Shown: positions 1 to 51,569 of the stretch, piece by piece
Position numbering within the stretch: the first letter of the stretch is position 1
How the letters are laid out: each line of letters opens with the position of its first letter
Position numbers and translations under genes: made by a program
Notes under the pieces: generated by a model
Told to the model about the DNA's origin: nothing
The model's database searches: none
What the model saw: the letters and a program-made list of their open reading frames with translations, nothing else
NCBI GenBank assembly: GCA_004431415.1
Contig: QPMI01000305.1
Coordinates: 1-51,569 of the forward strand
Length of the DNA: 51,569 nt
Source of the DNA: Cyanophora paradoxa CCMP329
Taxonomy: Eukaryota; Plantae; Glaucophyta
Direction of reading: 5' to 3'

Positions 1-3000
1 CCCCGGCCCCCTCCGCCTCGCCCCGGCCGCCCGCCTCGGCGTCGGGCGCCTCGGGCCCCGGGTCGCCGGCCTCGGCCGGGTCGGGCCGCCGAAAGGCCAG
101 TAGCGCCTTCGCCAGGGTCCCGCTGCGCCCGCTGAGTCGGCCCGGCCCGGTCCGGCTCGGCAAAGGGGCGGGGCTGGCGGACGGACCGGTGCCTGCGAAG
201 GAGGCGCGCGGCTGCCGGAGGCTGCCTGCGCGGCGAGGCGGTCCTGCGCGTTCACCAGCACCGAGACGCGCTGCATGCGCGCCGTGCGGCCCGTCTCCGC
301 CACCGCGTTCACCGCCGCCGCACCCCCGCCGACCGCGGCGGCGTGTACGGCGCCCCGCGGGGGGGCCGGCGCCCCGGCCCGCCGCCTGCCCCGCCTCGGG
401 GCCCCCGGGGCGGCGGGCGAAGGAGGGGGAGGACCAGGGGCGCGGGGGCGCGTCGGGGCGGGTGCCGGGCGGGGGCGGGGCGGCGGCGAGGGTCGCCGCG
501 AGGAAAGAGTCGACGAACTCGAAGAGGCGGCGGAGGGACCAGACGCGGACCTGCCCCGCGTCGTCCCCCGTGTACAGCAGCGGGCCCGCCCCGCCCGCCC
601 CCTGCTGCCCCGCCCCGTCGTCCAGCCTGCGCCACCGGGTCGGTCCGAAGGGCGGGGGGCGAGCGGAAGTGCGGGGGGCGGACGCGAGGGCGAGGACGGG
701 GGAGGGAGCGCCGTCCGGGGCGGTGTTGCGGTGGGAGAGGAGGAGCTCGTGTCGGTTGGCGTAGGGGGCGGGGCGGGTGAGGTAGAAGTTGAGGAAGCCC
801 TGGGAGCAGGCCGTGACGAGGAGGGGGCGGGGGTCGAGCAGGGCGATGGCGGTGACGTCGGCCTCGTGGCCGGGGGCGAGGCCCTCGAGGCGGGCCGAGC
901 CGTAGTCCCACACCGCCACCGTCGAGTCGATCGAGCCCGACGCGATCAGCCCTGCCCGCCCGCGCCCCGCGCCGCCTCAGCGGCTGTCCTCAGCATGCGG
1001 GCGGGGCGGGGGCGGGGCCGGGGACCGAGGGCGGGGGCGAGGGCGAGGCAGGAGACCTCGTTGGCGTGGGCGACGATGGTGCGGAGGAGGATGCCCCCCG
1101 TCAGGTTGCTGTCGTCGTGCACGTAGATCGTCGCGTCCCTTTCAGTTCCCGCCCGGTCGCGCCCCTCGTCAGACGGAGCTGAAAAGAAGCGGGCGCGGGG
1201 GGGCGGGGGGCACCGGGAGGCGGTGACGAGGGTGCGGTCGGCGGGGACGTGGGCGATGGCCGTCACGTCGGCGCGGTGCCGCTCGTAGAGCTTGACGAGG
1301 GCGCCCTGCACGGACGAGTGGCACGCCACGCGCCCCTTCGTGTCCCCGATGTAGTAGCGCCGGCCCCCGGGGCCCACCGTCATCGCCGTCACCTCCCCCT
1401 GCCGCGCGCGTCCCGTCTCGGCGAGTGCGGCGGGGCGGCGGGGCGCGGGGCCGGGCGGGGGCGCCTGGGGAACGATGTCGCGATCGACGCGGATGAGGCG
1501 GCCCGTCTCCGCGTCCTGCCCCCCCGTGAGTCCGGCGGGGCTGGGCGGGGAGGGCGGGGCGGGGCGGGGCGGGGCGGGGAGGGGCGCGCCCAGTGGCGGA
1601 CGGAGCGGCCGGCGGCGGTGAGGATCTGCATGCGCTCGGGGGAGAAGTGGGCGGCGACGCAGGCGTGCGGGTCCGTCAGGGAGCGGTCCCCGGACTCGCC
1701 GTACTCCCACACCAGCAGCCGCTTGTCCGCCGCCACGATCCGCTTCATCTCCTGCGCTCCGCCCCCGGCCTCTGCGTCAGGCGCGCGCCGCAGGAGGGCT
1801 GCGGGCGGGGGCGGGGGCCGGGCACGGGTATGACGCAGAAGGCGGTGACGTCTTGCGAACGCCCGAGGATCGAGGAGGCGGTCAGGGGGCCCCCGTGGCC
1901 CCGCTCCCCGCCCGCCCCGCCCTGCACAGCGCCGCCCGCCTCAGCGCCGGGGGCGGGGTATGGGATAGGACGGGAGGGGCGGGGCCGGGGGCGGACCTGC
2001 GTGAGGGTCTGGAAGAGGGAGCTGGGCCCCTGCATGGCGGCCAGGGCCTGCGCCCGCGAGAACTCCTGCACGCTGCGCGCCCCCGCCCCCGCTCAGCGCC
2101 CCGGCCGGCCGCAGGCTGCCTGCGGGGCGGGGCGTGCCATGAGCCCGAGTCCATCTTGCGGATGTCCCCTGCCGGCCCGAGCGGACGTGAGCGAGCCCCG
2201 GGGGATCTCGAGGCGGGCAGGGCGCTGGGGGCGGGAGGGGGCGGGCGCACAGACGCGAATGACGCCGGCGGTGTCGGCGCTGACGAGCTGCGGCGTGTCC
2301 GGCACCGTCGCGATCCCCACCAGCGGCCGCTTGTGGCCCTGCGCACACGGCGCGCCGCCCCTCGGATGCCGCAGAAGCGAAAGCCGAGGCGGGCGGGCGG
2401 GGCGGGGCGAGGAGACGGGGCGGACGGAGAGGCGGCCGACGAGGCGCTCCATGAAGGGGTTCCAGACGAAGACGTCGGCGTCGAAGCCCGACGAGAAGAG
2501 GTACCGGTACTCCGCGTTGAACGCCAGCCCGTAGATGCCCTGCCCGCCGCGCCAGGTCAGATAGGATCGGGTCAGGTCAGATCAGATCGGGTGCGGGTCC
2601 GGGGGGGGCGGGGCGGGCCTGGCGGTGGCCGTCGCGGTCGGGGTTGAGGTTGTGGCGGGGCGAGGCCGGCGAGCCGAGCTCGCGCCGCAGCGTCATCGTG
2701 TGGACGTTGAAGAGCTTGATGCGGCGGTCCGCCCCCGCCGTCGCGATCGTGTCGATCGAGTCCAGCAGCGCGATCGCCGTCACCGCCTCCCCGTGCGCCC
2801 CCTTCATCGTGTGCGCCGCCCGCCAGTCCTGCCTTGCTTCTCAGCGCCGCAGGCGGAGCCGCCGGGGCGGGGCGGGGCGGGGCGGGGCGGGGCGCGCCTG
2901 CGGGCCGGGGACGCCGGTCGGGGGCGGAGTGTCGGTGCGCCAGAGCTACTCGGGGGCGTCAGGGAGGCGGGGCAGGGCCGGCGACGAGGGCGGCGCGCGC

Positions 3001-4601
3001 CCGCACGACCCCGAGGGCGTCGCCTGCGGGGCCGGCTTGGTGAGCGGAGAGAGGGGGAGGGCGGGGCGGGGGGCGGGGCGGGCGGGGCGCGCCGGAGAAG
3101 AGGGTGGAGGTGGCGGGGCACCAGCGCAGCGTCCGGATCATCGCCCCGTCGTTCGTCTGCGCGGCTTCAGGCCCCCCGCCGGAGCGCGCGGGGCGCGGGG
3201 CGGGGGCGGGGCGGGGTGTCTGGGGGCGCCTTGAGGTCGCGGGTGAGGTGGGGGGCGGCGGTGCCGGTCTTGCCGTGGACGTAGTCGAAGAAGGAGAGAG
3301 TGTGGTTCGACGAGGCCGCTGCCAGCACCTCCATCTCCGCGATCGGCTCCATCGCCACGCTGCGGCCCCCGGCCCCGCCCCGGGGCCCCCGCCGGTCAGG
3401 CCACGGCGCCGGGCGGGCGGGCGGGCGGGGGTGCGGACAAGGTGGAGGGCGGGCCGGGCCGCTCGCAGAAGGTCGTCACCACCTCGAGCGTGTCGGGGTC
3501 TGCGCGGCGCCGTCGCTCGCCACCGGCGGCGAGGCGCGGGGCGCGGGGCGGGGCGTGCCGACGAGCTGGAGGCGGGAGGAGAAGCGCTCGGCGATGGCGA
3601 TCTTGTCGCAGGCCGGCACGTACACGACCCGCTCGATCGGCTGCTGCCGCATCGCCCCGTCCTGCGCCCCCGCCACAGCGCCCCTCAGCATACCCGAGCC
3701 TCGCGGCGGGCAGCGGGCGGGCGCGCCTGCACGGGGCTCGGGTTGTAGTTGCGGATCACGTCCACAAAGGTCTGCCGAGGGCCGGAGTGAGGGCGCCGGG
3801 GGCGGGGCGGGGCGGGGCGGGGGCGGGGCGGGGCGGGGCGCGCCTGCTGGGAGGCCGAGATCCCCTGCTCCACGATGAAGGCCGTGAACTGCGCCCCGCC
3901 GCCACGTCGGGCCCCGCGGCTGCCCTCCCGCCCCGAGCCCGCCCCGCGCCGGGCCGGGCCGGCCGCACCTCGGTCCAGGTGATGGTTCCCTCGCCGAGCG
4001 CGTCCACTTGCTCGAAGAGGTCGATCAGATTCTGCCCCCAGACCCCTCAGCGGCCGCCCGGCCTGAGCGCGCGCGCGGGGGGGGGGGGGGGGGGGGGCAC
4101 GGAGGTGATGGCCTCCTCCTCCTCGTCGCTCTCCGGGGGCGGGAGGAAGGCGCGCAGGGTGGACACGAAGGCGGGGAGCGTCAGCTCCGCGCTCGCCTCG
4201 AACGCCTCCTCGATCTCCCCCATGTTCTTCGTTCGCAGCCGCATCAGCAGGTCGAACCCCTTCTGCGCCTCTGCCCGCCCCGCGTCGGCCCCCGCCCCGC
4301 GTCGGCCCCCGCCCCGCGCGCCCGCCCAGCGCTGGCGTCGAGCACCTCTCTTGCCCAGCGATATCAGGAAATTCTCCAGGTTCTACGAAGAAAGTCGCGG
4401 CGTCAGCCGGGCAGCGCGGGGGCCCAGGGTGCCCGCCGTGCGGACCGACTTCTGCTTGCGCAGGGCCTCGCGCTGCTCCTCCCGCGCAGCGGCGATCACG
4501 CTTGCCTTTCGCCGCGTACGCGGCTTCTCTTGCTTCTCCGCCTTGCGCGGCTCATCGTTCAGGTTTATCGTCCACCTCCCGATGCCGCTCTTGCTCAGCA
4601 T
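1..4601 (-). CDS. EF-hand + WD40-repeat protein (WDR49-like architecture), multi-exon, 3' end runs off the window
   Basis: ATG at 4601 (MLSKSGIGRW). Spliced exons give an EF-hand-like segment (NLIDLFEQVDALGEGTITWTE|FTAFIVE) and several WD repeats (GAHGEAVTAIALLDSIDTIATAGADRRIKLFN; GHKRPLVGIATVPDTPQLVSADTAGVIR; RHRADVTAIAHVPADRTLVTASR; LLYTGDDAGQVRVWS). Many GT-AG and GC-AG introns. Confidence 0.8.
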
Positions 4602-5177
4602 TGGGCCGTAAGCAAGCGACGGCAATGTTTAGCTGAGCGTCGACTGCTCGAGAGCTAGGTTCTGCAGGGCGCGGCCTGGCCGCCGGCGGGCCGGATCCGT
4701 GCCGGCAAATTAAACCTGACTGAGCGTCGCCTCGCGGCGGGCCGGATCCGAGCAGCTGTCGAGATCCAGAGCCTGGTATCGAGGCCACAGCATGCAGATA
4801 GTCTACACCCCTACGGCGCTTAGCTCTGCTGCGAAGGCCGTCCGCTGGCTGTTGCAATTGCGGCGCCACTCCCTGGCTAGCTAGCTCCAGGCTGCTGGAT
4901 CATGAAGGTGCTAGAAATCGCGTTCTGCGAAGCTGAGTGACTTGTCTGGCTGTTGGCGGGGTGCGCGTGCAGTTACGTTACTTCGTTCGCAAGCCAGCTG
5001 CAGCCGGCCTCAAGTGAGCTTCATTCGAAGAGGCTGCGCTGTGCGGCTTCGGGCTGATCGCTTCCGACCGATCACTCCAGCAACGGAAAACGCCCTCGGT
5101 TCTCTTCGCCACCACTCCTCTCGGGGGAACGAGCTAGGGCCGGGTACGGTACAAAGGGTTCAGAGCCGACAAGAAGA

Positions 5178-5674
5178 ATGGTGTACTGTAAGCATCCCGT
5201 CCCCTCGTGCTGCCGCCGTAGACGGGAGGCTAGATGACATCCGCTAGCAAGGTCCCGCGCGGTTACTCGCGATCGCCGGCCGCGTGGTCGAGCCCCTTCA
5301 TACGGACTGCCCGCATCGTTCGTTCGTCGTCTGGGCAGCTCTCTTACGTGATTATCTATCGCAGACGTGGATCAGGATCTCCTCCACCCCTCTGAGGCGA
5401 ACGAGAAGCGCCGGCACAAGCTCAAGCGGCTTGTCCAGAGCCCCAACTCGTTCTTCATGGATGTGAAGTGCCCCGGCTGCTTCAACATGTGCGCTGAGAC
5501 GCCGCGCTACTCCGCACTCGCCGCCGCTCATTTGGCCCGATCCGCAGCACCACCGTCTTCAGCCACGCCCAGACCGTCGTTCTCTGCGGCAGCTGCTCGA
5601 CCGTCCTCTGCCAGCCGACTGGCGGGAAGGCGCGCCTCACCGAGGGCTGCTCCTTCCGCCGGAAGGTCGAGTAA
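5178..5674 (+). CDS. RPS27: 40S ribosomal protein S27 (eS27)
   Basis: Exons 5178-5187, 5365-5488 and 5548-5674 with GT-AG introns give [86 protein letters not shown], a C4 zinc-finger eS27. Confidence 0.98.
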
Positions 5675-6588
5675 AGCCCCAACACCATTCCTCTTCATGC
5701 GCGGCGTTCCTTCCTCCGTGGTGCGTGATAGCTCAGCATTCGCTTGATAGCGTTGTAGCGTGCACGTAACATGCGCTTAAGCATCCCCGTTCGCCACACC
5801 TTGTGATCACCGGTGCTCATTCGTTCTTTGCTGCAGGAGCGCCGTGTCAACAACTGAGCTACACCATCATCTCAAAAGGAGGATAGAGAGGACCGCGGCC
5901 GGCTGGCGAGCCCTAGCCAGACCTTCAGGCGTCGGCTGGCTCGCACGACCTCCGAGGGCGATCGTGCTGCGCTCGCGATGCTCAGCCGTTCCGTTCTCCG
6001 TCAGACCAGTTCCTTGTCGATCAATCTGAACCTTTCGCTTCAAGTCTCGAGGCGCGAGCGTTGGGTGGGAGGTGTCTAAGCAGCCATCACCGCTGTTCTT
6101 GGGATCGGGATGGCTGCGTCCTCGCCTGGCTCGTCTTGACCGTGGTTATGATCATTTTCGGTTACTAGCGCCTTTTCTGCAACTTGTTGGGATCTATAGT
6201 CTGCAGCAGCTCGGGTTGCCGGCCATGAGTATTGCCAGTGCGGTGGTGGGAGGTGCTCTTCGCCTCGTGGCCATGGTGTGTGTGTGATGCGTACATGTGC
6301 GATTTAGAGTGTGGCCGGCGCTGGCATAAACCATGGCCATGCAAAAGTGTCATTTTCCCAACTACCATGAATGACATGCCCTATCTGTTGTCAAAGAAGC
6401 TTCACAGGCACGACGAGACTAGGTTTATGGTTGGCGGCATCAGGTAGACTTGACTTCCGACGCTAACTCCTACCTAACGGCGTAATAAAGCGAAAACGCC
6501 TGTATCTGCCTAAAAAAGAGCGATGCGAGGATATTTGACAAGGCGCGTGGATCGTGGCGGGCGGCGGGGCGAGGGGCTGGCGCGGCCG

Positions 6589-9500
6589 CTAGCCGAGGTG
6601 GTCGGTGTGGCCGGGGCCGAAGAGGGCCCAGCCGCCGGTGCCGGCGCCGCCGGGCGTCTCGGGGACCTGCAGGAGAGGCCCGTCGAGGGGCGGCATGCCC
6701 ATCCCGAGCGACATGTCGACGCCGCCGCCGACCATGTCCCCCATGAGGCCCCCGGGGCCTGCGCCGCCGTCAGCGCGCCGGCGGGGCGGGGCGGGGCGGG
6801 ACGGGGCGGGGCGCTGCGGACCCATGCCCATGCCGGCGGCGGGCGTGCCGGCGACGACGTCGTCGAGGTCGGGCATCGCGATGTGCGCGTGCAGGTCGTC
6901 GTGCACGCCCTGCGCGCCCCCGCCGTCAGCGGCCGCGCGGGGGGGCGGCAAGAGGCGGGGCGCGCCTCGATGATGCCGTTGGTGGGGAGCATGCCGACGA
7001 GGCCGTCGGCGTGGGGCATGGAGGGCTTGGGCCCCAGGGCCTCCTTGCTGGGGTCCATCCCCTCGACGCCCGGCATCGCGGCGAGCAGCTGCGGCGTCGA
7101 CGGCGGCTGCAGCTGCGGCGTCCCCGCCTCCAGCGACTGCGAGGGGGTCCCCGGCATCATCCCCCGCGCGTTCATCCGCTGGCCCCCCATCATCTGCGGC
7201 CCCCCGCGTGAGGCCGGCGGCGCGGTCACCCCAGGGAAGGGGGCGGCGCACCTGGCGCTGCTGGGCGGGCATCATCTGGCCGGGCATGGGGCCCGGCGTG
7301 CCCGGGTACATGCCCTGCATCATGGCCATCTGCTGCTGCTGCGCCTGCATGTGCTGCGCCTGCGCCTGCTGCTGCTGCATCGCGTACGCCTGCTGCGGGT
7401 TCATGCCCTGCTGGGCCATGCTGCGTGGCGAGAGCGGGGTCCCGTTGTGGCCCATCATGCCGCGCTGCTGGGCCTGGGCGTGCGCGGCCTGCTGCATGGC
7501 GCGCTGCTGCTGCTGCTGGATCATCGCCGCCGTCCCGGGGTCCTGCATCATGTACGTCGGGCCGCCCATCATCGCGTTCATGCCGTAGCCCATGGAGCCG
7601 GGGTTGCCCATCATCATCGGGCCGCCGCCGCCGCCGCCCATGGCCGCCGCGGCGGCTGCCGCCTGCTGGTACTGCATCTGGGCCTGCATCTGGGCCTGCT
7701 GCGCCTGCGCCATCTGCTGCTGCTGCTGCTGCTGGGCCTGCTGCTGCTGCGCCTGCGCCTGCTGCTGCGCCTGCTGCTGCTGCTGGGCCTGCCGCTGCTG
7801 CGCCTGGGTCTGCTTCTGCGAGCCGGAGCGGGGCGAGGGGCCGCCGCCGGAGGGGCTCGTGCGCTGCTGGCCCGGGGCGCCGACCGTGGAGGGCGGTGTG
7901 CCGGCGTTCGGCGAGAGGCTCGAGTTGGGCGAGTTGGCGCCGCCGGCCGGCGGGCTCGCCAGGCTCGTCCCCGAGGCGCCGGACCCCGGCCCCGTTCCCG
8001 AGCTCGAGGAGGCACCGCGCGAGGCGCCGGGGCCGGCGGTGCGCGGGAGCGGGGGCGGGGCCATGGAGCCGGGGGCGGAGGAGGACTGCGACTGGGGCGG
8101 CGAGGGGGCGGAGGGCGCCGGCGTGCTGGCTGCCGAGCTCTGGCTGAGGGGCGTGGACGGCGCGAAGAGGTCCCGCGGCGGCGCCCCGGGGCCGGCGATC
8201 AGCGGCCACGAGTCCCGCGCCGCCGCGCTGTAGTACGAGCCCGGCGGCGCGCCCGGCCCGCCCAGCAGCAGCATCCCGCTGCTGCGGCCGCGCTCGCGCT
8301 CCCGCTCGCGCTCCTTCTCCCGCTCCTTCTCCTTCTCGCGCTCCCGGTCGCCCGTGCCGATGCCGCGCAGCTCCTGCAGGGGGGCGCGCCGCGCGTGAGC
8401 GAAGCGGCGGGGCGGCGGGGCGGGGCGGGGGCGCGGGGCGGGGCGGACGAGGTTGGCGCGGTTGATGCAGGAGCGGATGTGGCGCATGCGCGGGTGCTCG
8501 TCGGGGAAGAGCTGCGGGTTCTTCGCGAACATCGCCAGCGCCTTCTCCCACGTCGCGATCGCCTTGGCCCACATCTCTGCCGGCCCCGCGCGCGTGAGTC
8601 CCCGCGGGGCGGGGCGGGGCGGGGCCGGCGCACTGGCTTCGCCGTAGAGGCTCGCGAGGTGCGAGAGCGTGTAGCCGATGAGCGGCGTCTCGCCCTCCGG
8701 GTCGCACGACTGCCCCGCCCCGTCAGCGCGGCCCCGGCGGCGGCAAGGCGGGCGCGGCGGGGCGGGGCGGGGCGCACGATCTGGAAGCCGAGGAGGAAGC
8801 GGACGAGGGAGAAGAGGAGGTTGAGCGGGGGCTGGTGCCGCCCGCCACGGATGAGGAGGAGGCCGTAGCGGAGGTGGTCCATGTCCGCCTGCGCGAAGGC
8901 CTCGTGCCCCCGCTGCAGCCGCCACGCCGCCCGGTACTCCGTCGCCGCCATCCCGAAGCTCTCTGCCCGCCCGCCGCCCGCTCGCATCCCGCACCGACAC
9001 CGGCGGGCGGGGGCGGGGGCGGGGGCGGGGGCGGTGCGCACTCTGGTGGAAGTAGATGCAGGCGCGGACGTACATGAGGGAGTAGATGTCGGGGTGCTCG
9101 GGCTGGTAGTACTGCCGCTTGAGGTCGATGATCTTGGAGAAGTAGGAGAGGGCCTTCTTGTACTTGCACTGCCGGAAGGCGATCGCGCCGTAGACCTGGT
9201 AGACCGACGCCTCGAAGAGGACGTCCTTCTTCGCCTGGTTCGCCCCCGTGTTCCACCACGTCTTCGAGAGGTGGAACTCGGCGCGCTGGTAGTCCTCCTT
9301 GAGCGCGTACGCCTCGCCCAGGTTGCGCAGGATCTCCGCCTCGTTCGGGTCCTTGACGACGCGGGCGCGCGTGAGGATCGCCCAGCCCTCGTGCCACGCC
9401 TCCAGCGCCTCCTTGTAGTGCGAGTGTTGCAGGAGGGTGACCCCCATGAGGTTGAGGCAGCGGGCGTGGAGGACCGAGAACTCGCCGTCGGCCTTCATGC

Positions 9501-12500
9501 AGATGTTGCGGGCCTTGTTGAGCAGCAGCATCGCCTCCTCGAAGGAGATGTCGAAGAGGTCGGGGGCGGAGACGCGGAGCTCCGAGGTGAAGACGGCGAC
9601 GATCGAGTGGCACTGCTCGACGACCTGGAGGGCGTCCCCCTTCGAGAAGTCCTCCGTCGCCTTGAGCATCGCCAGCAGCAGCGAGTGGAAGACCGACGAG
9701 ACCTGCCCCCGCGCCCCGCCCGTGAGCCGGGCCGACGCCGGCGCGGCGCGGCGAGGGGGGCGGGGGCGGACGGTGCGGCGGGAGGTGGCGCGGCGCATGC
9801 GGGTGAGGAGGGTGCGGAGGTCGTAGCGCCCGTCGGGCTCCTTGAAGAGGCTCGTGTTCAGGCAGCGCGGGTCCGAGAGCAGGAACTGCGCCTCCAGCCA
9901 GTTCTCTGCGCAACGCCCCCAGCCCCGTCGGCCCGGCCCTCGCCTCGCCCCGCCCCGACGCCGGCGGGGCCCCGCGCGCCCGGCGCACCGCGCTCGACGG
10001 CGCCGCGGATGTTCTCCTCGAGCTTCGCCGCCTCGGCCTCGGTGACTTTGAAGGGCGCCGTGAGGTCCTGCGCGCCCCGCTCGGCTCCCGGGACCCCAAA
10101 CGCCGGCGGGCAGGGGCAGGGGCGGGGCGGGGCGGGGCGGACCGTGGGGACCATGATGTGCATCTGGAAGAAGGGCTCGCTGCTCGTCAGCGGCGTCGGG
10201 AGCGGCATGTGCGCCGCGTGGCTCCCGTTCGCCCCCGACCCGCCCTCCCCCGCCCCGCCCGAGCTCGAGGGGCCGTTGGGGAGGCCGCCGAGCCGTTCGC
10301 GCCGTCCCCGCCTTCCCTCGAGCTGCCCTCGCCCGAGCCCGACGCGGCGCTCTGCGCGGCCCCGTCACGAGGGCGCTCGGCGCCGCCGGGCGGCGGGGTC
10401 CGCACCGCTGCCGCCGCCGCCTGCGCGATGGCCGCCTGCGCCTCCGACGTCTGCGGGGGCGCCCCGTGAGCGCCGCGGGCCGGCGGGGCGGGGGTGGGGC
10501 GGGGGCGGCGCGCCTTCTCCTGCTCCCGCTTGGCTATCTCGTTCTCCAGGTCTTGGAGGGACTTGTTCGCAGTCCTGCCGGTACGTCAGCGGCGGCGCGG
10601 CGGGGCGCGGCCTGGGGGCGGCGGGGCGCGCCGGAAGGAGAGGTCCGAGTCGGACTGGAGCGACTCGTTCGCCTCCTGCAGCGCCTCCTCGAAGAGGTAC
10701 GGCTCCGGCTCTGCAGCCGCCCGTCAGTGCCCCGGCGCCTTTCTCGACGCGCGCGCGGCGACGCGCCTTTGTACTGGATCGCCATCTGCTCGACGAAGGC
10801 TTGCGACCAGGTGCGCGCCCACTCTGCCCGAAGGGTCGGCCACTTGGCGGCGGCGGGGGCGCCGGCTGCGCGTGCGAGGCACGTACCACCGGAGACCCCC
10901 GCGATGCCTGCGCCGGGGCCGGCGATGGGGGGCGACGAGGACGAGAAGAGGCCCGCGCCGGGCCCCTCTATGCGGCTCCGCTTGCTGGGGGCTGGGGAAG
11001 GGACGTCAGGGGCCGATAGAAGGGGGCGGACGGTGGCGCGGCGCACGATCGAGCGCGGAGGAGGACTGCTCGAGGATGCGGGCGGCGCCGGGGCCGGCAA
11101 TCATTGGGCGCTGCGGAGCGCGTCAGCATCGGAGATGGGAATGTCCGGCGCGGCGCGCACGGAGGGCTGGGAGGAAGACGACGAGGATGCTTGGGAGGAG
11201 GAGCCAGCCGCGGGGGCCGAGGGGCGGGAAGGGGGCGGCATCATGGAGCCCGACGAAGGCGGGCCAGAGGAGGAGCTGGGTTGCGCCCCGTTCAGCGGCG
11301 AGCCCGCCCCCCCTCGCTGCGGCGCCTGCGACCCCGAGCCGGGCCTGCGAGTCCCCGCGTGAGGACAAGCCGGCCGGAGAGCGCTAAGCGCATCCCACGC
11401 ACCGCGTTCCCTGTGCCGAGAGGATCGCGGCCGCGCCGGGCCCTGCGATTCGGGGTGCAGCGGCAGAAGCTCCGCTGGCGCCGCGCCCGGCGGGCGGCTG
11501 TGAGCTCGCTGTGGCAGGGGGCGTCGAGGCGGCCTGCCCGCGCCCGGCAGCGGCGCCGGCCTGTGCGGCGGCGGCTGCGTTGCCCCGGCCCCTGCCTCCG
11601 ACGGCCGGCATGTTCGCTCGCCCCGAACCCTGCGTCCCGCCAGGTTGCCCCGGCCCCGCTGCTGCTGCTGACGCCTGCGCCGCCGCCCCCGAAGCCGCCG
11701 CGGCGTTTCCTCCCGCCGTTCGCTGCACTCCGCCGGTCGGGGAGCTCGCGGGGTTGCGCGGCATTCCCTGGGCCGCGCCTCCCTGGGGCATCGGCTGCAT
11801 CCCCGCCATCTGCTTTCACGGGCGTGAGACGCGAACCTCGGTCGCGCGCGGGGCGAGGGAGCGAAGGCCTACCATGCCCGGCTGGCCCTGCATCTGCGAG
11901 AGCGAACGCGTGCACGTCAGCGCCGGGAAGCTGCGGGGTGCGGGGGCCTCGCACCGCATACGGGTGTCCGGGCATCGCGTGCATCATCTGCGAGGGCCCA
12001 AACCGTCACGAGCGGGATCGGCGGGCCGGCGCATCGGGGAGCCCCGTTCGCGCAAACCTGCTGCGGGCCGCCCTGCTGGGGCACGCCCTGCATGGGGTGG
12101 CCCATGGGGGGGCCCATCGCCATCCGGTTGCCGCCGGGACCGGCCATAGTCTGGCCGTTGGGCATGACGTAGAACTGCTTCGGCCAGCCCGACGGCCCGC
12201 CGCCTGGTACCTGCCCTCCGGGCGCCCCACCGGGCGACATTTGCATGGCCTGCATCTGCATGGCCTGCATTTGCATGGCCTGCTGCTGTTGCTGCTGCTG
12301 CGCCTGCTGCTGCTGCTGCTGGCGCTGCTGCTGCATCATCGGATCCTGGCCAGCGGCCATCATCGGGCCGCCCATGCCTTGGCCCTGTTGCGGAGTTCCA
12401 CGCCACACCCCAGACATGTCCGGTGAAGCACCTCCCATCATCATCATTTGCTGCTGCTGCTGCAAGCGCTGCGCGCGCGCGCGCGCGGCAATGAGCGTCG

Positions 12501-12960
12501 AAAGCGGTCGGGCGGGATCAGTGAGCGGACCTGAGCCATCTGGGGTCCGCCCATTCCGCCGTACTCGTCCATCTGGGCGTGCTCAAAGCCGCCAGGAACG
12601 CCCACGTCGTAGACGCCCCCGTCAGGTGGCGCTGAGAGGGCCAGCACGTCCTGATCGACGACCGCAGCGCCGCCATCGAAGAGCGCCAACGTCGATTGCG
12701 GGCTGAGCGAGCCGAACATCTGCGGAGTGCCCATCTCCATCGACGGCGTGCCGAGGTCGTACACGGGCTGGCCCATGCCGCCCGGCATCCCCATCGCGTG
12801 CTGGCGCCCGCGTGGCATTCCTCCAGGCATGCCACCGTAGTTCACGAAAGTGCCGACGACGCCCCCGCCGGAGGCATCTGCATGGTGACTGGCTCAGTGA
12901 CACTGCAGACAGCTGGCGGTGCCAATGCGAATACTGACCGAACTCGGGCCCGCGATCCAT
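6589..12960 (-). CDS. Large TPR-repeat protein (kinesin-light-chain/NPHP3-type TPRs) flanked by Q/M/G/P-rich low-complexity regions, multi-exon
   Basis: ATG at 12960 (MDRGPEF|DASGG); frame followed across introns to TAG at 6589. Core 8400-9700 has TPR helices (ARCLNLMGVTLLQHSHYKEALEAW, AEILRNLGEAYALKEDYQRAEFHL, YYQPEHPDIYSLM, PDEHPRMRHIRSCI). PolyQ/QA tracts at ~7260-7810 and ~12240-12470. Confidence 0.75.
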
Positions 12961-14260
12961 GGCCGATAGCTGCTTACCAAGAGACGACTCTACGCGTCTC
13001 TGAGTGGCGGATTACAGAGCCTGTCGAGGCTCAACTTCGACCAGCAGCATCGCCGGATCCGCGCGACAAAGCGGCCACTTGTCTTCTGCGCAAATCAAGA
13101 GCATGTGTATCAGCAACATGATAGCGACAAACAAGGGCTCTCGCGGGGGTCGGAGCCCCGTGGGTGTTCCCACGGGACACTCTCGGGCGCCGGAAAGCCG
13201 GGAGCAGACGATTCCCATCAAAAGAGAATGAAAATATCTCACCGCCGGGCCTGTGGTCACTTTGCCGAACTCCCTTGCCTGGCGATGCACATTCAGAGCA
13301 GGGCGACGAGTGGATAGTGCGCGAAGAGCTATCGCTAGCAGCTGACTGAAATCGATCGAAGGACTGTGAGCGAAAGAGCCCTCATCTCTTGGGTCGCTTC
13401 GACCGTAGAATCGATCTATGCCCCAAATGCTGAATGCTATTGCAACGCGGTCACGCTGAACGAGAAGTTATCGGCCGTCTTGCCGAAAACGTGCTAGAAG
13501 CGGATTCCGGTTGTTTGAAGAGACCTATCGGTGTCCCGGGGGTTCGGAGGCGGGTGCCGGCGTCGCGTTTCGAAGACGCTTGGGTCGATGAAAAGCTATG
13601 CAACGTCACTAACGCGCCTACCTTTCGTGTTACCGGGTGCGGCTGTGCATCCGCCGAGCTGGCGGCGTGCTGCTCCGAAGGGGGGTACACCGTTGCAAAA
13701 AGGGGGGATCGGTGGGGCCGGGGGCACGTGAACTGCATTTTCCATAGGGCCGGGGTCTATAGCCGCAGTATAGCTTCCGAGTATATAAGCTCCTTCTCGG
13801 GCGCCTCGCCGCCGGCTCCTTACCAAAGCGACGGCTGCGATATATATAGCTTCTCTGGAGACTGGAGAGACACTGGAGGCACGTGTGAAGTTTGAACTTT
13901 GCACGAGGCGAGCTTGAGCTTGCAGCCTAGGGGTTTTGCGAGCAGGCCCAGCACGCGCAAGCTGCAGACGATCGGAATCATCGAACCTCGTTGTCTTCGG
14001 GTGCGGACGTATCGGCCCGGCGCCGGCGTACCTCATTGTCTTTCTGGCCGCGGTGCCCGGGCTCCCCGGAGTTCGATTCGTTGAGCTTCGCAGCCTCGCT
14101 GCACCTGCATCGAGCTCGGCAGTCGGCGCTCGATCGGTCATCAGCCGCAGACGCCACGACGCAGACGATCGGTACACGTTCGCACGCGTACGTGTCAGCG
14201 GTCTGCTGCTTTCGACAGCGCGGGCGTTTCGGCTCAGCGGTGAGCTGCGGGCATCGCTGA

Positions 14261-15232
14261 ATGGTCCAGTATTGGTGCGCTCGACGCAGAGCTACGCGGC
14301 GGCGCTTGCCACAGCTAACGCCGGTCGTGATCAGGTGCTACACGTTGCCCCCGCCGCCCGGCGAAGCAGGCGGAACTGGCGCTGGCGATGGCGCTGCGCC
14401 GCCCAAGCCGGAGATCCGCAAGTGTGTTCTTGCGGCGCCGGAAGGCCGAGCAACGCACTGGCAGTGGCACATCTTGGACGCCGCCTGCGAGTACATCGGG
14501 GGTGCTCTCCGTGTTGGCGCACGATTCTGAGTTGCCCCGACTTATTTTGGAGTTCCGGACAGAGATGTGTCGGGACGCGGATAAGACAGCAGTGCGCTGC
14601 CGAGCGCATGCAAGTGTATCACCGAATTTTCATACGTGTATCGACACGAATTCAGGGCATCGATGCGGATTTCCGCACCGAGCTGCAGCAGTGCCTTGGC
14701 CTCCTGCTGGAGTTCTCCAAGTCCGAGGCGCGTCCCCCAATCCTCGGAGCACTCGTTATGGTTCTCACGCCGGACGCTTAGGCGCCGACACCTCTAGACC
14801 TCATGGGGGCCACCGAGGGCACCTCAGAAGCTGCGGACCTTGGCGGGCGCCTGCAAGGGAGCATGGAGCGCGTGGGCCTCGGAGCCGCAGCGGCGCTCGC
14901 TTTCTCGAGCTGCACCTCGCCCCCCGCGGGTCCGGCTCCGCCCGCAGCTTGTCGTTCTGCGCGCGCGCACTCACATCCCTCTTGGTTAGATGCGGAGCGC
15001 CTCCTCGTCGAGCTCCGGAGGCTGCAGGTGAGCTCCCCTGCGCGCGCGTGCGGGGCTGCTCGAGCTCGAGCTCGGGCGCGCGGCTCGTCCAGGGGCCCGC
15101 TGCTCACCGCGCGCCGCCCGTCAGGTGTACATGCCGGAGAGGTCCTACATCGAGTCGCACATCGCACCCTTCCTGGAGAACGCCATCCGCGGGAAGCACA
15201 AGATGGAAGCGGACTTCGACCTCGACGACTGA
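14261..15232 (+). CDS. Hypothetical protein, multi-exon
   Basis: MVQYW|CYTLPPPPGEAGG...HWQWHILDAACEYIG|EMCRDADKTA|GIDADFRTELQQCLGLLLEFSKSE|APTPLDLMG...|VYMPERSYIESHIAPFLENAIRGKHKMEADFDLDD*. Introns have GT/GC donors, CTAAC/CTCAC branch sites and AG acceptors. No family recognised. Confidence 0.6.
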
Positions 15233-15579
15233 GGCATCGAAAGTGATTCGATCTCGAGTTTGGATGTATTTATATTGAGCTAGCTACCAGTCCTTGCACA
15301 AGTACTAGCTATAGTACGTACTCCTAGGCAGCGGCAGTTTAATTTCAATTCAGGACTTGGGACCCCGCGTACGGGAGTCTCCGCCGTCACCCGCGTGCAC
15401 TTAAGCGTCCTTGCGCAAGCTTGCACCCATGAACCAGTGGCCTGGCGCCGGCCATGCGCCAGCTGCAAGCGCGCCCCTGATTTCCCATACCCCGCGTCAA
15501 AACTCTCCCCCCGTCCGCATCCCGCGCGCATCGGCCACTGCGACCGTCCCTCTGCTTACCGAGGGGTTGAAATCGTAGC

Positions 15580-17011
15580 ATGTTCGCCACCGGAGCTGTT
15601 ATCCAGAGGCCCTCGCCGACGTCGGCGCGGACGTTGGCGCCGGCTGTTAACGTTGGTCTGGTGTGCCGGCCGGCTGGCCTGAGACGGCAACTGTCGCCTG
15701 GAATGCCTGTGAATAACGCGCCCGTACGGCGTATGCGCTCCTTCCATGCCGCCCCTGTAATGCAAGGTTCGCGTTGCCGCCGTCGGCTTTGGTTCTCGGG
15801 GCGGCGCTGGCTTAAACACATGGCACAGCCAAGGACGAGTCTTCTGAAGACTTTTTGCCCGGCGCCGTCGCCAAGGTGAGCGCCGCGGCGGTCCTTCGAA
15901 ATTATAGTCGGCGTCGCTCGTCCGGCCCGCAAAAGCCGCGTGTTTCAGGCAAATCGCCATGATCGTTTGAGTTTAAACAGCTGATATACGCGATGCGGCG
16001 CCGACGCCCTCCCTGGGCCGGCGCGGCCCGCTCATCCCCGCCCGCCGGGGCAGGTGGAGGCGCTGGACGCGCGGGCGACGGTGCGCGTGGTGGAGAGCCT
16101 GGGGGAGCAGCACATCCGGGTGGACGTGGCGACGGCGGGCGAGGAGCTCGAGCAGCTGCTGGCGCAGCTCGAGCACGAGGAGACGCGGGAGGACCTGGAG
16201 TACATCGCCGCCGAGCTCGACGCGTACGCCGACGAGGTCGTCGAGATGCTGCAGGACCCGGACGAGTCCATTCTGGACGCGCTCGAGGGGCTCAGCCCCG
16301 GCCTTGGGCGCCGCATCGCCGCGCGCGCCCTAACGGAGTACGCGCACCTGCGCCGCGAGCTCTTCCTGGGCGTGGCGAAGGAGGAGCCGGCGCGCATCGA
16401 CGCCGTCGTGGGCGCCGTCGAGCTCCAGACCCGCCTCGACAACCGCAGCCTCCTCCTCCCCGCCCTCCCCGCCCTCCTCTCCCTCCCCGCCTCCTACGCC
16501 TGGTGCGCCCCGCGCCCTGCGCCCCGCCCGCACCCCGCTCGAGGCCCGACGGGGCGGGCTGGCGGGGGCGCAGGCACTTGGCGACGCGGGCGGCGGAGAC
16601 GGCGCTGCTGGGCCCCGACGTGGCGCTGCTGCGGGACGCGGGCTACGCCTTCCCCTGGCTGGGCGCCGCCCTCCTCACCGCCGTCTGCTTCCCGGGCCTC
16701 CGTATCCTCGGCGAGCTCACCGGCGCGCCCGCCCCGCCCCGCCCCGCGTTGTTTCCCCGCCCCTGGCCTCCCTGACGACGGCTTCGGGGGCAGCGTCGTG
16801 GGAGCCGGGGCGGGAGGGGACGCTGCTGGGGGCGCGCGAGCTGAGCGAGAACCTGGCGACGGTGCGGCGGGCGCTCGCCGAGGAGGACCTCGCAGCGATG
16901 CCCCTCGGCCTCGCCGCCCGCCTCCGCCACTTCCTCCCCTTCCTCCTTCTCTTCGGCTTCCTCCCCCGCCCCGACGCCGACGCCGGCCGCAGCGACGGCG
17001 ACGAGTTCTGA
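15580..17011 (+). CDS. Hypothetical membrane protein with possible plastid transit peptide, multi-exon
   Basis: N-terminus MFATGAVIQRPSPTSARTLAPAVNVGLVCRPAGLRRQLSPG...RSFHAAPVMQ lacks acidic residues and is R/S/A-rich. Acidic helical exon 16054-16502, hydrophobic segments (FPWLGAALLTAVCFPG; FLPFLLLFGF), stop at 17009-17011. Junctions at 15876-16053 are uncertain. Confidence 0.5.
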
Positions 17012-17357
17012 CCGCTCCCGGCCGCGGGGCCCTGTCACAGTGTAATTTTCGGTCAAGTAGTGTACCTACTGTCCTATACTGTACTGTACTGTACCCTCCC
17101 TTTAGTCGTGTCTTTTTCCTGTACAGAGCAGCCTGGCAGCACCGCCTGCTCCCTCTCAGAGTCTTAGTGTCGATGTACTCTTTGTGTGCAGTTATCCTCA
17201 TAATACTTTTCTCCTATGTCACAGTGTGGCTGTAAATCTTGTCGAGATCATCGGATGTTCTGTGTAGTACTAGTGTGTCAAGTGTCGAGTATCATGTCGA
17301 CGTCATGCTTGCGCCCGGCTCATAATCAGCCTGGCAGCTCAGCCCGGCGGGTGCAGC

Positions 17358-20117
17358 CTACAGGAGGAGGGTCTCGAGGGCGGGGCTCTCGGCGAGCTCG
17401 AGGCGGGCGAGGCGGGGGCAGGCGGCGCGGGGGGCGGCGAGGGAGCGGAGGCGGGGGCAGCCGCCGGCCGCGAGCTCCTCCAGGCCCGGCGCGGCGGTCA
17501 CCTCGAGGGCGCCCAGCGCGGCGCTCTCCTGCAGGTCCAGCCGCCGCACCGAGGCGGGGAGGGCCAGGCGGAGGCGCCCGGCGAGGCCCGCGCAGGCGGT
17601 GGCGGCGAGGGCGCGGAGGGGCAGGCCGGCGGCGAGGAGGGCGCGGAGGGCGGCGGGGCCGAAGCGCGGCGCCCGGTGCACCTCGAGGGCCCGCAGCGGC
17701 GGCGCCGGCCCCGCGAACTCCACCCCCCGCAGCGCCTCGCACGCCCGCAGCTGCGCCCGCCGCGTCGGCCGGGGCGGGGCGAAGGAGGGAGGGAGGGGCC
17801 GGGGCGCACGCGGAGGACGGTGAGGGCGGGGCAGGCGAGGCGCGGGCCTCCAGGCCGGGGCACCCGCTCACCGAGAGCAGCGCCAGCGCCCCGTGCGACG
17901 CGCAGAAGTCTGGCCACGGGCGGGCCGGCGGGCGTGAGCGGGGCCGGCCGGCGCGGGGTGTGGCGAAGGGGCGGGGGCGGACCGGCGAGCCAGGCGTCGG
18001 TGAGGAAGGGGCAGCGTGCGAAGAAGGCGTGGCGGAGGGCGGGGGCGGGGGCGACGGAGGCGCGGGGCAGGGGCGGCGTGCCGGGCTCCGGGGGCAGGGC
18101 GACGTGGAGGGCGACAAGGCGGGGGCAGTCGAGGGCGAGGCGGGGCGGGAGGGGCGGCGCGGGGGGCCAGCGGCACATGGCGAGGTGGAGGTGCTCCAGC
18201 GCCGCGTGCCGCACGTGCAGCTCCGCGTCGGGCAGCCGCAGGCCGTACAGCCGCAGCGAGCGCAGACGGGGGAGCGAGGAGAGGGCCACCCTGGATCGGA
18301 AAGGTCGTCCGACCGCGGCGTCAGCGGTGCGTGCGATTGGGCGTCGGGCGCGGGCGGGGGGCACCAGAGGGCGGCGGCGGGGAGGGCGGGGCGTGCGGCG
18401 GGGCCCTCGTCGCCCCAGGGGGCGTCGCTGTCGAGGCCGAGCTCGAGGGTCTCGAGGGAGGGCGGCAGGCGGGCGAGGAGGCCCGCCCCGAACCGCTCCA
18501 CCCGCACCTCCCGCAGCCCGGGCACCCCGGCGAGCGACGCCTGCCGCCGGCCGGAGGCGTGTCGGCCAGAGAGGCGGGGGGCGGGGGCGGGCGGGGGGGC
18601 GGGCCTCGCAGGTGGGCCCCTCGACATGGAGGCGTTCGAGGAGCGGGCACGCCGCCACCGCCAGCGGGAGCGACGCCTGCTCCCGCCCCTCCACCTGCGC
18701 CCGTCTGACGGTCAGCGGCCCCGGCTGCTGCGGGGCCCGGGGGGCGTGCCCGGAGGAAGCGGAGGGCGGGGCAGGAGTCGACGCGGAGCTCGGTCATGGA
18801 GCCGCTCGCCAGCGCCAGCTCCTCCAGCCGCGCCCCGCGCACCCGCGGCGCCATCAGGCCCTCGCTGCCCGCCCCACCCCGTCCTCGTCAGCCGACCGCA
18901 ATCCTGACCGCGCCCTTCGGCGCAGGAAGCTAAGCCGGGAGAGACCTCGAGATGCGGACGATGCGGAGGCTGCAGGGCGGGCGCGGGCGGTGAGGCGAGG
19001 CCAGGAAGGCGACGGGGCGGGCGGGGCGGGGCGGGGCGGGGCGGACGGGGCGGCGGCGAGGGCGGCGGCGAGGGCGTCGTCCGACATGAAGCAGTCGCGC
19101 ACCTCGAGCTCCGCAAGCGCTGCCGCGGGCAGTCGGCCCGCAGGTTCCCTTGCGGCGGGGCAGGGCGGGGCGGGGCGGACCGGGGAGCTGGGCGAGGGCG
19201 GCGAGGTCGATGAGGCGGGCGCCCTCCTGCGGGTCCGCCGTGCTCGGCCAGTCCTCCGCCGCGTACGCGTCGCACCAGACCCGCAGCCGCCGCGCCCCCG
19301 GGCACAGCCGCGCCGCCTCCTGCATCACGCTGTGCGCGCTCACCGCCGCCGCCCGCCGCCCCGCGCGTTCGCGTCCACCTCGAGGCTCTGCACGCGCCCG
19401 GCGCCCGAGCGCAGCGCCCGCGCGAGGAAGCCGGCCTCCAGCGGCGCGTCCAGCGCAAGCTCCTCCAGCGCCGGCGCCACGCCTGCCGCCCGCCCGCGTC
19501 GGCGCTCGGCACTCGGCGCGGCGCTCGGCGCCTCCGGCCACCGCGCATGCGCACGAGCGATGGCGTCCGCAACGTCGTCAAGGTCGGCGTCCTCGGAGTC
19601 GACGCGAACGGTGAGGGCGCGCAGGCCGCCGAGGCCGGCCAGGAGGACGCCGAACGCGGCCGCCTCCATCGCGATCCTCTCCGAGACCAGCAGCCGCGAG
19701 GCGTTCGGGCAGAGCCGCACGAGCTCCTGGAGCTCGCCGTGCAGCTTCCGGTCCGGCCCGGGAGCCTCTCCACCGTCGTCCGACGCGCCGGCCCCGGCAA
19801 AGTCATCGCGCTCGTCCCTGCGCGTGCGCGGCGCATCGGTAGGCGTCGGAACAGGAACGGTCTCCGCACGCGCACAGCTGCAAGTCGAGCGTCTCCACCG
19901 CCTCCGGCTCGCGGATCGAGCGCGCGATTGACACGGCCGCTGCCACACCGCCAGCGTCGGCCGCGGAAATCGACCGCCACAGGTCGCTCGATAGGCAGAC
20001 TGCGCGCCATTCCTTGGATACACCACCGCATCTGATCAAGTCCACCGGCGCGAGGCGGCGAAGGACGCCGACAAGGATCGGGCGCGGCAGCGGCTGCTCG
20101 GCCGCGTGCTGGTCCAT
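17358..20117 (-). CDS. F-box/LRR (RNI-like) protein, multi-exon
   Basis: MDQHAAEQPLPRPILVGVLRRLAPVDLIRCGGVSKEWRAVCLSSDLWRSI is an F-box motif. Many LRRs follow (CPALTVL, CPRLVALHV, CPLLERLHV, CPRLRSL, ESPALETLLL*). Confidence 0.8.
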
Positions 20118-20368
20118 TTGAGCCGTTTCTGCCAGTCTGTGGGCGTGTACGCGCACAGCAGCCGGTCTGAGAAGGGGGGATCTAGAGCGAGCCAGGTCTA
20201 GGCCGAGCCTCGAAGGGGGGGTGCCGGTGCCAAGCAATTGCAAACGCGCGGCCACGAATGCGAAAAGTGGCGTGGTATTTACACAGCGTCCAAAAACGCC
20301 CTGGACTGCATCTAGCCATGCTGTACACGTGCGGAACTGCAGAACGACACTTGGCGAACGCGTCGTGC

Positions 20369-21117
20369 TCACTCGAACTCGAAGGCCTTGGAGGCCTGCG
20401 CAGGTGTAAGCCGCGCGCATGAGCGGAAGGCGCGTCTCGAGGCACCTCGTACAGCTCCTCGGGCCTCTCGTGCATGGAGAGGCGGCGCGCTGGGGGCGTC
20501 ATGTTCTCGTCGGAAGCCTTCATGAAAGCCTTGCGGATGTCTGCGGGCGCATTCAGCGCGCGCTTCGCCGAGAAATAAGAGCCAGAGCTCGCCCGTTTCG
20601 CGAGCCGTGTTCATGATGTTCTCTGAGCGAAAATGAGTTCCAATGCGCAAAAGAGATCGGCGAAATGCGAGCGTGACAAACCTGCGCCTTCGGACGCCGT
20701 CGGGAACTGCGGCGATTGGGGCCGAAAGGTGCACAAAAACGTCAGAAGGAGCGGCAAAACGCGCACTGTCGCGCCAGAGCGCGCGAGGAAGGAGAGAGGG
20801 GCGCCGCGCTCGGGCGCGCTTAGCGCTGGGCGGAGGCGTGGAACGATGATGCAAGACACGCGAGAGTCCGCCATAAATGCAGGGAATAGCAAGCACCTTG
20901 TTCGACTCGCCGCCTGCGGGAAAGGAGCGCGTCAGTGGAGAAAGAAATTGAGCGAGAGCGGCGAAAATGCTGCACCAGCGCCACCGAATCCGTGAAGCCA
21001 GCGCGCGGCGAAGCCCTCGGCGCGGCCGTGCGCCTCGCCCGCAACGTCGGACGCGCGCTTGGCCGTCTCTCCTGCGGCGTCGGAGGCGCGCTTGGCGGTG
21101 TCCTTTGTGCGGTCCAT
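20369..21117 (-). CDS. Small hydrophilic protein with LEA-like 11-mer repeats, multi-exon
   Basis: Model: MDRTKDTAKRASDAAGETAKRASDVAGEAHGRAEGFAARWLHGFGGA|GGESNK|FPTASEGA|ENIMNTARET|DIRKAFMKASDENMTPPARRLSMHERPEELYE|ASKAFEFE*. All junctions are GT/GC-AG and keep the frame. An alternative acceptor near 20826 would end it early. Confidence 0.5.
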
Positions 21118-21407
21118 CTCAAGCTCGTGCTCGCGTCGTGCAGCGAGAATGGGGCCGGGATCCAGCGGGAAGATCGGAGTACCCCACAGTCCTAGCCCGG
21201 GTACGACCTCCGCGTCGGTTTCGTTCGACCTCGCTCCCGCAGACCGCCGTTCGACCTCTCGAGGCGTCTTCTATCAGCCATGGGCGTCGCAGCGTCCCAG
21301 CTCGCCCCGCAGTTGTTCGGCATGACAATCGGCGAGGGCTGCCCACAGGAGCTCCGCGACTCCGGCTCAATCGGTGCGTGCGATTCCGCGGCCTTTGCCT
21401 TTCGACC

Positions 21408-22284
21408 ATGGCTCGCCGAGCTATCGCTGGGCTGACTGCGCGCGCGCGCAGTTGTCTGCAACCGCACCGAGAGCAGCCTGATTCTCGCTCAAGTTCTCAA
21501 GCCGGCTTCGCCGTTCCTCTCTCTTCGCACGGCTCGCCTAGTTCCGGGGGTCCGTCGTGGAATGCCCGCACCCGAGCGTCGCGCGCGAACTCACAGGCCT
21601 CCCCGCAGCGTTTCGTGCGTTTCCGGGTGAAGAAGGACAAGAACGCGCCGCCGATGCCCACGGAGCCGGGCGCGACGGCCGAGAAGCTCCCGCCCAGCAG
21701 CGGTGCCGGCCTCGCCGTCTCCGCCCAACCACCGCGCGTGCGCCTGACGCCGCGCAGGCTCTTACCAGGTCATCGCGAGCTCGCTCCAGGACGACACGTT
21801 CTCCCAGACGTGGTTCCCCGCCCAGGGCGGCGACATCTACGCCCTCGGCGCCGCCGCGAGCCCGCTCGGCCCCGAGGCCGCCCCCGGCAGCGAGGGCTGG
21901 AGCGAGGCGCACCCGCCGGCCCCGGCGCCCCCCGTCGATCCCTTCGCGCGCCCGACGGCGCCCCCGGCGGCCCCGCACCAGGAGCAGCGCCCGGCGCCGG
22001 CGCCGGCGCCGGCGGCGCCGGCGGCCGCGCCGTCGAGCGGGGGCAACAGCAGCGGGTTCGCGGCGAGCTTCTTCAAGCAGGTGCAGGGGCGGCGGAGCGG
22101 GGAGCGGGCGAAGCCGCAGCTGCCGTTCCAGCTGAAGCAGAAGGCGGACCTGCTCGGGCACGCCCTCCTCAACAAGGCCGGCCAGCTCCGCAACAGGGCC
22201 GCCGGCCACCTAGCCCTCGCCGCCCCCGGCCCCCGCCCCGCCCGCTCCGCCCGCCAGGGCCCCCGCAAGCTCGCCAGGAGCTGA
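21408..22284 (+). CDS. Hypothetical Pro/Ala-rich protein (start uncertain)
   Basis: ...RFVRFRVKKDKNAPPMPTEPGATAEKLPPSS, GT-AG intron 21703-21757, then GSYQVIASSLQDDTFSQTWFPAQGGDIYALG...LPFQLKQKADLLGHALLNKAGQLRN...RKLARS*, with coding-like GC3 bias. Confidence 0.5.
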
Positions 22285-22559
22285 GCTCGGCTGATCATGA
22301 GCTCTCTCCTTTCCCCCGCCCGCATGCGCCCCGCTCCGCGCGGATTTCGTTGCCCTTCGGTTCTTTGTAAATTGTCTATGGTAGATCGTAATAAGAATGA
22401 AGCGCAAGCTTGATATCGTTCGATAAGAAGCAGCCGCTCCCGTGGACCGAGCAAGCCTAAGCGGCTCCGGCGCTAGCCTAGTAGCGCTTGTACATGTGCT
22501 GCGGCTTCAAGGGCTTCGAGTTCCTCGGCGCGGCGGCCGCGGAGGCGGCGGCGGCGGGC

Positions 22560-24561
22560 TCAGGCGGTGTACTTGGCGAGGTTGCTGTCGCGGGCGCGCA
22601 GGCGGGCGCGCCAGGCGGGGGGCCCGCCGGCCCACGCGTCGAGGACGGTGCCGTTGAGGCGGAGGCGGAGGCGGGGCCGGGCGGCGAGGAGGGCGGCGAG
22701 GGCCTCGAGGAGGCCGGGGAGGGCGGCGCGGCTCCAGGGGAGGCCGAAGTCGGCCTGGAGGCGGAGGGCGGACAGGCGCGGGGCGGCACGCGCGAGGGCC
22801 GCCCCGTCGAGCCCCGCCAGCATCTCCGTGCGGCCGGGTTCCCCCAATGGGTGCCCGGCGAGGGTTAGGCTGCGAAGGGCGGGGAAGGGGGCGGGGCCCG
22901 GTGGCGCCGGCGGGGCGAGGAGGGCGCGGAGGTCGTCGGGCCCGAAGCCGATGATGCGGCGGAGCTCGAGGGCGCGGAGGGCGGGGAGGGAGCGGGCGGC
23001 GGCCTGCTCGGCGAGGGCGCGGCCGGGGGCGGCGGCCTGCGCGGCTCGGTTCGAGGAGAGGGCGACCTTCTCGAGGGCGAGGGCCTCGAGGGGCAGCGCC
23101 GCGAAGGAGGCCAGCGCCTCGATGCTCACGATCCCCGGGCCCACCAGGCGGAGGCGGCGGAGGCACGGCGCGCCCGCGGCGAGGGCGGCAAAGATCTCCG
23201 GGTGGGGAATCGCAGTGTACACTCCCGGGAATCCCTTGTCGGAAAGGTGCGCGGCGAGCTCGACGAGGCAGCGCAGGGCGCCCGGCGGGATCGGGAGGAC
23301 CCTCGAGGACGGCACGCTGCATCGGAGGCGCCGGAACGGCGGGGGCGCCCCTGGGGCAGCGGCCCGGAGGAGCTCCTCGAGGGGCAGGGATCCGAGATCG
23401 GACGTGGACAAGGTGGCAAACTCCAGCGAGTCGAGGTTGGGGGGGAGAGGCGGCACCAGGGGACCCCGCAGCAAGCTCCCGGGGTACGCGATGGCCGTGA
23501 GGTTCGGGCAAGCGGCCGACAGCTGCGCCGGCGAAGGCAGCTCCTGCGGTGCGGGAGACGTGGGCGGCGGGGCGCGGGCAGGGGGTCCGCGCGGGCAGGG
23601 GGTCGGGGCGGGGGCGGAGGCGCACGAACGTGAGTGACCACTCCGATTCCATGCGCAGCTCGCGCAGCGTCCCCTTGCAGGACGCCAGCCAGCCCAGCAG
23701 CGTCGTCCCGTCCATCCCTGTCGCGGCCGTCGGCCAGCAAGAGGACAGCCACAGCCGGGTGGGGCGACGGGGGGCGCACATGTCGTGTAGCCGACACCGA
23801 AGCGGAGGCGAAGCTCCTCGAGGTTTGGGCATTCGAGGCCGCCGACGCGCCCGCCGGCGATGCCGAGGTCGAGCCTCCGGGCGGCGGTGCGGATCGTGAG
23901 CTCGCGCAGGGGCCCGTCGGTGTCGGCGGGGATCACGATGCGCAGGCGCTCCAGGGGGCAGTGGGCCGCCTCCTCCAACAGATGCGCCACCCCGAAGCGC
24001 TTGATCGGGTGCCGGTGGAGGTCCGCGTGCAAGGAGACGATCTGCGGCGCGGCTGTCAGCGCGCGCGTGCAGCTCACGGCGAGCGCCGGCGCGCCGCTCG
24101 CCTGCTTCCGCAGCTGTTGCTTGCGGAGGAGGGACCGCAGCCACTTCGCGGAAACGTCGGGATGCGGCGAGAGGCAGAGGTGCAGCGGGAAGCGAGCCGA
24201 GTGCGCCTGCAGCTTGCATAAGAACCGCGCACGCTGGGGAGCTCGGGAAGCGCACGAGTGCATGGAACCGGCGACACGTCAAACTGATGCTGCTGAGGGC
24301 GCGGCCGTTGACGCGCGCGTCCTCGTCTTCTCCGTCGAAGAGGACGTACTGGAGGATGTGCAGGAGGAGCTCCTCGGGAAGATTGGACAGGAGGTCGTCC
24401 GATGCCGGCGGGTCGGGCAAGCGAGGCCGCTTCGGGGGCCGCGGGCGCTTCTCCTTAGCTCCACGTTTCTCGGCGGCGTCCTGTTGCTGCTGTGCGCGCT
24501 TCCGCGCCAGATCGAGCGGGCCCCCGAAGCAGCGCGGCGCCGAGCCTCCTGCAGCGCTCAT
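22560..24561 (-). CDS. F-box/LRR protein, multi-exon
   Basis: Basic NLS-like stretch (KRPRPPKRPRL), F-box (LLSNLPEELLLHILQYV...LSSISLTCRRFHAL), then LRRs (CPNLEELRL, CPNLTAIAY, LPALRALEL, FPALRSLTL). Stop at 22560-22562. Confidence 0.82.
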
Positions 24562-24653
24562 TCTGCGCTGCAGCCGCGGAGGAGATCAGCGCGGTCAATT
24601 GCATGGCGCGTACGAGAGAGAGCCCGTACGCACGAGAGAGCCCGATGTGGCGT

Positions 24654-24761
24654 TCTAGCGTTTCGCAGTTGCTTTCGAAAGCTTCGAATTCGGCGGCCGC
24701 GCCCAGCAAGAGGATGCGCACGTCCGAGGTGATGCTCTAGCGTTTCGCAGTCGCTTTCGAA
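24654..24761. repeat. 26-bp imperfect direct repeat in a divergent promoter region
   Basis: TCTAGCGTTTCGCAGT(T/C)GCTTTCGAA at 24654-24679 and 24736-24761 (1 mismatch), between the F-box gene and the protease gene. Confidence 0.85.
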
Positions 24762-24862
24762 CACTGCGGACGTCGACGCTTGACACTTTGGACCAGGGGG
24801 AGAGGGGGAAGAGCTCGAGGGGGCTACAGGCAGCAAAGGTTGCTGGACCGGCGGCGACGCAT

Positions 24863-27800
24863 ATGATGCCGCGGCCGGCGAGGCTAGCGCTGCTGGCTTG
24901 CTGCCTTCTGGTGCTGGTGGCTCTCGCAAGCGCGGCGGAGGGGCGCCGGAAGCGCTCAAGCAGAGCGAGCCAGCGCGTGTCCAAGCCCGAGGACGCTGGA
25001 GGGCGGCTGCGAGCGCTGGAGCGAATCCGCACTCGCGCGGCTGGCGAACGGAAATCGGATGCGGCGCTCGACGGACCTCGGGGGCCGCTCCGGAAGATCA
25101 CCCGCCGAACACTGGCGAACTCACTCAGGAGCGGGGGAGCTGGGCGGACAGGCCGCTCGCCCCTCTCCGCGGACGAGTTACGTACCGTCGATCGCGCGGG
25201 AGCAGACCCGCGGCCGCAGCTCGTCCACGTCCACGCGAGCCGAAGCGTTAGCGACTCGGAGCTTCGATCCCTCGTAGCCGCCGCGGGAGGGACGGTGGAG
25301 CACGTGCACCGAGACCGCTCTCGCCTCGTTGCCTCCGCCCGCGTTCCCGCCGCCGGCCTCGAGCAGCTGGCGTCGGCGGCGGAGGTGCAGGCGATCCGGG
25401 CGCCGGCGGCCCCGCGGCTGCGGGGGGCGACGGGGCCGCTGCGGTCCGGGTTGGAGGCGCTGAACCTGCACCAGTGGGTGCCCGGGAAGGCGGACGGCGC
25501 CGGCATCACCGTCGGCGTCCTGAGCGACTCGTTCGACTGCCTCAAGGGCGCCGACAAGGACATCCGGGCGGGCGCCCTGCCGGGCCCCGGCAACCCCCGC
25601 GGCCGCACGCAGCCCGTCCGTGTCCTCAAGGAGCTCGTGCGCGCACCCGCCGCCCCGCGCCCGGTCGGGGCGCCGCCGGCCCACGCCGCCGCGGCGCCGG
25701 CGCAGGTGGGCGACGCGAACTGCACCGACGAGGGGCGCGCCATGCTCCAGGCCCGCCCGCCGCCTCCGCACGCGCCCGGGCGCGGCTGAGCGTGCGGGGG
25801 GCGGCGCAGCTGGTGCACGCCATCGCGCCGGGGGCCGCCCTCTGCTTCGCCTCGGCCTACCCCGACGAGCTCGCGTGCGCCCCGGCAGCGGGCGCCGGCG
25901 CCCCCCTTTGGCGCGCCTGCTGAGCGGGGCGGCAGGTTCCTGGCGAACATGGAAGCGCTGGCGGCGCCGCCGTGCAGCGCCGACGTCATCGTCGACGACG
26001 TCGGCTTCCCCGACGAGCCGGTGCCCCCCGCCCCGCCCCGCCCCGCCCCGCCCCGCCCCGCCCGGCCGCTCGACGAGCCCGGGCAGGCGTACTCGGACAC
26101 GCTTGTGGCGGAGCGGGTGGCGGCGCTGGTGGCGCGGGGCGTGGCGGTGCTCTCGGCGGCCGGCAACGACGGGAGCCAGACGGCGGAGATGTGGCTCTAC
26201 CCCGACACGACCGACCTGCCGGACGTGCTGAAGCAGGAGGAGGGGTACCTGGGCTGGCAGATCCTCTCCGAGGAGGCCGAGAGCCCCTACCTCATGACCC
26301 TCTGGGTCGAGGAGACCAGTGACGTCTGGCTCCAGTGGGTCCGCCGGCCCCGCCCCCGCTCCGCCCGGCCCGGCCCCTGTGAGCGGGCGGGGCAGAACGA
26401 CCCGGTGGACGTGCCGGGGGCGGTCTCGATGGACCTCGACCTCTTCCTCTACAAGGACGGCAAGCTCTTCGACTACAGCGACGACTACAACAACGACGTG
26501 CGCAGCCCCATCGAGAGCATCGGCGACATCCCCCCGGGACAGTACCAGGTGCGCCTGCCGCGCCGGGCCTCGGGAGGGTCGGGCGGGCGGGCGCCGGCCG
26601 ATCGGGCGGCGCGCGCAGGTTGCGGTGGCGCTGTGGGACTACAACGCGACGACGCCGTTCGACGACGAGCGGAAGATCTTCCTCTACTCGACGGAGCCGC
26701 TCGCCGAGGCGGAGTGGACGTCGTTCGAGGCGGACCGCCCCGCCCGCTCCGTCTGGGGCCACTCCGCCGACGCCGGCATCCTCGCCGTCGGCTCCGTCCA
26801 GTCCGCCCGCCCCGCCCAGCGCCCCGCCCCGCTCCTTCCTTTGACGCGGCGGGGCGGGCGGCAGGTACTACGACGCGTCGGGGCCGGCGTACTACTCGTC
26901 GGAGGGGCCCGCGACCGTCTACTACGACGCCCACGGGGCGCCCCTCTTCCCCCCGCAGGCCCGCCCCGCCCCGCCACCGGCCCCGCCTGGGCCGAGGGCG
27001 GACGGGGCCGGGGCAGGTGCGGCTCTCGCCGGCGGTGGCGGGGGTGGACTGCGTCGACACGACCTTCTTCGGTGACGAAGACCCCGAGCGCAACGGCCCG
27101 CCCCGCCCCGCCCCGCCCCGCCCCGCCCCGCCTCCGCCGGCCTCTTTTTGACGGGGCGGGGCCGGCGCAGGCTTCCCGAACTTCTGTGGGACGTCGGCCT
27201 CGGCGGCGCACGTCGCCGGCCTCGCCGCGCTGCTCCTCCAGGCCAGCGGCGGGCCCAAGGCCCTGCCCCCGCCCGCCCTCGCCGCCCTCCTCGCCCGCTC
27301 CACCCCGGGCGGGCCCTGGCTCCCCAAGAGGTGCCCCGAGGCTCCCCCCATGCCCCGCGGGAGGAGCTGACGGGGCGGGGGCAGCGGGCACGGGCTGGTG
27401 GACGGGGGCCGGGCGCTGGAGGGGATGCAGCGGGAGAGCGGGTGGCAGGCGATGCAGGGGCAGGTCGCCCAGCTCGCCGCCATGGCCGGCATCCTCCGCA
27501 ACGCCTCCGCCCCCGTCCCCGCCGGCGCCAGCCCCGCCCAGGCCCGCCCCGCCCCGCCCCCACCGCCCCCGCCGCGGCGCGCCGCGTGAGGCGCGGGGCC
27601 GGGGCGCAGGTGCAGCGGCTGGCGGACACGATGAACCAAGTGCGCAGCAGCGTCTCCGCCCTCCAGGGCCGCGTCGCCGAGCTCTCCAAGGCCCGCCCCG
27701 CCTTGCCCGGCCCCGCCCGGCGCCCCGGGCGCTGCTTCTGAGCGGCGGGCGGGCGGCGCAGGCGAAGGCGGAGGGCGGGGACGTGGCGGAGCTCGCGCGG

Positions 27801-28117
27801 CAGGTCGCCGCCCTCGCCCAGCGCCTCGAGGCCGGCGGCGGCGGGGGCGGCGGCGGCGGGGCCGGCTCCACAGCCGTCGTCCTGAGCTTCTTCGCCGGCT
27901 CCGCCTCCGTCCTCTTCCTCGCAGCCGCCGTCTTCCTCGTCGTCCGGGTGGGCGCCCCCGCGTCCCTCTTGAGTCCGGCGGCCGCTGAGGGCGCCCCCCC
28001 GCGCAGCTGCGGCAGAGGCGGGATGCGGGCCTGGGGCTGGGGAAGGGCGCCGAGCGGCAGCGCGGCTTCGAGCTGGTCGGGGAGGGCGACCTCGAGGAGG
28101 ACCGCGAGCCCGCGTAG
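24863..28117 (+). CDS. Type I membrane subtilase-superfamily protease (S8 / S53-like, DEGRAM type), ~14 exons
   Basis: Signal peptide (MMPRPARLALLACCLLVLVALASAAEG), prodomain, GAGITVGVLSDSF (Asp), DEGRAMLQ|LVHAIAPGA, SAAGNDG (oxyanion Asn), FCGTSASAAHVAG (catalytic Ser), a coiled-coil stalk, TM helix AVVLSFFAGSASVLFLAAAVFLVV and an acidic tail ending at TAG 28115-28117. Confidence 0.88.
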
Positions 28118-28294
28118 CCCCCCGCCCCGCCCCGCCGCCCCGCCGCCGGGGCAGCGCCGCTGCTCCGTTATTGTACACCTATCTAAGCATAACAATCGAT
28201 ACCGACCCACGGCGACGGGCGCGGGAGGGCGGAGCGGGGACGGGCGCGGGGGCGGGGGCGGTGCAGAAGCGGGCCCAGGCGGGGCGGGGTGGGG

Positions 28295-29974
28295 TCAGGA
28301 GTAGACGAGGAAGTCGGGGCGGCCGGTGAAGCGCTCGGCGAATGCCTTGCCGGAGGGCGTCGGCTGCGAGAAGGCGACCTCCGCCCGCTCCACGGCGCCC
28401 CCGAAGCGAAAGTTCGTCCTGCCCGCCCCGCCCCGTCGGCGCCGGCGGCGACGGGGGCGGGCGAGTGCGGCGGGGGGCGGACCGGAGTGCGTCGAGGAGG
28501 CGGCGGGCGACGCCGGCGCGGCGGTGGCCCGGGGCGACCCAGAGCTGGCGCACGCCGACCTGGCACGCCACCGGCTCCGTCGAGCGGCAGACGGTAGTCC
28601 CGTCGCAGCCGTCGGCCGCCGGCAGCACGCGGAAGCCCTGCCCGACCGCCTCCGCGACCGCGCAGCCGACGACCTTGCCCCGGGCGCTCACGTACAGGTA
28701 CACCTGCGCGGCAGAGCAGGGCGTCAGGCGCGGCCGGCGATGGCGGCAGTCGAGGGGCGTGCGGGGCGTGCCTGGATGGCGGCGGGGTCCTGGTTGGGGT
28801 CCGTGGCGTAGCCGAGCTCCTTGCTGACGACCTCGAGGACCTCCTCCACCTGCCGCCCTCTGTCAGCCGCAGCGCGGGCGGGGCGGGGCGGGCGGGCGGG
28901 GCGGGGCGGGCGGGCCTTGCGGCGGTAGAGGCGGAGGTCCTCCTTGCCGGCGACCATGACGATGCGGGCGCCCTCGTCGAAGCGCCCCACCACGCGCTCC
29001 TTCTTCCACCCCTGCGCGGGAGTGAGGCCGGCCGGCGCGGGGCAGGGCGGGGCGGGCGGGCGCACGGGGAAGTCGATGCCGTGGGTGTGGCGCCTGTGGA
29101 TGCGGGCGTGAAGGGCCTCGTCCTCGGGCACGCCGCGCGTGTACATCGCCCCGCACTCCCGGCACGTGTCCAGCGCCCGGAGGCTCTTCTGCCCCACGTC
29201 GATCACCAGCTGCCTCCCCCGCTTCGACGCGCTCGCCGCCGCCTTCGCCTTCTTCGGGGCCTGCCGCGGCGGCTGCTGCGCCGGCAACGGGCGCTCGTTC
29301 TCCTCGTCCTCCTCCGCGGGCGGCGGGGCCGCCTTGGAGCCGCTCGTCTCGGCTCCGGCGTCGCCGGCGTCATCGGAGGAGGAGGCCAGCGGCCTGTCCT
29401 CCTCCGGCGGGATGTTCTCCTTGTCGGCCTCCCACCAGTCCTCCTCGAACAGCGTTCCCACCGGCGGATACACGTGCCGCACCGTCCGCCTCTGTGCCGC
29501 AGCGGAGCTGCTGCTGCCGGCGGCTACAGGCGACAGCGGGCTGCGCGGGGCCGGGCGCGGAGTGCTGCTGCTGTTCGCCCTGTGCTGGGATGCGCGCGTC
29601 GGCCGAGCCGCATGCGCTGAATCCGGAGAGATGAGGTCCATGAACGGCTTAGATGCGGATGATCTACGGCTGGCGCTTGTGCTCGGCGACATCGAATCTG
29701 CATTTTGAATCGCGGTTAGCGCAGGCCGGAGTGCGTAAGCGCCTGCAGTGCAAGTCACCTGTAGATGCAGTGTGTTTTGCTCTTATGTTCTCTTCTTCGT
29801 CCGAGAGCCAAACTGGCTCCGCCTGTTGACTGGATTCTGATCTGCACAGGTTCAAGTTTGAGCGCTTCGGATAAAGCAGACGCAGCGTGCAGGGGCACAC
29901 TTGACGGCGGATGCTGCTCGCTTGCGGTTGTGCGTCACGCTGCTCGTGTTCTCCGCGCCCTGCGACCTCTCCAT
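28295..29974 (-). CDS. ECO1: Cohesin acetyltransferase Eco1/ESCO family
   Basis: PIP-like QLVIDVGQK, zinc finger CRECGAMYTRGVPEDEALHARIH, then GWKKERVV, GVRQLWVAPGHRRAGVARRLLD and VAFSQPTPSGKAFA...FLVYS*. Start MERSQG at 29974 reached via two GT-AG introns. Confidence 0.93.
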
Positions 29975-30357
29975 CCTGATGCCAGACTCGCGTCAGCTCA
30001 AATTGGGCGCAACAAGCACGGTGCAAGCACGCGCGGGGGGCACCTGCTCCGTTCGCTCGCCGTGCTGGAGCGATCTGCGGCGATCTGGGACAGGCTGTGG
30101 CCCTGCGCGTCGCGGTTGCCGGCGGATCGGCTGGACGAGGGCTCCGTGCTGGAGCTGCTTGCGTTCGAGCGGGACGCGCTCTTCGGGGCGAAATACGACA
30201 GGATGCACGCCTGGCTCTTGCCGCCCGAGGCCATTTCAAGAGTTCAAACTGCGGGGTACGGGCGTCACTTAGCCGGCCACGTACCCCGGCCCACCCCGGC
30301 CCCCCTCGGACTTGCGCTCAGCCTCACATCGGGTCGCTCCTCGCTCCTCCAGCCACG

Positions 30358-31302
30358 ATGTTCGGCGGCTGGTTCGATTGGGTGTGGGGCGTTCTCAGCT
30401 ACCTCGGTGCGTCGCATCGCTCGCGGCGCCGCTCGGGCTCACGATTCGAGTTTCAGGTCTGTACTACAAGAGCGGGAAGATCCTCTTTCTCGGGCTCGAC
30501 AATGCGGGCAAGACAACGCTTATGCACAGGCTAAAGGATGACCGCCTGGCGCAGCATCAGCCCACTCAGTACCCGAGTGAGTGACGTGTGCGGGCTTCGC
30601 ACGGACTTCCTGACCCATCCCACGCAGCATCGGAGGAGTTGACGATCGGCAAGATCAAGTTCCGCGCGTTCGACCTCGGCGGCCACACTCGCGGTGCGCC
30701 GCTTGAAAGTTCTGCCGCACGCGGAATGGTCGCGGCGCTGACCCGCTCCCGTGCTGGATTGCAGCGCGGACCGTGTGGAAGGACTATTTCCCGCAAGTGG
30801 ACGGTGTTGTGTTCCTCGTCGACTCGCTCGACCGGGAGCGCTTCCCGGAGAGCAAGAAGGAACTCGATGTGCGTCGCGGCGGCACATTGTGCGACACTCG
30901 CGCATTGCTCACAAGCTGTTGAATGTGCAGGCACTCCTTTCGTGCGACGAGCTGGCGAATGTGCCGTTCCTGATTCTCGGCAACAAGATCGACCAGCCCA
31001 AGGCGGCCTCGGAAGAGGAGCTCCGGGCCAACCTTGGCCTCCTTCTCACCACCGGCAAGGTACGAAGCGTGGCGCTCGAGATGACTTCGTCTTCGAATCG
31101 CGCGCGGCTGACCGTCGTGCTTTGTCCGTTTAATAGGGCAAGGTCCCGCGCGGTGACATCCGCCCCATCGAGGTGTTCATGTGCAGCGTCGTCAACCGTA
31201 TGGGCTACGGCGAGGGTCAGCGTTTCTGGTTCCTTGAGCGCGCGTACAAATGCTGACGTAGTGCGACCAGGCTTCCGGTGGCTGTCCCAGTACATCAACT
31301 AA
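30358..31302 (+). CDS. SAR1: Small GTPase Sar1 (COPII), 7 exons
   Basis: [17 protein letters not shown]|[40 protein letters not shown]|[19 protein letters not shown]...ILGNKID...[19 protein letters not shown]|FRWLSQYIN*. Six GT-AG introns. Confidence 0.98.
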
Positions 31303-31726
31303 GAGAACAGTCACGAAGCAGTTCAGCGTTAGGGCGCGAAGGCAATTCCGCACGCCCGAAGCTAGCTCCATTCCCGGCGGCAGCCTCGCAAACATTCGAA
31401 TCCCTCACCGCTGAACACCTTCGATCTCTTAAACCACCGCTGACCAACTCGGCGATACCATCCTTCTCTTCTTCCTCCGTAGCTGCATCCTGCAGTTAGT
31501 TTCGTGTGTTCCAAATGGTAATTCTGCTACTTTTCCACGGCCTGGCCAGTCGACGTCGACCCCGGAGAGGCAGCCCGCGACGTGCAGGCCTAGGACAAAG
31601 TGTGGGCACCGGATGCACGGTCGCATGCATCATCGGTTTCTTTTACACCATTCGAGTGAGAGGAGAGAGTGGACAGGAGGAGTCATTGGGAGAAAGGGAA
31701 CTGTGCTGGCTAACTAAAACTCGAGC

Positions 31727-32448
31727 TCATAGCTGGACACCAAACTTTTCGAAGTTCTTTGTCAACACCCCTATCTTCAGGTGCACGGTCCCCGTCGCTA
31801 TCGTCTTCAGCCGAAAGCGATCCGAACCAGATGTCACGTACTCTTCGTGCTTCAGCTGCGGGTTGCCCCCAATAAAGAAAGCTGCGCGAACAGTTGTAAA
31901 TAAGGGATCTTGCTGTATGGAGGGGCAAGGCCGATGGCGCGGCGCACCAGAGAAGCGCTCCGACCACGACCCGACCGGCCTCCAGCACGGCACCTCAAGA
32001 TCGAACACGCCAGGCGACGCAGGCAAATGGCAGAATCCATATCCAGCTGTCAGAAAGTGCGCCCGGCGGCAAGTGAGCAGGGTGGGCGAGCACTGCAGCG
32101 CTCAAAAGTCTTGCGGACCCAGGTCGTTCCTGCCGAAGATGTCTTCAGACCAGACTTGAAACCGAATCTTAGGCCAGCCTGCAACGCTCTTTGCAGCGTA
32201 GTGAATGTCGATCGGGTGGCTCCAGATCGCCGGCTGCGCTTCCTGCGGTGGCGGGAGTCGTACGGGCTCGACTTTGGGGCGCGGCGGCGCGTGCGCACGT
32301 CTGGATAGTCGATTTGTGTCTGTCCCTTCTCCAGACCCTCGAGCAGCTTCCACTGCGGACTCGCCTCCACTTTGAATTCGCAGAAGACGCCCGAGCTCTG
32401 AAAGCCCGAGGCTCCTACGATGGAGCCGATGAAGTGCACTTCCGACAT
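31727..32448 (-). CDS. B9D2: B9 domain-containing protein 2 (ciliary transition zone, MKS module), 4 exons
   Basis: MSEVHFIGSIVGASGF...GQTQIDYPD|EAQPAIWSHPIDIHYAAKSVAGWPKIRFQVWSEDIFGRNDL|AGYGFCHLPASPG...CWRPVGSW...FFIGGNPQL...DRFRLKTIATGTVHLKIGVLTKNFEKFGVQL*. Confidence 0.95.
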
Positions 32449-32765
32449 AACGCGGCTGAAGCCGCGCGGACGCTCGCCGCTGCTCCCTAGCTAGCCGGTG
32501 CTGGCTCTCGCTCGCAAAACAGAGGGCGCACTCCGGGGAGCGGTACGGCGCTCAAGAATGCCGACTCTGCGCTCTAGGATTGCGACTAACACGCACAGCT
32601 GCTCGGCGGATGTGGGCTGAGCCGGGGGTCTGAGCGTCGATACCCCGGCAAAGTGAGCTTAGCTGAGCTCGCGCCGCGCTTCAGCGCCGGTTGCAATTCG
32701 TGTTCTCGGAATACAAGAGCCGTCTGTACGACCCTCCGGACAGTCACGCCGGGCGCCGCCGTTGA

Positions 32766-34222
32766 ATGCAGGCCGCACGCCGTCCGCCTCGCCGGCGGCT
32801 CCGGGCGCTGCTCATCTTCTTGACCGTATCAATAATCGTAGTCTATGTATTCAACAAAGGCGGCGCAAGGAAGACAGGCATCAAGCCGCGCGCTCGGACC
32901 GAGGCCGAGGAGAAGTCCTACGCGCACACCCGCTCTTTCTGGACGAATGCGCGTCGCCGTACGCGCCCTTCCTGTTGCCGGGTCTCACGAAAGTATGCGC
33001 AGGCTGAGGCGTCGGTGAAAGGCGTGACTGGCGGCTTCGAGAGCATCAGTCCGCATGACACCAAGACGAGTGAGCCAGCTCCGCGCTCCCCCGCCGCTGC
33101 AGCTCACGCCTGTCGCAGCGATGGACTTTATCCGGTCCGGCGCCGACGCGCGGCTCGCGCTCGGCCTCGGGCGCTGACACGGGCGAGCGCTCAGGGGGCT
33201 GATGGGGCTGCCGGAGGGGGAGCCCCGGGAGGACCTCGTCGCCATCGACATCGCGGCGGGTCCGCACGGCGGTCCCGCCCCCGCCCTCGCCGGCGGCAGG
33301 GCGGGCGGGGCTGAGGGGGCGCGGGGCAGGGGTGGGGCGGGTGACGAAGGGGGCCCTGGTGCACCTCTTCCGGGAGGTGGACCTGCTGGAGCAGAACGGG
33401 AAGAGCCTGGAGGAGGCGAAGCGGGCGCTGGCGGACGCCCCGGCCGGCCGCACCTTCCGCTTCATAAACGAGGGCATGCACGAGCACGTCTTCGAGCCCG
33501 AGGTGCGTTGTTCTCCTTCCCCGCGCCCGCCGCGCCCCCTGACCCGGCCGCGCCGCCGACAGCGGTACCACTTCGCCCTTATGAACTGGTGCGCGGCGCG
33601 GGGCGGGGCGCCGGCGGCGGCGCCGGCGCCGGCCTGAGGGCGCGCAGGGCCGGGGGGTACATCTCGGATGAGGACTTTTTGGACCTGCTCGTGCGGGTCC
33701 GCTCGGGCCTGAAGAGGGGCGGCTACGCCCTCGTCAAGGTCCCCGGCCCCGCCCCGCCCCGCCTGCGTCGGTCCGGCCGCGGGGCCGAGGGGCGGGATGG
33801 GGCCGGGGCGGGGCAGGACAACGTGGCGGAGACGCCGTTCGTGGACTCGAAGGACGGGCAGCGGGTGCGCTCGGACGCGCAGCTGAAGAAGCTCTTCGCC
33901 CAGGCCGGCTTCGCCGTCCTCTCCGAGAAGAACCAGGTCCGCCGGCCCCGCCTCGCCCCTTCAGTCTCCTTGTCCCGCCCCTCTGTGCTCCGCCCCCGAC
34001 GCCGGCGCAGGACGGCTTCCCGACGACCATCGTGGGGGTGCGCGGGGCGCGGGGCGCGGGGCGGGGCGGGGCGGGGCGCCGGGGGCCCGGGGCCCGCCTC
34101 CTCTCGCGCCTGACGGCCCGGGCCCTCAGGTGAAGATGTACGGGCTGCGGCCCCTGGAGGACGCGCAGGCTCCCGCCCCCGCCCCGCCCGCCCAGGCCGC
34201 CCCCGGCCCCGCCTCTTCCTGA
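32766..34222 (+). CDS. NTMT1-like (alpha-N-terminal protein methyltransferase fold) SAM-dependent methyltransferase with N-terminal signal anchor, paralog A
   Basis: MQAARRPPRRRLRALLIFLTVSIIVVYVF; FWTN|AEASVKGVTGGFESIS; AIDIAAG|VGRVTK; VDLLEQ; NW|AGGYISDED; K|DNVA; DSKDGQRVRSD; DGFP...VKMYGLRP; stop 34220-34222. Confidence 0.87.
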
Positions 34223-34492
34223 GCCGCCCGTCGGCGCCGCAAAGCTTAAGCCGCGGCTGCAGGCCGGTGGTCAGGGTCCTAGGGTCCCCCCCGCGCGCCC
34301 TGCGGGCGCCTATTCGAATTCAGGCAGCTGCAGAGACCATGAATGCATTCAAGAATAGCCAATATCCTGCAAGAATACAATTAGACTTGCAATGGGGAAT
34401 ACACTGCCATACTAGAACGAGGCTACACTAGCTATGGGACCGCCAAGCGCGGGCGCCCGGCCGGGGGGAGGAGGCGGGGGCCGCGGCCGGGG

Positions 34493-35935
34493 TCAGCTGT
34501 CCTCGGGGCGGAGGCCGTACATTTTGACGGGGACGATCTCCGCGGGGAAGCCCTCCTGCGGGGCGGTCGGCGGGGCCCGGGCCGGAGGGGGGGAGGGGAG
34601 GGGGGGCCGGCCCACCTGGACCTTCTCCGCCAGCAGCTTGTACCCCGCCTGCTCAGCGGCCGTGGGTCAGGGGCCGCCGGGCGGGGCTGGGCGGGGCGGG
34701 CGGGCGGGCGGGGCGGGGCGCCTTCTCGAAGAGGGCCTTGAGGGTGGCGTCGTCGCGGATGCGCTGCTTGTCCTTGCCGTCCTGGAAGCGCTCGCGGGCC
34801 ACGTTGTCCTTGAACACCAGCGCCCCGCCCGCCTTCAGCCCGAACCGCGCCCGCGTCAGCAGGTCCACAAGGTCCTGCCCCGCCGTCAGCCAGCGAGCGA
34901 GCGGGGCCCCGGGAGCCCACTGCAAGGGGCGGGCGCGGGGACCTCGTCGGTCAGGTAGCCGGCCGACCTGCGCCGCCGCGCGTCAGCTGCAGGGGCGGGG
35001 GTCAGGCGGCGGTGCGGGGCACCAGTCGATGAGGACGAGGTCGTAGCGCTGCGCCTCGAACGCGAACTCTGCCCCCGCGCCCCGTCGGCCCTCGCGCCGC
35101 GCGCCCCGCCCCGCGCCCCGCGCCCCGCGCCGGCGTGCGGGCCCCGCGTGGCGCACCGTGCATTCCCTGCTGGATGAAGTTGATCTTCCGCTTGCTGTCC
35201 TTCAGGTTCTCCCGCGCCTTGTCCAGGAACCGCGCCTCCTGCTCCAGCACGCTGCCGCCGGCCCCGGCTCGGCTCGCGCGGCGCCGGCGGGCGAGCTCAC
35301 GGGCCGGGCGCAGCGCACTCGATCTCCGTGAAGTCGTGCACGAGCACGCCCTTCGTGACACGGCCGACGCCTGCGCACGCGCGTCGAACGTCGAACTTGC
35401 GGCCGCGGCTGAACGGGCGGACCTGCCCCGCAGTCTATTGCGACGCGCGGCTGCGTGGGCTCGCCGGGGGGCAGTTTCATCAATTCCCGTGTGAAAGCAA
35501 GCGCTGCGCAGGGCCCATCAGGGAGAGCGCCGCGACGCCGAGCTCAAGAAGCGGACTCGTGTCGGTGTCCAGCTTGGAGATGTGGCTGTAGCCTGCCATG
35601 ACGCCATCATCGTTCGCCTTTATCTGCGCGAAAGCGCGCTCAGCGGGGGAGCGTGTGGCGGATCCGGCCGCGGAGAAGTACTAGTTCCGAGCTTGAGCTG
35701 AACCAATTACGCGGGTCGCGCTCACAGCGCGCAGCTTATCTGCGCTCACCGTGCTCCAGAACTGCTTGCTCTCGCCGTACTGCTGCTCCTCCTCGGTCGT
35801 GCGCGACGTGCGCGGCGCGAGCTTCCCACTTGGGCTACTCGGTCGCGTCGCAACGTATGCGACTATCCCGAGCACCAGCGCGATTGCGAGTACGCGCAGA
35901 CGCCGCCGCGGCGGCCTGGTCGCAGCGCCAGCCAT
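34493..35935 (-). CDS. NTMT1-like SAM-dependent methyltransferase with N-terminal signal anchor, paralog B
   Basis: MAGAATRPPRRRLRVLAIALVLGIVAYVA; FWST|IKANDDGVMAGYSHIS; AIDCGAG|VGRVTK; VLEQ; RYDLVLIDW|SAGYLTDE; FKDNVA; DGKDKQRIRDD; EGFPAEIVPVKMYGLRPEDS*. Confidence 0.88.
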
Positions 35936-36115
35936 CGCAGGAGGGGTACGCCTTTCGAGCCAACTTCAACTTCGATCCTTGCAATAGCCTGCGGGCTGCA
36001 GCTGTGAGCTCCGTTGTTTCTGCTTGGCTTTGCGGGATCAGGCTGTCCCGAGGAGGACAAGCTTAGCTCGCAGTTGGGCAGCGGACAGCTTGCTTGGCCG
36101 CAGACTGCAGCAGCG

Positions 36116-41245
<5,130 letters not shown>

Positions 41246-41560
41246 CCCATATTCTCCCACCTTCCCTCCCCCACCTCCATCCCCCCCTCCCCTCCCCCCT
41301 CCCCCCCCACCCCACCGTCCACCCCCCACTTTGCTCCCGCCCCCGCCCCCGCACGCCCCCGCTCTCCGATCTTGTGTTGCGTTCAGTTTAACTGTGAGTG
41401 CAGAAAATCAATCAAAATTCGTTCGAATTCAAATTAAAGAAACGTAGGAGATCTAGACCACGTTCAAATTCGTGAGGATCGGACCCGGCCTGCCGATAGA
41501 TTGCGCATAACACGCATGTGCCGCAAATCGCAACTAGGCGTGCGAAACCAGGGAGCTCGA

Positions 41561-41602
41561 ATGGGCCTCTCCGACTTCGGCCTCCTCGCCGGCCCCGCCA
41601 AG

Positions 41603-41646
<44 letters not shown>

Positions 41647-42271
41647 CCCCGCCCCGCCTCCAGCTCTGCTCACGCGGGGCGGGCAGGCGCGGCGGGCGCT
41701 GGCGCAGCTGGAGCCGCTGGCCCCCGCCGGCCCCGCCCCCGTCTACAACGCCGCCGCCCTCCTCCAGTCCGCCCCCGCGCCCTGCGCATGCCGGGCCGCA
41801 AAGAGCGTGCGCGGTCGGCCGCCGACGCGAGGCGCGGGTCGCAGGGGGCAGGAGGCGGTGGGGCGGATGGGGCGGCACTGGGGGGAGCTGGACGGGGAGC
41901 TGGGGCGGCGGGTGCGGGCCTTCCTCCGCCACGGCCCTCAACGGCGCCGTCTTCCGAAGTTCGATATACCCGAGCTCCGCCGCAGCGGCGCCTCTTCCTA
42001 CCGGTCACGGAGTCCGCCAGCGACCTTGCCCCTGCCCTGGCACCCCGGGCCCGACGCGGCACGGCGCAAATCCGGACCCTCACTGCGGCGAACTCGCGCG
42101 GTTGTCAAAAGATCCGAAATCGAAATTAAACAATCCGCGCAAGCTCAAGATATTTATATACACGCATGGCACAGTATCGATCGCATGGCTAGTGCGGTGC
42201 CCTCAAAATCACATGTACAGCTGCAAGTCATCCGCGATCAACTCGCGATCGTCCGGATCCGTCCCTCGTGA
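41561..42271 (+). CDS. Possible short or fragmentary gene, hypothetical
   Basis: Exon-like pieces (ARRALAQLEPLAPAGPAPVYNAAALLQ; EAVGRMGRHWGELDGELGRRVRAFLRHG) separated by C-rich/G-rich intron-like DNA with a 38-nt poly-C. The first junction does not phase cleanly, so this may be a pseudogene. Confidence 0.3.
41608..41645. repeat. Poly-C homopolymer (38 nt)
   Basis: Uninterrupted C run; a 21-nt G run also occurs at 4077-4097. Confidence 0.95.
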
Positions 42272-42276
42272 TCGGA

Positions 42277-45200
42277 TCATGAGCCCTTCGATTCGCCGTC
42301 ATCCGTCCCCCGGTCCGCCGCCGGCCCTCGCGATCGCTGCCTCTTCACATTCCGCCGGCGGTTCTTCGCCCGCTTCCGCTCCCTTTGCTTCTCCCTCCTC
42401 CGCTCTTCGCGCTTCCTCTCTCGCTCTTCGCGTTGCCTCTCCCACACCTGCGATCAGAGAAATAGAATAGGAGAGCGATCAGAGAATGAGGAACGAGAAG
42501 AGGGAGTGGGCGGAGGCCAGATAAATTTGCAGGCCTTGAATTCGAGCTCGTCGATGACAACGGTCGACGACCGTGAGCGCCCCTTGAAAAGGCCCTTGAC
42601 ACTCTCGCCCAGACAGCCGGTAATTGTGACGGAGACCTCGGTGCTAAGACCATCCCGCAAAATCTGATCACGATCATGAGGCCGGGGACGGGTCAGTGCT
42701 AGCACTCTAGATCTTCAACTTTTTGTAGCTGATATTTTTTATTAATGCCTAGGCAAGGGCCGCCGCGGCGCCGGCGACAAGAACGTGATACCAACCACAA
42801 TGTTTGAAAGGTGATCGTGTATATCGCGAGCTCTCGCCGCTCAAGCGAGCTCGCACCTCGTACGGGGGCACCGGCTGGGGGGCGAGCTCGCGAGAAGAGG
42901 ATCCGGAGTCGTGCGAGACGTCGACCGAGATTGTGAGGCACTCGAGGGCCGGCAGCGCCACGATCGCCTCCGCCTCGGCCTCGGAGAGCGGGCGGCTCGT
43001 GTACAGCTGAAGGCCGAAGGTTATGAGCGACCGACGCGCGACATCGCTGCAAAGAAACTCGACGATGCTCTCCGGGTCCGTGGCGAGGCCTGCGATCGCG
43101 AGTACATATAAATATAAATACGGTCTGCATGCGGGCTGCTCTAGAGCGTACAAAGGCCGTACAGCTGCAGGGCTCACTTTTGGACGCCACATTTAATGAC
43201 AGCGACTTCAGGTGCCGCATGCTGGAGATGGCCCCCGCAAAATCGCGCAGGGCCGTCGGTTCGATGCGAAGCGCCAAGCGTGTGTAGGCGCGTTGCACGG
43301 CCGTGCTCTTGAGAAGCGCCACGACCTCGTCCGAACATGTGGCCGGAAGCCCTGGGATCGGATGAATTCGCGCTTAATCTCGATAAGAGGGCGGTTTAGC
43401 TATATATTATACCGAGGAGATCCATCCTCAGGAACTCCAATTCGGGTAGACTGGAGAGTGCCTCCGCGAGGGCACGCAGCTGCTGAAGAGGCAGCTGCGG
43501 GTTGCTGTCGACCTCCAACCCGATATGGATTTCCCGCAGGCGCCTGACGCATTGAAGGGCCAGGATCGCTTCAGGAGCCATTGTATCAAAATTCTGTACC
43601 AGGACTTCAACGTTAACATCAAACGTCAGCGAAATGATCGTGATCAGGAAAAAACTGGGCACCGGCAGACGCAGTTCCCTGATGGATTCGAGATTTGGCA
43701 TGCGTTCCAGAATGGAAAAGATATCACTGTCACTGCACCCGTGGCCACGATTTACCGTATCAGTACTAATATTAATGGTGCAAATTAAATGCCATCTAAC
43801 TTTAGCATGAAACAGTCAAGGAACGCCATATACCAATATATAGTTAAAATTGACAGATACAGAGGGGAACGCCATAATCGCCGACACATATCAATGGCCA
43901 GGGCCAGGCCAGGGGCACATGATATATACAAAGTTGATCACGATCGCGAGCGCGAGAGCATGTAAACGAACGTTAACGCGTTATATAATCATTTATATTA
44001 TCAATCATGACCAATCTATCATCGGATATTATAATCATTATAATTATATATGAGCTAAAACGCACCAGATTATCCATGTGTGCAAATAAAAGTAGATGCT
44101 TCGGAGGGTCTTCCCGGCGGCGCCGTGTGCAAGCTTCTGGAGGCCATCGTTGACGACAACTCGGCTTCCGTCGTCGTCCATAAGGTGGGTGAGGGCGTCG
44201 GGATACTCGAGCACTGCGTGCTCGAGGAACGCCAGTGGCGCCAGGGCCGCCAGTATGTCCGACCCGCCATACATCAGCTCGCCCCAATCGTGGCCGGCTC
44301 GCCTTTCCGATGTCTTTGCCTGGAGGCGGATGTCGCGGAGGTTGGGGCAGGCGGCGACGACGACCGCTGCGGCTCTGACTTGCTCGACGAAGATGCCGAG
44401 CGATCGGAGCGCGCCGAAGGGGGCGAGGAACATTTTCAGCTCGGAGGCCGACGCCGACGGCCAGCATTCCCACTCTCCTTCATAGCTGCTGCGGTCGAGG
44501 CAGATGCTGAGGCTCTCCAGGAGGCTGGTCGCCCCCTCCTTGGGTTCCAGCGCGCACAGCACCTCGAGCACCAGGTCGCGTAGGAAATGCTTGTCCGTGT
44601 CATCGTCGACGTCGAGCCATCCCATCGATCCTGTGAGCACCTCGATATCGACCTTTTGTGGCTGCGTAATGGCTTCGAGGAGGCTGCACACGTCCTCGAC
44701 CGTGTGCTCAGACGCGCTATACAGCTTGATCGAGACGCTGGCGCCGCTGCCGAGCTGTAGCTTTCCCTCCTCGATGAGCGAAACGAGGGAATCACATACG
44801 TCCGCGCCGTCGAGCTCCAGCTCGAGGCTCGCCGGCGCCCATTCCTTCTCCTCTATCAGCCGCCGGAACCGCCTGCGATCGCATTTCGAATTTCGAAATC
44901 GATCGCGAGTGCTAGAAGAGCGCTAGCGAAATTTAATGCGCAGCAATTTGAGTCTGGCGCCCCGGCCATGGTCATTGATTTGTCTATGCACGCAATTTTT
45001 ATATGTATATAAATATCGATATGACTGCGCATGCGAACCTGCACACGCTGCGCAGGGGCCAGCTCGCACATAGCCCGAGCACTTTGAAAATGGCGACGAC
45101 GACGGCATCTGGCAGTGTGTCGAATTCGCCCATGGCCAGGTATTGCGGATCCAGAGCCGTCGATGGGTCAGCGATCGCGACATCGATATCAATATCGGTG

Positions 45201-45795
45201 GACTCGTAGAAAGCAATTAGCTTGAAGGGATCCTCCTGCGCGCGGTTGGAGGTCTCAGAAATTAAATTGGACGCGTAAAGCGCACGTGCACGGCATCGGA
45301 TATCGTTGTTTTATTTATATGGGCGCTCCGGATCTTTGGCACCTGTTCCACGTCGCGGGAGGACATGATAATCCTACGAACAGAGCCGTCCGGATGGCGG
45401 CGGTCTACCACGACGTCGACGCCGCCCTCGCGGTTCAGGTCCTCCCGCACCGCTAAAATGTCCACAATAGCCGACCGTTTCAACAGATCCTGTACATGTG
45501 CGCAGACGTGCATTCAGAAATGCGTATTCCTGGCGCGGCATGCAATGCTCGTGGCGGCGCGCACCTGGTCTTCCTGGCTCAGAATGTCCGTCTGGCTCGC
45601 AGCGGAGACACGGCCGCCGCGGTCGCGATCGCTCGCTCTGACGACCACCGCGCGGGCGTCCGGCGCCGGCACAGGCGCGGCGATATCGATCGCAAGGGAC
45701 GCTCCCGCAGCTGCCGATGCGCCAAGAGCTGGCTCCTCATGATCAACGCAGGTCCGAGCTCGCTTCGCCGTGCGCTGGTCGTTCGAATGCAACAT
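42277..45795 (-). CDS. Chromo-shadow-like domain + F-box + LRR protein with basic C-terminal tail, 9-10 exons
   Basis: Frame-consistent exons 45795-45565, 45489-45343, 45235-45039, 44872-44066, 43765-43413, 43351-43178, 43089-42857, 42663-42535 and 42447-42277 (GT-AG, last one GC-AG). F-box MGEFDTLPDAVVVAIFKVLGLCASWPLRSVCR|RFRRLI; LRRs (ACPNLRDIRL, MPNLESIRELRL, LPELEFLRM, LPALECLTI). The F-box part could also start at ATG 45133. Confidence 0.68.
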
Positions 45796-45999
45796 CGCTC
45801 GCTGCTCCGTATCCACCGAGAAATTAACATTACACACGCGTTCGCGCCAAGTTAAAGAACGGGCGGCCAGCGCGCACCTCGCAACAAAATGACAGGATGA
45901 CAGGATACAGGATCCGGATGATCTACGCAATTCGAGGGATGATGCCTTTCTTTTTACGCGATATACGAGCTCGAGGGGATCCCGAGGAAAGGAGAAATT

Positions 46000-46076
46000 G
46001 GGGGGGGGGGGGGGGGGAGGGGGGGGAGGGGGGGGGCGAGGCGAGGCGAAAGTATACGTATACGTATACGTATACG
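46000..46076. repeat. G-tract plus (GTATAC)4 palindromic microsatellite
   Basis: Near-pure G tract at 46000-46036, then GTATACGTATACGTATACGTATAC at 46052-46075. Confidence 0.9.
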
Positions 46077-46190
46077 CAAACGTACTCATGGTACCAATTA
46101 ATACTCCAATTTAAGTATATGTTCATCGAAGCCGGCTAGCGCTCCTTAAATGTACTGCGCGCGCCCGGCTCTTTAAATTTACTGATCATG

Positions 46191-46280
46191 ATGCAGCCGA
46201 TGCCGGAGCGCATATCGATCGATCGCATGTGCATATGATCGAGCGAGCGTCTCTGCGACGATCTGCGGCACGAGCTCAGC
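46191..46280 (+). pseudogene. Degenerate upstream duplicate of exon 1 of the 46411 gene
   Basis: Matches 46411-46482 (ATGCAGCCGA..CCGGAGCGCAT..GATCGAGCG..TCTCTGCGACGA..GCGGCACGAGCTCAGC), with a 23-nt insertion, a 4-nt duplication and a deletion. Confidence 0.75.
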
Positions 46281-46410
46281 CGCGATTTTTCCGAGTTCCC
46301 ACCTCTCGAGCTCCGGATCCGATATCCCTCTAGCGCTAGCTCGAGCTCGAGCTCGCGAGTACTAGTCCCCTCTGAACTCCCCAATCGAACGCGCGCTGAC
46401 AACAATATTA

Positions 46411-47220
46411 ATGCAGCCGACTCCGGAGCGCATGATCGAGCGTCTCTGCGACGAGGTGCACACTTTGCGGCACGAGCTCAGCGATCGCACGCGCTCCGAG
46501 GCAAGTTTCGCGCTAAATTCCGGTTTTTCGCCGACTTTCGCGCACAACAAACGGGCCGGCGCCCCCTGCACGCAGGAGAAGCACCGGCGACACGAGGCAG
46601 AGCTCTCGGTGCGCTCGTAGCTCTTGTTCGGAATGTATGCGCTTTCAGTCCAAGTTTCAAAGCCTGAGCACATTTTCGCGCCTAAGAATTTTCGCGCGGT
46701 TAGACTGAGCACAAAACCTGAGCTTGAGCGCGATTTCGCGCTCCCGCAGGTGGAGGTCGCGGAGGCGCGCGCGGTCTCGAAGGCGCGCGCGAGCCGGCTG
46801 GAGCAGTGCGAGAGGCGGGTGGCCCAGCTCGCGGCCAGCTGCAGGTCACGATCGGCCTCTTCGACCGAGTCCGGCTCTGATCGCGAGGCGGACACCGATC
46901 GCGAGGTGCGCTCTGTTAATCGGCACCGCCGATCGCGAACACGTCTGGCGAGCCCACGAGCGCGGCGTGCCGCTTTTCCGCAGGCGGCACGCGTGATCGC
47001 GACATCGATGGGGCCGGAGGAGGTTGCGCGGCGGGCGGAGCGGCTGGGGCGGGAGGTGGGGGAGCTGCTGGGGCGGGTGGCGGCGGAGGGGGCGCGGGCG
47101 CGGGCCCTCGGGGACCAGGCGATCGACGCCCTCGTCCAGCTGCGCCTCCTCCAGCGCCTCCCGCCCTCGCCCCCGCCCCCCGCCCCCGCCCAGCCCGGCC
47201 CTCTGCTCCCCTGGTTCTAG
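46411..47220 (+). CDS. Hypothetical coiled-coil protein, 4 exons
   Basis: MQPTPERMIERLCDEVHTLRHELSDRTRSE|EKHRRHEAELS|VEVAEARAVSKARASRLEQCERRVAQL...DRE|AARVIATSMGPEEVARRAERLGREVGELL...LLPWF*. Introns 46501-46576 (GC-AG), 46609-46749 and 46906-46983 are all phase 0. Confidence 0.6.
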
Positions 47221-47336
47221 GCTGCGCAAGCGCTCGCCGGACGCTGTGCCATGAATTTAAATTCGAGTTGCGAGGTTGAGCGTGTTCCAACGGCAGTCGC
47301 TTTAGGCGGCGGGGAGGGGGGCGGGAGGGCGGCCTC

Positions 47337-50300
47337 TTAGTCGTCGTCGTCGCCGCCGCCGCCGTCGCCGTCGCCGTCGCCGTCGGCGGCGTCGAAGGCC
47401 TCGAGGGGTGTCTCCTCCGCCGGCTCCCCCGCGGGGGCGCCCGCCGCCGCCGGCCCCGCCCCCGCGCCAGTCGGCGAGGCGGCGAACTGGCGCACCACCG
47501 GCCGCCCGGCGACGCCTCCTCCTCCTCCCCTCCTCCGCCTCGCCCTCGCCCTCCTCCTCGTCGCTGCTGGTGCCGCTCTCGTCGGAGGAGGAGGAGGCGG
47601 CGGCGTCGCTGGCGGGGCCGGCGTGGGCGGCCCGAGGAGGACGGCGGGGCGGCCGCCGTGGGCGTCGGCGGCGGAGGAGGCGTCCGACGCGATCGTCCGC
47701 GTCGACGTCTCCGCCGTCAGGCTCCGGCTCGAGCCCTCCGGCGCCCCCGCCCCCGACGCCCCCCGCGGCAGCGCCCCGCGCGGCGGGCTCGCGCCCTCCG
47801 GGCCGCCCTCCGGCGGGGCCTGCACGCGCGCCCCGGCCTCCGGCTCAGGCTGCGGCTGCGGCGACTGCGGGGCGGGGCGCGGCGGCGGCGGCAGGCGAGG
47901 CCGGGGCGGCGGGCTTGGCCGGGCTCGGGCCGGCGGGGCCGTCAGCGGGGCCGGCCGCGGGACCGGCTGCGGGCCGGCTGCGGGGCGGGGGCCGGCTCGG
48001 CTGCGCGGGGCGCCGGCGCGGGCGGCTTCGGGGCGACGGCGCCTGCTCCGCCTTCGGGGCGAGGCCGCCGCGCCGGCCGCCGCCGCGCCCGCCGCCGCCG
48101 GCGAGGCCGGCGCCGCGGCGGCAGGGGCAGGGCGGCCGCGGCGGTGCAGCAGCGGCGGGGCGGGGGCCGGGGCGGGCTTGGCGGGGAGGGCGGGGCGGGG
48201 GCTGCGGGGGCGGAACGCGGATGCGAACGACGACGGGGGGCGGGGGCCGGGGCGGGGCGGGGCGGGCGGGGCGGGGTGCGGGAGGCCGGCGGCGTCGCGG
48301 GCGCGGCGGACGATGAGCTCGGAGGGGGCCCGAGGGGCAGGTAGCCCGGCGGGGCGGCGCGGCGGCGCGGACGCGCTCGAGGAGGCGCCCGTGCTCCGCG
48401 AAGACCGTCCGGCACTGCTCGTCGGTCATCTTCTCGGCGGGACCTGCCGCAGCAGCCCGCGAGCCTCTCCCGGCTCCGCAGCGCGTGCTCCACCGCCCGG
48501 TACGCCGCGTCCACCGCCGCCGCCTCCGCCCGCAGCGGCGGCGCGTCGGGGCGGGGGCGGCGCCGGGCGGGGCGGGGCCGGGGGCGCCCCATGAGGGCGG
48601 TGGCGCGGAGGGCGGGGAAGAGGGCGCGCTGGAGCGGCTCGGGCGCGAAGACGGCGAGGCGGCCGAGGGCGGCCGCCGCCGCGTTGCGCTCCTCGGGGGC
48701 CGCCGCCGCGTCCCGCGCCGCATCCTCCAGCGCCGCCGCGAGGGCCGCCAGCCGCTTCCCCGCCCGCGCCTCCTCCGCGGGGGGCGCCCCGGGGCCGAAG
48801 GCGGCCTCGACGGGCCCCGGGGCGGCCCCGGCGAGGGCCCACGCGTGCTCCTGCAGGAAGGCGCGGAGGCGGGGGACGAGGGCGGCGCGGGCGGCGGCGG
48901 CGGGGAGGGCGGGCCGCGGGGCGGGCGGGCGGCGTGGAGCATGCGGAGGATGGCGTCGAGGAGGGGCGGGCCCAGGCGCGGCTCCACCACCAGCTGGGTC
49001 CCCCAGCTCGCCGTCTGCGAGCCAGCCTCAGCGGGGTCGCTCGGGCGGGGCGGGGCGGGGCGGGGCGGGGCGAGCCATGCGGTCGGCGCTGAAGCGCTCC
49101 GGGGCGCGGACGAAGAAGTCGAGGTAGACGGGGGCGAAGTGCGGCGCCGCGCTCGCCCCCTCCCGGCACCGCTCGCACACCGCGTTCACTGCAGCGGGCG
49201 CCCCGTCGGGGGGCGGGTGGGCGGTCGGGGGGTACGGGGGCGCACGGAGCTCCTCGAGGGCCTCGGCGGGGAGGATGCCGGTGAGGATCTCCTCCCGCAG
49301 CGCCCCCGCCGCCCGCTCCGCCGGCGGGCCCGCCGAGTGGGCCATCCACACGGCCGCGCGCAGCGCCTGCAGCCGCGCCGCCGCGTCCTCCGAAGCGAAC
49401 AGGCGGCGCAGCGGGCCCCAGAGGGGCTCGAGGGGCCCCCGCGGGGCCCGGCGGCCCCGCGAGGGCCACCGCCGCGAGGTACGAGCGCGCCAGCGACGCC
49501 ACAGTGCGGCACGCCTGCCGCCCGGCCCTTAAAGGCCCGGCGGGGGGCGGCGCGGGCGGCGGGCCGGCGGGGGCGGCGCACGGCGTGGCGGAGCGGGGCG
49601 GCGCGGAGGGCGGAGGGGCGCCCGCCGCCGCCGAAGGGGACGCCCTGCAGCGCCTGCGGGGACGTCAGCGGCGTCCGCCTCGGGGAGGGGCGGGCGGGGG
49701 GGTCCGGGGCGGGCGTTGTGGAGGCGGTAGACGATGCGGGCGAGGGTCGGGTGCGGGCTCCCGCGCTCGTCGAGGGGCATCCAGAGGGGGCACCCGTGGG
49801 CCCGCCCCAGCGCCTCCGCCGCCTCGAGGAAGACGCGCTCCTCGCGGTCTCCCGCAAGCGCTGCCAGCACGCCGAAGGCGTCGCCCGCGCGGCCGGCGGC
49901 GGCGCCCCGGGCCCCCCGCCGCCGCCAGCACCTGCGCCCCGTAAGCTGCGGGGCGGGCGGGGCGGGGCGGGGCGGGGCGGCGGGGCGCGGGCACGTGGCC
50001 GGCGAGCTTGGCGATGTAGACGCGGGCGAGGGTGTCCCCCGCGGCCCCCGCGGGGGGCGGCGGCGCCAGGCTCCGCCGCGAGGACGACTCCTTCTCTTTG
50101 TCGCCGGCGGCGGGGGCGGCCGCCGGCTCGGCCTCCGGGGCGAGGGGCGGGAGGGCGCGCAGCAGCGGCTCGGCGGCGGCGCGCGGGTCGGCGCGGGCGA
50201 GCTCGCAGGCGAGGGCCGCCGCGTGCCGCGCGGCGAGGCCGTCGGCGCTGCGCAGGGCGGCGGCGACGACGGGGAGGAAGCCGCGCAGGTCCACCGCCGC

Positions 50301-50926
50301 CTCCTCCTCGCCCCGCCGCGAGGCCTCCAGCGCCACGCGCAGCGCCGAGAGCGCCGCCGCCGTCAGCGGCTCGGCCGGCGGCCCGGCGGCCTTCTTGCCG
50401 AAGAGGCCGCCCTTCTTCTTGGCGGCCGCCTCGTCGGGGGCGCGGGCGGCGAGGGCGGCGAAGGCGTGCGCGGGGGTCTGCGCGGGGGCCATCTTCGCGA
50501 GGGTCCGCAGCGCGCTCGCCCGCCGCCCCACGCTTGGCGAGGCGAGGTCCCGCTCCAGCGCCTGCGCCGCCCGCTGCCGCCCCGCGCCCTCGGCGCGCGC
50601 CCCACGGAGTGCTGCCGGGCCGACGAACCGCGCGGTCGAAGGTCTGCAGCTTGCGGAGCAGGAAGTGGACGTAGCGCAGCGTCTTCTTGTCGTCGACATC
50701 GAGCACTGCGGCGGCCACGGCGCGGCGAGTCGGCGATGGGCCCGGGCCTCGCGCTGGCGCAGGGCCGGAACGCACGAGGCACGAGGACATCGAGCGGCAC
50801 CGTGCAGACGCTGAACTGGGCGAGCTCCTGCAGCAGCGCGAGGGCCCGCCCGGACTTCACGCCGGCCTCCTGGAGGGCGACGATGAGCTCCTTCGGCGAC
50901 GCCTGCGCCCGAACGCGGGCCTCCAT
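47337..50926 (-). CDS. TSAUCER/TASH3-like large subunit of the TSET/TPLATE endocytic adaptor complex, multi-exon, with apparent indels
   Basis: Collinear motifs recalled from plant TASH3: DTLARVYIAKL; LAGDREERVFLEA; LARIVYRLHNALQ...PLRHAACRTVASLARS; LQALRAAVWM; EKMTDEQCRTVFAEHGRLLERV...YLPLGP. Start MEARVRAQ at 50926 may extend upstream; stop at 47337. Single-base frameshifts occur in G/C runs near 48320-48355. Confidence 0.72.
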
Positions 50927-51241
50927 GGCTCGCCCCGGGCGCTCGTTCGGCCCGGCGCGACGCTCGCTGTGCGGCGGGCTCGTCGGCAAGCGCGGGCGGC
51001 GCAGCTCTACCCCCGCGGCTTCACTTCCCCCCCTGCTGGCTTCGTTTTGACGCAGGCGTCTCGAGTGCGCATTTGCGTGCTCGTAACGCCCGGAGAGGTG
51101 CGCCTTTGCGACTGCGATGGCTCCCTCGACGCCCCGCGGCCGGCTGCCACGGAGAGTAACCGCCGCCGCCTCTCGGCCCTCTCCCTGACTGAGGGCCGCA
51201 GCCGTCGGACGACCGATCCGAGAGCGGAATCGCAAAGCGCC

Positions 51242-51427
51242 TCACGAAGCGTCGAGCGCTCTGCGCAACCCCTCTCGCGAGCGCGCACCACGCGCGTCAA
51301 CTTGAATTCGCGCGTCGAGCGGCGCCCGCTCTTCGGCGGAGAAGCGACCGCCCAGAACCCTCTTGCAGATGAAATCCACGCGGTCGGCGTCGAAGGCACG
51401 AGCCGCGTCAACGTCGTCCGTCCGCAT
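51242..51427 (-). CDS. Short ORF, or an upstream exon of the TASH3-like gene
   Basis: MRTDDVDAARAFDADRVDFICKRVLGGRFSAEERAPLDARIQVDAR, followed by a GTGCGC donor-like site; linkage unresolved. Confidence 0.25.
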   Translation of the reverse strand: MRTDDVDAARAFDADRVDFICKRVLGGRFSAEERAPLDARIQVDARGARSREGLRRALDAS

Positions 51428-51569
51428 CGCGGCGAGCGAGCCGGGCAGCTCCAGCGAGAACGAGGCGGGCGGGCCGAGCGCCGCCCCGAGGGCGAAGACT
51501 CGCAGAGCGCAGCGCGAACAGAAGGCACACACGCGCGCAGATCCAGCCGATGACGGTCCGCCCGCCCGG

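What the first reader, a model, noticed from the sequence alone, without database searches (positions are those of the whole stretch)
32766..35935. Two NTMT1-like methyltransferases with type II membrane (Golgi-enzyme-like) N-termini
Seen: both paralogs begin with a short basic tail (RPPRRRLR), a ~16-residue hydrophobic helix and a stem before the catalytic domain. Known: NTMT1/Tae1 enzymes are soluble nuclear or cytosolic proteins that methylate X-Pro-Lys N-termini; tail-TM-stem-catalytic is the topology of Golgi glycosyl- and methyltransferases. The SAM motif (DxxAGVGRVTK), the Trp, KDN and the DxxD acid pair are kept, while the GHL His position is Tyr. Inference: a lumenal branch that may methylate N-termini exposed by signal cleavage, or amino-glycans or lipids.
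Basis: partly seen in the sequence, partly recalled or inferred. Interest (0 to 1): 0.8.

Follow-up and report, generated by a model that had tools for sequence, protein, structure and literature searches.

The report
Membrane-anchored NTMT1-like methyltransferase pair
The alga Cyanophora paradoxa has two neighbouring genes for protein N-terminal methyltransferases (NTMT1 type) that, unlike the known soluble enzymes, start with a conserved basic tail and a membrane helix; they probably work inside the ER or Golgi, where this protein modification is unknown, but the orientation is only predicted.

Summary
Two convergent 10-exon genes (32766-34222 +, 286 aa; 35935-34493 -, 266 aa) match the public Cyanophora paradoxa models g8074 and g8075 (P0001, P0004).

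**Family.** Both are full-length PF05891/NTMT1 enzymes (160 and 197 bits). The AF2 model (pLDDT 94.7) matches NTMT1 at TM 0.92.

**N-terminus.** Both begin with RPPRRRLR, then 16 hydrophobic residues and a poorly conserved linker, all in the same exon as the first catalytic helix. The tail is the best-conserved part (11/13 identical, against 53% in the domain). Six of its eight codons differ synonymously.

**Active site.** W20, R74, W136, N168, D177 and D180 are kept. The His-to-Tyr change is ordinary (Tyr in 62 of 124 homologues). The unusual changes are Q135 to D/N, at a site invariant elsewhere, and S182 to Q.

**Lumenal reading: partly supported.**
- For: the pair has the fewest cysteines in the catalytic domain of 138 homologues (0 and 1; median 5). 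Signal-peptide-bearing homologues exist in euglenids, Haematococcus and one unidentified transcriptome.
- Against: both flanks of the helix are basic. Cleavage, orientation and a separate soluble NTMT1 in this genome could not be tested.

The signal-bearing forms are not one branch (p-AU 0.028), though Cyanophora plus the euglenids is not rejected (0.48). I found no description of such enzymes. This is a new variant of a known kind.

The parts
32766..34222 (+). Gene 1 (public model tig00001299_g8074.t1 = P0001, 286 aa). Ten exons: 32766-32948, 33003-33069, 33119-33134, 33195-33259, 33330-33502, 33563-33588, 33648-33738, 33817-33936, 34011-34037, 34130-34222.
   Evidence: Exon model in frame, 861 nt. 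Each exon translation is found in order in P0001. PF05891 at 160 bits, residues 48-263.
34493..35935 (-). Gene 2 (public model tig00001299_g8075.t1 = P0004, 266 aa). Ten exons: 35935-35750, 35623-35557, 35503-35423, 35370-35319, 35251-35157, 35068-35023, 34967-34943, 34874-34722, 34648-34616, 34555-34493.
   Evidence: Exon model in frame, 801 nt. Matches P0004. PF05891 at 197 bits. 2ex4 E 1e-39. AF2 pLDDT 94.7, Foldseek best match NTMT1.
32766..32804 (+). Gene 1 basic tail, aa 1-13 (MQAARRPPRRRLR), net charge +6.
   Evidence: Tail is 11/13 identical to gene 2. An in-frame TGA lies directly upstream.
32805..32852 (+). Gene 1 hydrophobic helix, aa 14-29 (ALLIFLTVSIIVVYVF).
   Evidence: 16 uncharged residues; best 15-residue Kyte-Doolittle window (aa 15-29) averages 2.97.
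32853..32903 (+). Gene 1 stem or linker, aa 30-46, basic and Gly/Pro-rich. The first catalytic helix (SYAHTRSFW) follows in the same exon.
   Evidence: Stem 4/17 identical between the paralogues. PF05891 starts at residue 48.
35894..35935 (-). Gene 2 basic tail, aa 1-14 (MAGAATRPPRRRLR), net charge +5.
   Evidence: Six of the eight RPPRRRLR codons differ synonymously from gene 1.
35846..35893 (-). Gene 2 hydrophobic helix, aa 15-30 (VLAIALVLGIVAYVAT).
   Evidence: Best 15-residue Kyte-Doolittle window (aa 15-29) averages 2.85. AF2 helix 10-29, pLDDT about 90.
35795..35845 (-). Gene 2 stem or linker, aa 31-47 (Pro/Ser/Thr/Arg-rich).
   Evidence: AF2 coil with lower pLDDT, about 75 for residues 31-40. 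Poorly conserved.
33195..33502 (+). Gene 1 exons 4-5: SAM-binding motif I (DIAAG/VGRVTK, R74 equivalent) and the following strand-helix units.
34722..34874 (-). Gene 2 exon 8: KDN (N168 equivalent) and the D..D pair (D177/D180 equivalents). Gln replaces the near-invariant Ser182.

Best explanation
The two genes are old tandem (tail-to-tail) paralogues in Cyanophora paradoxa. They encode SAM-dependent methyltransferases of the NTMT1/Tae1 family (PF05891) that have gained an N-terminal targeting and anchoring module: a conserved Arg-rich tail, a 16-residue hydrophobic helix and a flexible stem.

Most likely the helix acts as an uncleaved signal anchor that enters the ER with the Arg-rich tail left in the cytosol (type II). 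The catalytic domain would then sit in the ER or Golgi lumen, and the conserved tail would serve as a sorting signal.

The residues that hold an X-Pro-Lys/Arg N-terminus in human NTMT1 are kept. The likeliest chemistry is therefore alpha-N-methylation of protein N-termini, here those exposed in the lumen after signal-peptide removal. Substitutions at two otherwise near-invariant pocket positions may have shifted the specificity.

Shown: gene structures, family membership, fold, the N-terminal architecture and its conservation, and the cysteine depletion. Inferred: ER entry, orientation, lack of cleavage, substrate.
For: **Family and fold.** PF05891 over the full profile at 160 and 197 bits against a cut-off of 27. 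PDB sequence matches to NTMT1, NTMT2, yeast NTM1 and Leishmania 1xtp at E 1e-24 to 1e-39. AF2 pLDDT 94.7, with NTMT1 structures as best matches (E 1e-24, TM 0.92) and the next fold at 1e-12.

**Contact residues.** Equivalents of W20, R74, W136, N168, D177, D180, I37 and I214 are kept. Their roles are taken from PMC4691889 and PMC10293735.

**The anchor is not an annotation artefact.**
- Tail, helix, stem and the first catalytic helix share exon 1.
- M1 is the only Met there, and in-frame stops lie upstream.
- Both paralogues keep the module although they are only 53% identical and share just 5 of 9 intron positions.

**Tail under selection.** The tail is 11/13 identical, against 7/15 in the helix, 4/17 in the stem and 115/216 in the domain. 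Six of the eight RPPRRRLR codons differ synonymously, so this is selection and not recent gene conversion.

**Lumenal hint.** The catalytic domains have 0 and 1 Cys. These are the lowest of 138 homologues (others: median 5). Independently signal-bearing homologues have 1, 2, 2 and 5 (Mann-Whitney p 4e-4 counting all six; 0.007 counting four origins).

**Precedent within the family.** Homologues with clear N-terminal signal peptides occur in Euglena longa, Entosiphon, Haematococcus and one unidentified transcriptome. Haematococcus also keeps a canonical copy (P0278).

**Lumenal SAM use is plausible.** Candidate Golgi SAM transporters and secretory-pathway protein methyltransferases of other families have been described.
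Against: - Both flanks of the helix are strongly basic (N +6/+5; C +6/+4 within 15 residues). The positive-inside rule therefore does not decide the orientation.
- Sixteen hydrophobic residues lie between a long signal-peptide core and a short membrane span, and possible small-residue cleavage sites exist (GGA|R in gene 1, SPS|G in gene 2). Cleavage cannot be excluded. No SignalP or DeepTMHMM run was possible.
- No transcript evidence was obtained. The exact proteins are not on record in the contig collection.
- No canonical soluble NTMT1 of Cyanophora was found among the 30 homologues whose source I could look up or the 120 listed profile hits. If none exists, these two would have to serve cytosolic substrates.
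- Neither domain has an N-glycosylation sequon.
- Q135, invariant in 124 of 124 other homologues, is Asp or Asn here, so activity or substrate may differ from NTMT1.
Confidence: 0.5

Rival explanations
1. The hydrophobic stretch is a cleavable signal peptide. The mature enzymes would be soluble proteins of the ER or Golgi lumen, a vacuole or the cell exterior, not membrane-anchored type II proteins.
For: The other signal-bearing homologues (Euglena longa, Entosiphon, Haematococcus, GHVT) have classical cleavable-looking signal peptides. The 16-residue core is short for a membrane span. Small residues at -3 and -1 are available a few residues after the core (sequences). The cysteine depletion fits equally well.
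Against: The n-region is unusually long, Arg-rich and almost identical between paralogues that are 53% identical. That is unexpected for a peptide that is cut off and degraded, and expected for a retained cytosolic tail with a sorting role. The segment after the core is basic, not the usual polar c-region.
Confidence: 0.15
2. The helix anchors the enzyme in a membrane with the catalytic domain facing the cytosol, for example as a signal-anchored protein of the mitochondrial or plastid outer membrane or of the ER surface. There it would methylate ordinary cytosolic X-Pro-Lys substrates or nascent membrane proteins, comparable to the membrane-bound N-terminal acetyltransferase Naa60 (my own knowledge).
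For: The flank after the helix is basic, as in organelle outer-membrane signal anchors (the rule is from my own knowledge). All X-Pro-Lys contact residues are kept. No separate canonical NTMT1 of Cyanophora turned up.
Against: Six Arg in the 13-residue N-terminal flank make its translocation across a membrane unlikely, and are atypical of outer-membrane signal anchors. Gene 1's helix is very hydrophobic (Ile/Leu/Phe/Val), which favours SRP and the ER. A cytosolic domain would not explain why these two have the fewest cysteines of 138 homologues. My failure to find a canonical gene says little, because the genome itself could not be searched.
Confidence: 0.2
3. The N-terminus is a mitochondrial presequence plus a stop-transfer segment. 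This would place the enzyme in the inner membrane or intermembrane space.
For: Arg-rich N-terminus without acidic residues, followed by a hydrophobic segment.
Against: The basic part is only 13 residues and contains Pro-Pro, so it cannot form the usual amphipathic helix. AF2 starts the helix at residue 10. The intermembrane space is also oxidising, so the cysteine count does not discriminate.
Confidence: 0.07
4. Gene-model artefact: the real proteins start further downstream and are ordinary soluble NTMT1 enzymes.
For: No transcript evidence was obtained here.
Against: The next Met (residue 85 or 71) would delete the conserved first helix with the W20 equivalent that covers SAM. The module lies in the same exon and frame as that helix. 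It is kept in both paralogues with synonymous codon divergence.
Confidence: 0.03

Closest known systems
Human NTMT1/NRMT1 and NTMT2, yeast Tae1/NTM1, Leishmania LMAJ004091AAA (Pfam PF05891)
   Same: Same family and fold over the whole catalytic domain. Same SAM-binding residues and same X-Pro-Lys contact residues: W136, N168, D177, D180, I37, I214.
   Different: The known enzymes are soluble. The 2023 review of the field never uses the word 'membrane'. These two carry a basic tail, a hydrophobic helix and a stem. Q135 is Asp or Asn (Gln in 124 of 124 others), S182 is Gln, the Trp of the 'WY' motif is lost, and cysteines are nearly absent.
Signal-peptide-bearing PF05891 proteins in databases: Euglena longa P0005 and Entosiphon P0010 (each with two tandem domains), Haematococcus P0009, transcript GHVT01068039 P0065. 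I found no publication on them.
   Same: NTMT-family domains preceded by an N-terminal hydrophobic targeting sequence. Low cysteine counts (1-2) in three of the four. A clade of Cyanophora plus the euglenids is not rejected (p-AU 0.48).
   Different: Their N-termini look like ordinary cleavable signal peptides without the Arg-rich tail. The euglenid and Haematococcus proteins have lost one or both Lys-binding aspartates or W136, whereas the Cyanophora pair keeps them. Haematococcus and GHVT sit in other clades.
Type II Golgi glycosyl- and methyltransferases (for example plant pectin methyltransferases)
   Same: Short basic tail, single N-terminal helix, flexible stem, globular catalytic domain. 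A lumenal SAM supply is proposed for plants through putative Golgi SAM transporters.
   Different: Unrelated catalytic families that act on glycans. Here the catalytic domain is a protein alpha-N-methyltransferase type, and the topology is only predicted.
Secretory-pathway protein methyltransferases of other families: METTL9 (signal peptide; histidine methylation; reported as secreted) and the fungal seven-transmembrane methyltransferase that methylates His1 of LPMOs
   Same: Show that protein methylation can take place in the secretory pathway. The fungal enzyme modifies the N-terminal residue exposed by signal-peptide removal (bioRxiv 10.64898/2025.12.23.696137; PMC10349129).
   Different: Different folds or families and different atoms modified (the histidine side chain, not the alpha-amino group).

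Membership tests
NTMT1/Tae1 alpha-N-terminal methyltransferases (PF05891) | Full-length match to the family profile above the curated cut-off | tested here: met
   160.4 and 197.4 bits against a cut-off of 27, profile positions 2-218 of 218.
NTMT1/Tae1 alpha-N-terminal methyltransferases (PF05891) | NTMT1 fold (Rossmann core plus N-terminal helices and beta hairpin) | tested here: met
   AF2 pLDDT 94.7. The best 19 Foldseek matches are all NTMT1, NTMT2, ScNTM1 or 1xtp, TM up to 0.92, E 1e-22 to 1e-25; other methyltransferases are at 1e-12.
NTMT1/Tae1 alpha-N-terminal methyltransferases (PF05891) | SAM-binding residues (motif I, R74, W20) | tested here: met
   DCGAGVGR and DIAAGVGR; R74 and W20 equivalents present. 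Gene 1 has Ile and Ala in place of the Cys and first Gly of DCGAG, both seen in a few other members.
NTMT1/Tae1 alpha-N-terminal methyltransferases (PF05891) | X-Pro-Lys recognition residues W136, N168, D177, D180 | tested here: met
   All four kept in both proteins. Roles from PMC4691889.
NTMT1/Tae1 alpha-N-terminal methyltransferases (PF05891) | His140 as proposed general base | tested here: not met
   Tyr in both. However, Tyr is the commonest residue at this site (62 Tyr, 54 His of 124), and it is also Tyr in the 1xtp sequence, so His is not a family-wide requirement.
NTMT1/Tae1 alpha-N-terminal methyltransferases (PF05891) | Gln135 (IQW) and Ser182, invariant or near-invariant pocket-side residues | tested here: not met
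   Q135 is Gln in 124 of 124 others and Asp or Asn here. S182 is Ser in 113 of 124 others and Gln here. The consequence is unknown.
NTMT1/Tae1 alpha-N-terminal methyltransferases (PF05891) | Alpha-N-methylation of X-Pro-Lys/Arg peptides | not testable with these tools
   Needs an enzyme assay.
Type II signal-anchored ER/Golgi enzymes | Short basic N-terminal tail, one hydrophobic helix near the N-terminus, flexible stem, C-terminal catalytic domain | tested here: met
   Tail +6/+5, 16 uncharged residues, linker of 17 residues. AF2 helix 10-29 and lower-confidence coil 30-46.
Type II signal-anchored ER/Golgi enzymes | N-terminus cytosolic and C-terminus lumenal, judged by the charge difference across the helix | tested here: inconclusive
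   Both flanks are about equally basic (+6 against +6; +5 against +4).
Type II signal-anchored ER/Golgi enzymes | Domain adapted to an oxidising lumen (few unpaired cysteines) | tested here: met
   0 and 1 Cys against a median of 5; the lowest of 138 homologues. This is indirect evidence.
Type II signal-anchored ER/Golgi enzymes | Anchor not removed by signal peptidase; localisation in ER or Golgi | not testable with these tools
   No signal-peptide or topology predictor is available, and no experiment was possible.

The most novel reading that the evidence does not exclude
These are the first recognised lumenal protein alpha-N-terminal methyltransferases of eukaryotes. N-termini created by signal-peptide removal (X-Pro-Lys/Arg type) would be methylated inside the ER or Golgi of a glaucophyte. 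An old secretory offshoot of the NTMT family may be shared with euglenids, and was recruited again independently in green algae.
Probability: 0.3. Interest if true: 0.8.

Novelty: new variant of a known kind. Interest (0 to 1): 0.55.

Why it matters
Alpha-N-terminal methylation is known only from cytosolic and nuclear proteins, such as ribosomal proteins, histones, RCC1 and CENP-A/B, and from organelles and bacteria through other enzymes.

An NTMT-type enzyme facing the ER or Golgi lumen would extend this modification to secreted and membrane proteins. It would also imply a lumenal SAM supply in a glaucophyte. The prediction is testable: N-methylated X-Pro-Lys N-termini directly after signal-peptide cleavage sites.

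The near-complete loss of cysteines in the homologues that carry a signal sequence (three of four lineages) offers a simple sequence marker for finding other cytosolic enzyme families that were moved into the secretory pathway.

If the domain instead faces the cytosol, the pair would be a membrane-tethered N-terminal methyltransferase, a counterpart of the membrane-bound acetyltransferase Naa60. That is also undescribed.

Tried and rejected
- **Spliced sequences.** I did not build or submit a joined (spliced) sequence. Exons were searched one by one by reference. One natural stop-free ORF that contains exons 4, 7 and 8 was searched by reference and retrieved the public model P0001. All full-length work then used the ids P0001 and P0004.
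- **Word search.** With P0001 it gave only 3 hits and missed the paralogue, so the exhaustive search was used.
- **Single-sequence AF2 of P0001.** Useless, pLDDT 43.
- **Transcript or contig look-up by exact protein.** Nothing on record, so transcript starts remain untested.
- **Search for a canonical soluble NTMT1 of Cyanophora.** I looked up the source of 30 homologues, partly chosen by GC-rich amino-acid make-up, and ran a profile word search. Its 120 listed hits were mostly land plants and green algae. No Cyanophora protein other than the pair appeared. This is not evidence of absence, because the genome could not be searched. There is no third copy in the window.
- **Earlier notes of the scan.** They hold nothing on NTMT1 apart from this same finding.
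- **AU test on the 151-row tree.** Not finished after 864 s. It was replaced by a 44-row subset.
- **His-to-Tyr as a sign of changed chemistry.** Rejected; Tyr is the majority state.
- **Plastid (muroplast) transit peptide.** Considered and set aside. Glaucophyte transit peptides carry an N-terminal Phe and no hydrophobic core (my own knowledge), and neither protein has one.
- **Amino-glycan or lipid substrates.** Not favoured, because the peptide-contact residues are kept.
Full report
**What is there.** The window is very GC-rich eukaryotic DNA. Earlier notes of the scan name the genome as Cyanophora paradoxa. I confirmed this: the two proteins are EukProt entries of that species on contig tig00001299.

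I read the region exon by exon.
- Gene 1 lies on the + strand from 32766 to 34222. It has 10 exons, 861 nt and 286 codons.
- Gene 2 lies on the - strand from 35935 to 34493. It has 10 exons, 801 nt and 266 codons.
- The genes are convergent, with 270 bp between their stop codons.
- All introns end in AG. Sixteen begin with GT and two with GC: gene 1 intron 1 and gene 2 intron 8.

Single exons were searched by reference. A natural stop-free ORF that holds exons 4, 7 and 8 in frame was also searched by reference. That search returned the public model P0001, and the exhaustive search returned P0004. Every exon translation occurs in order in these two proteins. All full-length analyses use those ids.

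**Family.** Both proteins match Pfam PF05891 (AdoMet-dependent proline di-methyltransferase, the NTMT1/Tae1 family) over the whole profile, at 160 and 197 bits against a cut-off of 27. They match the solved structures of human NTMT1 and NTMT2, yeast NTM1 and Leishmania 1xtp at E 1e-24 to 1e-39. An AF2 model of P0004 built on 126 homologues has a mean pLDDT of 94.7. Its best structural matches are NTMT1 entries (E about 1e-24, TM 0.92), far ahead of other methyltransferases at 1e-12.

**The N-terminal module.**
- Gene 1 starts MQAARRPPRRRLR, then ALLIFLTVSIIVVYVF, then a basic Gly/Pro-rich linker.
- Gene 2 starts MAGAATRPPRRRLR, then VLAIALVLGIVAYVAT, then a Pro/Ser/Thr/Arg-rich linker.
- AF2 predicts a helix at residues 10-29 and a lower-confidence coil at 30-46 before the domain.

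The module is not a mis-joined exon. It shares exon 1 and the reading frame with the first catalytic helix, which contains the equivalent of W20, a SAM-positioning residue (PMC10293735). M1 is the only Met in exon 1, and in-frame stops lie just upstream. A start at the next Met (residue 85 or 71) would delete that helix.

The paralogues are 53% identical and share only 5 of 9 intron positions, so the duplication is old. Even so, the tail is 11/13 identical, against 7/15 for the helix, 4/17 for the stem and 115/216 for the domain. Six of the eight RPPRRRLR codons differ synonymously. The amino-acid sequence of the tail is therefore under selection. That fits a retained cytosolic sorting signal better than the n-region of a discarded signal peptide.

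**Active site.** Using the roles given in PMC4691889 and PMC10293735, the following equivalents are kept in both proteins:

| Residue (human NTMT1) | Role |
|---|---|
| W20, R74 | SAM binding |
| W136 | stacks on Pro2 |
| N168 | binds residue 1 |
| D177, D180 | bind Lys3 |
| I37, I214 | Pro pocket |

Among 124 other homologues the site is Tyr in 62 and His in 54, and it is Tyr in the 1xtp sequence too.

The truly unusual substitutions are these:
- Q135 to Asp or Asn (Gln in 124 of 124 others).
- S182 to Gln (Ser in 113 of 124 others).
- Loss of the Trp in the upstream 'WY' motif.

Together with the long stem branch of the pair (0.83), this suggests changed specificity within the same chemistry.

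**Which way does the domain face?**

The positive-inside rule does not help, because both flanks are basic (+6/+6 and +5/+4 within 15 residues). Six Arg in a 13-residue N-terminal flank argue against translocating that flank. So if the protein enters the ER, the domain should be lumenal. A 16-residue core is short for a membrane span and long for a signal-peptide core, so cleavage cannot be excluded.

An independent hint comes from cysteines. The catalytic domains have 0 and 1 Cys, the lowest of 138 homologues. The other homologues have a median of 5. The other homologues with N-terminal signal sequences have 1, 2, 2 and 5 (Mann-Whitney p 4e-4, or 0.007 when the Cyanophora and euglenid pairs are each counted once). 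Loss of free cysteines is what one expects in an oxidising compartment. This is indirect, and it is not controlled against genome-wide composition. Neither domain has an N-glycosylation sequon.

**Relatives.** The exhaustive search found 1166 homologues, 556 of them at E below 1e-10. Of the 153 proteins examined, 6 carry an N-terminal signal or anchor before the domain:
- the Cyanophora pair;
- Euglena longa P0005 and Entosiphon P0010, each with two tandem domains;
- Haematococcus P0009;
- an unidentified transcript, P0065.

Haematococcus also has a canonical copy, P0278.

In the 151-row tree the pair is a fully supported unit with no supported sister, and the label needs 4 changes. On a 44-row subset:
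- Holding all six together costs 45.6 log-likelihood units (p-AU 0.028).
- Cyanophora plus the euglenids costs only 1.8 (p-AU 0.48).

Recruitment to the secretory pathway therefore happened more than once. An old offshoot shared by glaucophytes and euglenids is neither shown nor excluded, and long branches are involved. The euglenid and Haematococcus proteins have lost parts of the X-Pro-Lys site. The Cyanophora pair has not.

**What I could not settle.** I could not test whether Cyanophora also has an ordinary soluble NTMT1. None appeared among the 30 homologues whose source I could read or among the 120 listed profile hits, but the genome itself was not searchable. The window has no third copy. 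No transcript record was found.

**Literature.** I found no paper on signal-anchored or lumenal NTMT enzymes. The 2023 review of the field does not use the word 'membrane'. There are precedents for methylation in the secretory pathway from other families:
- METTL9, which has a signal peptide and is reported as secreted.
- The fungal seven-transmembrane enzyme that methylates His1 of LPMOs after signal-peptide removal.
- Putative Golgi SAM transporters in plants.

**Verdict.** The type II, lumenal reading is the best single explanation, at about 0.5. The rivals are a cleaved signal peptide (0.15), a cytosol-facing membrane anchor (0.2), mitochondrial targeting (0.07) and a gene-model artefact (0.03). 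I class it as a new variant of a known kind, of moderate to good interest.

Noticed in passing
window 30312-31300 (+): A spliced Arf-family GTPase gene lies about 1.5 kb upstream of gene 1. The ORF fragments hit PF00025 (E 1e-11 and 1e-9). By eye the sequence ([15 protein letters not shown]..., FDLGGH) looks like Sar1, the ER-export GTPase. I treat the adjacency to the anchored methyltransferases as coincidence.
   Followed up: partly
window 32050-32448 (-): First exon of a B9-domain ciliary transition-zone protein (PF07162, E 8e-12), directly upstream of gene 1 and divergent from it.
   Followed up: partly
window 28179-29758 (-): ESCO/Eco1-type cohesin acetyltransferase gene: the ESCO zinc finger (PF13878, E 5e-13) and the ESCO acetyltransferase domain (PF13880) lie in two adjacent ORFs.
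   Followed up: partly
window 32949-33002 (+) and 34649-34721 (-): Two of the 18 introns of the pair have GC-AG borders. Most introns here are 50-130 nt long and built from GGGGC/GCCCC-type repeats.
   Followed up: partly
P0005 (Euglena longa) and P0010 (Entosiphon sulcatum): The euglenid homologues have a signal peptide followed by two tandem PF05891 domains in one protein. Several substrate-contact residues are changed (W136 to Tyr or Phe in some domains; D177 or D180 lost). I found no description of them.
   Followed up: partly
window 36014-37369 (+): A long GC-rich ORF starts just beyond gene 2 (MSDSEEDE... at about 36117) and has hydrophobic stretches. It has no Pfam match and was not examined further.
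   Followed up: no

Follow-up and report, generated by a model that had tools for sequence, protein, structure and literature searches.

Does a scatter of short open reading frames on the minus strand of a Cyanophora paradoxa contig represent a single gene, and if so, what kind of protein would it encode? For the window analysed here (the whole 51,569-nucleotide stretch of contig QPMI01000305.1), a first-pass annotation had proposed that one open frame runs through eight GT/GC-AG introns and joins a chromo-shadow-like domain to an F-box, leucine-rich repeats (LRRs) and a very basic tail, and had suggested a ubiquitin-ligase adaptor targeted to heterochromatin. Our verdict is that of an ordinary family member with an extra N-terminal module. 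On balance, we regard the locus as probably an intact gene from a large family of nuclear F-box/LRR proteins that seems confined to Cyanophora, with an added module before the F-box.

Gene model and agreement with paralogs

The reading frame is continuous, as had been proposed. Nine exons extending from 45795 to 42277 (Table 1) join into 2409 nt, equal to 802 codons plus a stop, with consistent exon phases and no in-frame stop in any of the nine; seven introns carry GT donors and one a GC donor, and the acceptor is CAG in all eight. The earlier translations of exons 2 and 3 were reproduced. Exon 1 is an open frame with the donor GTGCGC, and exons 1, 2, 8 and the first part of exon 3 give coding-like scores in the proposed frame, whereas introns and flanks score negative. 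As a separate observation, the island has a GC content of 52-60% within a neighbourhood of ~80% GC, and GC3 of the locus lies below expectation for the Cyanophora paradoxa genome.

Table 1. Coordinates of the proposed exons and domains of the locus within the window.
Feature	Position	Strand	Description
Exon 1	45565..45795	-	77 codons; start codon, KRAR signature, then low-complexity Ala/Pro/Asp-rich stretch
Exon 2	45343..45489	-	49-codon cassette of phase 0-0; three-strand beta-meander predicted; least certain exon
Exon 3, first part	45134..45235	-	Helix motif EDPFKLIAFYES, then acidic linker; upstream of ATG 45133
F-box	44851..45124	-	Interrupted by intron 3 (44873-45038); Pfam, model helices, Skp2/FBXL matches
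Exon 4	44066..44872	-	269 codons; first LRR block
Exon 5	43413..43732	-	LRRs; absent from published gene model; collinear paralog blastp matches
Exon 6	43178..43351	-	LRR; published model keeps last 16 codons only
Exon 7	42857..43089	-	Conserved 'LSEAEAEAIVALPALE' LRR; PPYE at end
Exon 8	42535..42663	-	Family C-terminal motif ILRDGL...GLFKGR; 3' end is one of several candidate donors
Exon 9	42277..42447	-	Arg/Lys/Glu-rich tail in candidate frame; pyrimidine tract before acceptor CTCTGATCGCAG

A search of 1.84 billion representatives returned 50 relatives at E <= 0.001, and each of the 18 that were traced to a source is a Cyanophora paradoxa EukProt model. Local blastp places exons 3-8 collinear with 49 Cyanophora paradoxa paralogs, with E values of 1e-10 to 1e-13 for exons 3, 5 and 7, 3e-6 for exon 6 and merely 0.02-0.05 for exon 8. 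Individual matches pair exon 5 with P0023 residues 330-391 (E 2e-10), exon 6 with P0037 residues 472-526 (E 3e-6) and exon 7 with P0050 residues 490-552 (E 1e-13) as well as with many further paralogs. Exon 4 shares 68% and 54% identity with its two nearest family members, and 30-48% with the remaining relatives. Exon 8 aligns with the C-terminal ends of P0037, P0010 and P0014, and the joint between exons 7 and 8, PPYE/ILRDGL, corresponds to the family C-terminus 'RPYEVLRDGLRPEV...LFAGR'. Judged from these alignments, the agreement of exons 3-8 with paralogs is beyond chance, and the nine-exon model is largely supported at the sequence level, with paralogs backing most of it.

It is also an improvement on the published model, tig00001299_g8077.t1 (P0001). 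That model comprises 405 aa and starts at ATG 45133, so that exons 1 and 2 are excluded; it leaves out exons 5 and 8 and all but the last 16 codons of exon 6, and finishes in an unrelated tail. Exon 4 and P0001 residues 33-300 are 100% identical.

What of the very basic tail? The open reading frame at 42277-42447 exists, but its attachment to exon 8 depends on the GC donor of intron 8, a site that has no independent support and belongs to a set of 11 candidates. Each of the three frames of exon 9 stays open for 33-56 codons, the segment that would be read through (42457-42534) has a non-coding score of -0.67, and blastp of exon 9 against the paralogs gave no match. The choice among the 11 intron 8 donors therefore decides whether the protein has a basic tail.

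A predicted F-box/LRR receptor within a Cyanophora family

With PF12937 and PF00646 as the F-box profiles tested, Pfam F-box-like matches P0001 residues 4-39 at E 3.8e-4 and 20.6 bits, under the cut-off of 24.3. Among the paralogs, P0017 (24.9) and P0037 (24.8) pass the F-box-like cut-off and P0046 passes that of the F-box model (22.4 vs 20.5). The AlphaFold prediction (AF2, family alignment) of the F-box plus exon 4 has a pLDDT of 83.8 and a pTM of 0.85, and inspection of the model reveals three F-box helices (residues 9-19, 21-29 and 32-40) leading into exon 4, which forms a solenoid of alternating strand-helix units; the predicted three-dimensional structure is thus a three-helix F-box with an LRR solenoid behind it. 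In the PDB, SCF F-box/LRR subunits account for all of the best 26 Foldseek matches of this model (E 3e-6 to 8e-4); the best by name, at E 3e-6 to 1e-3, are Skp2, MAX2/D3, FBXL3, FBXL17, COI1 and TIR1. Profile, fold and structural matches together uphold the earlier description of an F-box with LRRs and of a candidate SCF substrate adaptor. Like these FBXL-type receptors, the locus places its F-box directly before the LRR solenoid; unlike them, it carries a KRAR signature and a C-terminal motif peculiar to its family, and an extra stretch of 107-156 residues before the F-box, and it shares with them only 12-16% sequence identity at modest TM-scores of 0.33-0.52. On the model of Skp2, FBXL and TIR1, the likely mechanism has the F-box docking onto an SCF ubiquitin ligase at its Skp1, with substrate choice left to the LRR solenoid.

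The N-terminus links the locus to its relatives in a second way. Exon 1 begins with the signature M-x6-R-xx-KRAR, a putative nuclear localization signal (NLS) that fits the family A1 consensus, and a KRAR near the N-terminus, as noted in the first pass, is borne out in that its place at residue 11 is the usual family position: 25 of the 50 paralog models contain KRAR, for the most part between residues 6 and 17. The six-frame translation of the window contains six occurrences in 103,134 residues. Compared by BLASTP with the N-termini of paralogs, exon 1 showed nothing significant outside the KRAR motif. Members of the family would accordingly share an N-terminal KRAR-type NLS that may direct them to the nucleus, an F-box, a long LRR solenoid and the conserved C-terminal 'PYEVLRDGLRPEV...LFAGR'.

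Collinearity from F-box to C-terminal motif, together with KRAR, makes the locus a member of this KRAR / F-box / LRR / LFxGR family, which is apparently Cyanophora-specific. The paralogs tig00000514_g1793, tig00020693_g13042 and tig00000057_g35 have the same layout and the same motifs from KRAR to LFxGR; the locus differs from paralogs in a far longer spacer between KRAR and F-box, in exon 2, which is unique to it, and in a GC content under the window's typical level. No second copy was found in the window by tblastn with all exons and all 50 paralogs, and metagenome contigs searched with F-box alignment A2 contained no relative. Viral contigs queried with P0001 likewise held no relative, and thus no viral link of the low-GC island is seen here. 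A literature search found no paper on an F-box/LRR expansion in Cyanophora.

The insertion before the F-box

Between KRAR and the LPDA of the F-box region lie 107 or 156 residues at the locus, as against 17-40 in paralogs. What occupies this insertion? The candidate components are a disordered part of exon 1, the probable cassette exon 2 with its predicted sheet, and a helix in exon 3 that is common to one paralog. The helix motif is kept in P0025 (tig00000057_g35) as EDAMKVIAYYES and is found in no other of the 50 paralogs; over the whole of exon 3 the two share 31/66 identities (E 4e-18), while the linker behind the helix is not conserved in P0025. Word-indexed searches with P0025 residues 1-40 recovered P0025 alone; with its residues 9-90 they recovered already known paralogs and nothing else, and no chromo Pfam domain occurs in any of these. 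The extra stretch may represent an added small module for protein binding or dimerising. In Fbw7 and beta-TrCP, the corresponding position before the F-box is occupied by the dimerisation (D) domain.

An alternative hypothesis is that exon 2 goes unused, such that exon 1 is spliced to exon 3 or the mRNA starts near ATG 45133, in which case the insertion would amount to a short conserved helix in a disordered linker and would lack a folded domain. Skipping would preserve the frame, given that the joints of exons 1 and 3 are both phase 0, and the published model does begin at 45133. No homolog of exon 2 was found by blastp to the paralogs or in a word-indexed protein search with the 83-aa ORF around it, and a language-model search of the ESM Atlas by features gave no usable match. 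Contigs of four probable RNA runs speak neither for nor against this alternative: they do not cover the locus or contain a splice joint, although contigs show presence and not absence, and the only matches are 18-50 nt long, most with one or two differing letters, and probably stem from paralogs. An absence of expression, which the first-pass annotation had named as evidence against its reading, is thus indicated provisionally by these four runs, whose contigs cannot prove it.

However, several properties of exon 2 argue for its use. Its borders, CAG/G and CAG/GTGC, are those of the gene's other introns. Its codon-position GC (0.71/0.37/0.73) is of the coding type and similar to that of exon 4, and its coding log-ratio is positive in frame (+0.32) as opposed to -0.23 and -0.04 in the others. 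Folded alone as a single sequence by AF2, it gives a fairly confident model (pLDDT 71.6) with strands at residues 9-17, 23-31 and 37-43 plus a helix start. Moreover, a start at 45133 would lose both the family KRAR exon and the conserved exon 3 helix. For these reasons we regard an unused exon 2 as rather unlikely. A 49-codon open frame at the composition of exon 2 is, taken on its own, not improbable.

Is the inserted module a chromo shadow domain, as first proposed? On that hypothesis, exon 2 and the exon 3 helix would together make up a genuine chromo-shadow-like domain with the topology beta1-beta2-beta3-alpha1-alpha2; by dimerising, or by pairing with proteins of the HP1 type, it would bring SCF to heterochromatin. 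The predicted order of three strands, a short helix start and a conserved helix fits this topology, and the exon 3 motif IAFYE equals the core of the helix in HP1 shadow domains, which serves as a lead and not as a test. By eye, then, the order of elements in the exon 2 model and the helix core resemble the HP1 domain (PF01393). In HP1 the helix is followed by a Trp-containing tail that binds PxVxL partners, whereas at the locus an acidic linker follows, and the C-terminal extension is not conserved. Nor does the protein contain a chromodomain: no exon has a Chromo match, and the architecture reads KRAR, insert, F-box, LRR. A precedent for linking the two kinds of protein is provided by KDM2A/FBXL11, a mammalian F-box/LRR protein that binds HP1's chromo shadow domain by means of an LxVxL motif and is thereby, like the proposed protein, an F-box/LRR protein, in this case one physically linked to HP1-type chromatin (PMC5388433). 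KDM2A is, though, a ligand of the shadow domain and carries none itself, and its JmjC, CXXC and PHD domains are all absent at the locus.

The domain was not confirmed by any search. Exon by exon, Pfam gave no Chromo_shadow or Chromo match and only noise on the basic tail; in the scan for Chromo_shadow, exons 2 and 3 were separate queries at E <= 10, and sensitivity was reduced because the candidate domain was divided over the two. Sequence searches of the PDB with exons 2 and 3 found none at E <= 10. The exon 2 model's best 50 matches by Foldseek or VIA comprise generic beta-meanders and no chromo chain, and a fold search of the Atlas with the same model likewise recovered generic meanders and nothing chromo-related. 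When exon 2 and the exon 3 helix were paired as two chains in a complex test, the score was 0.00, which is evidence neither way. A true shadow domain is improbable here, and heterochromatin targeting is purely conjectural. The wider proposal, that a Cyanophora F-box/LRR subfamily comprising the locus and tig00000057_g35 bears at least one chromo-shadow-like beta-beta-beta-alpha-alpha module before the F-box, by which the SCF receptor would dimerise or be docked on HP1- or PxVxL-type chromatin partners, seems to us decidedly unlikely as well. To our knowledge, a chromo-shadow-like module ahead of an F-box has not been described.

A silent, recently retired family copy whose open frame is a mere remnant is very improbable, for although the low GC and GC3 of the island and the lack of RNA-contig cover would suit it, 802 codons stay open over nine exons with intact splice sites, family motifs are retained from exon 1 to exon 8, and contigs of this kind register presence only.

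Implications for Cyanophora

We therefore return to the locus as an ordinary family member with an added N-terminal module. If this reading holds, its main value lies in annotation, in that the published model of the gene is cut short and wrongly spliced, as are, probably, the models of further low-GC members such as tig00000514_g1793. Should the module prove to be a shadow-type dimeriser, it would represent a new coupling of an SCF ligase to HP1-like chromatin in a deep-branching alga. For Cyanophora more broadly, the family would, on the ordinary reading, amount to at least 50 nuclear F-box/LRR receptors that have expanded within this species and vary in their N-terminal additions.

A predicted nine-exon gene in a species-specific F-box/LRR family

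The first-pass annotation had joined apparently scattered reading-frame fragments into one open frame through eight GT/GC-AG introns, and this is arithmetically borne out: the nine exons total 2409 nt with consistent phases and zero in-frame stops, and the peptides quoted for the locus agree with the translations. Seven donors are GT (four of the seven being GTGC) and one is GC, all eight acceptors are CAG, and the introns, 61–333 nt long, are lower in GC than the exons. The window is ~80% GC, with an island of 52–61% GC at roughly 42–47 kb.

Exons of the proposed gene and repeats in its surroundings
Feature	Position	Strand	Remark
Exon 1	45795-45565	minus	first-pass model
Exon 2	45489-45343	minus	first-pass model
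Exon 3	45235-45039	minus	first-pass model
Exon 4	44872-44066	minus	first-pass model
Exon 5	43732-43413	minus	first-pass model
Exon 6	43351-43178	minus	first-pass model
Exon 7	43089-42857	minus	first-pass model
Exon 8	42663-42535	minus	first-pass model
Exon 9	42447-42277	minus	first-pass model
Poly-C tract, ~45 nt	41606-41650	+	flanks gene
Poly-G-rich tract, ~49 nt	46000-46048	+	flanks gene
(TATACG)n microsatellite	46050-46080		upstream of start codon
Direct repeat pair, ~45-75 nt, 88-91% alike	46191-46266 and 46411-46459		upstream of start codon

With exon 4 as query, HMMER run exhaustively over 1.84 billion representatives retrieved 50 proteins at E ≤ 0.001; the 18 of them that were traced to a source are all Cyanophora paradoxa models with EukProt names, in line with the source species of the window. 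A species-specific F-box/LRR family of at least 50 members is a firm result, as is the corrected gene model of the locus; no publication dealing with Cyanophora F-box families was found. The top match, P0001 (tig00001299_g8077.t1, 405 aa), is the published model of the same locus, which starts at ATG 45133, passes from exon 4 straight to the final 16 codons of exon 6, and after exon 7 finishes with 12 unrelated residues encoded near 42000. When the translation of each exon was compared separately with the 50 proteins by local blastp, collinear paralog matches were obtained for exons 5, 6 and 7 (E down to 2e-10, 3e-6 and 1e-13, respectively), by which the pieces that P0001 skips are judged to be real. 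The joint between exons 7 and 8, PPYE/ILRDGL, corresponds to the family C-terminal motif RPYEVLRDGLRPEV ... LFAGR. Because of these paralog matches and this joint, the by-eye model is judged better than the published automatic one for exons 3–8. Among the published models, P0002 (tig00000514_g1793) begins just after the F-box, P0025 (tig00000057_g35) begins eight residues before the conserved helix, and P0001 omits homologous exons; all three look truncated or mis-spliced, and gene finding may be failing systematically on some members of the family.

P0001 contains the exon 3–4 joint as a single sequence, and a Pfam scan of it returned F-box-like on residues 4–39 (E 3.8e-4 and 20.6 bits, slightly below the 24.3 cut-off); three paralogs exceed a Pfam F-box cut-off. 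Modeled with the family alignment (A1), residues 1–300 are predicted to form three helices and then a solenoid of alternating strands and helices (pLDDT 83.8, pTM 0.85), and the top PDB Foldseek matches of this model are Skp2, MAX2/D3, FBXL3, FBXL17, COI1, FBXL2 and TIR1 (E 3e-6 to 1e-3). The F-box and LRRs originally recognized by eye are thereby upheld.

The two ends of the gene

A K-R/K-A/S/T-R motif lies close to the start of 25 of the 50 paralog models, mostly at residues 6–17, and the family consensus start is M-x6-R-xx-KRAR. Exon 1 begins M-LHSNDQ-R-TA-KRAR, so that the previously noted N-terminal KRAR, a putative NLS, is present at a spacing equal to the consensus; the six-frame translation of the window contains KRAR six times in 103,134 residues. 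Outside the motif, the similarity of exon 1 to paralogs is not significant. We regard exon 1 as the cognate first exon and consider the published start a truncation, in which case the first part of exon 3, the sole open path into the F-box, would have to be coding. This fits the recurrence of EDPFKLIAFYES, the motif at the start of exon 3, as EDAMKVIAYYES in P0025 (31/66 identities across all of exon 3), the only one of the 50 paralogs with such a motif; conservation does not extend into the linker that follows. The eight residues preceding the motif in P0025 end in AQ, as a read-through of the acceptor ...GCGCAG would give, and that model probably also lacks upstream exons.

At the 3' end, a clear pyrimidine tract precedes the exon 9 acceptor and the read-through of exon 8 has a non-coding codon score (-0.67); an intron between exons 8 and 9 is therefore likely. 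The basic tail proposed to follow it depends on the chosen donor, AAG/GCCTGC, which is one of 11 GT or GC candidates; an alternative at 42530, CCT/GCAAAT, would lead to an acidic tail. Exon 9 is open in all three frames for 33–56 codons and has no counterpart in the paralogs, which stop a few to some 45 residues past the C-terminal LFxGR motif.

The insertion ahead of the F-box

KRAR and the LPDA of the F-box are 156 residues apart with exon 2 and 107 without it, compared with 17–40 in paralogs, so the predicted protein would carry an insertion ahead of its F-box in either case, which we regard as firm. In another paralog, P0031, an N-terminal addition of another kind precedes the F-box (residues 1–70), a charged stretch resembling a coiled coil; therefore, this position seems to accept varied modules in the Cyanophora family.

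Is exon 2 used at all? It is the weak link of the gene model, with no relative among the 50 paralogs (local blastp) or among proteins of 46–145 aa in a 5.8-billion set, and no second copy elsewhere in the window. However, it is a phase 0-0 cassette that can be omitted with the frame preserved, its borders resemble other splice sites of the gene, and in codon-position GC it is similar to exon 4 (0.71/0.37/0.73 and 0.67/0.41/0.80, respectively). After training on the homology-supported exons, a codon model scores exon 2 at +0.32 per codon in frame versus -0.23 and -0.04 out of frame, and every intron and both flanks are negative. Moreover, AlphaFold2 on the single sequence of exon 2 predicts strands at 9–17, 23–31 and 37–43 and the start of a helix (mean pLDDT 71.6). 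Omission of exon 2 is for these reasons considered unlikely.

A second question is whether exons 2–3 encode a chromo shadow domain, as first proposed. The predicted succession of three strands, a short helix and the conserved helix fits such a domain, and IAFYE resembles the helix of the HP1 shadow domain, a likeness that serves as a lead only. Queried one exon at a time, however, neither exon matched a Pfam family or a PDB sequence at E ≤ 10, and exon 2 gave no usable match in the Atlas; a true shadow-type domain is considered improbable. No paper describing a fusion of a shadow domain with an F-box was found. For linking F-box/LRR proteins with HP1, the closest functional precedent is KDM2A, a ligand of the HP1 shadow domain that has no such domain of its own (PMC5388433).

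Expression, surroundings and proposed role

DNA of the locus is present in three runs of 2012 (0.71–0.97 of sampled words), and no run recorded as RNA contains it. Three studies supplied four runs that are probably RNA; their contigs, which cannot prove absence, match the locus over 18–50 nt only, mostly with one or two letters differing, and contain none of its exon-exon joints. In these samples the locus therefore appears silent or only weakly transcribed. A recurrent RNA-contig 30-mer at 45038-45067 coincides with the conserved F-box end and probably derives from paralog transcripts. That the locus is a silent relic is very improbable.

The octamer GCGATCGC, known as the cyanobacterial HIP1 palindrome, occurs six times in the low-GC island (42000-46600; at 42330, 43092, 44875, 45171, 45625 and 46481) against 0.6 ± 0.8 expected from dinucleotide shuffles (maximum 3 in 300), a density of 1.30 per kb versus 0.11 per kb in the remaining window. 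Introns 3 and 6 each terminate in a copy of the octamer (GCGATCGCAG). The poly-C and poly-G-rich tracts are inverted homopolymers 4.35 kb apart, near both edges of the island, and the microsatellite and direct repeats occupy a 1.2-kb gap to an apparent divergent + strand gene starting near 46995.

The best-supported account, which we hold to be reasonably probable, is that the locus would encode an F-box/LRR receptor of an SCF ligase that is intact, lineage-specific and probably nuclear, with an inserted N-terminal module.
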